Origin: a virus
Taxonomy: Duplodnaviria > Caudoviricetes
DNA: 64,000 nucleotides
Reading direction: 5' to 3' (one strand)
Virus record (IMG/VR): IMGVR_UViG_3300042013_000018
Span: 1-64,000 of that record
Of this stretch, positions 1-64,000 are shown piece by piece. A model generated the notes under the pieces. The model was not told the DNA's origin. It ran no database searches and worked only from the letters and a program-made list of their open reading frames with translations. The position numbers and the translations under genes are program-made. Positions within the stretch are counted from its first letter, which is position 1; every line of letters starts with the position of its first letter.

Positions 1-20
1 TTAATAGAGGAAGGATTGAG

Positions 21-266
21 ATGAACAAGGTCTCTCAGAAAATTAGCGGTAAAATCATGAAATTCGCAAAATTCACTGTTCATGGTGACACACCAACAAA
101 TTTCTACGTGTTCGAACGTGGTGATGGTGAGAATTATCGAGAGTGTTATTGGTCAGACTGGATCAAGGGTGACGCTAATCTTTACTATAAACTGAAAAAT
201 CTTGAAAAGAAAGATTTACCCGCATTCATAGCTCTTTGTGATGAGCTTTGCAAAATCAGGCATTGA
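21..266 (+). CDS. hypothetical phage protein
   Basis: 81-aa ORF with purine-rich RBS (AGAGGAAGG) upstream; co-oriented with neighbours. Confidence 0.7.
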   Translation: MNKVSQKISGKIMKFAKFTVHGDTPTNFYVFERGDGENYRECYWSDWIKGDANLYYKLKNLEKKDLPAFIALCDELCKIRH

Positions 267-291
267 CAAACCCAGCCACACCCTCTATCGT
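263..291 (+). promoter_or_regulatory. sigma70-like promoter
   Basis: TTGACA-17 nt-TATCGT in intergenic gap. Confidence 0.6.
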
Positions 292-390
292 GTGTGCTGT
301 GGAAGGGTTGATTGGAAGAAATGTATTGTTGGTAGATTGTGCTTGACATAAGTGGCTAGGATGTATTATCAAAATTAATTGGAGAATGAG

Positions 391-711
391 ATGAATTTGC
401 ACAGTGACATTATGAATATTCAGATTGATGAAGAAGACTTGAAAGCTAATCTTCCTAAAGCTTCATTCGCAGCTTATAAGGTGGGGCATCGTGACGCCCG
501 CCACGCGGCTGCGGAATTATCTTTGAAGGCTGAAGCTCGGATTGAGGAGCTTGAAAATATCCTTAACAAACTTCTATTCTCAATCACACCTGTAAGCAAT
601 GCAGCCTATAACCTTGCATGGCAACACCGAGATGAGCAGAGTGTTCACAGGAATATTGGTGTCTTGGATGAATTGCGTACGCAGGCTTATAAACTATTGG
701 AGGGTAAGTAA
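391..711 (+). CDS. hypothetical phage protein
   Basis: ORF 379..711; ATG at 391 is 6 nt after GGAG; TAATG coupling to next gene. Confidence 0.75.
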   Translation: MNLHSDIMNIQIDEEDLKANLPKASFAAYKVGHRDARHAAAELSLKAEARIEELENILNKLLFSITPVSNAAYNLAWQHRDEQSVHRNIGVLDELRTQAYKLLEGK

Positions 712-1154
712 TGAGCACCATCAAAACGAAATACAATTTGAAACAAGTGGTTTATCACGCATACTGTGAAAACCACCCTTATGCAGAACCTTGCCCAGAT
801 TGTGAAGGCACGGGCTATTGGGCACTGGCAAACAAAGAACAGAAAGTAGGTTGTCACACATGTAATAAAGAAGACCGTTGGCACAACACGCCGGGGGAGA
901 TTACTAAATACAAATACTTTGCCCGAGTGAATGAGTTGACAATTGGTCAAATTCAGGCAACTATTGGCCACTCCCCACAAATTCGGTACATGTGCAAAGA
1001 GACTGGTCTTGGTAGTGGGACTCTTTGGCCACAAGAACAGTTGACAGATGACTACGAAATTGCCAAAGAAGCTTCAAAGGTTTTGGCGGAACGTAAAAAT
1101 GATGGTGAAGATATTAAAGTTGAACAGCTCTATGTACAAATGGGTGGCAAATAA
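711..1154 (+). CDS. hypothetical protein with CxxC zinc-finger motifs (CPDCEGTG, CHTC)
   Basis: 147-aa ORF, translationally coupled both sides. Confidence 0.75.
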   Translation: MSTIKTKYNLKQVVYHAYCENHPYAEPCPDCEGTGYWALANKEQKVGCHTCNKEDRWHNTPGEITKYKYFARVNELTIGQIQATIGHSPQIRYMCKETGLGSGTLWPQEQLTDDYEIAKEASKVLAERKNDGEDIKVEQLYVQMGGK

Positions 1155-1381
1155 TGACCCACATCGCATATACCGACATGTCCCCAACAGAACGTCTCTC
1201 ATTTAACCAACATGGGACATACGATATTAAATACGTATTATCAGATAAAGAGTGGGAGGATATGTTGCGTAATATTGAGGTAGGAAAGGGGCTTGTTGGT
1301 GAAGAGGCTGTGGGAGACGTTGGCCCAGCGAACGTGGCTGAAAGGTGTGTAAATTGCACTAACTTGTGTGGTTTGAATTGA
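1154..1381 (+). CDS. hypothetical phage protein
   Basis: 75-aa ORF, TAATG overlap. Confidence 0.7.
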   Translation: MTHIAYTDMSPTERLSFNQHGTYDIKYVLSDKEWEDMLRNIEVGKGLVGEEAVGDVGPANVAERCVNCTNLCGLN

Positions 1382-1400
1382 AATTTAAGGTGGGGGAAGA

Positions 1401-1667
1401 GTGATGTTTACAGCTAAAGATATGGCTAACCTGATTAAAGAAACAAATGAGTGTCCAAACATTGATTATTGGATTGAGAATTCCTTGGCTGCACAATTTA
1501 AAGCCAACCCTAAAGCATTTGTGGCGACATCCATTCTCAGAGTTAACAAGTGGAGTCAGAAAGGTTTTAAAGATGCCATGAATGAACGTGGCTTCTCTGT
1601 AGAATATGTCAGTGATCAACGTGATGGGGATTTCTATCAAATCACTTATCCACCACAGGAGCTATAA
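1401..1667 (+). CDS. hypothetical phage protein
   Basis: 88-aa ORF, RBS AAGGTGGGGG. Confidence 0.75.
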   Translation: MMFTAKDMANLIKETNECPNIDYWIENSLAAQFKANPKAFVATSILRVNKWSQKGFKDAMNERGFSVEYVSDQRDGDFYQITYPPQEL

Positions 1668-1669
1668 GA

Positions 1670-1867
1670 ATGGAAAACTATACAACTAAATACTTTCTTT
1701 CTCATGACATCCTTGGGGAAGCTGAAGTAAGTAAACAAGATTATATTAAGGCAGAGCGAGCAGCAGGATTTTATCCTAAGTCTGGTAGTTTGGATGATTG
1801 TGCTACATCGGCATTTGGCGGCATTGGTTTGTGCGGACATACGAGGACAACTAAAAATGTTGATTAA
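1670..1867 (+). CDS. hypothetical phage protein
   Basis: 65-aa ORF, RBS CAGGAG. Confidence 0.7.
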   Translation: MENYTTKYFLSHDILGEAEVSKQDYIKAERAAGFYPKSGSLDDCATSAFGGIGLCGHTRTTKNVD

Positions 1868-2099
1868 CATCTCTGCTGGGATTCATCATTATTCTGCTGA
1901 TGAGATTATTGGGTGGGCTAACTCGGGGATATTGTATTGTGGGGAAGTGGATTTGAGTGGTTTGGTGGGAAGGTTATTGGAGGATAGGGATAACACCAAT
2001 AAAGTTTATAAATATACTCAGGAAGACCTTGACGACGAGCGTTCAGAAGGGTATTCTGAGGGGATTAGTGCCTGTATGGGTGCGCTCGATAATTTGTGA
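1857..2099 (+). CDS. hypothetical phage protein
   Basis: In-frame ATG at 1857 after GAGGA within ORF 1794..2099. Confidence 0.7.
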   Translation: MLINISAGIHHYSADEIIGWANSGILYCGEVDLSGLVGRLLEDRDNTNKVYKYTQEDLDDERSEGYSEGISACMGALDNL

Positions 2100-2120
2100 T
2101 TAATGTCTTAGGAGAATAAC

Positions 2121-3824
2121 GTGGCTTGTATTGAAAAGATTAAACACGCAGTAGAACATTGCTCATCAGAAAAGGGCTTGCAAATCTTTTACGATGATGG
2201 CAAGAACAAGTTTACTGGATATTGCTTCAGTTGTGCTGCTCGTGGTCTGGAAGCTTATGTAGAAGATCCTTATAATGGTAAACAACCTAAGCCACCAAAA
2301 GCCAAAACTAAAGAGGAAATCTTTGAGGAAATTCAAGAAGTAAGGGCACTTAAGACTCCAGACTTTGAGTGGCGGTCTATCCCTGCTGAATACTATCGTC
2401 GGGCTGGCGTTCGCGTTGCTTATAGCGAGGAAGATGGACAAACACCTTTCAGCCTGAACTTCCCTTATTCCTTGAACGGAGAATTGATGGGATTCAAGAC
2501 TATTATGCTTCATAAGAAAGCAATGTGGTCTATTGGTGGTATTAAGGGTGCAGATCTTTTCAATTGGGAAGTTGCCAAGAAGAAGGGAGTACGCCGTCTA
2601 TACATTACCGAGGGAGAATTCGATGCCCTTGCCCTTGAGACTATGCTTGAGACTCACGCTAAAGCTAAAAAGTCTCAATATGATAAGTTTGCAGTAGTGA
2701 GCCTGCCTCATGGTGTAGGCAGCGCTGTTACGACTATTGGGCGAATGCGCAAAGACATCGAAGCAGTATTTGACCAAGTGGTTTGCGTGTTTGATAATGA
2801 TGAGCCGGGTAAGAAAGCCCTTAAAGATGTTCAGAAAATTATGCCTGACATCCTTACGGCCACCTACCCAACAAGTGCAAAAGATAGTAACGAAGCTTTG
2901 ATGCGTGGTGAGGGGCTTATCTTTGCAGAGTTCTGCATTTGGAAAAGTGCAAAGCCTGTAAGTGAGGGTGTTGTAAACGTATCAACCGTACTAACACGAA
3001 CAACTGAGCCGCCTACAATGGGTTTGTCTTACCCGTGGGAAGAGCTCACAACTATGGTGTTTGGTCAGCGGTTTGGTGAGGCAACTTGTCTAGGTGCTGG
3101 CGTCGGCGTTGGTAAGACCCTGTTGGCACACGAAGCACAAGCTTGGAATATTACTGAGCATAAAGAAAAAGTATTCATGTGTTTGTTGGAAGAGGATAAC
3201 GATCAAACCCTGTATAATATGGCAGGTAAGATTGACTCTATTCCTTACCACTACCCAGATGTAGCACAAAACAACTGGGATCAGTTTCAAGAGACTGCGC
3301 GCAGCCTTGAAGGTAACTTGTTTCTGTGGGAGTCCGAGGGCAACACTGATTCACGATTTGACATAGAGGAGATTCTTAAGGCAGTTCGTTACAATACTAT
3401 GGAGTATGGCGTTCGTTTCCATGTTATTGATAACATTACACGTCTTGTGGATCACTTGACCTCTACAGAGGCTAATGAGTTCATCAATAAATGGTCTAGC
3501 GAGATTGCTAACTTGGCATCTGAACTTAAAATTCACATTGATATGTTCAGCCACTTGAACCCCCCAAAAGGTAAAGATGTACGGGATCATGAATCAGGTG
3601 GCGAAGTTTTGGCTTCACAATTCACAGGCAGTCGTGGTATCATGCGTTCTTTCCCTATCTTGATGGGTTTTGAACGTAATAAGATGGCTGATGGTCAGCG
3701 TAAATCAAATAGCTTTATCTCTTGCATTAAGAACCGCAAGTATGGTGGTGAAGGCAAGATTAAAACACAATACCAATCCAATGGCCGTTTGATCAGCTAT
3801 GATTGGGATGGCGATTCATTGTAA
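2121..3824 (+). CDS. DNA primase-helicase (T7 gp4-like: Zn-binding, TOPRIM, DnaB-like SF4 helicase)
   Basis: CFSC Zn motif, ITEGEFDAL and FDNDEPG TOPRIM motifs, Walker A GAGVGVGKT, KNRKYG arginine finger; GTG start with TAGGAG. Confidence 0.93.
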   Translation: MACIEKIKHAVEHCSSEKGLQIFYDDGKNKFTGYCFSCAARGLEAYVEDPYNGKQPKPPKAKTKEEIFEEIQEVRALKTPDFEWRSIPAEYYRRAGVRVAYSEEDGQTPFSLNFPYSLNGELMGFKTIMLHKKAMWSIGGIKGADLFNWEVAKKKGVRRLYITEGEFDALALETMLETHAKAKKSQYDKFAVVSLPHGVGSAVTTIGRMRKDIEAVFDQVVCVFDNDEPGKKALKDVQKIMPDILTATYPTSAKDSNEALMRGEGLIFAEFCIWKSAKPVSEGVVNVSTVLTRTTEPPTMGLSYPWEELTTMVFGQRFGEATCLGAGVGVGKTLLAHEAQAWNITEHKEKVFMCLLEEDNDQTLYNMAGKIDSIPYHYPDVAQNNWDQFQETARSLEGNLFLWESEGNTDSRFDIEEILKAVRYNTMEYGVRFHVIDNITRLVDHLTSTEANEFINKWSSEIANLASELKIHIDMFSHLNPPKGKDVRDHESGGEVLASQFTGSRGIMRSFPILMGFERNKMADGQRKSNSFISCIKNRKYGGEGKIKTQYQSNGRLISYDWDGDSL

Positions 3825-3839
3825 TTTTAGGAGTTAGTA

Positions 3840-5762
3840 ATGCAGGAATATCAAGGTAAAGAAGAGGTTGTTTTCGACTGTGAAACTGACGGCTTCAGCG
3901 CAACCAAGATTCACGTAGTTAGCAGTAATAATGTAACAACAGGATCAGAGCGTTCGTTTATTAAGTATGAACAAATGCGTTCTTTCCTTGAAAATCCTGA
4001 TGCTGTACTTATTGCTCATAATTCGGAGTCGTTCGATAAACCTACTCTTGAGCGTGTTTTGGGAATTAAAATCAAGGCAACTTTGATTGATACCCTTGGC
4101 TTGTCTTGGTATTTGTATCCGACACGCCAGCTTCACGGCCTTGCATCATGGGGTGAAGATTTTGGTGTGCCAAAACCAGAAGTTGAGGATTGGGATAATC
4201 AGCCAATTGAAGTTTATATCAATCGCTGTGAGGAAGACGTAAAGATTAACACAGCCCTTTGGCTGAAGATTAAGAAAGATCTTCAAACACTGTATGGCAA
4301 GGAAAACTTCTGGATTGCTGTTGACTACATTTGTTTTAAGATGAAGTGTGCGGCTTTGCAAGAGAAGTGCAAGTGGAAGCTTGACGTACCTAAAGCGAAA
4401 GAGCTTATTGCAGAGTTTGAAAAGAAAATTGAGGAAAGTAAGAATACATTGCAAGAGGTTATGCCTAAAGTTCCTGTGTATGTGACTAAAACTAGACCAA
4501 AGAAGCCTTTCAAAAAGGACACAAGCCTATCTGCAACAGGCGAGGCATGGAAAGCTCTCTGTGAAGAGCACGGCTATGACTTTGATTATCAAGGAGAAAT
4601 CAAGTATATCAAGGGATATGATGAACCTAACGGCGGCAGTCCGTTGCAGATTAAGTCATGGCTATATAGCTTAGGTTGGGTTCCTCAGCTGTATGCATAC
4701 AAACGCAACAAAGAAACTGGGGAAGTTAAGAAGATTGAGCAGATTAAGAATAAAGACACAGGGGATTTGTGCCCTGACATAATTCGCTTGATCGAGAAGA
4801 CGCCAGAGCTTCAAGTGCTGGAAGACTTATCTGTACTAAGTCACCGCAAGTCTGTGGTCGGTGGTTTTATTGATGATGTGGATGAAAATGGCTTTATTGC
4901 CGCACGAATTCAAGGCTTCACGAATACGCTTAGATTTCGGCATAAAGTATTTTTGAACATTCCATCACTGCGCAAGCCCTACGGAAAGGAAATTCGGGGG
5001 TTGTTGATTGCTCGTAGTGACGATATGGAGCTTATGGGGGCAGATTGCAGCAGCCTCGAGGACCGCACGGGTCAACATTTCATGTGGAAGTATGATCCTG
5101 ACTATGTGCGGGATATGATGCAAGATGACTTCGATCCTCATTGTGACATTGCTGCTGAAGCTGGCTTGATGACTGCTGATGAAGTTGCGGCCTACAAGCT
5201 TATGGATGCACAAGATTTAAAGGAAATGGACTACAACGGAAAACACTACGCTAAAAAAGCCTTGGGGCTGAAGCGCCACGCTGGTAAAAGCTGTAACTAT
5301 GCTAGTAAGTATGGCGCTGGCGGACCTACTATCGCCCGTGCTGCTGGTGTTAGTGAGGTAACGGGTAATAAGTTGCACAAAGCATATTGGAGTCGTAATT
5401 GGTCGCTTAAAAAGATAGCTGATGATTGTATTGTAAAGCAATCTCTTGGAGTGAAATGGCTTTGGAATCCTATTGCAAACATGTGGTACTGGCTCAAAAC
5501 AGATAAGGATAAGTTTAGTACCTTAAATCAAGGCACAGGCACCTATTGCTTTGACATGTGGATTAAGGAAGTCTTAAAACGTCGTCAACAGCTTACAGGG
5601 CAAGCACACGACGAAGGGATTTGGGAAGTAAAGAAAGGGTATCGGGAACAAGCAGCAAAACTCCTCAAGGATGCTATTCAAGAGGTTAACAAACAACTTA
5701 AATTAAATCGTGATTTGGATGTTGGAGTGCAATTTGGGGCAAACTATGGCGAAATTCACTAA
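3840..5762 (+). CDS. family A DNA polymerase with 3'-5' exonuclease domain
   Basis: Exo I FDCETDG, Exo III CEEDV, motif A GADCSSLEDR, motif B KSCNYASKYGAG, motif C QAHDE. Confidence 0.95.
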   Translation: MQEYQGKEEVVFDCETDGFSATKIHVVSSNNVTTGSERSFIKYEQMRSFLENPDAVLIAHNSESFDKPTLERVLGIKIKATLIDTLGLSWYLYPTRQLHGLASWGEDFGVPKPEVEDWDNQPIEVYINRCEEDVKINTALWLKIKKDLQTLYGKENFWIAVDYICFKMKCAALQEKCKWKLDVPKAKELIAEFEKKIEESKNTLQEVMPKVPVYVTKTRPKKPFKKDTSLSATGEAWKALCEEHGYDFDYQGEIKYIKGYDEPNGGSPLQIKSWLYSLGWVPQLYAYKRNKETGEVKKIEQIKNKDTGDLCPDIIRLIEKTPELQVLEDLSVLSHRKSVVGGFIDDVDENGFIAARIQGFTNTLRFRHKVFLNIPSLRKPYGKEIRGLLIARSDDMELMGADCSSLEDRTGQHFMWKYDPDYVRDMMQDDFDPHCDIAAEAGLMTADEVAAYKLMDAQDLKEMDYNGKHYAKKALGLKRHAGKSCNYASKYGAGGPTIARAAGVSEVTGNKLHKAYWSRNWSLKKIADDCIVKQSLGVKWLWNPIANMWYWLKTDKDKFSTLNQGTGTYCFDMWIKEVLKRRQQLTGQAHDEGIWEVKKGYREQAAKLLKDAIQEVNKQLKLNRDLDVGVQFGANYGEIH

Positions 5763-5772
5763 TGGAGTTAAA

Positions 5773-6321
5773 ATGAAGGAAGTGTGGAAACCTATTATTC
5801 TTGACGATATTCAAGAACGTTATGCAGTGAGCAGTTTCGGAAGGGTGATTGACTTAAAGAATCAAAAGTACATGATTTGGCATGATAATGGCGCTGGCTA
5901 CATGAATGTTGGCCTGATGGGTCCACGATCAAAAGTGCGAGTTCGTTATGTCCATCGTTTGGTAGCTATTGCTTTCATTGAAAATCCTTTAAACTTGCCA
6001 CAAGTAGCTCATGGTGATCATGATAGGTCGAACAATAATTTGTGGAATCTGAAATGGTCTAGCCAGAAAGATAATACAGCCGAAGGTATTGAGGCTGGTA
6101 GGATCAATGCAAATCGACCTAAGACAAATCGTAAAGTGACACCAAGTCTTATTTGTGAAATTGCTTTGCTACACAGTCAAGGAAAAGGTGTGAACGAAAT
6201 TGCCTTGACATTAGGCTTTCCAAGGACTACAATTTCAAGCGTGTTTAATGGCCGTAGTAATTGGGAACTGTTTGAGTTTGTGACAAAAGAAATCAAAAAT
6301 AAAGCTTTACAATCCCCGTAA
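5773..6321 (+). CDS. NUMOD4-HNH homing endonuclease with C-terminal HTH
   Basis: WKPI..YAVSSFGRV NUMOD4 pattern; VHRLVAIAFIENP..VAHGDHDRSNN..NLKW; ATG 5773 after GGAG. Confidence 0.88.
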   Translation: MKEVWKPIILDDIQERYAVSSFGRVIDLKNQKYMIWHDNGAGYMNVGLMGPRSKVRVRYVHRLVAIAFIENPLNLPQVAHGDHDRSNNNLWNLKWSSQKDNTAEGIEAGRINANRPKTNRKVTPSLICEIALLHSQGKGVNEIALTLGFPRTTISSVFNGRSNWELFEFVTKEIKNKALQSP

Positions 6322-6333
6322 AGCTGCTAGAAT
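6306..6333 (+). promoter_or_regulatory. sigma70-like promoter with extended -10
   Basis: TTTACA-16 nt-TAGAAT with TGn before -10. Confidence 0.5.
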
Positions 6334-6360
6334 GTACGAACTGAAATTAAATAGGAGAAG

Positions 6361-6743
6361 ATGATGTCTGAGTTCAAAATCGGGGCGCTAGTAAAACGAA
6401 ATACCGGCAGCTTTGACAAAGCTTCACTGTTGAGGATGGTTTGAGACTGACAGACCTTAAAGGCAACCTGATTGATGGTCTTTATGATGATCAGTTCTTT
6501 GAAGTAGTTGTAGAAGAGAAAGAATCTGTCAGCAATGTCCAAGAACACTACGCAGCAGCCTTCAACGCTTGGATGAATGACTACACTAACAATCCACAAG
6601 CCTTTGAAGACTCTCACACTACAGCTATCCGTCACTTGACAGAGAAGCTTAATGGAGAGGAGCCTAGTTACGGGCAGCTTTCGGCAGAATTGTTTCAAGA
6701 CTATTTGAATAAAGTAAGTAATACGACACGGAAGGGTGTATAA
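6361..6743 (+). pseudogene. frameshifted hypothetical gene (two frames joined near 6415-6425)
   Basis: Strong RBS TAGGAG + ATG 6361 gives MMSEFKIGALVKRNTGSFDK then stops at 6444; the -1 frame opens at 6417 and continues FTVEDGLRLTDLKG... to 6743 with no RBS of its own. Confidence 0.55.
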
Positions 6744-6913
6744 TGAAATGGTTTGAAGTTATTGAAGATCTTGGTGACGGCAGCAATGCAACACGTCGTT
6801 TTAAAACAGAAGCTGAGGCTATTCGCTATGTTGAAATTAATGAAGAATGGTGTTATGATGGCTATGATCAAGTAGATACAGATTCGTCACAATTCTTTGA
6901 CGAAGTTGAATAA
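6743..6913 (+). CDS. small acidic hypothetical protein (56 aa, not in ORF track)
   Basis: TAATG coupling, RBS GAAGGGTG; MKWFEVIEDLGDG...FFDEVE. Confidence 0.7.
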   Translation: MKWFEVIEDLGDGSNATRRFKTEAEAIRYVEINEEWCYDGYDQVDTDSSQFFDEVE

Positions 6914-6936
6914 TTAACTAAATTAGGAGAAACAAA

Positions 6937-7101
6937 ATGAGTAACTTTACATACGCCGTAGTAGAAAAAGCAACTGGTTTGACTCTGCAAGCAACCACTA
7001 CACGGGAGTCTGCGCGTGAGTTGAAACGAGAGTTTGAAAGCTATAACTCTGGTAATACTTTCCAGATTGTTCAGTTTACTAAATCGAAAGTAGTACGCTA
7101 A
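6937..7101 (+). CDS. small hypothetical protein (54 aa, not in ORF track)
   Basis: RBS TAGGAG; MSNFTYAVVEKATG...KVVR. Confidence 0.75.
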   Translation: MSNFTYAVVEKATGLTLQATTTRESARELKREFESYNSGNTFQIVQFTKSKVVR

Positions 7102-7102
7102 T

Positions 7103-7330
7103 ATGGGCACTGTTCGATTCGTTGACACACGTTCCTCTGGTGATTCATACTCTACAATTGAATATGAATTTGAAAGTTATGCTGACTTCAAGGATTATCT
7201 TGAGTCACAACGACAGGCAGCAGCTGCGGTGGTTAACAATATGATGTTTGGCAGCAATACAGAAGATTATGGTGCAGAGCCAAGCGCTGTTGTTGAGACA
7301 GCTGTTAAGAAGAAAGAAACAAAACACTAG
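7103..7330 (+). CDS. hypothetical phage protein
   Basis: 75-aa ORF 1 nt after previous stop. Confidence 0.65.
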   Translation: MGTVRFVDTRSSGDSYSTIEYEFESYADFKDYLESQRQAAAAVVNNMMFGSNTEDYGAEPSAVVETAVKKKETKH

Positions 7331-7340
7331 GGAGAAAGAT

Positions 7341-7553
7341 ATGAGTAAAACACGAACGTTTAGTTTCCCACTATTTGGGATTCTAGGGCTGATCTTTGTA
7401 ACACTTAAGTTGGCTGAAATTGGTGCTGTAGCAACTTGGAGCTGGATTTGGGTACTTAGTCCATTTTGGTTACCAGTGACAATTCTCTTGGGTGGGTTGG
7501 TAATCTGTGCTATTGTAGTATTCTTGTTGGCTTGTATGGCTGATAGGAAATGA
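7341..7553 (+). CDS. membrane protein (2 predicted TM helices)
   Basis: ATG 7341 after GGGAG; FGILGLIFVTLKL..WSWIWVLSPFWLP hydrophobic pattern common in phages. Confidence 0.8.
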   Translation: MSKTRTFSFPLFGILGLIFVTLKLAEIGAVATWSWIWVLSPFWLPVTILLGGLVICAIVVFLLACMADRK

Positions 7554-7642
7554 AGAATTTAGCGAAAGCTAATGTTGCCACACGGCAAGCGTTGTAAATG
7601 TAAGCGTTACAATTAACTTAAATTGAAAAGGAAACATTAAAG

Positions 7643-8266
7643 ATGGCAACTCTGAACGCAGTATTTGGTTACGTGAAACTTCAACAACCAGACTTCAAGT
7701 TTGGCTCTACTACAGAAAAAGAATTCACTGTAGATTGTATTGTTGAGAAAGTTGATGCTAAAGCTTGGAACAAGAAGTACCCAAAACAGAAAGCAAAGGA
7801 ACTGGATCGTGCAGACTTTGAAAAGATTTACAAGATTGACGCTCCATATGAAGGCGATGAAATCTATGTAATCAAGATGAAGAAGCCAGCACAGTACAAG
7901 GATCTGCAACCAATCCCTGATGCACTTCGCCCCCGTGTATTTGAGAAAGGTGATAACGGTAAGCTTGTAGACATCACTAAAGATAAGCTTGTGTCTAATG
8001 GCTCTAAAGGTGTTGTTAGTTACGATGAAGTGACTAATGATTTTGGTACTTTTGCCAAGCTTAAAGCTATTCGTGTTGACTCGCTGATTGAGTACAAGAA
8101 AGCTGGTGGCGCAGCGAACTATGACGAACTGGGCGAAGTTGAAAGTTTGGCTACAGACTTCGATGATGTACCTGAACGGGAATTGTCCAGTGCTCAGAAG
8201 GCTTCTCAAGCTAAAGCGCCAGTAGTTGCAGACGAAGATATTGATCCGGAAGATATTCCATTTTAA
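7643..8266 (+). CDS. ssb: single-stranded DNA-binding protein (putative)
   Basis: Located in replication module; acidic C-terminal tail ending DEDIDPEDIPF typical of SSBs. Confidence 0.7.
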   Translation: MATLNAVFGYVKLQQPDFKFGSTTEKEFTVDCIVEKVDAKAWNKKYPKQKAKELDRADFEKIYKIDAPYEGDEIYVIKMKKPAQYKDLQPIPDALRPRVFEKGDNGKLVDITKDKLVSNGSKGVVSYDEVTNDFGTFAKLKAIRVDSLIEYKKAGGAANYDELGEVESLATDFDDVPERELSSAQKASQAKAPVVADEDIDPEDIPF

Positions 8267-8312
8267 TCTAACAAACTAAGCCAAGGAAGGCTTTCGTTAT
8301 AAGGAGAGATTT

Positions 8313-8555
8313 ATGAACGAAACATCTGCAAAATTGTTTGAAGATAAAAATTTCATCAGTGTTCCGCTAGACTGCTTGTTTGAGAAAAGCCTTCCAGAAC
8401 ATTTGATTATTGCTCTGGCTGCTTACGATGTGTATTCACAGAATAAGTTTGGTGTAGATACTGTAGAACTTATGAAAGAAAAGAATGCACGGATTGTAAT
8501 TCAATTGTTTGATGATGAACTTAGTTTCAATCTGACAAATAAATTTAACGTATAA
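8313..8555 (+). CDS. hypothetical phage protein
   Basis: 80-aa ORF, RBS AAGGAG. Confidence 0.75.
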   Translation: MNETSAKLFEDKNFISVPLDCLFEKSLPEHLIIALAAYDVYSQNKFGVDTVELMKEKNARIVIQLFDDELSFNLTNKFNV

Positions 8556-8570
8556 TTAGGAGAAATGGAC

Positions 8571-8726
8571 ATGACTGAACAAGTAAATATGAAACCAAAA
8601 GCAGTACACGAAGCTACTGTGCAAAAACTGTATGCTGCCCTGCAACAAGCAACAGGTAATGGTGATCCAGAACTTATTAGTGCTTTGAGTTCTGCAATCC
8701 AACGTCTTAACTATACTGTACTTTAA
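8571..8726 (+). CDS. small hypothetical protein (51 aa, not in ORF track)
   Basis: RBS TAGGAG; MTEQVNMKPKAVHEA...NYTVL. Confidence 0.7.
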   Translation: MTEQVNMKPKAVHEATVQKLYAALQQATGNGDPELISALSSAIQRLNYTVL

Positions 8727-8736
8727 GGAGAAATAC

Positions 8737-8988
8737 ATGAAAGAGAAACAAGAGCTTTATAATCGTGCATATCAATTGGAACAAGAAATCCTCACTCTGT
8801 CCGAGGATTTGAAAGAATTGAAAGGTGAGTACACTTACGAAAAAGAATACAACACTGATGGTTTCCCTAAAGCTGATGTTGCAGATATTATGAAAGCAGC
8901 TAAAGCTAAGGTTAAACAAGACGATCTTATGGCTAAAGCTGACGAATACAATAAGCTGCAAGAGATTCAGGATATGTATTCGAAGTAA
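8737..8988 (+). CDS. putative dsDNA-binding protein (T4 DsbA / GapR-like coiled coil)
   Basis: 83 aa, RBS AAGGAG; pattern L.EDLKELK.E....G...A.V..I.KA resembles DsbA/DUF2312 by eye. Confidence 0.5.
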   Translation: MKEKQELYNRAYQLEQEILTLSEDLKELKGEYTYEKEYNTDGFPKADVADIMKAAKAKVKQDDLMAKADEYNKLQEIQDMYSK

Positions 8989-9002
8989 ATAGCAAACAAA
9001 AT

Positions 9003-9020
9003 AGGGGCCTCGTGCCCCTT
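9003..9020 (+). terminator. GC-rich hairpin, possible terminator or processing site
   Basis: AGGGGC-CTCGT-GCCCCT; weak U tract. Confidence 0.4.
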
Positions 9021-9038
9021 ACTTATAAGGAGTAAGGA

Positions 9039-9977
9039 ATGAGCCTCGTTGTTATTGATGGAGATTTAATCTCGTACAAGGCTTCAGCAGCAAGTGAAAC
9101 ACGAACAATTATTGTAAAGAATTTGAATACAGACAAAGAACGTGAGTTTGCCAACCGTACTGAGTTTAAAGAATTTCTGGCAATTGAAGAAAAAGATATT
9201 AAAGACTATTCTATTACAGACTTGCAAACCCCCGAACCTTTGAACAATTGTCTGCACACAGTTAAGATGATGCTTCAAGGTATTCATGAAGCTTCTGGTT
9301 GCGATGAAATGAAGGTTGTGGTACAAGGTGAAGGTAACTTTCGAGATGAATTGTTGCTTCCAACTAAGTACAAGTCAAACCGCTCTGGCACTGAAAAGCC
9401 CCTTCATTTAGCTGAAGCAAGAGGCTATTTGTTGGGGAAATACAAGGCTGAAAAGGCCGATGGCTGGGAAAGTGATGACGTACTAGCCTCCTATGCTTAC
9501 GAGGGTTTCAAGACTAAAAAGCGCATTGTACAAGCGACTATTGATAAAGACGCGAACCAATGTATGGGGTGGCTTTACAATTGGGATAAGATGACTCAAC
9601 CAATGTTTGTATCTGGTCTTGGCTTTCTTACTAAAGAGGGTAAAGGTTATGGTCGTAAGTTTCTATACTACCAAGTGTGCGTTGGAGATCCTTCTGACTG
9701 TTACAAGCCTACAGAGTTAGTTAAAGCCAAGTATGGTGCAGCTTCAGCCTTCAAAGACTTTGGTGAACTAACTACAGATAAAGAATGCTGGTCTAAAATG
9801 AAAGAACTTTATAAGACTTGGTATCCTGAAGAGTTTGTTTACACAGCTTGGAATGGACAAGAAGTACAAGGTAATTGGTTACAGATGATGCAACTTTATG
9901 CTGACTGTGCCCATATGAAAAGGTTTGTTGGTGATAGATTGAATGTTGAAGAAACTTTAAATAAACTAGGAGTTTAA
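9039..9977 (+). CDS. 5'-3' exonuclease (T7 gp6 / T5 D15-like flap nuclease fold)
   Basis: VIDGDLISY, NFRDELL..YKSNR, ESDDVLA, IDKD, GDPSD acidic motifs. Confidence 0.88.
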   Translation: MSLVVIDGDLISYKASAASETRTIIVKNLNTDKEREFANRTEFKEFLAIEEKDIKDYSITDLQTPEPLNNCLHTVKMMLQGIHEASGCDEMKVVVQGEGNFRDELLLPTKYKSNRSGTEKPLHLAEARGYLLGKYKAEKADGWESDDVLASYAYEGFKTKKRIVQATIDKDANQCMGWLYNWDKMTQPMFVSGLGFLTKEGKGYGRKFLYYQVCVGDPSDCYKPTELVKAKYGAASAFKDFGELTTDKECWSKMKELYKTWYPEEFVYTAWNGQEVQGNWLQMMQLYADCAHMKRFVGDRLNVEETLNKLGV

Positions 9978-9978
9978 A

Positions 9979-10323
9979 ATGATAAAAATTACTCAAGAAC
10001 AACTGTGGGAATACGTTTCTGAAGTGGGTGAGTCTGAGAAAGAGTTCCGTAAATACTCTTCATTCTACATCACTACTTCACATACTATCCGCCAAGAAGA
10101 TGTAAATGAACTTGCTAAAGAAGGTTTAGATGCAAGCGATTTTCTGAATGTTTTGGTTAGTCGTAATGGTACTTGGGACGATTCTTGGGGCACTGAATGG
10201 GACGGTAAGCTTGAATACTTCAAGGTTGAAGATTATGATGAAGTAGTACCAGAGGTTATCATTCCTGAACACACTGTTACTAAACAACGATATGCAGCAT
10301 TTAGCCCTGAGTTTGTGGAGTAA
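9979..10323 (+). CDS. hypothetical phage protein
   Basis: 114-aa ORF, RBS TAGGAG. Confidence 0.8.
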   Translation: MIKITQEQLWEYVSEVGESEKEFRKYSSFYITTSHTIRQEDVNELAKEGLDASDFLNVLVSRNGTWDDSWGTEWDGKLEYFKVEDYDEVVPEVIIPEHTVTKQRYAAFSPEFVE

Positions 10324-10326
10324 GCT

Positions 10327-10518
10327 ATGAAATACAAATTCAATATTAATGGTAGTTTTCCAATTGCCCTAGAATACCTAATTAAGAACTCATCAGAAGA
10401 GGTTCTAGAGCATTGGGATAAGCTCAGAGGTAGTGATTGGTATATAGGCACAAAGTCTGGTAAGGAGTGTCAAGACTTTAATACTTATGAAGAGCTTAAA
10501 GCGAAGTTTGAGGAATGA
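10327..10518 (+). CDS. hypothetical phage protein
   Basis: 63-aa ORF, RBS GGAG. Confidence 0.7.
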   Translation: MKYKFNINGSFPIALEYLIKNSSEEVLEHWDKLRGSDWYIGTKSGKECQDFNTYEELKAKFEE

Positions 10519-11117
10519 CAGTACCATCAGCACTGGACCTAAAGAAACGAGAAGATAAGCTAAAGCAATTCCTAAAGAAACTCAATGAGGATGGATCACC
10601 ACAAGAGAAGCATGTTGTTGCTGTTGTACGTTCTGCTATTCGTAAAGCTTGGATGAAGAGTGATGTGAAGTTGGCTTACCTTTACAGTCGAACGATTCCA
10701 GATATGGACAACACCACACGAACCAAATGGCTATATGAGTGTGAGATTTGCAAGGGTTTGTTCAAGGAAAATGAAGTTCAGTGTGACCATGTGGATGGCA
10801 ATCATAGCTTCACAAAGACATCAGACTTTGATGACTACTTTAATAATATCTTGATGGTTGGTTTTGATGGGCTTCAGCTGCTTTGTTGTGACATACCGAG
10901 TAAGAATCATATTGGTTGCCACAGTTACAAAACATTGTCTGAGTCATTGAATATTACCTTTGAAGAGAGTAAGATTGAGAAGGTTGTTATTCAGCTGTGT
11001 AAGATGAAAGCTGGAGATATAGATAAGTGGTTGGCAGCAAGGGGTGTACAGGTTGCTAAGAATCCAACAGCTAGGCGGAATGCTATACGAGAGGCATTAA
11101 AGAATGAACGAGATTGA
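10515..11117 (+). CDS. HNH-type endonuclease (possible resolvase of replication module)
   Basis: YECEICKG..VQCDHVD..LQLLCC..CHSYKT His-Me finger pattern; ATGA overlap. Confidence 0.7.
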   Translation: MTVPSALDLKKREDKLKQFLKKLNEDGSPQEKHVVAVVRSAIRKAWMKSDVKLAYLYSRTIPDMDNTTRTKWLYECEICKGLFKENEVQCDHVDGNHSFTKTSDFDDYFNNILMVGFDGLQLLCCDIPSKNHIGCHSYKTLSESLNITFEESKIEKVVIQLCKMKAGDIDKWLAARGVQVAKNPTARRNAIREALKNERD

Positions 11118-11274
11118 CCTAAAACTTATCTATGAACGATTCAACGAAATTGATAGGCAACTTACTCAACTTAGGAAAGAAGTCGATGAGATGCTTCCTA
11201 AGAAGAAACCTTGGGTACCTCAGTGGGAAGAACATCTTTCTGATAATGAACAATGGGATGAGGCTAATAAATGA
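11104..11274 (+). CDS. small hypothetical protein (56 aa, not in ORF track)
   Basis: RBS GAGG; MNEIDLKLIYERFNEIDRQL... coiled-coil. Confidence 0.6.
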   Translation: MNEIDLKLIYERFNEIDRQLTQLRKEVDEMLPKKKPWVPQWEEHLSDNEQWDEANK

Positions 11275-11359
11275 AGCGTGACCATCTGATGTGGCAACTT
11301 ATTGTTGAATTTTCTACCTACTATTATATCTTTTGTAGTCAGATCTTGGGAAGTTAGCT

Positions 11360-11599
11360 ATGACAATCTTAGAGTTTAAACCTAGAGATGTTGTGAAAGA
11401 AATTGAAGCGATTAAGCTATCAGCTATGGATGTGATTCCAGATAATGTGATGCTAGAGTATTGGAAAGAAAGGAACGATATCATTAGTAAAACTTTCCCG
11501 ACACTCTCTGTCTGGGAGAAACAGGATACGCTTGACACTGTTTTGCTGATCAATAATGAATTGTATGAATTGGCTCTTAAACTAAAGAAAGGGGAATAA
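11360..11599 (+). CDS. hypothetical phage protein
   Basis: 79-aa ORF, RBS GGGAAG. Confidence 0.7.
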   Translation: MTILEFKPRDVVKEIEAIKLSAMDVIPDNVMLEYWKERNDIISKTFPTLSVWEKQDTLDTVLLINNELYELALKLKKGE

Positions 11600-11601
11600 A
11601 T

Positions 11602-12369
11602 TTGAAACATCTGATCATCGCGGACACGCAGGTTAAGCCCAACCATGACCTAAGCTATCTGTCAGCTATTGGTGAATACATTGCACACAAAAAGCCAGAT
11701 GTAATCATTCATATTGGCGACCATTACGATATGGAGAGTCTTAGTTCTTATGATAAAGGCAAGAAATCTTTTGAAGGTCGTCGAGTTGTTGATGACCTGA
11801 AAGCCGGTCATGAAGGTATGCGCCTGATTATGGAGCCAATTTGGCGTGTGCAGGAGAATCAACGTAAGGCTAAGAAGAAAGCATACAATCCTAAGATGAT
11901 CTTTTGTTTAGGTAATCACGAGGCCCGTGCTGACAGGTTTGCGAATGATAATCCTGAATTTACAGGGTTTCTTGGTACGTCCCAACTTAACCTTGAACAA
12001 TATGGCTGGACGGTTTTCCCCTTTCTTAAGCCTGCTGTTGTGGATGGGATTAACTATGTACACTTCCTAGCCAATCCCTTTACAGGTAAACCTTATGGCG
12101 GGAATGCACTAGCACAGCTTAAAACCGTTGGTTGTTCATTTGTAGTCGGGCATAAACAATTGCTCGACGTGTCACTTCGACCAACTCTAGACGGCAAGAT
12201 GCAGATTGGTATTATTAATGGGGCTTGTTATCCATTTGATGAAGATTATAAAGGCCACCAAGGTAACAACCACTTCCGGGGGTTGACTATGCTGCATGAG
12301 GTCAATGACGGGTTTGGTTTGCCATCGTTTGTATCACTTGACTTTATTATGGATAAGTATGGAAGTTAA
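11602..12369 (+). CDS. calcineurin-like metallophosphoesterase
   Basis: IADTQ, IGDHYD, LGNHE, VGHKQ motifs; TTG start with AAAGGGG. Confidence 0.88.
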   Translation: MKHLIIADTQVKPNHDLSYLSAIGEYIAHKKPDVIIHIGDHYDMESLSSYDKGKKSFEGRRVVDDLKAGHEGMRLIMEPIWRVQENQRKAKKKAYNPKMIFCLGNHEARADRFANDNPEFTGFLGTSQLNLEQYGWTVFPFLKPAVVDGINYVHFLANPFTGKPYGGNALAQLKTVGCSFVVGHKQLLDVSLRPTLDGKMQIGIINGACYPFDEDYKGHQGNNHFRGLTMLHEVNDGFGLPSFVSLDFIMDKYGS

Positions 12370-12925
12370 CGAGCTTTACACTTATGATGAAACCAGCCCT
12401 ACTTGCCTTAGGTGGGCTGTGGACATTTACTCAGGACGTTATAAAAACTTCTTGAATGTAGCTATAGGTGATGTTGCTGGTGGTATAGGTAACAGCGGCT
12501 ACTATCAAGTAAGGAAAGAACGTAAGCTACAACTTGTTCACAGAGTTATTTGGGAAATGCACTATGGATTGATTGAACAAGGGAAGTTTATTGATCATAT
12601 TGATGGTGACAGAACAAACAATAAACTGGATAACTTGAGGCTTGTTTCAAGGTCTGGAAACGCCCGTAACTGTAAACCCCGGCATGACAACACTTCAGGG
12701 ACAGTGGGTGTATATTACGGAACAAGTAAGAATAGGAGTGGAAGTTTATCTTACAATTGGCGTGCTAAATGGACAGACTTGGAAGGTAAAGAAAGAAGTA
12801 AGGCATTCAGTGTGAAAAAGTTTGGTGATGAGGGTGCTTACAAGCTTGCTGTTGAGTATAGACAGAAGATGATTGAGGAGCTAAACTCAATGGGTGCGGG
12901 TTATACAGATAGGCATGTGAAATAA
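12359..12925 (+). CDS. HNH homing endonuclease with AP2-like C-terminal DNA-binding domain
   Basis: VHRVIWEMHYG..IDHIDGDRTNNKLDNLR; SGTVGV..WRAKW..KAFSVKKFG. Confidence 0.9.
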   Translation: MEVNELYTYDETSPTCLRWAVDIYSGRYKNFLNVAIGDVAGGIGNSGYYQVRKERKLQLVHRVIWEMHYGLIEQGKFIDHIDGDRTNNKLDNLRLVSRSGNARNCKPRHDNTSGTVGVYYGTSKNRSGSLSYNWRAKWTDLEGKERSKAFSVKKFGDEGAYKLAVEYRQKMIEELNSMGAGYTDRHVK

Positions 12926-12929
12926 CCAC

Positions 12930-12959
12930 TTGACAGCGCCCCTAAAAAAGGCGCAATAT
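12930..12959 (+). promoter_or_regulatory. sigma70-like promoter with GCGCC/GGCGC inverted repeat in spacer
   Basis: TTGACA-18 nt-CAATAT in intergenic gap. Confidence 0.45.
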
Positions 12960-13003
12960 GCCTCATCAAGCTGTATGATATAAATCAATAGGAGAGAATT
13001 AAT

Positions 13004-13636
13004 ATGCAAGAATTTAAACTGAATGATAAAGTAACAATTGGCCCTAACTCTATTGGTGTCGGTGTGGGCACAGTCTTTACAGTAGTTGAGAATTTGAGGG
13101 TGAAGGGTGTTTGGATTGACGTACGAGACAAAGAGGTTATGCTTAAGTATGTCCACAAAGGCTTACAGAATTGCTTTGCAGACTTCACCTTGTATGTTGA
13201 AGACAAACCTAAACGCTTTGCTGTAGGAGACCGCGTTATCTCCACACGCGACACCCCAGAAGTGCCAGAAGGATTTGTTGGTTATATTGTAGACAAACCT
13301 TCTAATAGTGCTACAGAGTATGATTATGCTGTTCAAGGTATCATTAACACGGAATACTTTAATGAAGATGAATTGGAGTTGTTGAGTATGTCTAAAGAAA
13401 CCCCTGTAAAAGACGTTATTAACTCCCCTAAACATTACGCCGTATTTGAAGATGTTGAAGCAATCCAAGTTATTGCAAGCTGCATGACACAAGAGATGTT
13501 TAAAGGTTACTGCCTTGGTAATATTCTTAAATACCGTTTGCGTGCTGGTGCTAAAGATGATGTAATGCAGGAGTTGGGCAAGGCTGATAAGTATCAAGAA
13601 TTGTTTAGTCAACATAAGCACTTGTGTAAGGAGTAG
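13004..13636 (+). CDS. DUF3310 (T7 gp1.7-like nucleotide kinase) domain protein with two N-terminal SH3-like segments
   Basis: INSPKHY..EAI..GYCLGNILKYRLRAGAK..ELGKADKY. Confidence 0.85.
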   Translation: MQEFKLNDKVTIGPNSIGVGVGTVFTVVENLRVKGVWIDVRDKEVMLKYVHKGLQNCFADFTLYVEDKPKRFAVGDRVISTRDTPEVPEGFVGYIVDKPSNSATEYDYAVQGIINTEYFNEDELELLSMSKETPVKDVINSPKHYAVFEDVEAIQVIASCMTQEMFKGYCLGNILKYRLRAGAKDDVMQELGKADKYQELFSQHKHLCKE

Positions 13637-13640
13637 TCCT

Positions 13641-13970
13641 TTGATATACTTAGCATCCCCATACAGCTACAAAGCTGATGCACAATTAATGCACACACGC
13701 TACCTACAAGCTCTGGCTAAGACAGCAGAGCTTACGCGAGAAGGATTGGCAGTGTTTAGCCCTATTGTGTCAAGTCATCAACTGTCTCTGTCACACGATA
13801 TGCCTACAACTTGGGATTTCTGGAGTGTTGTTGATTATAAATTCCTAGATGCTTCTAGTGAATTGTATGTTCTTATGCTAGACTGTTGGGACAAGAGCAC
13901 AGGCGTAGCAGCAGAGATTAAGTATGCTGAACAGATTGGCTTGCCGATTAAATATATTACTGAGGTTTAA
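13641..13970 (+). CDS. DUF1937 / nucleoside 2-deoxyribosyltransferase-like protein
   Basis: IYLASPYS..VFSPIVSSH..W..S.GV.AEI.YA pattern. Confidence 0.8.
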   Translation: MIYLASPYSYKADAQLMHTRYLQALAKTAELTREGLAVFSPIVSSHQLSLSHDMPTTWDFWSVVDYKFLDASSELYVLMLDCWDKSTGVAAEIKYAEQIGLPIKYITEV

Positions 13971-13980
13971 GGAGAAAGTT

Positions 13981-14460
13981 TTGAGTAAGCGTGATTGTGT
14001 AAAGTTCGGATATGCTATTGGTAACTCACCAAGCCAAGCAAGTTTGTATGAAGTGTTTAAGCAGATTAAACATCAATCAGATTTGATTACAGAGGAATGT
14101 CAAGAATTGTCGGATGCGGTAGTTGTTGATGATATGATTGAAATCCTTGATGGGTGTATGGATATCAAGTTCCTCAACACATACTTGGAACATCTTCTGG
14201 AAGCTTATGGTTGTAATGTTAAGGGTGCTTGGGATGCCGTATGTTCCAATAACTTGGGTAAGACAACTAACAGTATTACATATGCACAGTTGAGCAAGGA
14301 AGCACAAGAAGAGAACGGGACACCTTGCTATGTAGACAGCATTGTATTTGAAGGTGAAACTGTCTACACTGTAAAACGTCAGAGTGATTCAAAGGTTATG
14401 AAACTGTTGAATCATGTACGTCCAGATTTGGAACAGTTTGTTGGTAAGGAGTTCCGTTAA
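13981..14460 (+). CDS. MazG-like / PRA-PH nucleotide pyrophosphohydrolase
   Basis: LITEECQEL..EILDGCMD..V..NN..K motif; TTG start 13981 after AAGGAG. Confidence 0.75.
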   Translation: MSKRDCVKFGYAIGNSPSQASLYEVFKQIKHQSDLITEECQELSDAVVVDDMIEILDGCMDIKFLNTYLEHLLEAYGCNVKGAWDAVCSNNLGKTTNSITYAQLSKEAQEENGTPCYVDSIVFEGETVYTVKRQSDSKVMKLLNHVRPDLEQFVGKEFR

Positions 14461-14461
14461 A

Positions 14462-15331
14462 ATGACACAACCTAGTGCAAAAACAATAGCAGATAGCGTG
14501 TTTGAAGGTAGCCGCCTAATCACCCTTGAGATTGAACTTCATCGCTTTATTTTGCCTGAATACAACACTCATCGTAGTCTTAGTCGTAACTTCCAAAGCT
14601 CTCGTGCTGTACCAGTTAAACAAATGATTGAGCAAGTACGAAACAATCCTGCAATGCCTGTTCACTGGGGTTTGAATGAGCCGGGTATGGTTGCTAATGG
14701 GGAGATAGAAGACAACGAACATGTAGTCCATTATTGGAAGGAGGCTGCAAAAGAAGCTGCTGATTCTGCTTTCTATATGGACAAACAAGGTCTGCATAAA
14801 CAAATTGTTAATCGTCTTCTTGAGCCTTTTATGTGGACTAAGGGTGTTAGTACAGGTACACTTGAAGCTTGGCAAGCATTCTTGAAACTGCGTTTGCACA
14901 AAGATGCTCAACCAGAAATTAAAGCTTTGGCTGAACAAATTAATGAGGCTATCAATACAAGCAGTGTTGTAGAGCTTGGTCCTGAAGATTGGCACATGCC
15001 TTATTTTGGTGATGGCTATTGGCTCAAAGGGTGTGGTATTAGTCTTCAAGATGCTTTGATGATTTCTACAAGCTGTACAGGACAAGTTAGTTATCGTAAA
15101 CTTGATGATACTCTTGAGAAAGCTAAGAAGATTTATGGTATGCTGAATCTTCCAGAGGGCGGGGTTTACAAAGAAGATCCACCACACTTTAGCCCTACGG
15201 AGCATCAAGCTAAAGCACGTAACAGTGGTGTTGAGTTGAGTGGCAATTTCCAGACAAAAGATTCTTGGATGCAGTATCGTAAGCTTCTTGAAAAAGGTTA
15301 TGAATCTATTTATATTGGAGAAATAAAATGA
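14462..15331 (+). CDS. thyX: flavin-dependent thymidylate synthase
   Basis: RFILPEYNTHRSLSRNFQSSRAVP (ThyX signature variant), HKQIVNRLLEPF, AQPEI. Confidence 0.88.
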   Translation: MTQPSAKTIADSVFEGSRLITLEIELHRFILPEYNTHRSLSRNFQSSRAVPVKQMIEQVRNNPAMPVHWGLNEPGMVANGEIEDNEHVVHYWKEAAKEAADSAFYMDKQGLHKQIVNRLLEPFMWTKGVSTGTLEAWQAFLKLRLHKDAQPEIKALAEQINEAINTSSVVELGPEDWHMPYFGDGYWLKGCGISLQDALMISTSCTGQVSYRKLDDTLEKAKKIYGMLNLPEGGVYKEDPPHFSPTEHQAKARNSGVELSGNFQTKDSWMQYRKLLEKGYESIYIGEIK

Positions 15332-15531
15332 AATTTAAAGAGCAAGAAAATTATGCAATTGCCGCTTGGATGAACGATCTTCTGAACATCATCAAAGTTA
15401 AGAGTTTCCTGTTGAAGAAAGAAGACAGCTTCCTAGTTTTTATGGAAAATAGTAAAGAATTCTTAGATTATTATCTGGACGATTACAGTCCTCGTGAAGC
15501 TTATGATGCATTTGATGGAGAAGAAGTATGA
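15328..15531 (+). CDS. hypothetical phage protein
   Basis: 67-aa ORF, ATGA overlap, GGAG RBS. Confidence 0.75.
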   Translation: MKFKEQENYAIAAWMNDLLNIIKVKSFLLKKEDSFLVFMENSKEFLDYYLDDYSPREAYDAFDGEEV

Positions 15532-15893
15532 GCGGCATTGGACATGTACTAAGTATTTCAGACTTGCTTCTGATTGATAACTTCAAAGCAGCCTTTGGTA
15601 GTGATGATAAAGTTACTCTTGAAAAGATTCTTTACGAGAATGGTATTGATACAGAAGAACCTTACACTCTTGAGTATTCAAAGCATCGTAACTTACGTGG
15701 TAATATTGTAAGTTGTGAACGCTTTGTAGGCATGGAGCGATCCGACCAGCAATGGCTTAAGTCAGGTGCTTCGAGCTGGGAAAACGTAGTTGCCAACTGT
15801 GATTTGGATCTACGTATTCAACTGATGAACATGGGTAAGAACTACAGCAATACGGCACACATTGTGTCTGAGCTTGAACGACACGCTAATTAA
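15528..15893 (+). CDS. conserved hypothetical phage protein
   Basis: 121-aa ORF upstream of RNR; ATGA overlap. Confidence 0.8.
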   Translation: MSGIGHVLSISDLLLIDNFKAAFGSDDKVTLEKILYENGIDTEEPYTLEYSKHRNLRGNIVSCERFVGMERSDQQWLKSGASSWENVVANCDLDLRIQLMNMGKNYSNTAHIVSELERHAN

Positions 15894-15902
15894 GGAGAGG
15901 TA

Positions 15903-16886
15903 ATGCTAACTCGTATTCAAACACCTAAGACGGAGTTTACTGTAGACTATCCGCAAGCTTGTGAGTTCACCGACCAGCAAGCTTCTGTATTCTGGCCTCA
16001 CTTTGAAGTTAAAGTACACAAAGATAAACAAGACATTATGGTGAACATGACTGAGGCTGAGAGCCATGGTACCATTACAACACTTAAATTGTTTTCTAAG
16101 TATGAGCAGATTATCGGGACAGAGTTTTGGATTAACTTTGTAATGAAGAAGTTCCCCCGCCCTGCTGATATTCAACCAATGGCTGCTATGTTTGGTGCTA
16201 TGGAATTGGCTGTACACCAAAAGTTTTATAGCACACTGAATGAAGAACTTGGTTTGGCAACAGATGAATTCTACAATCAATATCTTGAAGATGAAGACTT
16301 GACTGCACGTATTGAGTTTCTAGAAAACACGTTGGCTAACAAGGACGACTTACACGCTCTTGGTTGCTTCACATTTGGGGAGGGTGCAATTCTTTACTCA
16401 AGTTTTGCTTTCTTGAAACACTTCCAGAGTCAAGGTAAGAACAAACTTCTGAACGTAGTGAGTGGTATTAACTTCTCTGCTCGTGATGAAAATCTTCACT
16501 CTGAAGCGGCTGCTTGGTTGTTCCGAACACTGCTACAAGAACAGAAAGATGCTGGTTTTATTGATGCAACTTATGAAGGTCAGCTTAAAGCTGACATCTA
16601 TGAGGCTGCTGAAACAGTAATGCTTCATGAAAAAACAATCATTAAGAAGATCTTTGAGAAAGGTCGTATTGAGGGCATCACAGATGTTCAACTAGAATAC
16701 TTTGCACAGAGTCGAGTAAATCTCTGTCTTCGTAATCTAGGATATGAAAATTTGTTTAAGGTAGAGTACAACCCGGTTGCAGATTGGTTCTATAAAGGCA
16801 TTAACGGTTTTAGCTCCATCGACTTCTTTAACAGTCAGGGCAACCAATACCAGCGCGACTGGGACTCTCAAGGTTTTAAATTCTAA
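15903..16886 (+). CDS. nrdB: ribonucleotide reductase class I beta subunit
   Basis: FW.., E..H...Y radical Tyr, GEGAILYSSF, RDENLH, DFF..QGNQY. Confidence 0.95.
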   Translation: MLTRIQTPKTEFTVDYPQACEFTDQQASVFWPHFEVKVHKDKQDIMVNMTEAESHGTITTLKLFSKYEQIIGTEFWINFVMKKFPRPADIQPMAAMFGAMELAVHQKFYSTLNEELGLATDEFYNQYLEDEDLTARIEFLENTLANKDDLHALGCFTFGEGAILYSSFAFLKHFQSQGKNKLLNVVSGINFSARDENLHSEAAAWLFRTLLQEQKDAGFIDATYEGQLKADIYEAAETVMLHEKTIIKKIFEKGRIEGITDVQLEYFAQSRVNLCLRNLGYENLFKVEYNPVADWFYKGINGFSSIDFFNSQGNQYQRDWDSQGFKF

Positions 16887-16896
16887 GGAGAATTAA

Positions 16897-18585
16897 GTGA
16901 CAAATAGTTATCGTGTATTGAGTGATGAACGTAAGAAGTTGCAAGAAGAGGGTTTGATGCCTGCCCATTGGTCCACTGGCTCTTGGCAGTTGTTTAAGAA
17001 TAAATATCTTTATCAAGCATCTAATCCAAAGGAGCAGTACCAACGTATCGCTGCAACACTGGCTGCTCACACTCCAGATCCTTCAGAGTGGAAAGAGAAG
17101 TTCTTTGATATTATGTGGAAAGGTTGGTTGAGTCCTAGTACGCCGATCTTGGCTAACACAGGTACTAACCGTGGGCTTCCTGTAAGTTGTGCTGGTAGTT
17201 ATATTCCTGATAGTATTGATGGTATCTACAAAGCGAAGCATGAAACTGCAATGCTAACTAAGATGGGTTTTGGTACAGCAGGTTATCTTGGTGATGTCCG
17301 CTCTCGTGGTGAATCTATCAGTGTAGGTGGTACTTCTACTGGGGTTATGCAGGTCATTGAAGGCTTCCAACGTGATATGGAGTACGTTGCTCAGGGTACG
17401 GCTCGGCGTGGTTCTTGGGCAGGTTATTTGCCTATTGATCATGGTGATTTCAATGAAGTTTGTACTTATCTGGAACAACATCCAGACGGGAATAACATCG
17501 GCTGGAATATCTCCGATGAATTCATTGAGCGTCTGAAGTCTGGGGATAAAGATGCAGTAGAACGCTATGGTAAATCGCTTAAAACCAAGATGGTAACGGG
17601 CAAGGGTTATTACTTCTTCCCACAGAAGGCAGAGCGTAAACGTCCTCAGTGGTATGTTGATCAGAAGCTTGATGTCAAAGCGCCACAGTTATGTAATGAA
17701 ATCATGCTTCACTCAAGTAAAGATTTTACTTATACTTGTGTGTTGGCAAGTATGAACGTAGAGCTTTTTGATGACTGGTATGGTACAGATGCTGTAAATA
17801 CTTCCATTGTCTTCCTTGATGCTGTCTGTCAGGAATTCATTGAACGGGCTAAGAACATTCCCGGTCTTGAGAAAGCTGTAGCGTTTACAAAGAACAGCAG
17901 AGCATTGGGCTTAGGGCAATGCGGCCTACATTCCTACATGCAAAAGAATATGATTGCATTTGAAAGCTTTGATGCCCACATGGTAAACAATAAGATTGCA
18001 AAGTACATTCAAGATGAGGCCATTAAAGCTTCTGAATGGCTTGCAAGTGTTTGGGGTGAACCTAAATGGATGAAAGGCTACGGTCGGGCTAATACACACC
18101 TAATTGCTATTGCACCAACTAAATCTACAGCACTTATTATGGGTGGCGTCAGTGAAGGTATTAACCCAGACACAGCCATGGTGTATACACAGAAAAGTGC
18201 TGGCGGTGAGGTTGATCGAGTTAACCCATATCTTCTAAAGCTTATGAAAGAGAAAGGTGTTTTCAATAAAGCAAACGTTGAGGACATTCGTGACAAGATG
18301 GGTAGTGTGCAACACGTTGAATGGTTGACTGAAGATGAGAAACTTGTGTTCCGTACAGCCTTTGAAATTAATCAGCATACAATCATTCGTCTAGCTGCTG
18401 CTCGTGGGAAGTTTACTGATCAATGGATGTCGTTGAATCTATTCTTCGCTGCGGGTGAGGACGAAGCGTACATTAATGAGGTACACAAGGAGGCTTTCTT
18501 GAATCCTGATATCCTTGGCCTTTACTATGTCTACAGCATGGCAGGTGTCCAAGCTTCAAAAGATGAATGCCTTGCTTGTCAATAG
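16897..18585 (+). CDS. nrdA: ribonucleotide reductase class I alpha subunit (no ATP cone)
   Basis: SPSTPILAN, PVSC, QLCNEI, CVLASMN, IAPTKST, GLYYVYS, C-terminal CLACQ. Confidence 0.95.
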   Translation: MTNSYRVLSDERKKLQEEGLMPAHWSTGSWQLFKNKYLYQASNPKEQYQRIAATLAAHTPDPSEWKEKFFDIMWKGWLSPSTPILANTGTNRGLPVSCAGSYIPDSIDGIYKAKHETAMLTKMGFGTAGYLGDVRSRGESISVGGTSTGVMQVIEGFQRDMEYVAQGTARRGSWAGYLPIDHGDFNEVCTYLEQHPDGNNIGWNISDEFIERLKSGDKDAVERYGKSLKTKMVTGKGYYFFPQKAERKRPQWYVDQKLDVKAPQLCNEIMLHSSKDFTYTCVLASMNVELFDDWYGTDAVNTSIVFLDAVCQEFIERAKNIPGLEKAVAFTKNSRALGLGQCGLHSYMQKNMIAFESFDAHMVNNKIAKYIQDEAIKASEWLASVWGEPKWMKGYGRANTHLIAIAPTKSTALIMGGVSEGINPDTAMVYTQKSAGGEVDRVNPYLLKLMKEKGVFNKANVEDIRDKMGSVQHVEWLTEDEKLVFRTAFEINQHTIIRLAAARGKFTDQWMSLNLFFAAGEDEAYINEVHKEAFLNPDILGLYYVYSMAGVQASKDECLACQ

Positions 18586-18596
18586 AAAATAAATTG

Positions 18597-18625
18597 TTGA
18601 CAGGTCTTCTCTGATCAACCATACT
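18597..18625 (+). promoter_or_regulatory. sigma70-like promoter
   Basis: TTGACA-17 nt-CATACT with AT-rich UP-like element. Confidence 0.7.
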
Positions 18626-18663
18626 AGCCACCTTAGCCTGAAAGCTTTGGTGGCTTTTCTTTT
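18626..18663 (+). terminator. rho-independent terminator after nrdA
   Basis: AGCCACC...GGTGGCT stem followed by TTTCTTTT. Confidence 0.75.
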
Positions 18664-18674
18664 GGAAATTATTT

Positions 18675-18809
18675 ATGAAACCTTATGGCACATGCACAAA
18701 ATGTCTGTCACAATGGACACCAAAGAAATACTGGAACTCCAAATACCTTATCTGGTACAATGGATGCTCGGAGTGTAAGAACTTATCTTATTGGAGTCGT
18801 GGAAAATGA
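18675..18809 (+). CDS. small Zn-finger-like protein (44 aa, not in ORF track)
   Basis: MKPYGTCTKC...GCSECKN...; ATGA overlap with next gene; first ORF after promoter. Confidence 0.55.
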   Translation: MKPYGTCTKCLSQWTPKKYWNSKYLIWYNGCSECKNLSYWSRGK

Positions 18810-18994
18810 AAACGTTTGAAATCATATATTCGTCTGAGTATAATGGCAAAGACTTTGAACACTTTGTAGCGGGCTTGAAGGCTGAGCATATCAGTGCTGA
18901 CAATACACACCAAGCATGCTTTGAATTTGGCAAGGATATGGCCTATACTGATATGACAATTGAGATCCTCAAAGTTACGGAGATAGGGGAATGA
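18806..18994 (+). CDS. hypothetical phage protein
   Basis: ATG 18806 after GGAG. Confidence 0.7.
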   Translation: MKTFEIIYSSEYNGKDFEHFVAGLKAEHISADNTHQACFEFGKDMAYTDMTIEILKVTEIGE

Positions 18995-19362
18995 GCACTG
19001 AACGAATCAAAGCTGTGATTGAACAGTACCAAGAACGCCTTCGTGGCAACATCATGGAAGATGGCCGTACGCGTTGGGAATACTACAACGTACAGCGTCG
19101 TATTGCACAAGCTGCCTATAACTACAATGGATATATTGTAACAGGCACACGTCACAGCTGCCCAATCATGGAAATGCAGATTATGATGATCAAGGATGAA
19201 TTGTTTGAGTGGTGTGGTTTAGAGAAGATGGTGCAAGGATTTACAGATCAGTTTGGTAACTTCCTAACACGTAAAGAAGCCCACCCGATTGCATTGGCTG
19301 CTGGTCAGATTATTCGTGAGGATACTTGTCCCGGAACCCTTTACTCGGAGTGTTATATCTAA
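18991..19362 (+). CDS. conserved hypothetical phage protein
   Basis: 123 aa; IAQAA..GTRH.CPIM..QGFTDQFGNFLTRKEA..A..AGQ..LYSEC widespread phage pattern. Confidence 0.8.
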   Translation: MSTERIKAVIEQYQERLRGNIMEDGRTRWEYYNVQRRIAQAAYNYNGYIVTGTRHSCPIMEMQIMMIKDELFEWCGLEKMVQGFTDQFGNFLTRKEAHPIALAAGQIIREDTCPGTLYSECYI

Positions 19363-19363
19363 A

Positions 19364-19654
19364 GTGAACTACAATGAGCGCTGCCGATCAGACTTCAAAG
19401 TAAACCCCTCGTCCAGCATCGCTTGGTATCTTCTTTCATCTTATTGCTACTATAAACTAAATGAATCCTTGCTCTCAGATGAAGTCTTTGATAAGATGTG
19501 TAAATGGATGCTAGACAACTGGGACAATATTTCTCACAGACACAAGCACCTTGTTGACAAAGAATCCTTGACAGCAGGTACAGGCTTCGATGTAGAATTC
19601 AATAGGTTTCCTCAAGGGTTGTTGAGGGTCATCACTAAATTAATTGGAGATTAA
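19364..19654 (+). CDS. stand-alone NAD+-dependent DNA ligase subdomain Ia-like protein
   Basis: SSYCYYKLNESLLSDEVFDKMC resembles LigA Ia YY..D.P.I.D.EYD.L; GTG 19364 after GGAG. Confidence 0.65.
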   Translation: MNYNERCRSDFKVNPSSSIAWYLLSSYCYYKLNESLLSDEVFDKMCKWMLDNWDNISHRHKHLVDKESLTAGTGFDVEFNRFPQGLLRVITKLIGD

Positions 19655-19656
19655 TA

Positions 19657-19851
19657 ATGTACATCCACACAAATAACTTGATTGGCAGCAAAAATAAAAA
19701 TACAATTTTTAACCTGACTAACGTCCGAACAGTATACCTTGGAGGCGAGTCTATCCCTGCAATTTATCTTGAATACGCAGAGACGCTTGAGACAATTTAT
19801 TTTGACTCTTATGACGATGCTGTTGTGGCTTTCCAAAGCCTTGGAGTTTGA
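19657..19851 (+). CDS. hypothetical phage protein
   Basis: 64 aa, GGAG RBS. Confidence 0.7.
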   Translation: MYIHTNNLIGSKNKNTIFNLTNVRTVYLGGESIPAIYLEYAETLETIYFDSYDDAVVAFQSLGV

Positions 19852-19852
19852 A

Positions 19853-20068
19853 ATGACAACCAACGACACCCTAATCCACATCCGTTCACTATTCCCACTA
19901 ATCACTACACAACTCACCCCTACAATGATGATGTTTAATGCAGGCTGTACTACTGGAGAAATTAGCATGGCTTTTAAGCAGCATGTGATTAACCCAGAAG
20001 ATTACACTTTACTTAACGAGGAAGTGAGAGAAATGATGAATGAGTGGCATACTAAACATGGTAAATAA
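19853..20068 (+). CDS. hypothetical phage protein
   Basis: ATG 19853 after GGAG. Confidence 0.7.
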   Translation: MTTNDTLIHIRSLFPLITTQLTPTMMMFNAGCTTGEISMAFKQHVINPEDYTLLNEEVREMMNEWHTKHGK

Positions 20069-20115
20069 TTATGACATCTCTCAATAGCCTCCTAGGATTA
20101 ACAGAGGAATATAGC

Positions 20116-20496
20116 ATGAAATATATAAACAAACAATTTCTGAATGACTCAGCAGATGAGACAGGATTTATTGTAGTGAAGGCTACAAGTGAACGTTATG
20201 AAGACTTGACACGTTATTATGCAGAGCATCCTTCTTGTGATGCTGAAGTGCAGATTGGTGATTGTTCTAAGAAGATTTACCTTGACTGTTCTATTCACAA
20301 AGAGGCTGACCTTAAGAAACGTACAGATAAGATTAATGTCTTGATTGATAATCTTGTCGGTCTTAGAGATATACTTCCTGTTATCTGGGCAGATGCTGTG
20401 CTACAATCTACACTGTGGCTTGAAGAGAATAAAGATGTAGAGGAGGAAGAAATGGAGATTGTCCCACTTAACACTACAGGATTGAGAACACTATGA
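20116..20496 (+). CDS. hypothetical phage protein
   Basis: ATG 20116 after AGAGGA within ORF 20071..20496. Confidence 0.75.
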   Translation: MKYINKQFLNDSADETGFIVVKATSERYEDLTRYYAEHPSCDAEVQIGDCSKKIYLDCSIHKEADLKKRTDKINVLIDNLVGLRDILPVIWADAVLQSTLWLEENKDVEEEEMEIVPLNTTGLRTL

Positions 20497-20708
20497 AATC
20501 TAACCCACTAATTGACCTACTCGCTACAGCTGTAGTATTGGCTGCTGTCCTTATAGGTGGCTATTACTATCTCAGTTGGAAGCGTGACCAACAGAATGCT
20601 CCTGTCAAGGTTGTGCAGACACAGGTTAGTAAGCCTGTAGGTACATATAAACAGAATGCTGTGATGGATAAGCAATCTTTCGAATTCTTGGTTAAGCACA
20701 CGGAGTGA
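20493..20708 (+). CDS. membrane-anchored hypothetical protein
   Basis: N-terminal TM LLATAVVLAAVLIGGYYYL. Confidence 0.7.
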   Translation: MKSNPLIDLLATAVVLAAVLIGGYYYLSWKRDQQNAPVKVVQTQVSKPVGTYKQNAVMDKQSFEFLVKHTE

Positions 20709-20727
20709 CTTTATTTTAAACACAAAG

Positions 20728-20760
20728 AAGCCCGCTCTCTCACGAGGCGGGCTTTAGTTT
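20728..20760. terminator. bidirectional rho-independent terminator
   Basis: AAGCCCGC...GCGGGCTT stem with A-rich and T-rich flanks between convergent gene blocks. Confidence 0.85.
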
Positions 20761-20820
20761 TGAGAAGAGCAAACGGCGATAAGCTCTTTATTGTCCTATG
20801 GGACTTCTTATATTTATTCT

Positions 20821-21186
20821 TTATGGTAAGGTAGTTGGAACGTTAAGAACAGCATTAGATTGATTATTATTTATGTTGACAACACGACTATTCCTTTTAT
20901 CTTCTACTTCCAACTTCTGTATCCTTTGTTCTATTACAGACAGCCTGCCACTTGTACCAACTTGATAGTTGTCTTGGTTCTCTGCAAGCCTATTAATACG
21001 ACTTTCAAAGTAATCTACATTATTACTAATTGCTTTCAGTGAATCTTGCTTGACACCCGCAATACTTTGAATCAAGGCATCACTGATATTTTCAGCCTTT
21101 GTGTTGTTAAATAGGATAGTGATCATCAGAATGAGGGACATAAGGATCAGCAGATTAATAACTCTTTCAATCACCTTCCAAAACAT
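20821..21186 (-). CDS. membrane-anchored coiled-coil protein at end of lysis cassette
   Basis: N-terminal TM then heptad-rich region; RBS AGGGAG. Confidence 0.75.
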   Translation of the reverse strand: MFWKVIERVINLLILMSLILMITILFNNTKAENISDALIQSIAGVKQDSLKAISNNVDYFESRINRLAENQDNYQVGTSGRLSVIEQRIQKLEVEDKRNSRVVNINNNQSNAVLNVPTTLP

Positions 21187-21195
21187 GCAGTCTCC

Positions 21196-21504
21196 CTACT
21201 TCTTTAGCTTGCCAAAGTACAACTCAAGCCTGTCCAGAATATCTTGTTTATCTGAAACAGACTGTTGCCTCAGGTTGCTGAACATCGCATCCATCTTTGT
21301 GTTGATCCCACTTACAGCATCTTTCAAATCTTCCTTGTTCACCTTGTTCATCTGCATAACCATAACTTTATCTTCAAGCGCCTTGAAGTCTGTACGCTGT
21401 TGTTGATACGTCATGAATAGTGCAGTAACAATCAAGGAAAGAAGTGCAAGGCTAAGGCGTTCCCACAGGTTACTAAACTTGACATTCACTTCATTATTTG
21501 TCAT
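21196..21504 (-). CDS. membrane-anchored coiled-coil protein (XhlA/holin-accessory-like)
   Basis: Single TM LSLALLSLIVTALFM followed by coiled coil; RBS GGAG. Confidence 0.7.
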   Translation of the reverse strand: MTNNEVNVKFSNLWERLSLALLSLIVTALFMTYQQQRTDFKALEDKVMVMQMNKVNKEDLKDAVSGINTKMDAMFSNLRQQSVSDKQDILDRLELYFGKLKK

Positions 21505-21775
21505 TTTTGTAAAGCTCCATCTTCCGCACTTTATTATCCCTAATAGCTTTCATCTGGTTTTTATACTTAGTGATGCAGCTAGTATTTTTATTATAACCAA
21601 TAGCCAACTCAATCAAACTCTCACCAGCAGGGACAGCTTTACATGGATCAGTTAACAAGCTGTCCGGTGGATACACAACTTGCGTCTGTTGGCTCTGCAC
21701 TACAGAAGGACTTGTGGAGCAGCCCGAGGATAGTAGGACTGAGCAAACCATCGTCAGGCAAATAAATAGTTTCAT
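21494..21775 (-). CDS. o-spanin (Rz1-like lipoprotein)
   Basis: Signal peptide + lipobox LLSSG|C, Pro-rich YPPDSLLTDPC; overlaps i-spanin. Confidence 0.85.
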   Translation of the reverse strand: MKLFICLTMVCSVLLSSGCSTSPSVVQSQQTQVVYPPDSLLTDPCKAVPAGESLIELAIGYNKNTSCITKYKNQMKAIRDNKVRKMELYKNDK

Positions 21776-22118
21776 TATTTGGTTTCTCTTTGGTACGTTG
21801 CACAGTAGCCTGTACAGAGGTTTTCTTTGCGGAGGAATAAGACTGAAGGTCAGTTGAAATGGCGTCTGAATACTCTTGAACAAAAATGTTTGAAGCATTC
21901 AACTCAACCACAGAAGCATCATCTGTTTTACAAGACAATTCCTTTAAGTTAAGGGACTTTTGCATGTCTGTGTTGACGTTGATGGCTACGACTAGTGCTG
22001 ACTCAGCTTCAACCTTAGCCCTATAATTATGCACAGATAACCAGCCAAGTGATGCCGTTGACGCTGCCAAACCAAGAATGATATACAAAGAGATGCTAGA
22101 GAATATACCACTAAACAT
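21648..22118 (-). CDS. i-spanin (Rz-like)
   Basis: N-terminal TM, periplasmic coiled coil, C-terminal Cys; overlaps o-spanin. Confidence 0.8.
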   Translation of the reverse strand: MFSGIFSSISLYIILGLAASTASLGWLSVHNYRAKVEAESALVVAINVNTDMQKSLNLKELSCKTDDASVVELNASNIFVQEYSDAISTDLQSYSSAKKTSVQATVQRTKEKPNNETIYLPDDGLLSPTILGLLHKSFCSAEPTDASCVSTGQLVN

Positions 22119-22494
22119 TTGGTGGTCCCTCTTGTGGCCTATCCCCTACAACAATGTCACCTGTGACTGGATCATATGTCCACAATTTACGCTGCTTGAT
22201 AAATCTAAAGAAGATACCAGATGCGTTGAGGCCAAACATAATCAAGCCATACGTTTGTACAGTCATGGTTGGCTCAAGCAACCCCATGAACGGGAGGATC
22301 TGCTCAATGAATGTCAACAGAACAGATGCAACGTAACACCAGAAACTCCAAGTCTTGAGAACTTTACGCCAGTTAGGAACCACTGTAAGTTTCTTTGGGG
22401 AACTTGATACTGTAGATGTGATTGTTGCTTCAACAGCCGTATCCTTGGTTAAGGGTTCTTGAAGAGGAACCTCACTCTTTACTGAATCTGTCAT
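22111..22494 (-). CDS. holin (putative)
   Basis: KLTVVPNWRKVLKTWSFW + two TM helices; between endolysin and spanins. Confidence 0.75.
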   Translation of the reverse strand: MTDSVKSEVPLQEPLTKDTAVEATITSTVSSSPKKLTVVPNWRKVLKTWSFWCYVASVLLTFIEQILPFMGLLEPTMTVQTYGLIMFGLNASGIFFRFIKQRKLWTYDPVTGDIVVGDRPQEGPPNV

Positions 22495-23056
22495 AGGCTG
22501 CCTTCAATTTAACATCGTAGGAATTTTTAGCATACGATGGGCCGTTGTAAGCAAGCGCTACAGCTTTCCAGTCTTTTGCTTTTAGTGCTTTGAGAACTTT
22601 TGGACTAGCTTTAACAAATCGGATAAACATATCAAGTTGTCCATCTTCTGTGTAAGCTGCATTCACCAACTCTTGAACTGAAGCATAACCAAGAGCTTTG
22701 TGATGAAAACCCATAACTTGATAAGCACCCCAAGAAGCACTTTCCAAAGCTGTTACACGATCAATTTCTACAGCCCTAGCAAGACGCTCATGCTCAGCAA
22801 TCCCACCTTTGTATCCACCGGGAGAGGAGTTCACAATATCAGGATACTTAGCCATCAAATCAGCAGACTTCAAAGGGGTATTGTCACGTAGACGCTTGAA
22901 CATGATATGACGTTCAAAGAGAATCTTTGGGACTTGTTTACCAGAGACAGGATCTGTGATGAAGCCACTACCATTACTCTCTACTGAAGCAATTGCTTTC
23001 ACAGCAGCCTCTTCAACACCAAGTGTTTGAGCAGCCTTCTTATAGTCAATCATCAA
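22472..23056 (-). CDS. endolysin, N-acetylmuramidase (DUF3380 family)
   Basis: AIASVES.G.G, ILFERHIM, ESASWGAYQVMGF, YNGPSY..NSYD.KL. Confidence 0.9.
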   Translation of the reverse strand: MMIDYKKAAQTLGVEEAAVKAIASVESNGSGFITDPVSGKQVPKILFERHIMFKRLRDNTPLKSADLMAKYPDIVNSSPGGYKGGIAEHERLARAVEIDRVTALESASWGAYQVMGFHHKALGYASVQELVNAAYTEDGQLDMFIRFVKASPKVLKALKAKDWKAVALAYNGPSYAKNSYDVKLKAAYDRFSKE

Positions 23057-24192
23057 AGATTATCCTTCACAATCTTGTTCACACCTTGACCGTCATCCCT
23101 AAGCCCTTGAATCGTATTGCTTTGAAAGATGTTCTGTGTGATGATATATTTATTACTGGTGCCATAGTTAACCAACAAACCAAACCCTTGTTGTCCAGCA
23201 AACAACCCATTCTTGAATGTGCAATTACTCACAGTGAAGTTGGAAGCGTTAGGCCATACAGACAATCCATGCCACTGACCAGCAAATCCTGAATAGGAGT
23301 TCGACTCAAACCTACAGCAACTAAAACGTGTGTTTAGATTGGTGTTTTTAAGAGTTGCCCCATGTCCACCATTATTAGCAAAGGTGCAGTTAACAAAATC
23401 ATTATCCGTACTGTTACCAATAGTCATACCCTCAAACCCACTACCTACACGACCACCAGAGAACCAGCAGTTAGTAAAAGCATTCATACGAGAACGTTCT
23501 AGACTTACACAAGACTCGTATGAGGAATCAAAGCAGATGTTAGTGAAAGCACTGTAATTCATTCCCCAAGAAGATCCTTCACATTGAAGTGAGTGCCTAC
23601 CTGAAAGAATATCACCATTGGAAGCTAGAATTGCATCAGAACCGTTAGTGGCATAGACACAGGAAAGCTTGCCATATTGACTACCAACACTTGCTTGGAT
23701 AAGAAAGTTGGTCATATACACATCAATCCAATGATCAATATAAATACCCGCCTGACTGAAAGTCTCAATCTGGAAGTTATCTAGCATTGCAATTGAACTG
23801 TTATCAAGGAAGACAGCAATAGAGGTGTTGTACACTCTAAATCGGCTTAGACTGCAAGTGTGACCTTTTACATAGATACCAATAGAGGCCCAGTCCTCAG
23901 GAGTGTATCCCCAAAAACTAACATGTAGATTGTCCACACCACAATGATTTCCTGTGATATTAATAATCTTCACGCCTTGAGTCCTACCATATATCTTTGA
24001 AGCTGTCCAACCACTGCCAACTAATTTGATACCCTCTGAAGGGACATTGACAGTGCTGACACTATAAGTCCCTTCAGGGAAAAATACAGATCCGCCTGTC
24101 AAAGCTAAGGAGTTGATTGCATTCTGGATACACACAGTATCATCATAAACACCATCCCCTTGGGCACCAAAATCTTTTACATTAATAGTCAT
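23053..24192 (-). CDS. right-handed beta-helix (pectate lyase-like) depolymerase / tailspike-like protein
   Basis: INVKDFGAQGDGVYDDT..IQNAIN..FFPEGTY; repeated FTNC.F / N..F beta-helix rungs. Confidence 0.85.
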   Translation of the reverse strand: MTINVKDFGAQGDGVYDDTVCIQNAINSLALTGGSVFFPEGTYSVSTVNVPSEGIKLVGSGWTASKIYGRTQGVKIINITGNHCGVDNLHVSFWGYTPEDWASIGIYVKGHTCSLSRFRVYNTSIAVFLDNSSIAMLDNFQIETFSQAGIYIDHWIDVYMTNFLIQASVGSQYGKLSCVYATNGSDAILASNGDILSGRHSLQCEGSSWGMNYSAFTNICFDSSYESCVSLERSRMNAFTNCWFSGGRVGSGFEGMTIGNSTDNDFVNCTFANNGGHGATLKNTNLNTRFSCCRFESNSYSGFAGQWHGLSVWPNASNFTVSNCTFKNGLFAGQQGFGLLVNYGTSNKYIITQNIFQSNTIQGLRDDGQGVNKIVKDNL

Positions 24193-24740
24193 TCTTTCAC
24201 CAGTTTAAAATTTTGGATACCCTTCTCAATCTCAAGAAGATAAGTTAGGTCTTGACAATCCTCTATTAACTTTGACGATTGTCTATCCCAAGAAAACCAG
24301 AGTTGTTCATCCTTGTTCAATCTCTTAAGAGCATCTTTCAATTGACTGAGAGTCAAAGACTCCCACACTCTATTAGAATGCAGGAAGTCTACAGACTTTA
24401 TAGTTTTATCTAAAGAAAGAGTTTGTAGGGCTTTGGATAAACCTTGAAAATCTTTTTCGAAATATGAACAATTGACTTTTCTTTTAAGACGAACTCTAGA
24501 GACAAGTTCCGATTTAAAGATGGTTAACAAGAAATCAATACTAATCTCTTGCATCCAAGCTTCGGCTTCAAAGTCCTCGTCAGCTACTCCATAAAATACA
24601 GGCACACCACTAGAAGATTCAGATTCAATAGAAAACAAGAGTGTCAAACCAAGAGGCATATCTGGCCCTCTCTTAGCTGGCTCAACCATTACTGGTATTC
24701 TTGTTGCAACATCTACTAGGGTGTACTTGTAATATTTCAT
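24189..24740 (-). CDS. tail fibre-associated protein (putative assembly chaperone)
   Basis: 183 aa directly after fibre gene. Confidence 0.55.
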   Translation of the reverse strand: MKYYKYTLVDVATRIPVMVEPAKRGPDMPLGLTLLFSIESESSSGVPVFYGVADEDFEAEAWMQEISIDFLLTIFKSELVSRVRLKRKVNCSYFEKDFQGLSKALQTLSLDKTIKSVDFLHSNRVWESLTLSQLKDALKRLNKDEQLWFSWDRQSSKLIEDCQDLTYLLEIEKGIQNFKLVKE

Positions 24741-24748
24741 AGAGTCTC

Positions 24749-26863
24749 TTAGGTTGGTATAGCTACACGTCGAACGGCCCTTGCAACAAAAGATCCGTTA
24801 GAAGTTGATACGATATAGGAACTATCATTACCATTATCAAAAGTCCAAGCAAAGGCTGATGCTTGTCCTTTGCTTCCATCCATTGTGGAGGTCCAGTAGT
24901 TTAACGGCTCAAATGCTTCTGCCTGCCCTAGGCGGAACGCCGCAACAGATGTGACTGCCGGGTTGTCTGATGTGTATCTATTGCCTGCTGGCACAGAGTC
25001 TGGGTTTACACCATACACTGACAAGTTTGGGGTTGTTGTTGGCTTTAGATACCGATAGCAAATCTCTAGCTCGTTATTCGCTGGCAAATACCAGTCTGTG
25101 TAACCATTAATACTTAATGTATCACAGAATTGAGCGGCGGGGCTTGTGCTTGGGTATGCGGTAAGGATAGTGTTTTGGTTACTTAGACCATCATTCTGTG
25201 TTGTAATGAGGGATGTTGGTGATGTAGACCGGAAAGGTAACCCCTCTGATTGACCGCCCTGAGACTTAGGTGCGACAATCAGCGCATACTGGACAGCACC
25301 AACTGTAATATTAGCCCCGGCATAGTAGCCACCACCGTAAGGAAGCCCAGCTGATGCCGGAGTAAATACGAAGAAGATAACCTTGGTTGTAAAGGTGTAC
25401 TCACCCCATCCACTCTTACCAAGTGATGCACCGGCTTGACGTACTCTCGCTTTATACTGGGTATTCTCAAGAAGGAGGCTTGGAGGGACAGTGATAGAAA
25501 CTTTATTAGTAGTATTACCCAGCGATTGCCAGACCAAACTTCCATCACTAACCTTCACTATTTGCCAGTCTGTTGATACATGGGTATCTGTACCTCCAAA
25601 CACAGCAAAGGGGGGGGTCGAAATGACTGGAGTCTCCCCTACGTCGGTCGGGCCTCCTGTGACACTTACTGTAGGAGTAACAACATATTGATTGGTTGTA
25701 GTAAAGGAAAGGGTGACACTCCAAGCGCTGTTACCAATCACCACACCTGTGTACCGAACACGAGCGTAGTAAACAGTGCCAATGGTCAAGACCCCAGATG
25801 GGACTTGAATGTTTGTTTTGTTTACAGTATCTACACCGGAATCAAATACAATGGTAGTAAAACCAGAATCTGTGGCAACTTGCCATTGACTTGACTGGTG
25901 AGTGTCCTGTCCAGCCGGGGCGGTGGTGAAAGCAGTGGCTGAAAGTGTAGGGGAAAGCTCAACATTAGCTTGACCACTCGTTGGGTAAAGAATAGTTGGT
26001 ATTACAACACTCTGAGCACCAACAGCAATAACAAAGTAAGAAGGCGTCCCATCTTTAATTACAGTGAGGGTAATCTGAGGTACAGTGGTCGGGTTTGGGA
26101 TCACCAGACTGATTGACTCATTGGTGCGTGTTGCTGTACCAACAGAACTAGATACAGAATAGATACTAAACGAATTATAGTCTGTAATAGTATAGGTGGC
26201 AGTGGTGCCTTGGGTAACAATAGTCAGACCCGAAAGAGATACATCTTCTCCACTACCGTTGCCACTACTAACATCTACCCAGCCGTTGGAAGTGTAAACA
26301 TAGGTATTTTTATTAACAGTTTGTAGTGTTACATTAACCCCATTAATAACTGCTGTTGCGGTAATATTGGGATTTTTAGCAATAACGATTGCATCCCCAA
26401 CATTAGCAGTTAAGGGGAAGGTTACAGTAAGCGGAAGGTTTAGGTAGTAGCTACGATTTACAAGAGCTGTAAAGTCACTGGAAAATACCTCATAACCACT
26501 GTAGCGTTTACCGCCAGCATAACCATTTACTGTTACAAAAGCCTGCTCCCAATAAACTTCAGCAGTATCCTCTACAGGATCAATACCCCTACTAAGTGCT
26601 TTAGAGATATAAATTGTACCGTTGCTGCCAGCTGTATAGCTCTTGTTGGCTTGATATTCAGTCTGGTCATCCCACACAGGTAGGCCGTGCTGATTGACGT
26701 GAGCGTTAAACTGGTCTTGACGGTTATCCAACCAATTGAAATTTTGACGAGTGGGGATCTCCGGTAACCAACCCTCCTGAATCTTATCGTCAGATGGTTT
26801 AATCTTGTCCCCACCATCGGCCCAGATCGTATTAAGGCTCGTAGGTTTTGGAATATCAGGCAT
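24749..26863 (-). CDS. tail fibre with FN3/Ig-like repeats and C-terminal DUF1566/CLec-like domain
   Basis: N-term IWADGG..GW..EIP.RQ.FNWL baseplate-anchor; H.S..WQ...YYARVRY repeats; WYLP..NEL..YWTST..AW.F..G..RAVRR. Confidence 0.85.
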   Translation of the reverse strand: MPDIPKPTSLNTIWADGGDKIKPSDDKIQEGWLPEIPTRQNFNWLDNRQDQFNAHVNQHGLPVWDDQTEYQANKSYTAGSNGTIYISKALSRGIDPVEDTAEVYWEQAFVTVNGYAGGKRYSGYEVFSSDFTALVNRSYYLNLPLTVTFPLTANVGDAIVIAKNPNITATAVINGVNVTLQTVNKNTYVYTSNGWVDVSSGNGSGEDVSLSGLTIVTQGTTATYTITDYNSFSIYSVSSSVGTATRTNESISLVIPNPTTVPQITLTVIKDGTPSYFVIAVGAQSVVIPTILYPTSGQANVELSPTLSATAFTTAPAGQDTHQSSQWQVATDSGFTTIVFDSGVDTVNKTNIQVPSGVLTIGTVYYARVRYTGVVIGNSAWSVTLSFTTTNQYVVTPTVSVTGGPTDVGETPVISTPPFAVFGGTDTHVSTDWQIVKVSDGSLVWQSLGNTTNKVSITVPPSLLLENTQYKARVRQAGASLGKSGWGEYTFTTKVIFFVFTPASAGLPYGGGYYAGANITVGAVQYALIVAPKSQGGQSEGLPFRSTSPTSLITTQNDGLSNQNTILTAYPSTSPAAQFCDTLSINGYTDWYLPANNELEICYRYLKPTTTPNLSVYGVNPDSVPAGNRYTSDNPAVTSVAAFRLGQAEAFEPLNYWTSTMDGSKGQASAFAWTFDNGNDSSYIVSTSNGSFVARAVRRVAIPT

Positions 26864-26885
26864 AATCTCTTATCCTTTAAAATTA

Positions 26886-27347
26886 TTAGGAGAGGCTGGC
26901 TGAAATTACAGCTGAAGACATCTCGTTAGTGTACGGGTTTGGGGTGATTGGCCAGACTACAGCACTCGCCCACCCCGCTTGCAAAACTACTTTGTTCAAA
27001 TTGATGCGGTATTTTTTCCAAGCTGTTATTTGTACAGCGCGGCTAGGCAGTTCTTCAGCCCAGCCCGGTTCATCCTCTCCAATCTCAATAGCATCATTAA
27101 TCATGTCGATGCGACCTTGGATAGCAGTGATCTGCGCATTCGCTTGTCTCAGGAAGGCGTTAAGTTTTTCAGTGTTAACAGCCACCCAATCTATCGGGGT
27201 TGGTGGTGGGCTAATAAACTCTCCATTGCTATATAAATAACCCGGAACCACATCGCTTGGCCCCTCGATGAAACCCTCTTCCCAATAAGGCTGCTTTTGT
27301 ACAACTACACCATCTACAATCAAAAAATACCAAATTTCATCGCTCAT
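26886..27347 (-). CDS. tail fibre assembly chaperone
   Basis: AWKKYRINLNKV...GW..AVVWP..P Tfa-like C-terminus; ATGA overlap. Confidence 0.75.
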   Translation of the reverse strand: MSDEIWYFLIVDGVVVQKQPYWEEGFIEGPSDVVPGYLYSNGEFISPPPTPIDWVAVNTEKLNAFLRQANAQITAIQGRIDMINDAIEIGEDEPGWAEELPSRAVQITAWKKYRINLNKVVLQAGWASAVVWPITPNPYTNEMSSAVISASLS

Positions 27348-28672
27348 GATAGTTTCCATATTTTAATGTCTAGATATTTTTCAGGAGTTCCTGTAGCACT
27401 TACAGGAAGACCAAGCCCACTACCGTTAACGGATTGTGCCCAGTATTGTACAATGACGTTAGATGTTGTGCTGAGTGTGAATTGGCCGCTGGCCGTTGAG
27501 TCAGCAGACACTGTAGTTGTCATGATAACAGACAAGCCGTCTATCAGAACTGTCGAATTTGTTGAGTTATATATTCTAGTTTTGGCCCGATCTACTCCGT
27601 AGATCTGCGAACCTAACTCACAGTAATACGTACCAGCGGGGAGTATTAGAGTATTAGAGGACAAACTAGCGCCAGAGATTTGATTAGTAATCGTAGTGTT
27701 GACAGTGCGTTGTTGCCAAGAGCCTGATACATTAGAGCCACCCGCTGTGCCTAGCGGACGTTGGTCAGTGGCTTGAAAGAGGGGGCTTCCTGATGCAGAT
27801 ATACCATCGATCTTTAATTTGTCTGCTGCTGTAAGTACACCAGCCGTTGTTGTTGTAGCTGAAGGTAGTGTAGTGCTCGCCCCCGTTGAGGATGTTACAA
27901 CAACTGTGGATGCAGCTGGAGTATTCCCGAGATTCGTGCCTCCAACAGATCCCGCTGCAACAGCTGCTGTGACAAAAGCTGTGCTGGCGATCTGTGTGTT
28001 ATTAGTGCCTGCCGTTGCCGTTGGGGTTGTTGGAGTTCCTGTCAATGCTGGAGAGGCTAAATCTGCCTTTAAACCTAACCCTGCTGCAACAAATGCCGTA
28101 TTGGCAACCTGTGTTGTAGATGCACCAGCACTAGCTGTCGGGACTATTGGAGTACCTGTGAATGTGGGTGAAGCAATATTAGCCTTCAAATTCAAAGCTG
28201 TCTGCTGAGCAGTGCTTACAGGCTTATTGGCATCAGTTGTATTGTCTACGTTAGCAAGGCCCACATCTGTCTTAGTGAGAGTTACGTCACCTGTACGTGT
28301 TGCGACACTTGTTACGGTGTTGACTTGGGCACCTTCAGATACACCATTAAGCTTCGTCTTATCTGTTGCTGACATAAAGCCAGCTTCAGTTTGTGTGGCA
28401 TTTGTATGTGCTGCACCACGACTACCAATATGGGTTGTTAGGTTTGTCTCAACACTATCTACACGAGTAGTCAAACCATCAATGTCAATAGCTTCTACAG
28501 CATCTTTAAGGTATTGTGTACGATTAGCAAGTTGCTGTTGAGCTACATTCAGATAGCCAGCAGTAGGAGTACCAAAGCTACTCTTTTCAGGACTACCACC
28601 AAGAAGTGGTGTAGTGGTTTCAACTTGAAATACTGTCTCTTCCCATACGGGATTCTCTACAATGTTACCCAT
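27344..28672 (-). CDS. tail fibre protein
   Basis: N-term ETTTPLLGG..LN..QQLANRT.YLK; KA..ASP..TGTP..PTA..G..TTQ.A.TAFV.A repeats. Confidence 0.85.
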   Translation of the reverse strand: MGNIVENPVWEETVFQVETTTPLLGGSPEKSSFGTPTAGYLNVAQQQLANRTQYLKDAVEAIDIDGLTTRVDSVETNLTTHIGSRGAAHTNATQTEAGFMSATDKTKLNGVSEGAQVNTVTSVATRTGDVTLTKTDVGLANVDNTTDANKPVSTAQQTALNLKANIASPTFTGTPIVPTASAGASTTQVANTAFVAAGLGLKADLASPALTGTPTTPTATAGTNNTQIASTAFVTAAVAAGSVGGTNLGNTPAASTVVVTSSTGASTTLPSATTTTAGVLTAADKLKIDGISASGSPLFQATDQRPLGTAGGSNVSGSWQQRTVNTTITNQISGASLSSNTLILPAGTYYCELGSQIYGVDRAKTRIYNSTNSTVLIDGLSVIMTTTVSADSTASGQFTLSTTSNVIVQYWAQSVNGSGLGLPVSATGTPEKYLDIKIWKLS

Positions 28673-29501
28673 ATGTTACTCCAATAAATGATGCAAATTT
28701 ACCACCCACACCTTCTTGTAGTGATGGTCCTGCAAGTTGTGTTCCGTCTGCTACTTGACTGCCATCAGCAAGAAGGAATGTATAATTACCAAAACCTTTA
28801 GCATTAGGAACGCCTTGAAACCCAAAGAAAGAGTCATAGTCAAAGTTGCCGTAATTGACTCTTACACCCAACGGCTGAGGAAGTAGGTAGGCATTGTAAC
28901 TGTCTGTCTTTTGAATATAAGTAAGAAGACTACGCTCAAACGAGGTAAGCTCTTTACCGACAAGAAGTGTGTAAGCCGCTGATCCTTCATTCTGGATAGT
29001 TGAACCAGAGGTGGAAAAGATAAAATTAGCAAACTCCATCACTTGCTCAGGGGTGGCGTGTGTGCTGTTCTTTGCAATCTTGGCTTTGATGAAGATACGA
29101 TAAACTTCATCTGTCAGTGTGATGTTACCAAAGCGTGGATTGTTGGCATCGTAGAATACAGCACCAACACTTGGGTCATAGAAGTCACCAAATGATCCAG
29201 CATTAGGAACACCAGCAAACCCAAAGAACTCAAAGATATCTACGCTAAGTAGTGTACGAGGCTGGCCAACAATCTCGCCAATGTTATCAAGATTTACACC
29301 AACAGCAGTATCAAGGCTACGCTCTTGCATAAGCTGGCGAAAGACTTCTTGTAGCTCAATCTTTCCACCAAGCAAAACTTGGACGTACTTGTCAAATATC
29401 TTAGCGCCTTCGTTTGAGACCGGGTCGTAGCGAAACTGTTCGGTATAACGTGATCTAGCTTCTGAGAGGTAGTTGATCACCTCAAAATTATTCACAGCCA
29501 T
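28665..29501 (-). CDS. baseplate wedge protein (DUF2612-like)
   Basis: LD.A.G..LD.IG.IVG.PR; FFGF.G; L.D..YR..IKAKI..N. Confidence 0.8.
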   Translation of the reverse strand: MAVNNFEVINYLSEARSRYTEQFRYDPVSNEGAKIFDKYVQVLLGGKIELQEVFRQLMQERSLDTAVGVNLDNIGEIVGQPRTLLSVDIFEFFGFAGVPNAGSFGDFYDPSVGAVFYDANNPRFGNITLTDEVYRIFIKAKIAKNSTHATPEQVMEFANFIFSTSGSTIQNEGSAAYTLLVGKELTSFERSLLTYIQKTDSYNAYLLPQPLGVRVNYGNFDYDSFFGFQGVPNAKGFGNYTFLLADGSQVADGTQLAGPSLQEGVGGKFASFIGVTYG

Positions 29502-29511
29502 AAGTATCTCC

Positions 29512-30954
29512 TTAGATGAATGTGATATTCTCAGGGAGAACTTGACCTACACCGTCGAAAGGAATAATAATATTTGCTACAGCAGTAGGAGGGTTAGTTG
29601 TGCCAATCAGCATACTATCTACCTGATGCCCAGCAATGGAGTTCACTGGCGTGTACAGACGGCTATACAAAATATCCTGACCAATACTCAGACCATCTAC
29701 ATAGTTAATGATCGCTTCACGAATTTGATCATACCCATCTTCAGGGAAATTCTGATCAGTTGTAAGCTCAAGCTGAATATAGATATTTACAGGAGTTGGA
29801 CGGGAGAATTTAATCTCTCTCGTATAACCAAACTTATCTGTAATCGTGACAGTTGTATTACCAACAGATGCAACACCGGCGCCACGGTTATCCCAGATGG
29901 CTCGTGCAATCTCTACAGAAGTACCACCATCAACCAATACAAGGAAGCTATGTCCCGGAGTTCCGTTAGCATTTGTAACGTCTGTATTGTTGTCATCAAT
30001 ATAGACTTGCTGTACATCGTCAAGACTAAACAAGGCTGAATAGACAGCTTCTACAATATTCCCAGCACGTTCAAACTTTGTATTACGAAAGCGAATACGC
30101 AGTTCTTCATCAGTCTCACGTAATCTACCACTAACAGCAGCTAATGGGTTTGTTACACTGTCCCAACCAAGACGTGATGTCTGAATCTGAGTGATAGTTC
30201 CGATAGGTTGACTAAGAGGACCAGCAGTTGTGGCGACAACATCACCAAGCTTATCTACCTTGACAATACCAAGGTTGGTGGATGTGGTGAAACTTGTCTG
30301 CAAGAAGATATCAGCCAACACAAGCTTAAGGTCATTGTTCGCTGTGTAGCTGGTGATAATCTCAGGGTAGGTGGAATCAATAGAAGCTTTCAATCCAGCG
30401 AGGATAAGAGCTTTGGTTGCACCAACAGGAGATGTATAGCTGATAATCTGTGTAGCAGCTTGTCGAGTAAAGCTTATCGTGTATGTGGTGGAATCAGCTA
30501 CAATTACGCTAGTGACTGTTACCCCTGACGTGTTATCAGCTGACAAGAGAACGTCGTTTAGAAGGCTAAATTGTTCACTAGTTGTAGGGGAAGACACTGT
30601 GTTACCAGCAGCAATCAGTGTCCCTGTGTCACCAGACAGCAATACTTGAGCAGTTGTGTAAGTGTTCTCAAACCTTGCTGGAATACCACTGAGCAAGATC
30701 ATGTTGTCTAGGGAGATGCCTGTTGCGCTATTAGCGTCAAAGGCTGAGTAAACTTGTTGTGCTGCCTCCCAGAGGTCTGCTTCAGGTACAGATGCGATTG
30801 CTACAAGGCGTCCGATTACAGAACTATCATCTGTGTTGACCGTATCACCCGGCTCAACTTGGTCTTGGAAAGCAACTACAGCACGAGCTTTATCCTCTGT
30901 TACAACTTCAGGAAGCCTTTTGGTAGTGAATCCTGTATTACTTAAACCTGCCAT
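29512..30954 (-). CDS. baseplate J-like protein
   Basis: A.G.SLDN; G..RETDEELR.R; H...V.V.GG...IA.AIW; L.IGQD..YSRLY. Confidence 0.88.
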   Translation of the reverse strand: MAGLSNTGFTTKRLPEVVTEDKARAVVAFQDQVEPGDTVNTDDSSVIGRLVAIASVPEADLWEAAQQVYSAFDANSATGISLDNMILLSGIPARFENTYTTAQVLLSGDTGTLIAAGNTVSSPTTSEQFSLLNDVLLSADNTSGVTVTSVIVADSTTYTISFTRQAATQIISYTSPVGATKALILAGLKASIDSTYPEIITSYTANNDLKLVLADIFLQTSFTTSTNLGIVKVDKLGDVVATTAGPLSQPIGTITQIQTSRLGWDSVTNPLAAVSGRLRETDEELRIRFRNTKFERAGNIVEAVYSALFSLDDVQQVYIDDNNTDVTNANGTPGHSFLVLVDGGTSVEIARAIWDNRGAGVASVGNTTVTITDKFGYTREIKFSRPTPVNIYIQLELTTDQNFPEDGYDQIREAIINYVDGLSIGQDILYSRLYTPVNSIAGHQVDSMLIGTTNPPTAVANIIIPFDGVGQVLPENITFI

Positions 30955-30963
30955 AGGGCTTCC

Positions 30964-31329
30964 TTAAACTGGGGTAATTGTAATTGGTTGTGTAATAGTT
31001 CCGTCAACAACCTTAACCGAGAATGTCAGGCTATACTGCCTATTAACAAGAGAGGAGTTGAATGTGACAATTTGCTTTACACCCGGTTCTGACAAGATGG
31101 CAGTCTGAAAGATCAAATCTACATTAGCTTTGGTTGTCTTTTTACCGAGTATGGATTGGAAGTAAGGAACACCATAAGTCGTGTTGTAGAACCAGTCACC
31201 CTTAAAACTTCTGAGGAGTATAAGGAGTCTTTGACCAACAGTCTCTGTGAGAGGGTGTGTTACCCCGATATCTGTAAGTGGACCATTCTCCCAAACACAA
31301 TCATGAGAAATATCTAATTTTAAATCCAT
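30964..31329 (-). CDS. baseplate wedge subunit (gp25/DUF2634-like)
   Basis: QRL..LL..F.GDWF.N..YGVPY. Confidence 0.8.
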   Translation of the reverse strand: MDLKLDISHDCVWENGPLTDIGVTHPLTETVGQRLLILLRSFKGDWFYNTTYGVPYFQSILGKKTTKANVDLIFQTAILSEPGVKQIVTFNSSLVNRQYSLTFSVKVVDGTITQPITITPV

Positions 31330-31338
31330 ATTAAAACC

Positions 31339-32145
31339 TCATGGGACAGGTGGACTAGTAGGAGATCCCGGCACCGATGAGATGTGTACATGGGCACTGA
31401 AGATAATGCCGTTGAAGGTCTGCACACCAATACCTGTGTAATTGCCATTGTGTGAGTAAGAACCAGTTTGTGTAGTGTTACCAATGTGCGTGATATTACC
31501 TGTGAAGTTAATACTAGGTACATCCACATTCATAGTTGGACCAACGACATTCATCTCTTCTGAGAAGTTAATGTTAGCCACGCTACAATTAATTGTCACA
31601 GGCTGGTTGCTTGTATTAACCTCGATACTGCCATCAGCTTTAATTCTAACCTCAGCTTCCACACCACCTAAGTTAGAAAACATAACGGTGTCGGAAGTGC
31701 TGTGCGTCAAAACATGCTTAGCTGGGTCGTTAATTGCTGAACCGGGGGGTTGTATGCCCGGATAGAACATCGCGTCTGAAGCACTCATCTTTCCCGCTGT
31801 TTGGGGTGTAGATGGCCTACCATTACCAGCCTTCCAAGCTGCCATATCTCGCATAGAGAAAATGGCCGTTCCTGTGGTCCCAACTTCAATTGGGAATGTC
31901 ATACCAGCTTTACTGGATACAGGAAAGGAGATTGGAACACCATAAATAGGCGGACGTTCTTTCACACTACCATCTTGTAGCTTTTGATTAATAGTAGGTT
32001 GGATATCTACCATCTGCCCAGAACCATTATCTCTAACAGCGATGACAATACAAGGAATTGCTGTATTAACACTTTCCATCTTGTAATCAAAAGCTGAGTT
32101 AACTGTATCTTGGATGGCAGCTACCAGACCTGTATCAATTGGCAT
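31339..32145 (-). CDS. baseplate spike / puncturing protein (Gp138-like N-terminus)
   Basis: NTAIPC.V..VDIQP..PISFP..TFPI..G; C-terminal H.H (AHVH) iron-binding tip. Confidence 0.85.
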   Translation of the reverse strand: MPIDTGLVAAIQDTVNSAFDYKMESVNTAIPCIVIAVRDNGSGQMVDIQPTINQKLQDGSVKERPPIYGVPISFPVSSKAGMTFPIEVGTTGTAIFSMRDMAAWKAGNGRPSTPQTAGKMSASDAMFYPGIQPPGSAINDPAKHVLTHSTSDTVMFSNLGGVEAEVRIKADGSIEVNTSNQPVTINCSVANINFSEEMNVVGPTMNVDVPSINFTGNITHIGNTTQTGSYSHNGNYTGIGVQTFNGIIFSAHVHISSVPGSPTSPPVP

Positions 32146-33034
32146 CTTTATCCACCTTCTCAAGATAGGAAGCTTTAATTTCAGTCACCCAAGACTTTGA
32201 GCGATAACCACCTGAATGACGAAGGCTGTCCACACGAAACCATCCAGTGATGTAGGTGTCTTCAAGTCTGATAATATCACCAGCAACAATATCAGGATTA
32301 AGCTGAATCTTCATCTGTATGCCGGGCTTCTTGGCTTTATCTTTCTTGGACCTTTTACGATCCCCAGAAACACGATAAGCATTTTCAATTAATCCCGTGT
32401 AGGCTGAGATGACATAAGCTTCATTGAAGTTTTCGTTGTTAGCTCTATCGTTATTTTTTACATACAGAACGTCATCATCAACTTGCCAATCCAGTCCGTA
32501 CTTCTCGCCAAGCTCATCCAACATCTCTTTAGGGCTTCCCATTAAAGGGTATCCATAAAGGATTTCATTGTTCAAGTTGGTGCCATTATAAACTCCACGA
32601 CTAACGCCGGGGAGAGCTTTACGAAGAGCCTCAGCAACCTCTTTAACTGTGCTACCCGGAGGTACAATTTCGTTTAGAACTTCGTGATTAAGTTCTTGGT
32701 ATCCTGAACCTAACTGAAGTTGTACAACCACATCTGTACCAGACTTGCGAATACTCACATGGTTAACAACACCACCGAAGATTCTCTTGATGTTGCCAGC
32801 GTTTAAGTAGCCAACACTGAGTGCCGCTGCTGGGTAATCACTATCAAGAAGTTTTAGTTGGTCAGGATTAAGGTTGTAAATCTCAATTGCAGCAGAGTTG
32901 GTACGTTTTTTATTGTCTGTTGATTTTGATACATCAAATGTTACTTGCAGATTATTCTGTATTTCAAAAGCTTCACCTGACTTTGGATTACCCACGATCA
33001 AACTAAAGACTCGATTTGTTTGATATCCATCCAT
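32135..33034 (-). CDS. baseplate hub protein
   Basis: L..TFDV.K..N.A.IEIYNL..; position between plug and spike genes. Confidence 0.8.
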   Translation of the reverse strand: MDGYQTNRVFSLIVGNPKSGEAFEIQNNLQVTFDVSKSTDNKKRTNSAAIEIYNLNPDQLKLLDSDYPAAALSVGYLNAGNIKRIFGGVVNHVSIRKSGTDVVVQLQLGSGYQELNHEVLNEIVPPGSTVKEVAEALRKALPGVSRGVYNGTNLNNEILYGYPLMGSPKEMLDELGEKYGLDWQVDDDVLYVKNNDRANNENFNEAYVISAYTGLIENAYRVSGDRKRSKKDKAKKPGIQMKIQLNPDIVAGDIIRLEDTYITGWFRVDSLRHSGGYRSKSWVTEIKASYLEKVDKDAN

Positions 33035-33046
33035 AAGGTAATCTCG

Positions 33047-33370
33047 TCAGTAGATATAGTACATATTGTAATACTCATTGATATTTTCAGGATAAACTTT
33101 GTAAGGTTCAGAGATAATATTAGCCTTCTCTTCTAACCAAAAGAATCCTGTAAGAGTATTAAGTGCATAGTCTTGCATCAGTTCATAAGATGGTACTAAA
33201 GCAACACCCTCAACCAGCGGAATATTCTCTGCTGTAAGGAGCGACAGAAAGTATAATCCAGCCCTTGAGTTATATTTGAAATCAAGGATATAGGAGTTGC
33301 CTTGCAAGTTAACAGCATAGTTATAATCTGGATCAGAGTAAAGCGGCAGTGTGATATAGTTGTAAGCCAT
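33047..33370 (-). CDS. baseplate protein (plug-like)
   Basis: 107 aa; V.L.G..Y.L.F.YN.R..YFLSL pattern. Confidence 0.7.
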   Translation of the reverse strand: MAYNYITLPLYSDPDYNYAVNLQGNSYILDFKYNSRAGLYFLSLLTAENIPLVEGVALVPSYELMQDYALNTLTGFFWLEEKANIISEPYKVYPENINEYYNMYYIY

Positions 33371-34155
33371 TAGTTTGACCTAGCCTCTCTTGATGGATCT
33401 ACGTCTACTTTAGGGGCATCAGCACTCCCATCCTCGGAGGATTTTGGTGTGCTATCAACCTTACCCTTTGTAGACTTAGCTGCTGCTTTCTTCTTCAGAG
33501 AATCAGTGATATCTTTAGGAATAACTGCTTTCTTAAGAAAAGCAAATGTTACTTGTTCAAGCTTCATATCAAAATATAAGGCATAACCAGTATTCACATC
33601 TTCTTTGAAATTAAGATCAGTAATAACTAGATTATTTGTAATCTTGCGAAGGATTGTACCATCGTACTCAAACAACTCTACAATTTGAATATTAGGGTCA
33701 AACTGACCTGTCTTATCATTGTAAATAATACCACTCATCAAGCCCTCAAGGGCTGATCTGATTTGCTCAAGTAGATCTTCTCTCGCACTATCAAGCACAA
33801 CTTCAGGAGCGCTATCAGACAGAAACTGGCCGATGCTATCGGGAAGAAACTTCTTTAGAACACTCTGGTCAGTTGAATTAACAGACACAGCTGTTGGGGG
33901 TTCAAAACTATTATAGGGTGCATTACCTTCCAAATCTTGAATCAGATAAGTGTTGGTAGAAATATCAGCACCTGAGATAACAGCAGACAAGCTTATTACT
34001 TTGTTTTCGACTATGTAATGGTCAACGATGAAAGAACCAAGGGCAATGGGATGTTTAGTCACTTGCCCCTTGTTACTTCTGTTCATCGAAATTGTAGCAT
34101 CAAAGAACACCATACCACCCGTACTGCTGTCACCCCAACGAAGGCATAACGACAT
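33370..34155 (-). CDS. Dit-like / tail tube initiator protein
   Basis: FDAT....T.HPI..G..I.DH; after tape measure. Confidence 0.75.
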   Translation of the reverse strand: MSLCLRWGDSSTGGMVFFDATISMNRSNKGQVTKHPIALGSFIVDHYIVENKVISLSAVISGADISTNTYLIQDLEGNAPYNSFEPPTAVSVNSTDQSVLKKFLPDSIGQFLSDSAPEVVLDSAREDLLEQIRSALEGLMSGIIYNDKTGQFDPNIQIVELFEYDGTILRKITNNLVITDLNFKEDVNTGYALYFDMKLEQVTFAFLKKAVIPKDITDSLKKKAAAKSTKGKVDSTPKSSEDGSADAPKVDVDPSREARSN

Positions 34156-34183
34156 ATTTTACTCCTTATTGTAGGTAAAGCTT

Positions 34184-36469
34184 TTATTCGCGGGATGGCC
34201 AATTGACTTGAGCTTGTTCAAAAGCTCCTGTAAGTGCTGTGGCTGTTGCATTAGCCATTGCTTGAGCTTGGGCTTCAACTTCAATACCCGCAAGTGTTGC
34301 ATCAACATTGACAGCTATATCAAAGTTGTTTGTTACATTGTTGTTAGTAACTGCTGCTTCAGCTTGGGACATGGCAAGTGATTTATTGTAATCTTCTATC
34401 TCTACGGGGGATTGAGGATTATACTGAGACAAGTCTTGATAAGGTTGACCAGAAGGAGTGGTTTCAGGATTATTAAAGAGCCCTAAAGAAGACTCCATAG
34501 CATTCTGGTTATTAAGACCAAAACCCTGACTTTCATAAGTAGGTGTAAGTGTGTCTGTTGGTGTAAGTGAGCTATTAAGCCTTGTACCTAAAGCATCAGA
34601 ATCTATCGCAGCACGAACAGCAGCAGCAAACTTATCACCTTCTGGGTCTGCCTGCATAGCTTTGAAGTTCTGATAATACTGTGTACTTAACTCACGATCA
34701 GCATCAAATCTTGTAGGATTCTGGTAGTAAGGAGATGTTGGATCATCATAAATAGCTTGACCGCGAGTCTTAGCTGCACCCAGACCGACCAAGAAGTTAG
34801 TAGACAAATCTCCTACAACAGCAGCAGGACTGGTATACTCCAATCCAAACAGATTGGCCTTCTCAGTGTCTGAGCGAGTTCCTTTTTCCTGAACACTTGG
34901 AAACTGTCCATTCTTCCACTTCTCAAATCCTGCAATAGCATTCAAGATAGCAGCTATCTCTTTAGACGTAGCTTCAAGTGTTGGAAGAAAATCAAACTTA
35001 AGACTTGAAATGTCCGAAAAGATTTGTTTAATATTTTGCCAATCAGCAACAAGCTCTTTAGTCTTACCTTCACCAAGCCAATCTGCTACCAGACTGTCCT
35101 TACCCTCTAGTGCCCGGACGAACGACTGAGGAAACAACAGAAGATCATCGGCCCACTTAGTTGCTTCATTGAAGCCCTCGGCAAGTGTTGTGACCAAACC
35201 GTTAGACTCAGATAATCCAGCGTTCAGGGTGCGGAAGATACGAGCAAAACCTTCTTCAACCCCGGCGTTTGATGCAACTACTGCCAAATCACTTACAGCA
35301 TTCTGATAACGGGCTTGTTCAGCTTGCGATGCTAACGAGGCTTTACCTAACGCACCACCCTCGTTAGCCCTTTCAGAGGCTGTAGCCCCGGCATAAGTGA
35401 GGATATCACTTGTAACTTTCCCTTTCTTCATATCAGCAAGGAGAGCTTGGATTGCAGCTTGACCTGTTAAATCACCCTTACCCTTGCCTGTAGCTTTAAG
35501 CTGGGACTGATAAGCTTGTGCGAAGAGTGCAGTACCCCCCGGCAAAGCCTCTGCAATTTGGCCAGTAAGTTCCTCAGATTGAAGTTTACCTTTACCAGCA
35601 ACTTGTGACAGCGCCCGGAACAAACGGTTCTGGGTAGTCTTATCAAGTTTATTAACACGGGCTAACTCTGCAAACCCACTAAATACTTTCTGGCTGTCTT
35701 TTACACTAACACCAGATCCTGTGAGACCAGAGATGAGTTTATTATAGTCACCTGACGCATCAAGGTAATTAAAACCAATCCTCTCCCCTTCTTTACGCAG
35801 ATATTGAAAAGAGCCTTGTCCTTGTTCAGCAGTACCGCCAGCTTGTTGAATGACAGCTTGGGACTGCAACTGAGCAGATACAACTTGTTGATTTCGCTGA
35901 TTCAGTTCAGAAAGGCCATAACCACCCAAACCTAGTGCTAAAGCTGGGGCATAAAGTCGCGACATGCCACCAGCAATACCACCGGCAACCGCAGCGTGTC
36001 TTGGCCTAATACCGCCATCGTTTGCCGTACTACCCGGAATATGAGTAGGATTAACTTTTGGTCTTAAGGTTGTAGACTGGGATGCCACTTTTGCAGCAGC
36101 AGCCATAGCTGTAATCAAAGCAGCATTAAGATGGGATTGATCTACATGAAATCTTGCGATCTGGAAAGTGTTTCGTGTGCTGGCAATATCAAGTGCTGTA
36201 CCTAATGCAATATTAAGCGCTGTCTGATTGACATCAAACTTGCTAACATTGAATGTAAGTTTTACACTAGCAATTTCCAGACCTTTGAGAATAGCTGCTT
36301 CCAGCTTATCTTGCTTTAGAGAGAACCTACCAAGACTAAACCCCCTGCCACCCGTTGTACCCAAACCCCTGATGCGGGACTCTAAAGCAGCAAGTTCCTT
36401 ATCTGCTTTAGCAAAAGAAGACTTGTCAATGACCAAACCAAATGACGCGAAGTATTCTGCAATTTTAAT
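34184..36469 (-). CDS. tape measure protein (probable AUU start at 36469)
   Basis: Ala-rich, ALSQVAGKGKLQSEEL.GQIAEALPG tape_meas motif; open frame extends to an in-frame TAA 9 nt upstream of ATT, just after GGAG. Confidence 0.9.
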   Translation of the reverse strand: MKIAEYFASFGLVIDKSSFAKADKELAALESRIRGLGTTGGRGFSLGRFSLKQDKLEAAILKGLEIASVKLTFNVSKFDVNQTALNIALGTALDIASTRNTFQIARFHVDQSHLNAALITAMAAAAKVASQSTTLRPKVNPTHIPGSTANDGGIRPRHAAVAGGIAGGMSRLYAPALALGLGGYGLSELNQRNQQVVSAQLQSQAVIQQAGGTAEQGQGSFQYLRKEGERIGFNYLDASGDYNKLISGLTGSGVSVKDSQKVFSGFAELARVNKLDKTTQNRLFRALSQVAGKGKLQSEELTGQIAEALPGGTALFAQAYQSQLKATGKGKGDLTGQAAIQALLADMKKGKVTSDILTYAGATASERANEGGALGKASLASQAEQARYQNAVSDLAVVASNAGVEEGFARIFRTLNAGLSESNGLVTTLAEGFNEATKWADDLLLFPQSFVRALEGKDSLVADWLGEGKTKELVADWQNIKQIFSDISSLKFDFLPTLEATSKEIAAILNAIAGFEKWKNGQFPSVQEKGTRSDTEKANLFGLEYTSPAAVVGDLSTNFLVGLGAAKTRGQAIYDDPTSPYYQNPTRFDADRELSTQYYQNFKAMQADPEGDKFAAAVRAAIDSDALGTRLNSSLTPTDTLTPTYESQGFGLNNQNAMESSLGLFNNPETTPSGQPYQDLSQYNPQSPVEIEDYNKSLAMSQAEAAVTNNNVTNNFDIAVNVDATLAGIEVEAQAQAMANATATALTGAFEQAQVNWPSRE

Positions 36470-36483
36470 TTTATATTACTCCG

Positions 36484-36753
36484 TTATTTGGTTTTATTAT
36501 TCTTCTGCTTTTGTAAAGCCTGTTCTTTCAGGGCATCATAAACATCAAGATATTCAAGAAGATCAAATAATACACGACCACTCTTCTTATCAGCTAAGAA
36601 TTCTGAGGCTATATCTAACCCGCCTTTCTCATGAAAAGCTATGCGGTAAATTTGCCAGCTACCGGAGAAAGTCTCTTGTACCTCTTTTTCCAGACCAACT
36701 GCTGGAGCTACAGATTGTTTTATTTTTCGTCTGTAGCGGGTTCTTCCAAAAAA
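36484..36753 (-). CDS. tail assembly chaperone -1 frameshift extension (gpT-like)
   Basis: -1 frame from T TTT TTG is open 89 codons: FFGRTRYRRKIK...LLEYLDVYDALKEQ..NKTK stop 36484; not in ORF track. Confidence 0.8.
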   Translation of the reverse strand, partial: FFGRTRYRRKIKQSVAPAVGLEKEVQETFSGSWQIYRIAFHEKGGLDIASEFLADKKSGRVLFDLLEYLDVYDALKEQALQKQKNNKTK

Positions 36754-37040
36754 TCAGGAAAGTTCCAAGCAATCACAGCACCATAGAGTTTAGAAAGGTG
36801 CTTGTACTTACGAGAGAAGATTACATCAAAACGTTTCTCATCAATCATGTGATTATCTTTGCTGACATAGTTGCAAATGATTTGCTTGCGCATGGCAAGG
36901 TTATCTTTGCCGCTGTCCATCTCTTCTTGATACTGTTCCATGAACTGCAAGCTTTTAGTTGCAGGCATAGCACTTACAAGGTATTCAATCTTATCAACTG
37001 TAAGTGTTGTTTGTTCCAATAGTTCAGGTAACATCGCCAT
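36720..37040 (-). CDS. tail assembly chaperone (gpG-like)
   Basis: 106 aa between tube genes and TMP; ends NFPDFLEEP with slippery heptamer. Confidence 0.85.
   Translation of the reverse strand: MAMLPELLEQTTLTVDKIEYLVSAMPATKSLQFMEQYQEEMDSGKDNLAMRKQIICNYVSKDNHMIDEKRFDVIFSRKYKHLSKLYGAVIAWNFPDFLEEPATDEK
36747..36753 (-). other. programmed -1 ribosomal frameshift site T TTT TTG
   Basis: X XXY YYZ heptamer near end of chaperone gene with long open -1 frame. Confidence 0.8.
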
Positions 37041-37081
37041 TATTTTATCTCAAGGTTAACATTGTTTAAAAGCAAACAGAC

Positions 37082-37576
37082 TTAAAATAAGTCACTAACA
37101 AAGTTAGATGCTTCATCTAATACGCCATCAAAAAGAGATGTTTGCGGCCTTTGATTCCCCGCAACAATATAGCTCTTAGTGGTCTGACAAAAAAGGTTCC
37201 AAGGGCGTTCTTCAAACTGCCCAGAGAAAGTAACTACGGGGTATCCGGTAATGTATGCTTCGTCCGAAGAGAATACGCTCTTACCAGAGTTATCTTTCAA
37301 CAACAAGCTAATTCTACCAGTACCCTCAGATAAATCAACATCGTGGATATAGGAGAGCACTTCGTTAGCTTGAACACTTTGGATGATTCCCAAGCTTAGT
37401 GTTGCTGATGTGTCCTTGTTCCTAACCCTAGTATGTTTGCCACCAGTACCTTTGACCGTATAAAACCCCAAAGGTCTTGTTATCGTAATTCGAAGCCAAC
37501 CTGTAACCTGATAGCCACCAATTGTCAGGATAACATCCTTTGGACTATAGGTGTTGACAGTAAAGGAGTTCGACAT
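37082..37576 (-). CDS. tail tube-like protein (DUF3277-like)
   Basis: TYSPKDV.L.IGG..VTGW; L.KD.SG. Confidence 0.75.
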   Translation of the reverse strand: MSNSFTVNTYSPKDVILTIGGYQVTGWLRITITRPLGFYTVKGTGGKHTRVRNKDTSATLSLGIIQSVQANEVLSYIHDVDLSEGTGRISLLLKDNSGKSVFSSDEAYITGYPVVTFSGQFEERPWNLFCQTTKSYIVAGNQRPQTSLFDGVLDEASNFVSDLF

Positions 37577-38074
37577 TTATATCACTCCCTCAATAACTGA
37601 TACTGCGCTAGTAGCAAGATTAAGCAAGTCTTGTAAAATACCACTAGCATCTTTGTTGCTACCGATATTTACTACCGCCTGAGACGAGCGTAAAACCCAA
37701 GTTCGGCTATCAAAAGTTGTACTCTCCACAATACTGGGAATACCTTCGATCCATGTGTTGGTAGAAAAGAATAGATCTGTACCAGATAAATCCTTGACCA
37801 GCAAAGGGAACTTCATTCTCTGGGTTATCTCATCAAGCTGCCATAGCTTTGTAAGGACATCATTAGACGTTGAGCCACGGTGAAAAGTTAAGGCAATTGT
37901 GTATGTCTGACTGTTTGTATACAACCTTGTGATTGTACCATCAGGTGTTTCAGTAGTTGTGTAAGGAACTTTATCTTTTGTTATTGTGATGAAGGTTCCG
38001 TTGCCAAAACCTGTCAGTGGAATACCGAAAGCAAGGCAATTAACTTCATCAGGAACATAGTTAGCAATTGTCAT
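37577..38074 (-). CDS. tail tube-like protein (DUF3277-like)
   Basis: NYVPDEV..TGF..GTFI; L.VKDLSG. Confidence 0.75.
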   Translation of the reverse strand: MTIANYVPDEVNCLAFGIPLTGFGNGTFITITKDKVPYTTTETPDGTITRLYTNSQTYTIALTFHRGSTSNDVLTKLWQLDEITQRMKFPLLVKDLSGTDLFFSTNTWIEGIPSIVESTTFDSRTWVLRSSQAVVNIGSNKDASGILQDLLNLATSAVSVIEGVI

Positions 38075-38091
38075 AACATCTCCTTAAACAT

Positions 38092-38111
38092 AGGGGCGTA
38101 TTTCAGCCCCT
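38092..38111 (-). terminator. hairpin terminator after tube gene
   Basis: minus strand AGGGGC-TGAAATAC-GCCCCT then ATGTTT. Confidence 0.6.
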
Positions 38112-38119
38112 AAAACCAA

Positions 38120-38650
38120 TTAAGGATTCAAACGCCACCGTGCATCAACTTCAGCCCCAAGGGACTCCATTGCAGCAACTTCAGACGGTGCCAAAGGTGT
38201 GTTACCACCAATGAAAATATCACTGCCGAACAAATAGATAGCCCAATCACGAGTACCGAACTCAGAACCAAAGGTAGCATTTGCCGGAGCGACAATTACT
38301 GCACTATTGCTGGAGGCTACAGTTTGCCCACTCAAGTCCTTCATGGTGCAATTGAAAACATAGGTGTTATCTTTTGCTTTTGCATCTGCAATTTGAAGTT
38401 GTTGAAACAACGTGTTGGAAGGTGAGCCTTGATGCAAAGTAACAGTTACGTTCATTGCAGTTTTGCTACGCTTAACACGAGCAAAAGAGTTATCACCAAC
38501 ACCTTGATACGGAGTAGAACTTGGAGTAATGCGTTCCATGTTAACAAATGTGCCATCAGCAAAACCTGTTACACGGTGTACGAAATCACCTTTTGACAAG
38601 ATGATCGTGAAATCATCTGGCAGGTAATTCGCAATAAAATTGTCAGCCAT
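38120..38650 (-). CDS. tail tube protein (DUF3277-like)
   Basis: NY.PDD..VTGFADGTFV..L.Q.SPSN..KDLSG; directly after sheath. Confidence 0.85.
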   Translation of the reverse strand: MADNFIANYLPDDFTIILSKGDFVHRVTGFADGTFVNMERITPSSTPYQGVGDNSFARVKRSKTAMNVTVTLHQGSPSNTLFQQLQIADAKAKDNTYVFNCTMKDLSGQTVASSNSAVIVAPANATFGSEFGTRDWAIYLFGSDIFIGGNTPLAPSEVAAMESLGAEVDARWRLNP

Positions 38651-38673
38651 AAATATATTTTCCTATTGCGAAT

Positions 38674-39951
38674 TTATACGGAGAGGTAAAAATTAATTGC
38701 TACGCTGCGAACAGAGCCTTGCAAACGAGCACGAATCACGAATACACCAGCAGCACGTTGGGCGCGGAGGGTAGCGGGGATGGACAATACTGGAGGAGTT
38801 GTAACTGTCCACCCAGAATCAATCAAACCATTACTTTCAGCCAAGGACAGGACAGCACGGATTTCATTTTCAACAATCAGCAAGCCCGGATCAGTCATCG
38901 GGATTTTCAGGCTGTTGATAATACGGAAATACACGCCCTCTTGGAGCCGTGCCCGAAGCCAATCTTTGCCAATTGCAACGTCAATGTAAGCGCCGCTGAA
39001 CATATTACCATCTTGGAAGATGTCAACACCACCTTTACGACGGTAGAAGTTCCAACCCTTGTTACGCAGATTGGTCATCTGAGTTGCACTGAGGATACTG
39101 CGAGTAACGTTAACGGCTTGTTTGTAATCCCAATCGTTAGCACCCGGAGTAACTGCCAGTTGACTGCCAATCCATGCCAGTTCTGGGAACTCTGTAGCTG
39201 CTGTTGCAGACCATACACCAAAGGTACGTTCAGCATTCTTAGCTTCAAGCTTGTAACCAATATCGGTAATACCAGTAGTTGGTGCTACAGCGTCTGGAGA
39301 GGAAAGACCATAGATCTTTTCCATAGCTTGGATTACATCGGAGAGAGCTTCTTGTTCAGCTACAACTTGTGTATCAGCAGTCAGGCAGTACCAAACATCA
39401 TTCTCAGCATCAACAGCTGCAAGCGCTGCTGGATAAGTTTCAGTAGTGGTATTGACAGCAACCATGTTAGCCGAAGCCTTTACGCTCCAAGGCAGTGTTG
39501 TTGGAGTCAAGTTAAGAGTCGCTGTACCAGCAACAGTAACACCTGCAGGAGTGCCAATTGCGGCTTTAAGGCCGGTCACAATAGTGGTAGCTGTAGCAGC
39601 AGTACCCGAAGTGAAAGTGAATGGCACACCATTCAATGTAACACTGTAAAGGGTGTTATCAGCAGCAGTTGGGGTATAAACTACGCTATCAACTTGACGA
39701 CGACCAATAACTACGTAAGGAGGTGGAGCACCAATTACACTGTTTTGACCGAAAGCTTGACGAGCCATAATGTAGGCTTTGTCAGTAGTTGCAAAGTCAG
39801 CACCAACTTCAGTGATGCTGTTATACACACGAGTGCGTTCAGGGAAGTTTGTGTGGGTTGCCAGAACCAAAGGTACTGCAAAAGATGCTGTGCTGATTGC
39901 TGTTGATTGATCCGTAATGACAACGGAAACTACATCGGAAAGATCGCTCAT
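38674..39951 (-). CDS. tail sheath protein (DUF3383-like)
   Basis: 425 aa; N.Y....G...Q.G.M..G.YID...G.DWL...LQE; KIP.TD.G. Confidence 0.92.
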   Translation of the reverse strand: MSDLSDVVSVVITDQSTAISTASFAVPLVLATHTNFPERTRVYNSITEVGADFATTDKAYIMARQAFGQNSVIGAPPPYVVIGRRQVDSVVYTPTAADNTLYSVTLNGVPFTFTSGTAATATTIVTGLKAAIGTPAGVTVAGTATLNLTPTTLPWSVKASANMVAVNTTTETYPAALAAVDAENDVWYCLTADTQVVAEQEALSDVIQAMEKIYGLSSPDAVAPTTGITDIGYKLEAKNAERTFGVWSATAATEFPELAWIGSQLAVTPGANDWDYKQAVNVTRSILSATQMTNLRNKGWNFYRRKGGVDIFQDGNMFSGAYIDVAIGKDWLRARLQEGVYFRIINSLKIPMTDPGLLIVENEIRAVLSLAESNGLIDSGWTVTTPPVLSIPATLRAQRAAGVFVIRARLQGSVRSVAINFYLSV

Positions 39952-39985
39952 AATTTAATATGATCCTTTATATAAGTAGCCATTG

Positions 39986-40525
39986 CTACGGGTAGATAAT
40001 ACTTTCTGGAATTTTTATTAGGAGTGGTATTTCTGATGTATTATCTTCAAGGACAACACCTTCTACAATATCAACAACTTGATTTGTATTAGCTATATAG
40101 TTAAAGGTTACATCAATGTTGTGATACTCAACCCACTTTGTGTCTCTTTTCTGTGGTGCCCTGCGGATTTGACTCTTACGCAAAATACCAAGTTTATTTC
40201 TTTTAAGTTCTTCAAGAGCTACTGGATTGTTGTTAATTCTTTGAGAAAAGCTCTTTGACATATCACCAGACAAACTCCCAATGAAACTAAACTGCACCAT
40301 TATTTCTGACGAAGTTTGAATGGATAGTTGATCAGATGTGTTAGCTAGTGTAGATGTCATGTGATGTCCAATCTGCCTGTCCTCAAGAATGTTGATAACA
40401 ACATAACTCTCAGCAGGTTCGGCACCATTGTTGTGACTAAATATTACTTGAGGGTTTGTGTATTCATTCAAAGCCCCTATTGCAGCCCTGCGAATAGCAG
40501 CCCTTACTTCACTGTATAAGGCCAT
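39986..40525 (-). CDS. tail terminator / neck protein
   Basis: Position before sheath; TGATG coupling. Confidence 0.7.
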   Translation of the reverse strand: MALYSEVRAAIRRAAIGALNEYTNPQVIFSHNNGAEPAESYVVINILEDRQIGHHMTSTLANTSDQLSIQTSSEIMVQFSFIGSLSGDMSKSFSQRINNNPVALEELKRNKLGILRKSQIRRAPQKRDTKWVEYHNIDVTFNYIANTNQVVDIVEGVVLEDNTSEIPLLIKIPESIIYP

Positions 40526-40980
40526 CAAACACTCCCCACCCTATAGTCAACAGAATTCAACATCGTATCTGTATCCCTGAGTGGATCATTAAATCCTTTT
40601 AGTTCAACAGTTTTAGGGCTGTTAGGAGGACTATCCCAATCAATAATCTGTTGTCTCATTTCATTGACAAAGACAGGACCAAGAATCTTCAGGGACTGCA
40701 TAGGAGACTCCCCTTCAGCAATCCTTGTAATTGCACTGGCAATATTCTTATCAAGCTTCCCTGCACGAAGAACACCACCAAAACCGACACGCATGAAAGG
40801 GCGTGGAGGGTTATCAGAACTTCCTTCCTCGTTCCATTGAGCTACCTGAGCTACTGGTAAATTACCATTCTCAGGACCATAATTAGACCCAGAAAAGAAT
40901 CCAGTGTTTAGTTCAGGAATATTCTTTAGTAGATTAGCTTTCACCTTCTCCCACTGAGCAGTGTTTTTTGTAAACTTCAT
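40525..40980 (-). CDS. tail completion / neck protein (HK97 gp10-like)
   Basis: VAQVAQWNEEG...PPRPFMR; PPN.P.T...KG.N.PL.DT..M..SV.Y. Confidence 0.8.
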   Translation of the reverse strand: MKFTKNTAQWEKVKANLLKNIPELNTGFFSGSNYGPENGNLPVAQVAQWNEEGSSDNPPRPFMRVGFGGVLRAGKLDKNIASAITRIAEGESPMQSLKILGPVFVNEMRQQIIDWDSPPNSPKTVELKGFNDPLRDTDTMLNSVDYRVGSV

Positions 40981-40989
40981 ACACTATCC

Positions 40990-41364
40990 TCAGTTTGGGG
41001 TAAGAGATATACGGGTTGCATAAGCTTTACAATGTTCAAGAATTCCCATGGCATTTTGCCAATCGTCTAGTTTCATAATCTTATAACGATCACCTTTCCA
41101 GACAAACTCATCAGCATCCCAACCGCCATCACCTTCTTTAGCTGTACGCAGAAGATCAGCAGAGTAGAGCTTCCACCAAACACGAGTTCGTTCGGACTCA
41201 GGTAGCTGAAGGATTTCATAACCTTTAAGGGGTTGGATATTTACTTGAACTTCTACTTCAACAGTAGATCCTTCTACCCAACGTCCATCAACATATTCAC
41301 CTAAAGATCTACGATAAATAGTGAGGGGAATCTTATGTGTCAAAAGGAATTGTGGTTTTAACAT
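40990..41364 (-). CDS. head closure / stopper protein
   Basis: G.YVDGRWV.G; QP..G...LPE.ER; D...W.G..Y. Confidence 0.8.
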   Translation of the reverse strand: MLKPQFLLTHKIPLTIYRRSLGEYVDGRWVEGSTVEVEVQVNIQPLKGYEILQLPESERTRVWWKLYSADLLRTAKEGDGGWDADEFVWKGDRYKIMKLDDWQNAMGILEHCKAYATRISLTPN

Positions 41365-41372
41365 CTCAACTC

Positions 41373-41807
41373 CTAGTAAACAAATACTTCGCCATGAGGA
41401 TGACAATCATCACAGCCGCATCCTGTCTCACAACAAGTTGCTTCCCTGCAATTATCTCCATCGCATACTTCAATAGACATGAGCTTGCTTGGGCACTTGT
41501 TAGCAGACCAAGGCATCAATCCCATTGGAATAAGTGTTGTTGGACTGTTGATGAAGTTACCTAAAGCTGCTAGGTAGTTCTTCGCATAGTCGTTCCACAC
41601 TAAAATATCGCCTGTCTGCTCACGGGTGCTATAACCAGCAATAGTAAATGAGGCTGAGATAGCTGCCATCCTAGCTGCTTGGTAAACATTCTGGTTTGTT
41701 AGATCAAGAAACTGTTGAATCTCTTCATCTGTAAAAATTGGGTAAAATGGATTTGATGGAACATTACCAATCAACAAATTTACTTGCTGAACAGGTGTAA
41801 GGGCCAT
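41373..41807 (-). CDS. head-tail connector/adaptor
   Basis: L.IG....F.DEEI..FL; follows capsid genes; Cys-rich C-terminus. Confidence 0.75.
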   Translation of the reverse strand: MALTPVQQVNLLIGNVPSNPFYPIFTDEEIQQFLDLTNQNVYQAARMAAISASFTIAGYSTREQTGDILVWNDYAKNYLAALGNFINSPTTLIPMGLMPWSANKCPSKLMSIEVCDGDNCREATCCETGCGCDDCHPHGEVFVY

Positions 41808-41825
41808 ATTGCTCTCCTTATTAGA

Positions 41826-41846
41826 AAGGAGGCAGACAAGCTGCCC
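41826..41846 (-). terminator. hairpin terminator after head-fibre gene
   Basis: minus strand GGGGCAG-CTTGT-CTGCCTCC then TTTCT. Confidence 0.55.
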
Positions 41847-41851
41847 CTATT

Positions 41852-42070
41852 TTAAGCTACAATGCCAGCAGCTTTAAGCTTGGCAAGGAATGCGTTCAAC
41901 TCTACCAACAGTGCAGCAGTATCAGCACCAGCAAAGTTAGCCTGAGTAGTAGCTTTCTTTACAGTACCATTTACAGTGGTGGTTGCAGCAGGGACAGCAG
42001 TACCAGCAGCCAATTGAGCTTCAAGTGCTTGCAGTGCAAAGATCCAACCATTTTTAGTTGTTACAGGCAT
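41852..42070 (-). CDS. small head fibre / decoration protein
   Basis: PAATTT..G.VKKA.TQA..L..ELNA.LAKLKAAG pattern. Confidence 0.7.
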   Translation of the reverse strand: MPVTTKNGWIFALQALEAQLAAGTAVPAATTTVNGTVKKATTQANFAGADTAALLVELNAFLAKLKAAGIVA

Positions 42071-42090
42071 ATCATACTCCTCAGAATATG

Positions 42091-42110
42091 GGGCTATATT
42101 TCAAGCCCCT
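42091..42110 (-). terminator. hairpin after major capsid gene
   Basis: minus strand GGGGCT-TGAAATAT-AGCCCC then ATATT. Confidence 0.6.
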
Positions 42111-42120
42111 TTCTTATGTC

Positions 42121-43188
42121 TTAGGTCAACGACAGACGCAGGATAGCTTCTGGATTCAGGCAAGCGTTCAAGAAGTTCTGCTCAGTCATGATTTCGATGA
42201 CATCATCTTTTTCGTTCAGGTATTCGAAGAAATAGCTACCCTGAGCGCGACGGTTGATACTACCAAAACGGTTAGCCGGGGCGTAGTAGGTTTTCAGGAA
42301 GTTACGGATACCAACAGGCATCATGTAAGCGTCACCTTCTGGAATGAACGGTACGAAAGTACCAGCAGCATTCTCGTAGCCAGCAGCACCGGCATTGATG
42401 AAGGTGATACCAAATACGCTCATCATTTCAAAGCGAGCATCCAGACCCGGTACATCCATACCACCTTGACCCAACAGAACACGGGTAGCTTGGGTTTGGT
42501 CAACATACTTATAAGCATCAGTTACGTATGCGTTCTGTTGAACAGCATTGTAGTAGCTATCGGAAGCCAGAACAACGAACGAACGAACAGTGCCAGCTTG
42601 ACCATCACGCAATGCGTTACGGGTAGCTTTCTTAGCATCGTTGAAATCTGCACGAGGGTCAGCAGCCGAGGACAGATCGGTAACAATCTCGATACGAGTA
42701 ACACCAAACTCAGTGTAGAAGTTGGTAGCTACAGTGGCACGAGGTGCATACACAGTACCTTGAGTAATCAACTGCATACGAGCAGCTTCTTTGGTCAGTG
42801 CGTGAGCTTCACGAACATCGATCATTTTGTCAGCACGAACCGATGCAACGCTTTCCAGTTCAGCAAATTCGGCCAGCGAGCCTGCAACAACAATACCGTC
42901 AACATCATTTGGAGTGATTGCATCGTCCAAAGGGAAGTGGGGGATTTTCAGCAACAGAGCATCTTGTTCACGACCAGCGATAGTCTGATTACGTTCATCC
43001 CAGTTACGGTCTTCCAGCAGATGAGACTTACGAGTCGAACGAACAATCTCGATAGTCTTTTGGGTGGAGTATACATCTTCAAACAGACCCAGAGCATTGG
43101 TGATACCAACGGTGTTTGGGATAACAATCAGAGAGTCTGTGCGGTCAACAACTTTACCGTTGTTCTGACGATCTAGTACAATAGCCAT
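42121..43188 (-). CDS. major capsid protein (HK97 fold, lambda gpE-like family)
   Basis: 355 aa; IPHFPLDDAITP.D..G; E....Q...QG.V; C-term TEQNFL..C.NPE. Confidence 0.92.
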   Translation of the reverse strand: MAIVLDRQNNGKVVDRTDSLIVIPNTVGITNALGLFEDVYSTQKTIEIVRSTRKSHLLEDRNWDERNQTIAGREQDALLLKIPHFPLDDAITPNDVDGIVVAGSLAEFAELESVASVRADKMIDVREAHALTKEAARMQLITQGTVYAPRATVATNFYTEFGVTRIEIVTDLSSAADPRADFNDAKKATRNALRDGQAGTVRSFVVLASDSYYNAVQQNAYVTDAYKYVDQTQATRVLLGQGGMDVPGLDARFEMMSVFGITFINAGAAGYENAAGTFVPFIPEGDAYMMPVGIRNFLKTYYAPANRFGSINRRAQGSYFFEYLNEKDDVIEIMTEQNFLNACLNPEAILRLSLT

Positions 43189-43232
43189 ATTCTTTATAAT
43201 TCCTTAGCTTAGAGAGTTTGTTAAACAGTGGC

Positions 43233-43697
43233 TTAAACTGTTTTAAGTACTTGGATGCCTTGCTGTTCAAGCAAACCTTTGAGGGTTTCAACTTGAGCAT
43301 CAGTGAGAGCAGCGCCACCGATGTTAGTAGCAGATTTAGCAACTTCTTTGATGTAGTATTCTTTCAGTTGCAGAGCACCCGAAGTACCAACAAAACCAAC
43401 AGCGTTATATTGATTGGCAGCAATTGCACGAGCAACAAACGACGGATTAAACGAGTAATGATCACCGTAAACAACGGCAAATTCATTGGTCAGAACCAGC
43501 GGAGTAGCAGAGGCCAGTACAGTCCAAGCAGCAGTCAGATCGGCGTTTTTAGCACGATAAACTACGGTGCCCATGCGGATAGCTGGAGTGATAGGGGTAA
43601 CGTTCAGGTCACGACGGCTGTAACCAACCGAAGGGTCCATCTCATGCACAACAAGGTCAGAGAAGCGTTGAGCAAATGTTTCAGTAACGAAAGGCAT
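43233..43697 (-). CDS. head decoration protein
   Basis: 154 aa between protease and MCP; R.SDLV.HE..P..GYSR. Confidence 0.75.
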   Translation of the reverse strand: MPFVTETFAQRFSDLVVHEMDPSVGYSRRDLNVTPITPAIRMGTVVYRAKNADLTAAWTVLASATPLVLTNEFAVVYGDHYSFNPSFVARAIAANQYNAVGFVGTSGALQLKEYYIKEVAKSATNIGGAALTDAQVETLKGLLEQQGIQVLKTV

Positions 43698-43747
43698 ATT
43701 TGATTCCTTTAAATAATGGTGTTGTAGGGTCTACCCGAAGGGAAGCC

Positions 43748-45121
43748 TTATTTCAAACCTAGTTTTTGTTTGATTAGATCTTCAGTAACATCTTTGGATT
43801 TTGAAGTAGTTTCTACAACAGCTTCAGTACCTTGATCGCCAATCTCTGTAAACATGTCAGATGCTTCTAGAGCTTGTTTCTGTGCAGCAAAACCACTCAG
43901 AACAGTTTCAAATGCCGAGTCATCAAGGCTGGACAGGGAGGCAGAAACACCTTCCAGTTTGTCAGCGCTCATTACAGCGGCAAGTTTGGACTTACGAGCG
44001 TCCATTTTAACGGCTACAGCAGCAGCCTCAGCAGAGGCTACAGCTTCTTTCATCTGTGCAACTTCAGAGAGTGCAGCAGAGAGCAGGGTTTCTTTTTCGG
44101 TGAGGGCTGCAAGCAGAGTTGCATGAGCTTCTTTAACAGAGGAGAACTCTGCAAGTTGCTCTTGGTACTGAGCAAGCTGAGCCTGCATTTCAGTGGTCTG
44201 AGTCATGTTGGGAGTTTCCTCTGTATTGGTTTTCATATTAAAGAGTTTGTTTTTAAGCATTCCATTCTCTTGGGGTTTCTGAGCCGTATCGGCAAGGTAA
44301 TTGTAAAATGACTCAACGGTCATCTCTGCATCAATCAAACCAAGTGCCATAGCTTCTTTTGGAAGGAATGTACGAGCTTCGGTTGACTTAACACTATCAC
44401 TTGATAGGTTACGCTGAGTTGCAACAAACTCTACGAATTCAACATACAAAGAATCAACTTTGGATTGAATATCGTTGATAAAGTCAGGACGGAAAGAACC
44501 ATCTTCTGCATACGGCACCTTACTGGAACCTGCATACACAAAGGACCGCTCATAGCCTTCTTTTTCTAGAGCTTTCGAGTCATTCATAAGACGAACAACT
44601 ACACCAATCGATCCAACTTCAGATCCCGGAGAAACAATAATTTCATCGGCAATAGAAGTAAGACCATATCCGGCGCTGGCTGACATACCGTCTGCGAACG
44701 CAAGAATCTTTACACCATTGGCATCAGCCAAGTCACGCATATATTGAGCAGTTGGGAAGAGACCATGAGCTTCGCCACCGGGGCTGTCAATCATTAGAGC
44801 AATTGTTTTAGCACCACTTTCAACCAAATAGGTGAAGTCTTCTTTCAACTGAGTGTAAGAAGTACCACCACAATCAAAACCCATCATAGTGATCGGACGA
44901 TATGACAAGGGTCCGTCGATAGAGAGGGTTGCTACCCCGAGGTCTTGATTAAACGAATAACGTTCAACTTGACCAAAACCACCATCTTCATCACTTTGAA
45001 GTTTGAAGTCTTTAGAGCAACGATCATCTAGGTATTTAGCAATTGCATCAAAACCTTGGACAGACATCAACTGTGGAGTATTTAAAGTCTTCTCACGGAG
45101 ACGAAATAAAGCGTGCGGCAT
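43748..45121 (-). CDS. prohead protease (S49 family) fused to scaffold
   Basis: IDSPGGE, SASAGY, GSIGV motifs; C-terminal Ala/Glu coiled coil. Confidence 0.9.
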   Translation of the reverse strand: MPHALFRLREKTLNTPQLMSVQGFDAIAKYLDDRCSKDFKLQSDEDGGFGQVERYSFNQDLGVATLSIDGPLSYRPITMMGFDCGGTSYTQLKEDFTYLVESGAKTIALMIDSPGGEAHGLFPTAQYMRDLADANGVKILAFADGMSASAGYGLTSIADEIIVSPGSEVGSIGVVVRLMNDSKALEKEGYERSFVYAGSSKVPYAEDGSFRPDFINDIQSKVDSLYVEFVEFVATQRNLSSDSVKSTEARTFLPKEAMALGLIDAEMTVESFYNYLADTAQKPQENGMLKNKLFNMKTNTEETPNMTQTTEMQAQLAQYQEQLAEFSSVKEAHATLLAALTEKETLLSAALSEVAQMKEAVASAEAAAVAVKMDARKSKLAAVMSADKLEGVSASLSSLDDSAFETVLSGFAAQKQALEASDMFTEIGDQGTEAVVETTSKSKDVTEDLIKQKLGLK

Positions 45122-45135
45122 TTACGCCTCCTTGG

Positions 45136-46629
45136 TTACACGTTTTCATTATTTGATGTGGAAGAGTCGCCTGAACTACCATTGGATGATCCAGTGCCGT
45201 TGTTCAAGCCTTCGACCATCCCGGAACCTGATGCTGATGTGTCTGGGGAAAGAATCTTTGTAAGATCCTCTGTAGACAAACCAAGATCCACACGATAAGG
45301 GATATCAGCAGCTTTCATAATCCAGTTGATAACTTCAGGAACTTTTGGAAGGTTGCCAGTTGCGCTCACACGCTGGATAAACTTACCAAGCTCATCAAGA
45401 GATTCAGTACCTACAGAACCATAATCTAGGAACGGCATTACGTCAGTATCCCAACCATTCAACTCAAATAATTGTTTAATGAGGTCATGGTTCAATTGAG
45501 ATTTGATTTCATCCAACTTAGATTGGATTGCCATCTCTACTACGCTAATCTTAGACTCTGCAAGAGAGAAGCTACCACTACCATTACTTCCAAGAGAAAG
45601 GAAGTCAGCAAACAACGCTGTCAGAATCTCTGACGTATAACGGTTGATAATAGCGTTAGTGTCGTAAGACTTCTGACCAGTGATGGACTGAAACTCAAGC
45701 TCAAACATTTTGTTGCCAGCACCATCAACCAACAAGGGAAGAATGATCCCTGATTGTTTGGCTTGATGCATATTGGCAAGAATCTTTTTATACTCTTCGA
45801 AAGCAGCTTTCTTATCTTCCGATGCATCAGCCACCATATACTCAGGAGGCAAATACAGAACTTTAAAACCGTTAGAGTCTTGTGCTACAGCAATCGCTTC
45901 ACTCTCTTGATAGGCTTGCTTGTATTTCCAAGCTTGCCATGCACCATTGAGTGGGGAAGTTCCGACAGGGCTATCTTTTAAAGGGTTATTACGGAACAAG
46001 AGGAACTTCTTACGAGGGATTTTCTTTTCCATTGTCTGGCCACTAGAGGTGGAGACGAAATCCCAACCATTAAGGCTCTCTGTACCGGGAAGCATTACAT
46101 TCTGGATACAGCCCGCAAGCTCGCGACCGTTGTTCTTCCAATACCATTTAGAAATACTATCTTGTGAACGGATAGGCAGCTTCTTGATACCAATAAGGCC
46201 ATCATTATACTTACTACCTTTTTCCTTCAGGCGATACCGGAATACCTTTTCGTGGACACTAAATCCGTAGCGGTTGTAAGAGACGGCTTGTTTAATAAAG
46301 CTTTGGAAGTCTTCATCCATATCAGAAATACACTGACGAACAAAGTTAGCTTTCTCTTTAAGTTGTTCCTCATAGCCTTCAGGAATCTTTACAGTCCAAG
46401 GTACACGAGCAATCATCATCTCTACAAGTTCAAGGGCTGGAGCAATAGCACCATCTTTTGCCATACGCTTGTAGGTGTTAATTGCTTCAGGCCAACGAAG
46501 TTCATGTGAGCATTCTTCGAGGATTTGACCGCCGAGCGTCAACAAACCTGAATAAGCAGTTTCACCCATTGTAATTGTAGGGGTTTCATTTTCCCCAGCC
46601 TCAAGGGAGACTTCAGTGTCTACAGCCAT
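45136..46629 (-). CDS. portal protein
   Basis: 497 aa right after TerL; typical position and size; low-complexity Ser/Gly C-tail. Confidence 0.88.
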   Translation of the reverse strand: MAVDTEVSLEAGENETPTITMGETAYSGLLTLGGQILEECSHELRWPEAINTYKRMAKDGAIAPALELVEMMIARVPWTVKIPEGYEEQLKEKANFVRQCISDMDEDFQSFIKQAVSYNRYGFSVHEKVFRYRLKEKGSKYNDGLIGIKKLPIRSQDSISKWYWKNNGRELAGCIQNVMLPGTESLNGWDFVSTSSGQTMEKKIPRKKFLLFRNNPLKDSPVGTSPLNGAWQAWKYKQAYQESEAIAVAQDSNGFKVLYLPPEYMVADASEDKKAAFEEYKKILANMHQAKQSGIILPLLVDGAGNKMFELEFQSITGQKSYDTNAIINRYTSEILTALFADFLSLGSNGSGSFSLAESKISVVEMAIQSKLDEIKSQLNHDLIKQLFELNGWDTDVMPFLDYGSVGTESLDELGKFIQRVSATGNLPKVPEVINWIMKAADIPYRVDLGLSTEDLTKILSPDTSASGSGMVEGLNNGTGSSNGSSGDSSTSNNENV

Positions 46630-46640
46630 GTAATCTCCTA

Positions 46641-48083
46641 TTAGGTGAAGAGGTTTGGTCTAGTCAAATTTGCTGAGATCAGGCCAGAAGTGAAGTTTGG
46701 AATAATTTGTCTTTGAGCAAGGGTAATGAAAGAATCACTAGTTGCATCGACTTGATCATCCTTATTTTTACGGCTGCCATCGAAGCTTTCCAACTCGTCA
46801 AAGTATGTATCGTTCCAATCAGCTTCAACATAATCAATCAGACCCGCTTCGGCGGCTGCTGCGAATGGTTGGAAACGTGTTATTTTTGACTTGTTAGAAG
46901 GGCGCATTCTGGCGTAAAACCCGTCTGACAAAAGCTCTTTAATCATCATCTGTCCGGCAGCTTTACCGGCTTGTCCGGGCTCTTGAGGCAAGATAATCTC
47001 TGTACTTGGTGGGTCAGATTTGGCTGTTTCAATAATCTTAGCCATAACTTCACCAAACCTTGCACGAAACCTAACAACATCAACTACAATATATCGACCT
47101 TGTTTTGTCTTACCAATTAAAACACCAGCCGTCCAGTCAGGATTTGGTAAGGATTCCGATGGGATGGAACCTGCTATATCCCATGCACGACAGTAAGACA
47201 CAATCTCTTTATCGAACAAATTAACTTTACTACAGAATTCTTTTTTCATGAATCCTGCTGCACTTTCGCGAACAAACCAATTGCCCTCTAGGAGCCGTTT
47301 ACGTTCAGTACCACGAAGACCTTTAAGCCAAGCTACATATTTAGGGTTAACTTCTTCTACAATTTTATTATCATAAACGTTAGCGCTAATAAAGGTAAAA
47401 GATAGAGCATCTTGCTCTCTTACACCATACTCAGCCAGAAGTTGTTGTTTAGTATCACCCCAAACAAAATCACCATCCATGAAAGAAAAGTATCTCAACA
47501 TCCCATCTTTTGAACGGTCAGGAGTTCCATCTTCTTGCAAATAAGGTTCAACCCACTTTCTGAGGCCGTGGTCAGCATCAGGATTGCAGGTGATTTTAAG
47601 GTGAGGTTTGATCGAAGGGCAAGAAGGGTTACGCATACGAGACATGATATATTGTATCATGTACATCGTATATTGAGTTCCCTCATCAATATAGAAAAGA
47701 TTAGCTTCAGAACCTTGCCAGTTTACATCCGCTGCATCATTCTCAAAGTGCTTGAGATAGATTTCAGCACCACTAGCATGGAACACGAATTTACCATCTT
47801 TCGCACGCCACGTATATTCATCTGGTTTATATGCTTGACTAAATACGCGCTTACATTTAGTTAGCAAACCACCCGGACCATTAAGTTGAGGCGTTGTACG
47901 ACGGGTCATTACACCAATGAAGTTTGGAATGTCTGTATACTTGAGGAAGTCGATAACCCCAATTTCACTTTTTCCGCTCGCGGCTGCGCCACCGAATAAG
48001 GTTACGTCAGCCTCCGAGGCGATATACATACTTTGACGTAATGAACATGGCCCCGGTAGCTTTTTCTCAAGAATTTCAGCCAC
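46641..48083 (-). CDS. terL: terminase large subunit
   Basis: Walker A GGAAASGKS, Walker B YIDEG, TCNP, RNase H WDIA and DDQVDATS; GTG start 48083 after GAGGAGG. Confidence 0.95.
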   Translation of the reverse strand: MAEILEKKLPGPCSLRQSMYIASEADVTLFGGAAASGKSEIGVIDFLKYTDIPNFIGVMTRRTTPQLNGPGGLLTKCKRVFSQAYKPDEYTWRAKDGKFVFHASGAEIYLKHFENDAADVNWQGSEANLFYIDEGTQYTMYMIQYIMSRMRNPSCPSIKPHLKITCNPDADHGLRKWVEPYLQEDGTPDRSKDGMLRYFSFMDGDFVWGDTKQQLLAEYGVREQDALSFTFISANVYDNKIVEEVNPKYVAWLKGLRGTERKRLLEGNWFVRESAAGFMKKEFCSKVNLFDKEIVSYCRAWDIAGSIPSESLPNPDWTAGVLIGKTKQGRYIVVDVVRFRARFGEVMAKIIETAKSDPPSTEIILPQEPGQAGKAAGQMMIKELLSDGFYARMRPSNKSKITRFQPFAAAAEAGLIDYVEADWNDTYFDELESFDGSRKNKDDQVDATSDSFITLAQRQIIPNFTSGLISANLTRPNLFT

Positions 48084-49239
48084 TTGTGGCCTCCTCAATG
48101 TATTTAATAATCAAGTCTTTAGCTTCATTACTAAAGCATTCAGTGTAGCCTGTGAACTTCTTAGTTGGTTTATGATAATAACCAAGAGATTTTAGTTCTC
48201 GCATAATCTTTCTTTCAAGATTTGCTGAGTCTATATTAATCATCTCTTTTTCATATACAAAGCTGTAATCGTAAATATCTTTTTGACGTTTGTAAACCTT
48301 TTCTCGGCCCTTCTTATTACAAGTAATACCAAGCTTAAGGAAAGATTCTTCACCATCAGACATTTCAATAATATAAATAGAACCTAATCTTTGACCAAGT
48401 TCTACATCTTCAGTGTATCGGTCAACCATATTATATGTTGTTTTATCATAAGTGCATTGGGCGCAACCTTTACCTTTTACGTGGCATAGTGGTCGTTGCT
48501 CAAAAATCCCATGAACATCACATACAATCTTAACCTTTGTTTCTGTATTTACGTATTCTGCAAATTCATAAGAGTATTTATCTTTATGAATTTGCTTTGC
48601 CCGTTCAATAAAATATTCTGTTGTGTATTCTGAATAGCGTTGAAGTAAACTTCTTTCAACACCGCACTTAGGACAACCATTTCCATACATATGCGGTCCG
48701 GCTGATTGAATAAACTCACCATGCTCTGGACAGCCAATGATAACTTTCTGAGTGAAGCCTTTAGTTAAAATAGCTTTAGAATAGTCATATTTATTTCCAT
48801 GAAACTCTATGCTCTTAGCTAGAAAGTCATCTTGTGATAGTCTCTGCTTTTGTACGCTGCATTCTGGACAGCCACGGGACACCAAGTGGTGTGCTACCGT
48901 CTGACTGAATACCCCATGATCCTTACAAATAATATCGATTTTACTTGTAGTCTTGGTTGTAGTCACTAAACAATAGTCAAACTTGTTTTTGTGTATTGCG
49001 GAGGCTTCAACAACAAAGTCTTCAATAGAACGCTTGAGTGGGATAGACTCATGAACACAATGGCGACAACCTGCACCTTTCAGGTGAGAGTCTGTTCGCT
49101 GAACAAATATACCATGATCTGTACATTCAATATCAATGTAATATCTAGGACCTCGTGCTTCCCAAGCAACATACTTATATTTGCTATCGTGCACGCTATT
49201 TGCTTTTTCTATAAATCTCTCGAAATTAAATTCTGGCAA
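48076..49239 (-). CDS. homing endonuclease-like protein (tandem C..HG.F.Q....H..GC..C repeats + C-terminal GIY-YIG-like domain)
   Basis: Four Zn-ribbon repeats; GSIYIIEM..FLKLGIT. Confidence 0.8.
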   Translation of the reverse strand: MPEFNFERFIEKANSVHDSKYKYVAWEARGPRYYIDIECTDHGIFVQRTDSHLKGAGCRHCVHESIPLKRSIEDFVVEASAIHKNKFDYCLVTTTKTTSKIDIICKDHGVFSQTVAHHLVSRGCPECSVQKQRLSQDDFLAKSIEFHGNKYDYSKAILTKGFTQKVIIGCPEHGEFIQSAGPHMYGNGCPKCGVERSLLQRYSEYTTEYFIERAKQIHKDKYSYEFAEYVNTETKVKIVCDVHGIFEQRPLCHVKGKGCAQCTYDKTTYNMVDRYTEDVELGQRLGSIYIIEMSDGEESFLKLGITCNKKGREKVYKRQKDIYDYSFVYEKEMINIDSANLERKIMRELKSLGYYHKPTKKFTGYTECFSNEAKDLIIKYIEEATSG

Positions 49240-49269
49240 AACTGAAACCTCTGATTAGGTATTTAATAG

Positions 49270-49325
49270 GTGAGAGCTATCTACTGAATCAGCAGTAGAA
49301 GGGCTTGCAATCCTGTTCGCTCTCA
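49270..49325 (-). ncRNA. three-way-junction structured RNA element upstream of endonuclease gene
   Basis: GAGAGC/GCTCTC closing stem, AGG-ATTGCAAGC-CCT hairpin, TCTACTG/CAGTAGA hairpin. Confidence 0.6.
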
Positions 49326-49335
49326 TTGTATTTCG

Positions 49336-49683
49336 TTATTCTACTTGACCACTTGCTTTCAAATACTGGCTTGTCATAACCGAGCGGTCTCTGCCCCCAA
49401 TACCATGCTTCTTCTTCACTACAGCTTTAAACTCAGACCATTCCATATCATCAAGCTGTTCTTTCGTGAAGTTCTCTTGCATCACTTGAAACTGAAACCC
49501 CGGTTTGTTTTCCATAAGCTTGTCAGTCTTCAGATACATCCAGCAGCTATGAGGGAAACGCAATGCTGGCACTTTATCTTCTTCAAGAGTAGCGCCCATA
49601 TTGGCTAGCTCAATAACATTCTTCATGAATGTGTAGCCAATACCGTCATTACCTGTAACCAATACTTTATATTCATTTGCCAT
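49336..49683 (-). CDS. conserved hypothetical protein of packaging region
   Basis: 115 aa, RBS GAGGAG. Confidence 0.8.
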   Translation of the reverse strand: MANEYKVLVTGNDGIGYTFMKNVIELANMGATLEEDKVPALRFPHSCWMYLKTDKLMENKPGFQFQVMQENFTKEQLDDMEWSEFKAVVKKKHGIGGRDRSVMTSQYLKASGQVE

Positions 49684-49716
49684 CTTAATTCTCCTCTTAT
49701 TCGTTTCAAGAAAGAG

Positions 49717-49746
49717 ACTATATCAAACTTAAACTCGTTCTGTCAA
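49717..49746 (-). promoter_or_regulatory. sigma70-like promoter for terL/structural operon
   Basis: minus strand TTGACA-18 nt-TATAGT. Confidence 0.65.
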
Positions 49747-49778
49747 GCTTTCATGTAAAATAATTGAAATAAATTTAC

Positions 49779-49803
49779 TAAAAAGAATCCATCCATAGAT
49801 TCT
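49779..49803 (-). terminator. possible terminator after repeat-fibre gene
   Basis: minus strand AGAATCT-ATGGAT-GGATTCT followed by TTTT. Confidence 0.5.
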
Positions 49804-49817
49804 CTATATAAAGTTAC

Positions 49818-51029
49818 TTAGTTACGAGGTGTAACCTGCACAGTAACACTAGCTCCAACCAATGCAACAGTTGCTCCTAGCAATACTTCAACAGACAGCA
49901 GCGTCACAAGGTTTCTCTGCGCAGCCTGTACTACACAGCCTGTATTGCTCACAGACACAACCCTTACCATCTGATTAAACGTACCACCAATGATTTGTGG
50001 CTGAACATCAGGAGGAATTGTATAAGTGTTAGCAAAAGTAATTGTAATATTTCCTGAAGCATCTGATGTTCCAAGGAAAGTTTCTACTTTACGCAATCCA
50101 CTTGTAGCTGCTGTAAGAGAAGCTGTGGTGGCATAATTACTCAAGCTACTTGTAAGAGCATATCCAGACAAGGCCGAGTTTGTGATATATCCACTGCCAT
50201 TTGTAAGCTGATTGGTGTTTGTAGGAATCACTGGGGCATTTGTAAGACTTGAGTAAGGAATGCTTGCCCCTGTGCTTATCTTACTATCTAACGCTGTCTG
50301 TAACCCTGTCACGTCACTAATAGCATGTGTGTGGCTGCTAGGAGTAAACGTTGTAGGCTTACCTGTTAGACTTGAATATGTCCCATCAAACAATACAGGC
50401 TTGTTTGTAAGGTCAGCATAACTACCACTAAATAGTGTGGGCTTTCCTACCAAGTCAGTGTAATTTCCACTGAACAAAATAGGCTTACCAGATAAGTCTG
50501 AGTACGCCCCTGAGAACAGAGTAGGCTTGTTTAATATCTGAGAAACACCACTAGTTGATGTCCAATCAGCGTTAACCTGAGCCACTTGAGGAGGAACACT
50601 TGTCAGAAATCCACTATCGTTTGTCAATTCACTAGTTCTGGTAGGAACCGATACAGCGCTTGGTTTATTAGATAGATCGTTGTAATCTCCTGAGAATAGC
50701 TCAGGCACATCTTCAAGATCATTGTAGCTACCAGAGCTTGCCACTTGAGATAGTGCAAGATGTTCTTTCTGCTGATCAACAGTTGAATAAGATAGCCACG
50801 CTACAGCAGCAGGCATACACGCTGTTGCCTTAAACTGCCCTTGAGAATCTTTCATCAAGAGGCTGTTGTTTGACATATCAACTGAAGAGATTTCTGTAAG
50901 TACTGTTGAGGCTGGTTGTGCATTAAGGCTTTGGGATGTTATTACAACATCACCTTGCTCACCATTCACAGAATTGACAGCACCTGTCGAGCTTGAATCA
51001 TCACTTGGAAACATCGGACGTACTGGCAT
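49818..51029 (-). CDS. fibre-like structural protein with tandem 14-aa (LFSGxYxDLxxKP) repeats
   Basis: VNSVNG..GDV.IT, repeated SG.Y.DL..KP, SHTHAISDVTGLQTALDSK phage tail repeat. Confidence 0.8.
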   Translation of the reverse strand: MPVRPMFPSDDSSSTGAVNSVNGEQGDVVITSQSLNAQPASTVLTEISSVDMSNNSLLMKDSQGQFKATACMPAAVAWLSYSTVDQQKEHLALSQVASSGSYNDLEDVPELFSGDYNDLSNKPSAVSVPTRTSELTNDSGFLTSVPPQVAQVNADWTSTSGVSQILNKPTLFSGAYSDLSGKPILFSGNYTDLVGKPTLFSGSYADLTNKPVLFDGTYSSLTGKPTTFTPSSHTHAISDVTGLQTALDSKISTGASIPYSSLTNAPVIPTNTNQLTNGSGYITNSALSGYALTSSLSNYATTASLTAATSGLRKVETFLGTSDASGNITITFANTYTIPPDVQPQIIGGTFNQMVRVVSVSNTGCVVQAAQRNLVTLLSVEVLLGATVALVGASVTVQVTPRN

Positions 51030-51030
51030 A

Positions 51031-51294
51031 TTAGGCCACCTGTACGCAGAGACGACCAGAACCCTTAGCCCAGATAATGGACTCTCCTTGATCGATCATA
51101 TACATTTCGACAGTGATAAGCTGTAGACCGTCTAGGGAAGAACTTGCAGGCTGGAAAGGTTTTAACTGGACACGGACATTACCCGTTCCCTTAAACTGAA
51201 GAAGAACTTTAGTTCCTACAGGAATACCGGAGAGGAGGTTTACATTCTGATAGCTAACATTATCTAGCACAACATCTGCGATTGTATCTGACAT
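51031..51294 (-). CDS. hypothetical protein (probable partner of fibre-like protein)
   Basis: 87 aa, RBS AAGGTG, 1 nt before next gene. Confidence 0.75.
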   Translation of the reverse strand: MSDTIADVVLDNVSYQNVNLLSGIPVGTKVLLQFKGTGNVRVQLKPFQPASSSLDGLQLITVEMYMIDQGESIIWAKGSGRLCVQVA

Positions 51295-51309
51295 CTTAAC
51301 ACCTTTTTA

Positions 51310-51640
51310 TATTTATTTTTAGGTGTCTGGTTATCAAGAGGTTTTATAGCCGCAACAACAGACTACTACGGCTTCTAAGAATACAGCCTCTGTCTGTCTT
51401 GGGGTGTAACGAATAAGTGTGACCATTTCAGGTCACGAACCCCACCAGAGGTTCTAGGGGTCTCAGGAACTAGCTGAGATACCAAGCCGAGGCTTGATTA
51501 GTATTCCCTTGTTCTCACCCTACACCAACGAACATATAGAAATTGATGGGGTTGCTCTATACAGCCAAGGGAAATTCTTTATAGGTCATTTAAGCCCTAT
51601 TAAACCGTCTTTATAGTATTAGTGGGTCAACTATAGTCTT
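51310..51640 (-). ncRNA. candidate structured non-coding RNA downstream of terS
   Basis: At least 7 hairpins/long-range stems in an ORF-free gap; G-U pairs favour minus strand. Confidence 0.55.
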
Positions 51641-51646
51641 TAAGCT

Positions 51647-52051
51647 TTATTCGTCTTCCGGGTCAATATACACCAATGAAAGACGTGGTTTAAGCTCAGC
51701 AGCAATCTCCTTAGGAGTTTGTTCAGCTTCTTCATCTTCACGCTTGCCTTTCAGACGAGCATTGAACGAACCAAGCTCTTCTGCGCTTGCACTCTTGATC
51801 ACCGAGACAATAGAGTTCAGTACCCACTTGGCACTTGCAACACTGTCAGCATTAACTTCTGTGCCAGCCAAACTCTTGTCTACTAGCTGTAGTGCAAGGT
51901 CTTGACGCTCAAGAAGCTTGTCAGCGAGTTCACGAAGTTTACTCTTCTTGATTCGAGTAGAAGAGTTTCCTGAAGTATTCCGATTACTTTTTTCGCCGTC
52001 GAACTGTGTCGCACGAGACTTGTCAGTTTGTGTGGGCTTCTTATTTGCCAT
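51647..52051 (-). CDS. terS: terminase small subunit (putative)
   Basis: 134 aa; N-term ATQFDGEKSNRNTSG basic motif then helical region; upstream of terL. Confidence 0.65.
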   Translation of the reverse strand: MANKKPTQTDKSRATQFDGEKSNRNTSGNSSTRIKKSKLRELADKLLERQDLALQLVDKSLAGTEVNADSVASAKWVLNSIVSVIKSASAEELGSFNARLKGKREDEEAEQTPKEIAAELKPRLSLVYIDPEDE

Positions 52052-52084
52052 GGTATTTACCTAAATGATTTGTTGATAGAATTT

Positions 52085-53095
52085 TCAAATCTCAATACCA
52101 CCATACTCTAAGAATATTTCTCTTACAGTATCCAGATTTAATACCGAGGTTGTTTCAGAAAACCCTGCCTTCATGAATTCTCTAGGGACAATCCCACAGA
52201 CTAATGTACTTTTACAATAACTCTCAGCCGCTCGGCACTGATTTCGATCATTGAAATGGAAAAGATGTGTATTTTCAATTCGAAATACTGAGCTATATCT
52301 CTGTTCCTTAAGCCTTCTGGTTATGTCAGAAGTTATTCCGAATTTTATCGCAATAGGTAGATCATTATCGTAAACAATGTTGATATAAGATTGGTTCTGG
52401 TTTCCAAAGTTTGTACAGCCACAGCAGTAGACACCCCTCTTCAGTGCAGATGCTTGAGCTTCGCCATAAACATTACAGACGGGGCATTCTACTGACCAGT
52501 ATATGGCGAACCCGCTAGGACGTTTACCCAACCTTTTAAAGATAGTGTCAGGGTGATATTTTCCACTAGCAAAGAAAATGTCGCATGTCACAGAATTCTT
52601 ATGTACTTTACGATCTATGGACTTAGATTCATTACCACAGGAAGGGCACCCTCTTCCTAATTTAACTAAATTAGATAACTTACCGGATGTCCATGTCCCG
52701 TGCTTATTGCAAACAAGCTTGCATAGTGTGGTAGCTCCAATATAAGCTTCAGCCCATCCATCAAAATAGAATCCAAGTTCAGAACTCTTTCTCGTAGCTA
52801 AAAGTTTCCACTGATCTTCAGTCCAACGAACTCTAGGAGAGCAACCACAAGGTATCTGACCTCTATTTAAGTCTGTGAGCGTTGCCCAGAAGAAACCTTG
52901 ATCAAAAAGTTCAGGATCTTTGGCACACTCATGACACTTGAGATAGTGTATATTGTAATTTTTACTAGGATGTTTACTATAACCTAGCAACTCTAACTGT
53001 GGGTAGTTTACAAAAATAAAGCCATACTGAACATCATCCATTCTCTTTAAGTGGACGTTCTTCATATCTGCAATCATAAAACCTTCTTTAGTCAA
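52085..53095 (-). CDS. homing endonuclease-like protein (Zn-finger repeats + C-terminal GIY-YIG/T5orf172-like domain)
   Basis: C..C and C.KHG..GCPSC repeats; SYINIV..AIKFGIT.DI.RRL.EQ. Confidence 0.8.
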   Translation of the reverse strand: MTKEGFMIADMKNVHLKRMDDVQYGFIFVNYPQLELLGYSKHPSKNYNIHYLKCHECAKDPELFDQGFFWATLTDLNRGQIPCGCSPRVRWTEDQWKLLATRKSSELGFYFDGWAEAYIGATTLCKLVCNKHGTWTSGKLSNLVKLGRGCPSCGNESKSIDRKVHKNSVTCDIFFASGKYHPDTIFKRLGKRPSGFAIYWSVECPVCNVYGEAQASALKRGVYCCGCTNFGNQNQSYINIVYDNDLPIAIKFGITSDITRRLKEQRYSSVFRIENTHLFHFNDRNQCRAAESYCKSTLVCGIVPREFMKAGFSETTSVLNLDTVREIFLEYGGIEI

Positions 53096-53099
53096 ACTA

Positions 53100-53432
53100 C
53101 CTGATAAGCCGCAACAGGGACGTTCAACTAACCCTACTCAAAAAGTAGTTTGCTAAAGAAGTCTTTCTGTTGGACGTTTCTAAAGGCTGTTGCGCAGCCT
53201 GTGTAAAGTATGTAAATACTTTCTAAAATTATCTCAATAGGACAATACCTACAATATGCTACGCAAGGAGATAATTTTAGAAAGCTCACTGATAGTCGGG
53301 AGAGGGCAACTACCAATGAGTAAAGACATTTCTTGAGGAGAGCAAGTTGTCTTTAAGGTCCGGCATGAGGAGGGAGACGCCGGGAGGAAACACAGCATTA
53401 ATAGAATTTCTTCTTGGTAGCTGTGGTGAAAC
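53100..53432 (-). ncRNA. candidate multi-hairpin RNA with anti-SD-like (CUCC) loops
   Basis: Five or more abutting hairpins; 14-bp stem with 3 G-U pairs only on minus strand; 16-bp perfect stem. Confidence 0.7.
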
Positions 53433-53506
53433 TGGTGCCCCAGTAAGGAATCAAACCTCACTCTGTTGATTACAAGTCAACTGCATCATCACAATGCTTC
53501 AAGGGC
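53433..53506 (-). tRNA. tRNA-Thr (anticodon UGU), CCA encoded
   Basis: GCCCTTG/CTGGGGC acceptor, GCAT/ATGC D stem, GTTGA-CTTGTAA-TCAAC anticodon arm, TGAGG-TTTGATT-CCTTA T arm, ACCA. Confidence 0.9.
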
Positions 53507-53633
53507 GAATCAGTTAGTAGAATTAAAACCCTTTACCGTCACGGACTGCCCTTTTCACAGGGAGGAACACAACCATTATTATATAATGGGACACTTCAGT
53601 GTTTTTAATGTTCTTTGCTATTTCACGTTTACT

Positions 53634-53661
53634 ATTATACAGACTTATTTGAGAATGTCAA
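53634..53661 (-). promoter_or_regulatory. strong sigma70 promoter driving tRNA/ncRNA/terS transcript
   Basis: minus strand TTGACA-16 nt-TATAAT, both hexamers consensus. Confidence 0.8.
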
Positions 53662-53689
53662 CACATTTCTATTAAATTGTATACATTTA

Positions 53690-53866
53690 TTAGCTGTCTC
53701 TATCAGGCATCACTTTCTTAAAGACTGTTCCATAGTGACTGATACCCTCGTGTTGATATTCCCAGCGAAAGCATCCATCAACAAACTCTTCAGCACTTTC
53801 TTCAAAGAAGCATACACAATCTTTTTCTTCAGCCCCACAATCAGGGCAATAGTTTTCGTTGCCCAT
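53690..53866 (-). CDS. small Cys-containing hypothetical protein (58 aa, not in ORF track)
   Basis: GGAG RBS; MGNENYCPDCGAEEKDCVCFFEE...MPDRDS. Confidence 0.6.
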   Translation of the reverse strand: MGNENYCPDCGAEEKDCVCFFEESAEEFVDGCFRWEYQHEGISHYGTVFKKVMPDRDS

Positions 53867-53950
53867 TCTTGTGGACTCCAGTTAGTTAACTTCGATTTCA
53901 TTAATGTAGCAAGAAAGCTTGCAATAAAGCAAGCCCCTTGACAACTAATA

Positions 53951-54700
53951 CTAGATATAATTATAAAGTTTCTTATAATTCACGAAATAGTATGGATCAT
54001 CTTTATACTTATCATAAACCCTTCTGGCTTTTTTACACCGCTTACCTGAGCGGATGTATGAAATGTATGACTGGTCTAGTCCTACAATTTTAGCTACTTG
54101 AGACAGACTTAAATCCCCATCACACAACCTGAAAAGGTCAATATAGTGATTCCAGCAATGTAATGGGTAGTCTTGGTTATGAGTCTTACAGACTGCCAAA
54201 AACTCTTCCGGGATGTGGTTTTCTTTGTACCACTCCTTTTTAATGGATTGATCAATTGCTTTACGATCAATACCCGAAGTATCTCCAGTAAGGATAAATC
54301 TGACAGCCCGCTCCTTTATAAAAGCCTCTGTTAGTGTCCTCCCAATGGTTAGACCTGTGTCCCAAGAGTGTTTAATGTTTTCTGATTTTGTTGCCCATTC
54401 AAGGTTTTCAACTCTATTATCTCCTTTATCTCCATTTATATGATTTACTTCAGGTTTATTTTCAGGGTTGGGGATAAAGGCTTCGGCCACCAATCTGTGG
54501 TGATACTTGTGTTCTTGTTTTTGTCCTTTTAAAGAGACTGCACACATGTGATATGTAAACTCTTGCCTTGATTCCACGTAGAACCTTTTCTCTCCTACAG
54601 ATACTTTACCACGGATATGTGAAAATACCTTACCCTCTGTATTTACAGAGTATCGCCCTTCATATCCATCAACCCACTTTTCATTTTCTTCCAACATCAT
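53951..54700 (-). CDS. NUMOD4-HNH homing endonuclease with C-terminal HTH
   Basis: [19 protein letters not shown]; [36 protein letters not shown]. Confidence 0.92.
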
Positions 54701-54744
54701 ACCTCACCTCCATTCAAATCATCATTCCACAGCCACTCAGGAAC

Positions 54745-55161
54745 TTAATCAACAGGAAGCAGTTCACCCACCTCTTGTTCTCCAGTCTTTTTAGCTTTAG
54801 TTAAGGGAGTTTTCCCCTTGCCTTTCCACAGTAACAAATTATTCACCCTACGGTAGTGCCAGCGTCTTCCGTTGCTGCAAGCCTCTTTTTCTGCATATAC
54901 AACCCCATTCTTAATAAACTCAAGAATGATTTCACCTGTACGCCTCAAATCCATACCAACTGCTTCTGCGATTGTGGACTGAGCTTCAAAGTGCTCCCCA
55001 CCTCTTTGTTGTACAAAGAATTGATTTCTTGCTTTCAAATATAAGTAAACAAACTTTGCACCTTGTGACATTTTGACAGCTTCGCCTGTCTCTTGATTCA
55101 CGTAGCCTTTTGCTGCCATCAGCACGTAGGGTAGTTTTATGTATTGCTCTTCTGCTTCCAT
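54745..55161 (-). CDS. winged helix-turn-helix protein, replication-initiator-like
   Basis: YIKLP..L; K..Y.YL; FEAQSTIAEAVGMDLRRT..II..F.K.G.V HTH_36-like pattern. Confidence 0.7.
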   Translation of the reverse strand: MEAEEQYIKLPYVLMAAKGYVNQETGEAVKMSQGAKFVYLYLKARNQFFVQQRGGEHFEAQSTIAEAVGMDLRRTGEIILEFIKNGVVYAEKEACSNGRRWHYRRVNNLLLWKGKGKTPLTKAKKTGEQEVGELLPVD

Positions 55162-55220
55162 TGTTTTATACCTTGAGTTTTCATAGTTATATAGTTTCAG
55201 TTAGTTATATGCTTTTTACC

Positions 55221-55346
55221 CTATTTCTTCATTTCGTCCATCTCCTTTACCTTGAACATATATTTAATGATGAATGCCTGACGGCTCATTTCACCACGGT
55301 GTGCATCGATCCAATCTCTAAGGTCACGAGGTATGTATAATTCCAC
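55221..55346 (-). CDS. ribbon-helix-helix (CopG/Arc-like) protein, 41 aa, not in ORF track
   Basis: TAGGAG RBS + GTG; MELYIPRDLRDWIDAHRGEMSRQAFIIKYMFKVKEMDEMKK. Confidence 0.7.
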   Translation of the reverse strand: MELYIPRDLRDWIDAHRGEMSRQAFIIKYMFKVKEMDEMKK

Positions 55347-55370
55347 AATCTTCTCCTAGTCTTTAGGTAT

Positions 55371-55385
55371 ACGCAGAAAGTGCGT
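55371..55385. promoter_or_regulatory. operator-like inverted repeat ACGCA-GAAAG-TGCGT
   Basis: Perfect 5-bp arms just upstream of RHH gene; same motif as array at 55586-55644. Confidence 0.55.
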
Positions 55386-55585
55386 GTTCTAGTCTATATC
55401 GTTTAGCTTCGCTTTGCACCAACAATCTATGGCACAACACAAAACTAAAGCCTTGCACAATACAAATCAATAATGATACAAATCAAAAGAAAAAGATTCG
55501 TGCTGTCCTGCTCTCTTTTGTGGTGCGTGCTATAAAAGCTTTTCTATCTTTCTTTTTCTATCTCATTCTCTCTATCTTACTCTTG

Positions 55586-55644
55586 CGTACTAAGTGCGTA
55601 TAGGTAAGCGTACTTTTCTCGTATAGCTATGCGCATAAAGTGCG
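55586..55644. repeat. iteron-like array, three CGYA-N5-YKCG sites at 23-bp period (putative origin)
   Basis: CGTA-CTAAG-TGCG (55586), CGTA-CTTTT-CTCG (55609), CGCA-TAAAG-TGCG (55632). Confidence 0.6.
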
Positions 55645-55701
55645 TGTACTTATTATATTTGATCATTGTAACAAAGCCCCTAAACCTCAATTCGTACTGA
55701 A

Positions 55702-55731
55702 ACTATACTCCTGTTTGTATAGCAAAGTCAA
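55702..55731 (-). promoter_or_regulatory. sigma70-like promoter reading across repeat array
   Basis: minus strand TTGACT-18 nt-TATAGT. Confidence 0.6.
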
Positions 55732-55796
55732 CCATATTTCGTGGATATTCATACCGCTCGTCTGTTTTGATACAATAAAATATAATTTATAAATGC

Positions 55797-55825
55797 TTGC
55801 ATTTTATCCGTATAGCTGACATACT
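55797..55825 (+). promoter_or_regulatory. sigma70-like promoter for XRE gene
   Basis: TTGCAT-17 nt-CATACT, AT-rich upstream. Confidence 0.6.
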
Positions 55826-55862
55826 GTGTACATCAAAACTAAATATAGTGGAGTATAGTAAA

Positions 55863-56168
55863 ATGCAGTCATATCAGAATGTTTGGGAAGCTATCACAGA
55901 TGATCCACATGAAGCAAAGATTTTGAGTATAAAATCAAAGCTGACGATGCTGGCTGTCCAGTTTATCCGGAACAAGCAGTTAACGCAAGCTGAAGTATCC
56001 CTTTTGACCGGTGTATCACAACCTCGTATTAGCAATATGATGAGAGGTCAACTAGATAAATTTAGCATAGACATGCTATTGACACTTGTTAGTAAATTGG
56101 GTATTGCTATAGAGATTGGATTCGATCCAGAATACGGACTCACGATTCAGTTGGGTGTTGTGCAGTGA
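55863..56168 (+). CDS. XRE-family HTH protein (HTH_37 / HigA-like)
   Basis: NVWEAI.D.P.EA..L..KS.L..LTQAEV..L.GVSQPRISNMMRG..DKFSIDML; ATG 55863 after GGAG. Confidence 0.88.
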   Translation: MQSYQNVWEAITDDPHEAKILSIKSKLTMLAVQFIRNKQLTQAEVSLLTGVSQPRISNMMRGQLDKFSIDMLLTLVSKLGIAIEIGFDPEYGLTIQLGVVQ

Positions 56169-56231
56169 GCTTTGCATTCCTCCCACATCTGTGCGAAGAT
56201 GTGTCCTACATTAAATGAAAGGAGAGACGAA

Positions 56232-56417
56232 ATGACTAAAGAAGATTTTGAATGGGCGTGTAATTTTCTAGAAAAAGAAGGCTTCTCTGAGGTAGCAGAT
56301 GATTTGATCGAACACATGAAGGCTGTAGATACAATCATTGACTGCGCTCTAGAGTTTGATTATGGTAGACTTGAGATATTTGCTGCTTTTAATACCTATC
56401 GTGGAGAAACTAAATGA
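56232..56417 (+). CDS. hypothetical phage protein
   Basis: ATG 56232 after AGGAG. Confidence 0.75.
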   Translation: MTKEDFEWACNFLEKEGFSEVADDLIEHMKAVDTIIDCALEFDYGRLEIFAAFNTYRGETK

Positions 56418-56626
56418 GCAACTGGCCACAACCACCAAAACAAATTAGAATCACAGGCTCTGGCAGGGAACTGACACCAGAAGAATATAAAGTCTACAGG
56501 TCTGTTGTGTACGAGTATTACTTCTTTAATAACAAGAAATGGACATTTGAGGGTCAATCTGTTTTCTTTGGTGGACAGAGTATCCATTATTCTGATTTCA
56601 TGAAAGCTAAACGTGGTAGTCTATAA
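56414..56626 (+). CDS. hypothetical phage protein
   Basis: ATGA overlap, GGAG RBS. Confidence 0.7.
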   Translation: MSNWPQPPKQIRITGSGRELTPEEYKVYRSVVYEYYFFNNKKWTFEGQSVFFGGQSIHYSDFMKAKRGSL

Positions 56627-56808
56627 TGTCTGGCTCTGGTGCAAACAAGAGAAGTCAAGCATTAGCTGTAAGATGCTATAATCTAAGACAAGAAGGTTTG
56701 ACACTTACAGAAATCTCTGGGTTAGTGGGTCTGGATAGGGATAAAGTGTACACAAGAATTATCTTAGGGGAGAGACTGTCAAATGCAGATCAAAACACCC
56801 AAAGTTAG
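56626..56808 (+). CDS. small HTH DNA-binding protein
   Basis: LRQEGLTLTEISGLVGLDRDKV HTH pattern; TAATG coupling. Confidence 0.6.
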   Translation: MSGSGANKRSQALAVRCYNLRQEGLTLTEISGLVGLDRDKVYTRIILGERLSNADQNTQS

Positions 56809-56925
56809 TGCAGTTTTTACCCCTTCCAGCAACGTTACACGAAAACCCTTGTGCTGCTATAGGTAAGCTGATATTGTTCACAAATGGGCTGTAAATTACA
56901 CACATAGAGGTTGAGGAGAATTTAG

Positions 56926-57138
56926 ATGGGTGACGTAGTAGGACTAATCGCAGCATGTGTATTGACAGGGTGGGTTGTATTCGATGCCACTTTCGTTACA
57001 ATTGATTCTGACGAAATTAGTAAGCTGAATAACTATTGTAAAACCAACCAAGGGGTGGCTAAAGTTAAATACACAACTGACCGTAAAAGTAAAGTAACTT
57101 GTGCTGATGGCGCAATCTTTGAGATTGAGGGTCATTGA
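56926..57138 (+). CDS. membrane-anchored hypothetical protein
   Basis: GAGGAG RBS; N-terminal TM; C..N.G..VTC.DGA.F. Confidence 0.8.
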   Translation: MGDVVGLIAACVLTGWVVFDATFVTIDSDEISKLNNYCKTNQGVAKVKYTTDRKSKVTCADGAIFEIEGH

Positions 57139-57139
57139 T

Positions 57140-57364
57140 ATGAAATACCCTTCGGGTGAACCCCGCAAAATAATCATTGACTCATCCACCGAGTCACACA
57201 TATCAACACATACATTCTACATAAACAGAGAAAACATCTTGACAGATGTCTATTTATCCTCTACATCTAAGAATACAAGAGCAGGATTTGCAGATTTCCT
57301 TCCTCTGCATTGTGTGGATAAGGATGTTATGAAGGCTTTTGAGATAATGTTGGAGGAAGAATGA
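57140..57364 (+). CDS. hypothetical phage protein
   Basis: ATG 57140 after GAGGG. Confidence 0.7.
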   Translation: MKYPSGEPRKIIIDSSTESHISTHTFYINRENILTDVYLSSTSKNTRAGFADFLPLHCVDKDVMKAFEIMLEEE

Positions 57365-57588
57365 AAATGAAAGGTTGTTTTAACACTCTTGAAGATGCTA
57401 TGAAGTACATTAAGTATCTGGCTTGGGAAGACCCTAATGTCAGCGTGAAGGTATACTGCGAAGCTGGCTGTTGGTATGTTGAAGGATATGGTAAAACTGT
57501 TTGCAGTCAACCGCCAATTGGTTGGTATTGCACACGATCTGGTGGGCACGAAGGCCCTTGTGCAGCTTATCAAAACGGAGAGGTGTGA
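57361..57588 (+). CDS. hypothetical protein with C-terminal CTR..GH.GPC motif
   Basis: GGAGG RBS, ATGA overlap. Confidence 0.7.
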   Translation: MKMKGCFNTLEDAMKYIKYLAWEDPNVSVKVYCEAGCWYVEGYGKTVCSQPPIGWYCTRSGGHEGPCAAYQNGEV

Positions 57589-57590
57589 AA

Positions 57591-57809
57591 ATGAAAGTGT
57601 GTTGTGAGACAGGTAAAGAGGTAGAGGGTATTGACAAACTAGGGTGTGCCTCCTCTGATCATTGTCAAGGTATGGTTGAACTTGTAGAGTATAGCCAAGA
57701 GATTGGACTTTATCCTGAGCTTAGAGACGAACAGATTGAGGCTATACGTAAGGCTAGTAGTGCGACAAGTGTTCCGAGGGAGAATTTTGATAAGAGGTTG
57801 TTTGAATGA
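57591..57809 (+). CDS. hypothetical phage protein
   Basis: ATG 57591 after GAGGTG. Confidence 0.7.
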   Translation: MKVCCETGKEVEGIDKLGCASSDHCQGMVELVEYSQEIGLYPELRDEQIEAIRKASSATSVPRENFDKRLFE

Positions 57810-58009
57810 AATTTACAGATCAAGATAAAGCCCTCATCCTTGAACAATATTTGCAATGGGTGAATGAGGTATGTGATGATTGTGAGGAGAAGGCATACTT
57901 TCATGCTGATGAGGTTGTCAGGAAGGTGATTAGTCTCACAGAAGAAATGTCTGAATCTAAAATTGCATGGAAAGAGTTTTTGAATAAAGATTTAGGTGAG
58001 GATTATTAA
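57806..58009 (+). CDS. hypothetical phage protein
   Basis: ATGA overlap, GAGG RBS. Confidence 0.75.
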   Translation: MKFTDQDKALILEQYLQWVNEVCDDCEEKAYFHADEVVRKVISLTEEMSESKIAWKEFLNKDLGEDY

Positions 58010-58080
58010 AAGAGGTCTTGCTTTCTAGATAAAAGTGTGCAATATTGGTACTGTTGTTTAAATTAATTAGGGGAAAACGT

Positions 58081-58260
58081 ATGACAGCTTTTATGATTAC
58101 AATGTTTGTGTTGCATTTGTTGAGCACAGGTGGTTATATGACAGAGGTTGCTAATAAGAGCTTTCCATATTAACAAGAGAAAACTTATGGAGGTGCTTGG
58201 GCAAGTTTGGCGATTAGTTTAGGGTTTGCTATTTGGGCAGGTGTGTTGTTGCTGGGTTGA
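58081..58260 (+). pseudogene. two-TM membrane protein gene with in-frame TAA at 58171-58173
   Basis: TAGGGG RBS; MTAFMITMFVLHLL...FPY*QEKTYGGAWASLAISLGFAIWAGVLLLG*. Confidence 0.6.
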
Positions 58261-58301
58261 GAAGGGTTGTATTAATTAAATAATTGAAATAGTGAGGTGG
58301 T

Positions 58302-59096
58302 ATGGGTAGTTCGAAAGGGAGGCCACTGAATGATGAAATTCTAGGCAAAGAGTTTAGGAATAAACAAGGGTGCAGCTTCATTGTGGTTAAGTATGAAGGT
58401 GCTAATTCGTTAACAATTGAATTCGCTGAACCTTACGCCTACACAATGAAGTCAGCCACTAAAGAAATTAAAAATGGCTGTATAAAGAACCTACTCTTCC
58501 CTCAGGTTTACGGGGTTGGTTATCTTGGGGTAGGGCATGACAGCAAACCTGTGCAGATTGAGGGTTTTGATAAACTCGTGGATGTGTATGCAATCTGGGT
58601 TGCAATGCTTGGTAGATGTTATTCTGAAAAGGTACAAATTAAATCTCCGTCTTACATTGGCTGCACAGTCAGTAAAGTTTGGCATAATTATCAAAATTTC
58701 TTAGTTTGGTACAAAGATAGTATGCGAGGCAAGCAAGGATATGAAGTAGATAAGGATATTCTTGTAGAGGGTAATAAGGTTTATGGACCAGACACCTGTT
58801 GTATTATACCTTGTGAGATAAATTGCTTTTTCACCGCAACAAAAGTCACTGGTGGTCGGTATTTAACAGGTGTTCAGTTTCATTCTCGACTAAACAAGTA
58901 TGAAGCTTGTATTGGAGGAGGAAGTGCAGGAAAGAAAATTTACTTGGGTGTTTATGCAACTGAAAGAGAAGCGTCGGAGGTATACAAAGAGGCTAAGAGA
59001 AGTCTTTTGAAGGGATTGATTGACAAGTGGCAGGATAATCTTGATAACACTGTATGTGAAGCTCTACTAAAACTTACTGTAAAGGAATCACACTAA
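58302..59096 (+). CDS. HNH-like homing endonuclease with AP2 domain
   Basis: Y..W..ML.RCY..SY.GCTV..WHNYQNF..VDKDIL..GNKVYGPDTC; GV....KY.A.I..YLG.Y. Confidence 0.88.
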   Translation: MGSSKGRPLNDEILGKEFRNKQGCSFIVVKYEGANSLTIEFAEPYAYTMKSATKEIKNGCIKNLLFPQVYGVGYLGVGHDSKPVQIEGFDKLVDVYAIWVAMLGRCYSEKVQIKSPSYIGCTVSKVWHNYQNFLVWYKDSMRGKQGYEVDKDILVEGNKVYGPDTCCIIPCEINCFFTATKVTGGRYLTGVQFHSRLNKYEACIGGGSAGKKIYLGVYATEREASEVYKEAKRSLLKGLIDKWQDNLDNTVCEALLKLTVKESH

Positions 59097-59842
59097 TGGC
59101 TAAAAGATCGCAAGCACAAGTAGTGGAAGAACGTTGGGTTAAAAAGGCTGATATTGGCCGTGTTCTGAAGCCTAAGTTTCAAGATGAAAACTATCTGGCT
59201 GCTCCAGTGTCTGCAAAGAATGATGTTCAAAAGTTGTTCTTGAATGCACTTAAAGAGTTTGATGTTGTGGTGTTCTCTGCTCCGGCAGGCGTGGGAAAAA
59301 GCTATCTGACCATGAGTGAAGTGTCTGACTGGCTTAAGAAAGGTGTTTATAATAAAATCACTCTTTCTCGTGCAGTGATTCCTATGGGTCGTAGTTTGGG
59401 TATGTTGCCGTCTACTCTTCAACAGAAGTTTGAACCGTTCTTGATGCCATTGCTTGAAGTATTGTGGAAGCGTTATGGCAAGAGCTATTACGAGAATTGC
59501 CTTGCTAACGGTTCAATCGAGCTTCTTGCTCCCGAGTACGCTCGCGGCAGGTCGGTGTCAGATGTAATGATCATCGATGAAGTTCAATGTATGGATCAAA
59601 ATGAACTGTACACAATGCTTACCCGTATGGAGCAAGGTTCTAAACTGATTCTTATTGGGGATGGTACTGGACACCAGACAGATATTAAAGGGGTTAATGG
59701 TATTGAGTGGCTTACTAAGTTTGTAGAAAAGAATCCAGAACTACAGAAACACATTAAAGTAATTACAGCAACTAGCGAAGATATTGTGCGCGGTGGTTTG
59801 TGTAAAGCAATGGTACAGGCTCGTGAAAAGGAGAGTAAATAA
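59096..59842 (+). CDS. phoH: PhoH-like ATPase
   Basis: APAGVGKS, GMLP..L..K..PF, YARGRS, IIDEVQ, GD..Q.D, DIVRGGL. Confidence 0.92.
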   Translation: MAKRSQAQVVEERWVKKADIGRVLKPKFQDENYLAAPVSAKNDVQKLFLNALKEFDVVVFSAPAGVGKSYLTMSEVSDWLKKGVYNKITLSRAVIPMGRSLGMLPSTLQQKFEPFLMPLLEVLWKRYGKSYYENCLANGSIELLAPEYARGRSVSDVMIIDEVQCMDQNELYTMLTRMEQGSKLILIGDGTGHQTDIKGVNGIEWLTKFVEKNPELQKHIKVITATSEDIVRGGLCKAMVQAREKESK

Positions 59843-60609
59843 TGTCTGAAGATACTTTTATCCCAATGTTTCCACCTAAAAACATCTTCACAACTGAAGT
59901 ACGAGGACAGCAACACACATATTATCTAACTGGTCCTATTACAGAGCCTGAGAACTATGTAGATCTATGTAATATTCTTCGTAGCAGCGGCCCACAGGAC
60001 GAAATCCTGATCCGCATAAATTCGTCAGGTGGATCTGTAGCCACAGAGCGGATGATTTGTAATGCTATCCAAGAATCTGAAGCAAATGTTGTAGGATTTA
60101 TTGAGTATGCTTGTATGTCAGCCGCTACGACTGTATTCTTGGCGTGCAAACAGCACGGATGGGGGCCACACATTCAGTTCATGATTCATTGTGCGTGGTG
60201 GAGCAGTTTTGGAAAGACACCAGATATCAAAAGTCATACTGAGTTTGCACACAAACAAATGGAGGAAGAAATTACTTCTACTTACAAGGGTCTGTTGTCG
60301 GATGAAGAATTGATCCAATGCAACGAAGGTAGAGAATTCTGGTTTGGTGCAAAAGAGCTAGGAACACGAATGGAAAACTTCTATGAGTACCAGAAGTCCC
60401 TTCCTTGTGATTGTGGCTCACCTGATTGTCAAGCTGGCATGCCTTTGGAAGACGAAGAAGACTACGACAATATGCCTACACTAGAAAGTATTGTAGAAAA
60501 TGCTGTAGCTAAAGCACTTGACGCACACCAGAAAAAGATTGATACTGCTGCCCGTAAAGCTGCAATTGCTGCCAATAAAGCAAACCAAAAGAAAATTGAG
60601 GAGAAATAA
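59842..60609 (+). CDS. ClpP-like serine protease
   Basis: INSSGG, CMSAA (Ser), FMIH (His), REFWF.A.E. Confidence 0.85.
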   Translation: MSEDTFIPMFPPKNIFTTEVRGQQHTYYLTGPITEPENYVDLCNILRSSGPQDEILIRINSSGGSVATERMICNAIQESEANVVGFIEYACMSAATTVFLACKQHGWGPHIQFMIHCAWWSSFGKTPDIKSHTEFAHKQMEEEITSTYKGLLSDEELIQCNEGREFWFGAKELGTRMENFYEYQKSLPCDCGSPDCQAGMPLEDEEDYDNMPTLESIVENAVAKALDAHQKKIDTAARKAAIAANKANQKKIEEK

Positions 60610-60610
60610 G

Positions 60611-60778
60611 ATGGCAGTCACAGCTAAAACACTTTATGAAGACGGCCTGACACAAATGATTGCAGAAGGTATTGACATCAAACAACTGCCGAAAGTTGAG
60701 TTTGATGAAGATGGTAAGATTTCTTACTCAGAAAGCGAGGAGGATTTTCTATCTCGTTGTGAAGAAGAACGTAAATAG
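60611..60778 (+). CDS. hypothetical phage protein
   Basis: ATG 60611 after GAGGAG. Confidence 0.7.
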   Translation: MAVTAKTLYEDGLTQMIAEGIDIKQLPKVEFDEDGKISYSESEEDFLSRCEEERK

Positions 60779-60781
60779 CCC

Positions 60782-60810
60782 TTGCACAAACCAATGTGCT
60801 GGCTTACAAT
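60782..60810 (+). promoter_or_regulatory. sigma70-like promoter
   Basis: TTGCAC-17 nt-TACAAT. Confidence 0.6.
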
Positions 60811-60845
60811 AGCAGCACATGACAAACACACAGGAGAGAATATTA

Positions 60846-61205
60846 ATGAGTACAATAGTAAAGGATGATTTCTACGTCAAATATCTAGGACCAACTGATG
60901 AGGATCTTATCAAAGGTCAGATTTACCCTATAGAATCTCTGAAGGTTGAGAAGAGTTATTTTGGATTGGGTTGGCCTGCAATTTATTTTGAATTCTACCC
61001 TACTTTGACATCAGGTTTGTTTGACCGTGCAGTTGGTGACGAGAATTTCATTGTTGTGCAAGCTGACTATTGGGTTGAGCAAGAGCTTGGCTATCCAAAA
61101 GATGGTGAAGTTATTGAGTATATGGGTTGTAAGTTTCCTTGGTCTGGTTCAGAATTCAGTTTACCCCTAATGAAAATGGCTCGTAGGAATAAGGCAGATT
61201 GGTAA
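60846..61205 (+). CDS. hypothetical phage protein
   Basis: ATG 60846 after CAGGAG. Confidence 0.75.
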   Translation: MSTIVKDDFYVKYLGPTDEDLIKGQIYPIESLKVEKSYFGLGWPAIYFEFYPTLTSGLFDRAVGDENFIVVQADYWVEQELGYPKDGEVIEYMGCKFPWSGSEFSLPLMKMARRNKADW

Positions 61206-61324
61206 TGACCCCATACGACTTCGACGACCAATCAGAAGACCTGTCTGCTATCCTAGAACCAGCATTCTCAATTGAGCCTGATGAATGGTTGGAATTAGAC
61301 CTAGAATCAATGTGTATTAACTAA
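61205..61324 (+). CDS. small acidic protein (39 aa, not in ORF track)
   Basis: TAATG coupling; 12 D/E, no K/R. Confidence 0.55.
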   Translation: MTPYDFDDQSEDLSAILEPAFSIEPDEWLELDLESMCIN

Positions 61325-61334
61325 GGAGAGAGAA

Positions 61335-61538
61335 ATGTACAACGAACATACTGATGATGAGATTAAAGAGCTTTACCATAAGACAGCAATGGAGTTATCA
61401 TTCTTTAATGCAGCAGAGGGACAAAGTTGGTATACTGAGTCTGCTGCTCGTAGTATTTGTCAAGGTATTTATAAAGAGCTTTGTGCAGAGTTTAATTCTC
61501 GTGGAATTGAGTTTCCTAAAGGCAACTATCTAATTTAA
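61335..61538 (+). CDS. hypothetical phage protein
   Basis: AAGGAG RBS. Confidence 0.8.
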   Translation: MYNEHTDDEIKELYHKTAMELSFFNAAEGQSWYTESAARSICQGIYKELCAEFNSRGIEFPKGNYLI

Positions 61539-61549
61539 GGAAAATAACA

Positions 61550-61720
61550 ATGTATCAAACTCAGCACTCTAGTCTGACAGCACTATTCAAAGTTATTAAA
61601 GAAGAGAAACTTGAGCAATTTTCAGTATTACTTGAGGATAAACAATTGTCTGAGAATAATATTGTACAAGTCTACAATCTATCACGACCTTGGGTGTCTA
61701 AAACGGAGAATAAAGAATGA
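61550..61720 (+). CDS. small hypothetical protein (56 aa, not in ORF track)
   Basis: TAAGGA RBS; ATGA overlap with next. Confidence 0.65.
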   Translation: MYQTQHSSLTALFKVIKEEKLEQFSVLLEDKQLSENNIVQVYNLSRPWVSKTENKE

Positions 61721-61872
61721 GTTCTAAATATGAAGCGCTTTGCAAATTATATGCTGCCATCAATCATCCAGCGAAGGCGAGTAAAAGCAGCGTCACATAC
61801 TTCCGTGAGAATGTAGATGCAATGTTAGTGGTATTGAATCAGTTAATTGAGTTGGAGAAAGAGCAAGAATGA
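61717..61872 (+). CDS. small hypothetical protein (51 aa, not in ORF track)
   Basis: GGAG RBS; ATGA overlaps both sides. Confidence 0.65.
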   Translation: MSSKYEALCKLYAAINHPAKASKSSVTYFRENVDAMLVVLNQLIELEKEQE

Positions 61873-62009
61873 ATAGTTTTAACACAGTCACAGAAGAAGG
61901 TTATGATGTAAATATCTCTTCTTGGATTCTTCACGATCTAGAAGATGCTACAACTGAACTTGGCGAGGACATGATTTCTAGTATTTTGGAGGAGATGGAT
62001 TGTGAGTGA
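61869..62009 (+). CDS. small acidic protein (46 aa, not in ORF track)
   Basis: GGAG RBS; 13 D/E, no K/R. Confidence 0.6.
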   Translation: MNSFNTVTEEGYDVNISSWILHDLEDATTELGEDMISSILEEMDCE

Positions 62010-62256
62010 CATTAAAGATAAATTCCAAAGAATTAAGATTATGCAAGAAAAACTGACCTCGGAACTTCAACAACTACAAGCATCTTGCCCACACGAGGAC
62101 AAGCAAGGTGAGTATAAAGGAGACACAGGCAACTGGTCTGCTAGTGATGACTCTTACTGGATTGATGCTAGATGTTTAGATTGTGGGAAAACTTGGATTA
62201 TTGATAGCGCAGCTAATAAATCAGAATATTATGATTTCAAAGGTGTATTAGTGTAA
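62002..62256 (+). CDS. hypothetical protein with CPH...CLDCG Zn motif
   Basis: GGAGG RBS, GTG start. Confidence 0.75.
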   Translation: MSDIKDKFQRIKIMQEKLTSELQQLQASCPHEDKQGEYKGDTGNWSASDDSYWIDARCLDCGKTWIIDSAANKSEYYDFKGVLV

Positions 62257-62396
62257 TGACAGACTATGACCGTTGGCTTGATGAAAATTTAGATGACTAC
62301 TACGAAGATGCTGAAGAAGACGTTGTAGACGATGATGATTGGCTTATAGATCAGTTTATTGAGCATGAAATAGAAATGGAGAATTATTATGACTGA
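62256..62396 (+). CDS. extremely acidic small protein (46 aa, not in ORF track)
   Basis: TAATG coupling, AAGGTG RBS; 21 D/E, 1 R. Confidence 0.6.
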   Translation: MTDYDRWLDENLDDYYEDAEEDVVDDDDWLIDQFIEHEIEMENYYD

Positions 62397-62667
62397 AGCT
62401 AAGAAGAAAGATCCTAAAGTGACAACAGTTGATTATAATACCTTCACTGATTATCTATTCATTCCACCCGCAACCTTCTACATTCAAAATGCAATGGGTG
62501 AATATGTGTTTGTTCATACAGCCTCGCGGGCTATCGCTCAGGAGTATATTGATTCTGTGTACGGCAAGTCACGCTATACAATCGTCGCATCGAAATTACA
62601 AAAAACAGTTAGTAAGTCTGAAAGTGGTGAATTGAGCTGCCGGGGAACGGCTACGAGGTCTAAATAG
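62389..62667 (+). CDS. conserved hypothetical phage protein
   Basis: GGAG RBS; FYIQNAMG.YVF.HT..R..AQ.Y.D..YG...Y. Confidence 0.8.
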   Translation: MTEAKKKDPKVTTVDYNTFTDYLFIPPATFYIQNAMGEYVFVHTASRAIAQEYIDSVYGKSRYTIVASKLQKTVSKSESGELSCRGTATRSK

Positions 62668-62676
62668 GAGAGAGAT

Positions 62677-63579
62677 ATGGGCGGAGAAAATTTTAAAGAT
62701 CTTACAGGACAGACTTTTCAATACTTGACAGTATTGGAGCGTACAGATAATTTAGTTTACAAAGGTAATAAAATTAAAGTTCGGTGGTTATGTGAATGTG
62801 TTTGTGGGGAACAGGTTGTAAAATACAGTAGGGCGCTTAAAGTAACAGACAAACCTGTATCTTGTGGCTGCATGACGCCTAAGAAGCCTGTAAAATATGA
62901 TCTAGTGGGGCAAGAATTTGGATTCTTGACGGTGATAAGTAGAAGCGGAATTAAGAACGATAACAGGAATTATTTTTGGAATTGTCAGTGTGTATGTGGG
63001 GAAGAAGTCTTGGTTCTAACACACAGTCTGATGAAAAATGAGAAGAAGTCATGCGGATGTAAAACAAAAGCTGAGACAAGTGGTACACATGGGATGTATA
63101 GAACGCCGACTTGGATCTCTTGGAACTCTATGAAACAGAGGTGTACGAAGGAGTACCATAAATCCTATGAATACTATAAAGATGTACCTATTGACGAAGC
63201 TTGGTTAGATTCATTTGAGACATTTCTGTCCGACATGGGTGATCGCCCTGATGGTATGACATTGGATCGTATTGACAATTCTCTGGGTTATTATAAAGAG
63301 AATTGTCGTTGGGCTACAGATTCTGAACAGCAGCAGAATAAAAGGCCAAACTACATAAACAAGCATAAAGGATTGGCAGGTGTTGGTGCCAGTGGAGATA
63401 GGTTTCAATCAAGAATACGTCATGAAGGGGTGCGTGAATATTTAGGTACGTTCGATACACCAGAAGAGGCGAATGATGCCTATAATAAAAGAGGTTTTGA
63501 GTTGTTAGGAGACGCTTGGATTTATAAAGGCCCTCCTCCAGATAAAGACAACCAATTAGGAGAACAACATGAAATTTGA
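62677..63579 (+). CDS. HNH-like homing endonuclease with Zn-ribbon repeats and AP2 domain
   Basis: DL.GQ.F..LTV..W.C.C.CG..SCGC repeats; TLDRIDN..GY..ENCRWAT; YLG.FDT.EEA..AY. Confidence 0.88.
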   Translation: MGGENFKDLTGQTFQYLTVLERTDNLVYKGNKIKVRWLCECVCGEQVVKYSRALKVTDKPVSCGCMTPKKPVKYDLVGQEFGFLTVISRSGIKNDNRNYFWNCQCVCGEEVLVLTHSLMKNEKKSCGCKTKAETSGTHGMYRTPTWISWNSMKQRCTKEYHKSYEYYKDVPIDEAWLDSFETFLSDMGDRPDGMTLDRIDNSLGYYKENCRWATDSEQQQNKRPNYINKHKGLAGVGASGDRFQSRIRHEGVREYLGTFDTPEEANDAYNKRGFELLGDAWIYKGPPPDKDNQLGEQHEI

Positions 63580-63787
63580 ACTAAACGAAAATGAACTAAA
63601 ACGTGCTGAAGAATTCAAGAATATGTGCCACATGATTATGAGCTACGCTGCTCAATCAGACGATGACATGAAGATTCTTACTTACCACTATATCTTTTCC
63701 GGCGGTGGTGGTATTGGAATCAGCAGTGCCATAGAATGTGATGAATTAGGTATTGGTATTTCATTGACTGATTATGAAGCATGGTGA
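63569..63787 (+). CDS. hypothetical phage protein
   Basis: TAGGAG RBS. Confidence 0.75.
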   Translation: MKFELNENELKRAEEFKNMCHMIMSYAAQSDDDMKILTYHYIFSGGGGIGISSAIECDELGIGISLTDYEAW

Positions 63788-64000
63788 TGACTAAAGAAGA
63801 CGATCTTTACATGGATATTGCTGTCAGGGCATCACAAGATAGTCATGCCATCAGGAAACAGGTTGGAAGTTGCATCCTCACTAAGAGCAGAGGTTTGTAC
63901 TTAGGTTATAATGGTACTCTCCCCGGAATGGATAACACTTGCGAGGATAAAGTATATTCAGAAGGTGCAGGCGGTTGGTTGGATATTGAAACTTTCCGCG
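63787..64000 (+). CDS. dCMP deaminase (5' part, truncated by window end)
   Basis: YMDIA..S...R.QVG..I..GYNGT.PG.DN.CED. Confidence 0.85.
   Translation, partial: MTKEDDLYMDIAVRASQDSHAIRKQVGSCILTKSRGLYLGYNGTLPGMDNTCEDKVYSEGAGGWLDIETFR

What the first reader, a model, noticed from the sequence alone, without database searches (positions are those of the whole stretch)
53100..53432. tRNA-linked multi-hairpin RNA displaying anti-Shine-Dalgarno (CUCC) loops
Seen (minus strand, directly 3' of the tRNA-Thr CCA): abutting hairpins CACAGC/GCUGUG; linker UUUCCUCC; CCGGCGU-[CUCCCUCCUC]-AUGCCGG (53360-53383); UAAAGACA..CUUG-[CUCUCCU]-CAAG..UGUCUUUA (53321-53355); a 14-bp stem with three G-U pairs closing [CCCUCUCC] (53285-53320); and a perfect 16-bp stem (53220-53283) with CUCCUU at its inner junction; then two more hairpins. 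The leader also has UUCCUCCCU. The G-U pairs fix the strand, and a consensus TTGACA-16-TATAAT promoter lies upstream. Some segments match phage RBS regions in this window: UUGCUCUCCU pairs with AGGAGAGCAA before the 41807 gene, and CCUCCUCA pairs with the terL RBS UGAGGAGG. Established: alphaproteobacterial cuckoo sRNAs present CCUCCUCCC loops. Inference: an undescribed phage RNA, released by tRNA processing, that uses several anti-SD seeds to repress host or phage translation, or acts as a decoy mimicking the 16S 3' end.
Basis: partly seen in the sequence, partly recalled or inferred. Interest (0 to 1): 0.85.

Follow-up and report, generated by a model that had tools for sequence, protein, structure and literature searches.

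The report
Phage tRNA-linked RNA with pyrimidine loops
A clade of uncultured soil phages keeps a roughly 215-base, five-stem RNA next to their tRNA genes; three of its loops carry a sequence like the ribosome's mRNA-docking tail, so it probably blocks ribosome-binding sites, but no experiment has tested this.

Summary
On the minus strand, directly after tRNA-Thr, five abutting helices (P1-P5, 53425-53219) fold far better than shuffled sequence (z -8.7).

The RNA is conserved. I found it in at least 35 contigs of related 83-93 kb uncultured phages and in all five complete genomes checked. It is always single-copy, on the gene strand, downstream of a near-consensus promoter and upstream of a conserved 134-aa gene.

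Covariation is strong: 54 of 61 modelled pairs show compensatory changes and 92-95% of cells pair. Conserved G-U wobbles fix the strand. The loops of P2, P3 and P4 are 93-99% pyrimidine and carry CUCC in 66 of 69 cases (core YCUCUCCU).

- The 'two more hairpins' belong to the 5' UTR of an inserted homing-endonuclease gene and hide its ribosome-binding site.
- The linker, the leader and the P5-junction CU motifs are not conserved.
- The cited target matches are no better than any Shine-Dalgarno site gives.

The RNA matches no Rfam family, no cultured phage and no bacterial genome. The function is inferred: most likely a stable RNA cut out with the tRNAs that pairs with AGGAG-type sites. Protein-platform and operon-leader roles remain open.

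The scan noted this same family earlier on other DNA (e1-5899583).

The parts
53634..53661 (-). Sigma-70-type promoter TTGACA-16-TATAAT that drives the tRNA/RNA unit
   Evidence: 12 of 12 consensus positions. Near-identical promoters, including the spacer AAATAAGTCTG, lie 120-970 nt upstream of the RNA in L120, L107 and L090; 10-12/12 promoters occur in 13 of 22 loci.
53507..53633 (-). Transcribed leader between promoter and tRNA; contains UUCCUCCCU
   Evidence: Sequence. About 54 nt match L002 upstream of another tRNA at 81% identity. The CU motif here was not tested for conservation.
53433..53506 (-). tRNA-Thr (anticodon UGU) with encoded CCA
   Evidence: ARAGORN. Rfam tRNA, 47.3 bits, E 5e-8. 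92% identical to the tRNA-Thr of L002.
53426..53432 (-). Conserved single-stranded 5' motif (A)GUUUCAC(C) directly after the CCA; possible endonuclease (RNase E-type) site
   Evidence: UUCACC is invariant or nearly so in 23 sequences. It is present whether or not a tRNA precedes it. The nuclease assignment is inference from the published RN|WUU preference, recalled from my own knowledge.
53391..53425 (-). P1: 6-bp helix enclosing a small AAGA...UCU hairpin; its loop is not CU-rich in this subgroup
   Evidence: All 6 pairs show compensatory changes and 100% of cells pair (helix 1).
53360..53383 (-). P2: 7-bp helix, loop CUCCCUCCUC
   Evidence: All 5 basal pairs are compensatory (helix 3). The loop has CUCC in 21 of 23 homologues, with 0% G.
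53321..53355 (-). P3: UAAAGACA...UGUCUUUA helix with an inner CUUG/CAAG stem, loop CUCUCCU
   Evidence: 7 of 8 pairs are compensatory (helix 5). The loop has CUCC in 22 of 23 homologues.
53285..53320 (-). P4: 14-bp helix with three G-U pairs, loop CCCUCUCC
   Evidence: 14 of 14 pairs are compensatory and U-G is conserved at A12 columns 9-92. The loop has CUCC in 23 of 23 homologues, and CUCUCC is nearly invariant.
53219..53284 (-). P5: perfect 17-bp helix (CUUUCUAAAAUUAUCUC / GAGAUAAUUUUAGAAAG) capped by a junction with two small hairpins; 3' end of the conserved module
   Evidence: 15 of 17 stem pairs and 4 of 5 inner-hairpin pairs are compensatory. No U-tract terminator follows it in any homologue.
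53078..53218 (-). Not part of the RNA family: 5' UTR of the inserted homing-endonuclease gene. It holds a small hairpin (53200-53184) and a long hairpin (about 53161-53083) that pairs CUUCUUUAGCAAACUAC with GUAGUUUGACUAAAGAAG and so buries the RBS AAGAAGG
   Evidence: Fold. The segment 53077-53199 matches L004 5166-5284 (73% identity, E 9e-11). In L004 it precedes a different (HNH-type) endonuclease ORF that lies upstream of the RNA.
52085..53077 (-). Inserted homing-endonuclease-like gene (330 aa; CapR domain plus T5orf172/GIY-YIG-like domain)
   Evidence: Pfam CapR E 8e-18 and T5orf172 E 3e-4. It is absent from this position in most relatives, where the RNA ends 25-35 nt before the 134-aa gene.
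51647..52051 (-). Conserved 134-aa gene that the RNA precedes throughout the clade; function unknown (basic disordered N-terminus, helical hairpin, acidic tail)
   Evidence: 37 loci found with it. No Pfam or PHROG family. AlphaFold2 mean pLDDT 72, helices 38-61 and 68-104. No PDB fold match at E <= 0.001.

Best explanation
Shown:
- This is one member of a previously uncatalogued family of phage non-coding RNAs, about 215 nt long with five abutting helices P1-P5.
- It is encoded on the gene strand, within the first kilobase or so downstream of a near-consensus host-type promoter.
- It sits among the phage's tRNA genes and upstream of a conserved small gene that opens the long minus-strand gene block running through the terminase gene and onward.
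- Its structure is under selection.
- Three hairpin loops always display a G-free pyrimidine motif, YCUCUCCU, with a CUCC core. That core equals the core of the 16S rRNA anti-Shine-Dalgarno tail.

Inferred:
- The RNA is co-transcribed with the tRNAs.
- It is freed by the same processing. Maturation of the upstream tRNA's 3' end, perhaps by RNase E at the conserved AG|UUUCACC, would make its 5' end.
- RNase P at a downstream tRNA, or RNase III/E at the long P5 helix, would make its 3' end.
- It then accumulates as a stable RNA.
- Its three loops then pair with AGGAG(A/G) ribosome-binding sites of mRNAs and block 30S binding. That would make it a multivalent translational silencer, in the manner of the CU/C-rich-loop sRNAs of bacteria.
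- Which mRNAs (host, or phage genes of another temporal class) is not known.
For: Fold and conservation:
- The window fold has z -8.66.
- 23 full-length homologues each give the same five domains by single-sequence folding.
- At least 35 contigs hold the RNA, and it is single-copy in all five complete genomes checked.

Covariation:
- 5' half: 92% of cells pair, 21 of 25 pairs are compensatory, score 0.69 against 0.18 shuffled and 0.05-0.11 slid.
- 3' half: 95.5% pair, 33 of 36 pairs are compensatory, score 0.65 against 0.20 shuffled and 0.06-0.09 slid.

Strand:
- G-U pairs are conserved at fixed positions.
- The sense fold is more stable than the antisense fold in 22 of 23 sequences.

Loops:
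- P2, P3 and P4 loops are 93-99% C+U and about 0% G, with CUCC in 21, 22 and 23 of 23 sequences. Of the P1 and P5 loops, only one (a P1 loop) has CUCC.
- A strict CUCC core, rather than any pyrimidine run, fits base pairing with GGAG.

An independent gene rather than an operator of the next ORF:
- Its distance to the 134-aa gene ranges from 25 nt to 3.5 kb. Homing-endonuclease genes, tRNAs or whole genes are inserted on either side, but never inside.

tRNA linkage:
- Its start abuts the CCA of tRNA-Thr, Arg, Gly or Leu, and a tRNA-Gln follows 4-8 nt after P5 in L090.

Potential targets and precedent:
- 42-55 of about 110 genes per genome have GGAG in the RBS window, and GGAGA, the exact complement of UCUCC, is the commonest form.
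- The distantly related phage PAK_P3 makes very abundant small RNAs from its tRNA region (PMC4933390).
Against: - There are no expression data, so accumulation, ends and processing are all unobserved.
- No intrinsic terminator follows P5, so the RNA could simply remain the 5' part of the operon mRNA.
- Complementarity to an RBS is generic. No orthologous phage gene ranks consistently as best target in five genomes.
- The AGGAGAG-type RBS enrichment seen in this genome is not shared by its relatives.
- One RNA with three seeds cannot titrate all cellular SD sites, so specificity would need something not yet seen.
- The invariant geometry (helices abutting without linkers, conserved wobble pairs, conserved P5 base) looks as much like a protein- or ribosome-binding scaffold as a pairing sRNA.
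Confidence: 0.4

Rival explanations
1. Protein-binding scaffold or sponge. The rigid five-helix body presents three pyrimidine loops in fixed geometry to a multimeric pyrimidine-specific RNA-binding protein. One candidate is the transcription terminator Rho, whose primary sites bind YC dinucleotides; the RNA would then act either as a loading (rut-like) site that stops early transcripts before the late genes, or as a trap. Other candidates are ribosomal protein S1, a cold-shock or KH protein, or a phage protein such as the adjacent 134-aa product.
For: - The loops are (UC)n-like, G-free and C-rich.
- The helices abut with 0-3 nt linkers, and the wobble pairs and P5 base are conserved, which suggests a defined three-dimensional shape.
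- The RNA lies in an untranslated stretch between a strong host-type promoter and the structural genes, where a transcription checkpoint would make sense.
- There is constant synteny with a small basic protein of unknown function.
- Rho's YC preference is from my own knowledge.
Against: - Known rut sites are about 80 nt and unstructured. Here only 8-18 nt per loop is single-stranded.
- Rho or S1 binding would not require the strict CUCC core found in 66 of 69 loops.
- No known RNA-binding fold or family was detected in the 134-aa protein.
- Genes can separate the RNA from that protein's gene by up to 3.5 kb.
Confidence: 0.25
2. Cis-acting operon leader. The RNA stays attached to, or acts only on, the transcript that carries it. 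It could work as a processive antiterminator (like HK022 put or the Bacillus EAR element), as a 5' stabiliser, or as an RNase III processing site (P5) for the roughly 33-kb minus-strand operon that follows.
For: - It is always on the operon strand and promoter-proximal, upstream of the first conserved gene of a long co-directional gene block.
- There is no terminator between it and the next gene.
- A perfect 17-21-bp P5 is a plausible RNase III substrate (the enzyme preference is from my own knowledge).
- An analogous leader RNA ahead of the packaging operon was noted in marine phages (e1-5867186, unchecked).
Against: - There is no resemblance to put, EAR or any Rfam cis-element.
- This role gives no reason for three conserved CUCC loops.
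- tRNA genes on both sides imply endonucleolytic cuts that would detach it from the downstream mRNA.
Confidence: 0.2
3. The functional molecule is the opposite (+) strand, a CsrA/RsmA-type sponge whose hairpin loops display AGGA/GGA motifs; or the element acts as DNA, for example as a packaging site near the terminase genes.
For: - On the + strand every P2-P4 loop reads (A)GGAGAG(R) and contains GGA (sequence).
- The element lies in the packaging-gene neighbourhood.
Against: - Conserved G-U pairs would be A-C mismatches on the + strand.
- The sense fold is more stable in 22 of 23 sequences.
- The antisense matches to the covariance model score 18-29 bits against 30-115 bits for sense.
- There is no convincing + strand promoter or terminator around it.
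- Compensatory hairpin evolution is not expected for a double-stranded DNA site.
Confidence: 0.03

Closest known systems
CU/C-rich-loop anti-SD sRNAs of bacteria: cuckoo/alpha-r14 family (CcsR, NfeR1), Listeria LhrC, Staphylococcus RNAIII and RsaE (from my own knowledge of the literature)
   Same: Several hairpin loops each display a redundant pyrimidine seed complementary to Shine-Dalgarno sequences. The multivalent design is the same.
   Different: This RNA is phage-encoded, not chromosomal. It has no Rho-independent terminator and is linked to tRNAs. It is much larger, with five abutting helices. Its motif is YCUCUCCU rather than CCUCCUCCC or UCCC. It matches no Rfam model. Its function is untested.
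Stable 'band C/D' (species 1 and 2; rnaC, rnaD) RNAs of the phage T4 tRNA cluster
   Same: Both are phage non-coding RNAs encoded among tRNA genes and, in T4, co-transcribed and processed with them. [quoted passage not shown]
   Different: There is no sequence similarity: no T4-type record was hit in 50,697 phage records. The size and architecture differ, and the T4 RNAs are not known for CU-rich loops.
sRNA1 and sRNA2 of Pseudomonas phage PAK_P3 (PMC4933390)
   Same: PAK_P3 is a distant myovirus relative. Its small RNAs come from the tRNA region that precedes the packaging module. They are highly abundant late in infection and their function is unknown.
   Different: They are not homologous: the best covariance-model E-values are 0.27-5. 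They are about 85-130 nt and GC-rich, without CU loops, and the sRNA1 region is not unusually structured (z -0.4).
C4 antisense RNA of phages P1/P7 (Rfam C4)
   Same: It is a phage RNA cut from a longer transcript by a tRNA-processing enzyme, and its loops pair with a ribosome-binding region (my own knowledge).
   Different: C4 is about 77 nt and has one defined target in its own operon. Here there is no Rfam match and no conserved single target.

Membership tests
Cuckoo / alpha-r14 sRNAs (Rfam ar14-type models) | Match to the family covariance model | tested here: not met
   cmscan of 6 kb and then of the 256-nt element alone, at E up to 10, lists no such family.
Cuckoo / alpha-r14 sRNAs (Rfam ar14-type models) | Hairpin loops carrying CCUCCUCCC | tested here: inconclusive
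   The loops are CU-only with a CUCC core, but the consensus is YCUCUCCU. CCUCC occurs in only some loops.
Cuckoo / alpha-r14 sRNAs (Rfam ar14-type models) | Stand-alone gene ending in a Rho-independent terminator | tested here: not met
   No terminator-like site follows P5, and no U-tract follows it in the homologues. The element is embedded in a tRNA/operon transcript.
tRNA-cluster stable RNAs of phages (T4 band C/D type) | Encoded within or beside the phage tRNA gene array on the same strand | tested here: met
   It abuts tRNA-Thr in the window. It abuts tRNA-Thr, Arg, Gly or Leu in other loci, and a tRNA-Gln follows it in L090.
tRNA-cluster stable RNAs of phages (T4 band C/D type) | Co-transcribed with the tRNAs, excised, and accumulating as a stable species | not testable with these tools
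   No RNA run holds the locus. This needs a northern blot or RNA-seq of an infected host.
tRNA-cluster stable RNAs of phages (T4 band C/D type) | Sequence homology to rnaC/rnaD | tested here: not met
   blastn of the region against 50,697 phage records hit only a tRNA-sized stretch of one Vibrio phage.
PAK_P3 sRNA1/sRNA2 | Sequence and structure homology | tested here: not met
   Model R2 run with filters off on the PAK_P3 region gave a best E of 0.27, and 5.2 over sRNA1.
C4 antisense RNA (P1/P7) | Rfam model match, and a defined complementary target in the phage's own genome | tested here: not met
   No Rfam hit. Duplex ranking of all translation-initiation regions in five genomes gave no orthologous top target.
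CsrB/RsmZ-type CsrA sponges (read on the + strand) | Transcribed strand displays GGA in hairpin loops | tested here: not met
   GGA is in the loops only on the + strand. Conserved G-U pairs, fold energies and model scores all favour the minus strand.
Rho utilisation (rut) sites | C-rich, G-poor and largely unstructured over about 70-80 nt | tested here: not met
   The loops are C-rich and G-free, but the element is one of the most structured stretches in the window (z -8.7). Each single-stranded run is only 8-18 nt.

The most novel reading that the evidence does not exclude
The RNA is a multivalent mimic of the 3' tail of 16S rRNA. Made in bulk from a consensus promoter and cut out with the tRNAs, its three CUCCU-bearing loops would act as decoys for something that recognises the ribosome's anti-Shine-Dalgarno tail. 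One candidate is an abortive-infection endoribonuclease of the MazF type, which cuts CUCCU-like sites in rRNA. Another is a host factor that gates 30S activity. The phage would thereby protect or reprogramme translation without pairing to any mRNA.
Probability: 0.07. Interest if true: 0.85.

Novelty: new variant of a known kind. Interest (0 to 1): 0.6.

Why it matters
Lytic phages are thought to control translation mostly with proteins. Their few known small RNAs, such as T4 band C/D and the PAK_P3 sRNAs, have had no assigned function for decades.

This RNA comes with a ready-made comparative data set:
- at least 35 homologues;
- a well-supported fold;
- three invariant loop motifs;
- clean module boundaries, marked by mobile-element insertions.

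Together these point to a testable mode of action on ribosome-binding sites or on the ribosome itself. The same scan has noted similar tRNA-linked RNAs with pyrimidine loops in other phage clades. If those notes hold, RNA-based control of translation could be a widespread and overlooked phage strategy. It would also offer an explanation for the long-known non-tRNA RNAs found in phage tRNA clusters.

Tried and rejected
- Rfam: no family matched, either in 6 kb around the element or in the 256-nt element alone.
- Cultured phages: blastn of the locus and tblastn of the 134-aa protein against 50,697 records found no relative.
- Bacterial genomes: neither the protein-profile scan nor a 32-base P5 pattern matched any of the 185,579 species genomes. 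This gave no host clue.
- Expression: no RNA holder is listed among public runs. The DNA holders are rhizosphere, leaf-litter and soil metagenomes.
- Plain MAFFT alignments of all 23 sequences gave no RNAalifold consensus because helix lengths vary. I replaced them with covariance-model alignments.
- 134-aa protein: no Pfam, PHROG or PDB-fold match. A small-terminase or RNA-binding role is therefore unproven.
- Idea that the loops are tuned to a phage-specific AGGAGAG ribosome-binding site: rejected as a family trait. This genome has 12 such genes, but four relatives have only 3-7.
- Idea of one conserved phage target: no orthologous family ranks consistently high.
- Idea that the loops kiss purine loops of the second structured RNA downstream of the small gene: no GGAG-rich loops were seen there.
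- PAK_P3 sRNA1 shares the 5' words UCACCACAC, but it is not homologous by covariance model and is not unusually structured.

Full report
**What is in the window**

The genome is an 84,049-bp IMG/VR virus record with terminal repeats and 41% G+C. It is only distantly related to Pseudomonas myoviruses of the PAK_P1/M1/phiPMW kind.

Read on the minus strand, the finding's region runs in this order:
- a perfect TTGACA-16-TATAAT promoter at 53661-53634;
- a leader of about 125 nt;
- tRNA-Thr(UGU) with encoded CCA at 53506-53433;
- directly after the CCA, five abutting helices;
- two further hairpins;
- the ATG at 53077 of a 330-aa ORF with CapR and T5orf172/GIY-YIG-like domains, that is, a homing-endonuclease-type gene;
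- a 134-aa ORF at 52051-51647.

An HNH endonuclease gene lies upstream of the promoter.

**Check of the observation**

The 333-nt stretch folds at -108.4 kcal/mol against -68.7 +/- 4.6 for dinucleotide shuffles (z -8.66). I name the helices P1 (53425-53391), P2 (53383-53360), P3 (53355-53321), P4 (53320-53285) and P5 (53284-53219).

**Homologues**

A neighbouring gene led to the relative L004. There blastn found the same element at 71% identity, with visibly compensatory stems. A short pattern scan added L082.

A search with the conserved 134-aa protein gave 37 loci from 83-93 kb uncultured phages. A profile of the three RNAs found the element in 23 of them, always on the ORF strand and upstream of the ORF.

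Two covariance models, R2 for P1-P3 and R1 for P4-P5, raised this to at least 35 contigs, including JGI metagenome contigs.

In loci where coding sequence abuts the ORF, the RNA lies 2.6-3.5 kb further upstream on the same strand. The one complete genome that seemed to lack it has a divergent copy in which a fourth hairpin loop (the P1-like one) is also CU-rich. All five complete genomes examined therefore carry exactly one copy.

**Structure and strand**

Each of the 23 full-length sequences, folded alone, gives the same five top-level domains.

On the model-guided alignments:
- In the 5' half, 92% of cells pair and 21 of 25 pairs show changes on both sides. The covariation score is 0.69, against 0.18 for shuffles and 0.05-0.11 for slid partners.
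- In the 3' half, 95.5% of cells pair and 33 of 36 pairs are compensatory. The score is 0.65, against 0.20 for shuffles and 0.06-0.09 for slid partners.

These alignments are fitted to the model, which favours it. The independent single-sequence folds say the same thing.

G-U pairs are conserved at fixed positions of P4 and P5. The sense fold is more stable than the antisense fold in 22 of 23 sequences. The RNA strand is therefore the gene strand. This disposes of the otherwise attractive reading of the + strand as a CsrA sponge with GGA loops.

**The loops**

The terminal loops of P2, P3 and P4 are 93-99% pyrimidine with essentially no G. They contain CUCC in 21, 22 and 23 of 23 sequences. 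Of the loops of P1 and P5, only one (a P1 loop) has CUCC. The core is YCUCUCCU, and CUCUCC in P4 is nearly invariant.

Three CU motifs are not conserved:
- the UUUCCUCC linker, which is UAUUCAC in many homologues;
- the CUCCUU at the P5 junction;
- the leader motif, as far as I examined it.

**Module boundaries**

The two 3' hairpins are not part of the family. The segment 53077-53199 is homologous to the 5' UTR of a different (HNH) endonuclease gene in L004. In L004 that gene sits upstream of the RNA rather than downstream. The long hairpin pairs the endonuclease's RBS (AAGAAGG) into a stem of about 17 bp. This is the RBS sequestration known for phage homing endonucleases (my own knowledge).

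In L082 and most other loci there is no endonuclease, and P5 ends 25-35 nt before the 134-aa gene. In eight loci a cassette holding a tRNA or a tRNA-like element sits there instead. Insertions thus flank the element but never enter it. They define it as AGUUUCACC through the end of P5.

**Link to tRNAs and promoters**

The first base of the conserved 5' motif follows the CCA of tRNA-Thr, Arg, Gly or Leu in at least eight loci. In L090 a tRNA-Gln begins 4-8 nt after P5. Near-consensus sigma-70 promoters lie 120-970 nt upstream in many loci. No terminator follows P5.

**What it is not**

- It matches no Rfam family, either in 6 kb or in the element alone.
- It matches none of 50,697 cultured-phage records.
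- It matches none of the bacterial species genomes.
- The small RNAs of PAK_P3 come from that phage's tRNA region and are highly abundant late in infection (PMC4933390). They are the nearest experimental precedent but are not homologous.

**Function**

Nothing here measures function.

Points in favour of base pairing with Shine-Dalgarno sequences:
- The CUCC core is strict, which a pyrimidine-binding protein would not need.
- Potential partners are abundant. GGAG occurs in the RBS window of 42-55 of about 110 genes per genome, and GGAGA, the exact complement of UCUCC, is the commonest form.

Points against a specific regulator:
- The AGGAGAG enrichment is peculiar to this genome.
- No orthologous gene is a consistent best target.

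The variable distance to the next gene, and the tRNAs on both sides, argue that it is an independent, excised RNA rather than an operator of the 134-aa gene. The absence of a terminator and the constant promoter-proximal position keep a cis-leader role open. The rigid, linker-less architecture keeps a protein or ribosome scaffold open.

The 134-aa protein has a disordered basic N-terminus and a helical hairpin, and matches no family or fold.

I put:
- the anti-SD pairing model at 0.40;
- a protein platform or sponge at 0.25;
- a cis leader at 0.20;
- the opposite strand or a DNA element at 0.03;
- the remainder on other or unknown roles, including a 16S-tail decoy.

**Relation to earlier notes of this scan**

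The same family was already reported from another genome (e1-5899583). That note describes a clade of Felix-O1-like uncultured phages carrying an RNA of about 220 nt with five hairpins and three pyrimidine loops. My results agree with it and were obtained independently here.

Analogous tRNA-linked CU-loop RNAs were noted in other phage clades (e1-5867186, e1-5848571). I did not check those.

**Verdict**

This is a real, well-supported new RNA family and a new variant of a known kind: CU-loop anti-SD-like RNAs, and phage tRNA-cluster RNAs. The mechanism is plausible but untested.

Noticed in passing
window 51295-51646 (minus strand): A second non-coding, structured stretch of about 350 nt lies between the 134-aa gene and the next ORF (MFE -101 kcal/mol, z -3.3). 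Earlier scan notes (e1-5963581, e1-5926563) call it a separate conserved RNA family. The small gene is therefore flanked by two large structured RNAs.
   Followed up: partly
window 53078-53218 and L004 5140-5285: The same 5' UTR module, a small hairpin plus a long RBS-sequestering hairpin, precedes two different homing-endonuclease ORFs. In the window it precedes a CapR/T5orf172 ORF and in L004 an HNH-type ORF. These are inserted on opposite sides of the RNA.
   Followed up: partly
window 46641-49683 (minus strand): The terminase large subunit ORF (485 aa) matches only positions 144-615 of its PHROG profile. It is preceded by a 387-aa HNH endonuclease ORF and a 115-aa ORF. The terminase gene may be split by an endonuclease insertion, or an intron or intein may be present.
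   Followed up: no
L089, L093, L095, L096, L117, L118, L119, L090: between P5 and the 134-aa gene: Cassettes of 100-290 nt are closed by a conserved stem (AAUAUUUCUCAUGUGU ... ACACAGCAGAAAUAUU). Several contain GGUUCGAUUCC T-arm-like sequences that ARAGORN does not call as tRNAs.
   Followed up: no
whole genome G000 (window 1-64000 and beyond): Ribosome-binding sites favour GGAGA (29 genes) over GGAGG (7). AGGAGAG occurs before 11 genes. GGAGAG occurs before 12 genes, 10 of them on the + strand modules and not in the operon headed by the RNA. Four relatives show only 3-7 such genes.
   Followed up: yes
window 53634-53661; L120, L107, L090: The promoter spacer (AAATAAGTCTG / AATAAATCTG) is conserved along with the -35 and -10 hexamers in several relatives. 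This may reflect a regulator site or simply close kinship.
   Followed up: no
L150 (Pseudomonas phage PAK_P3 85340-85430): The published sRNA1 begins UCACCACACGAA, which resembles the 5' words of this family (UCACCACAC...). No homology was found by covariance model, so it is probably coincidence.
   Followed up: yes
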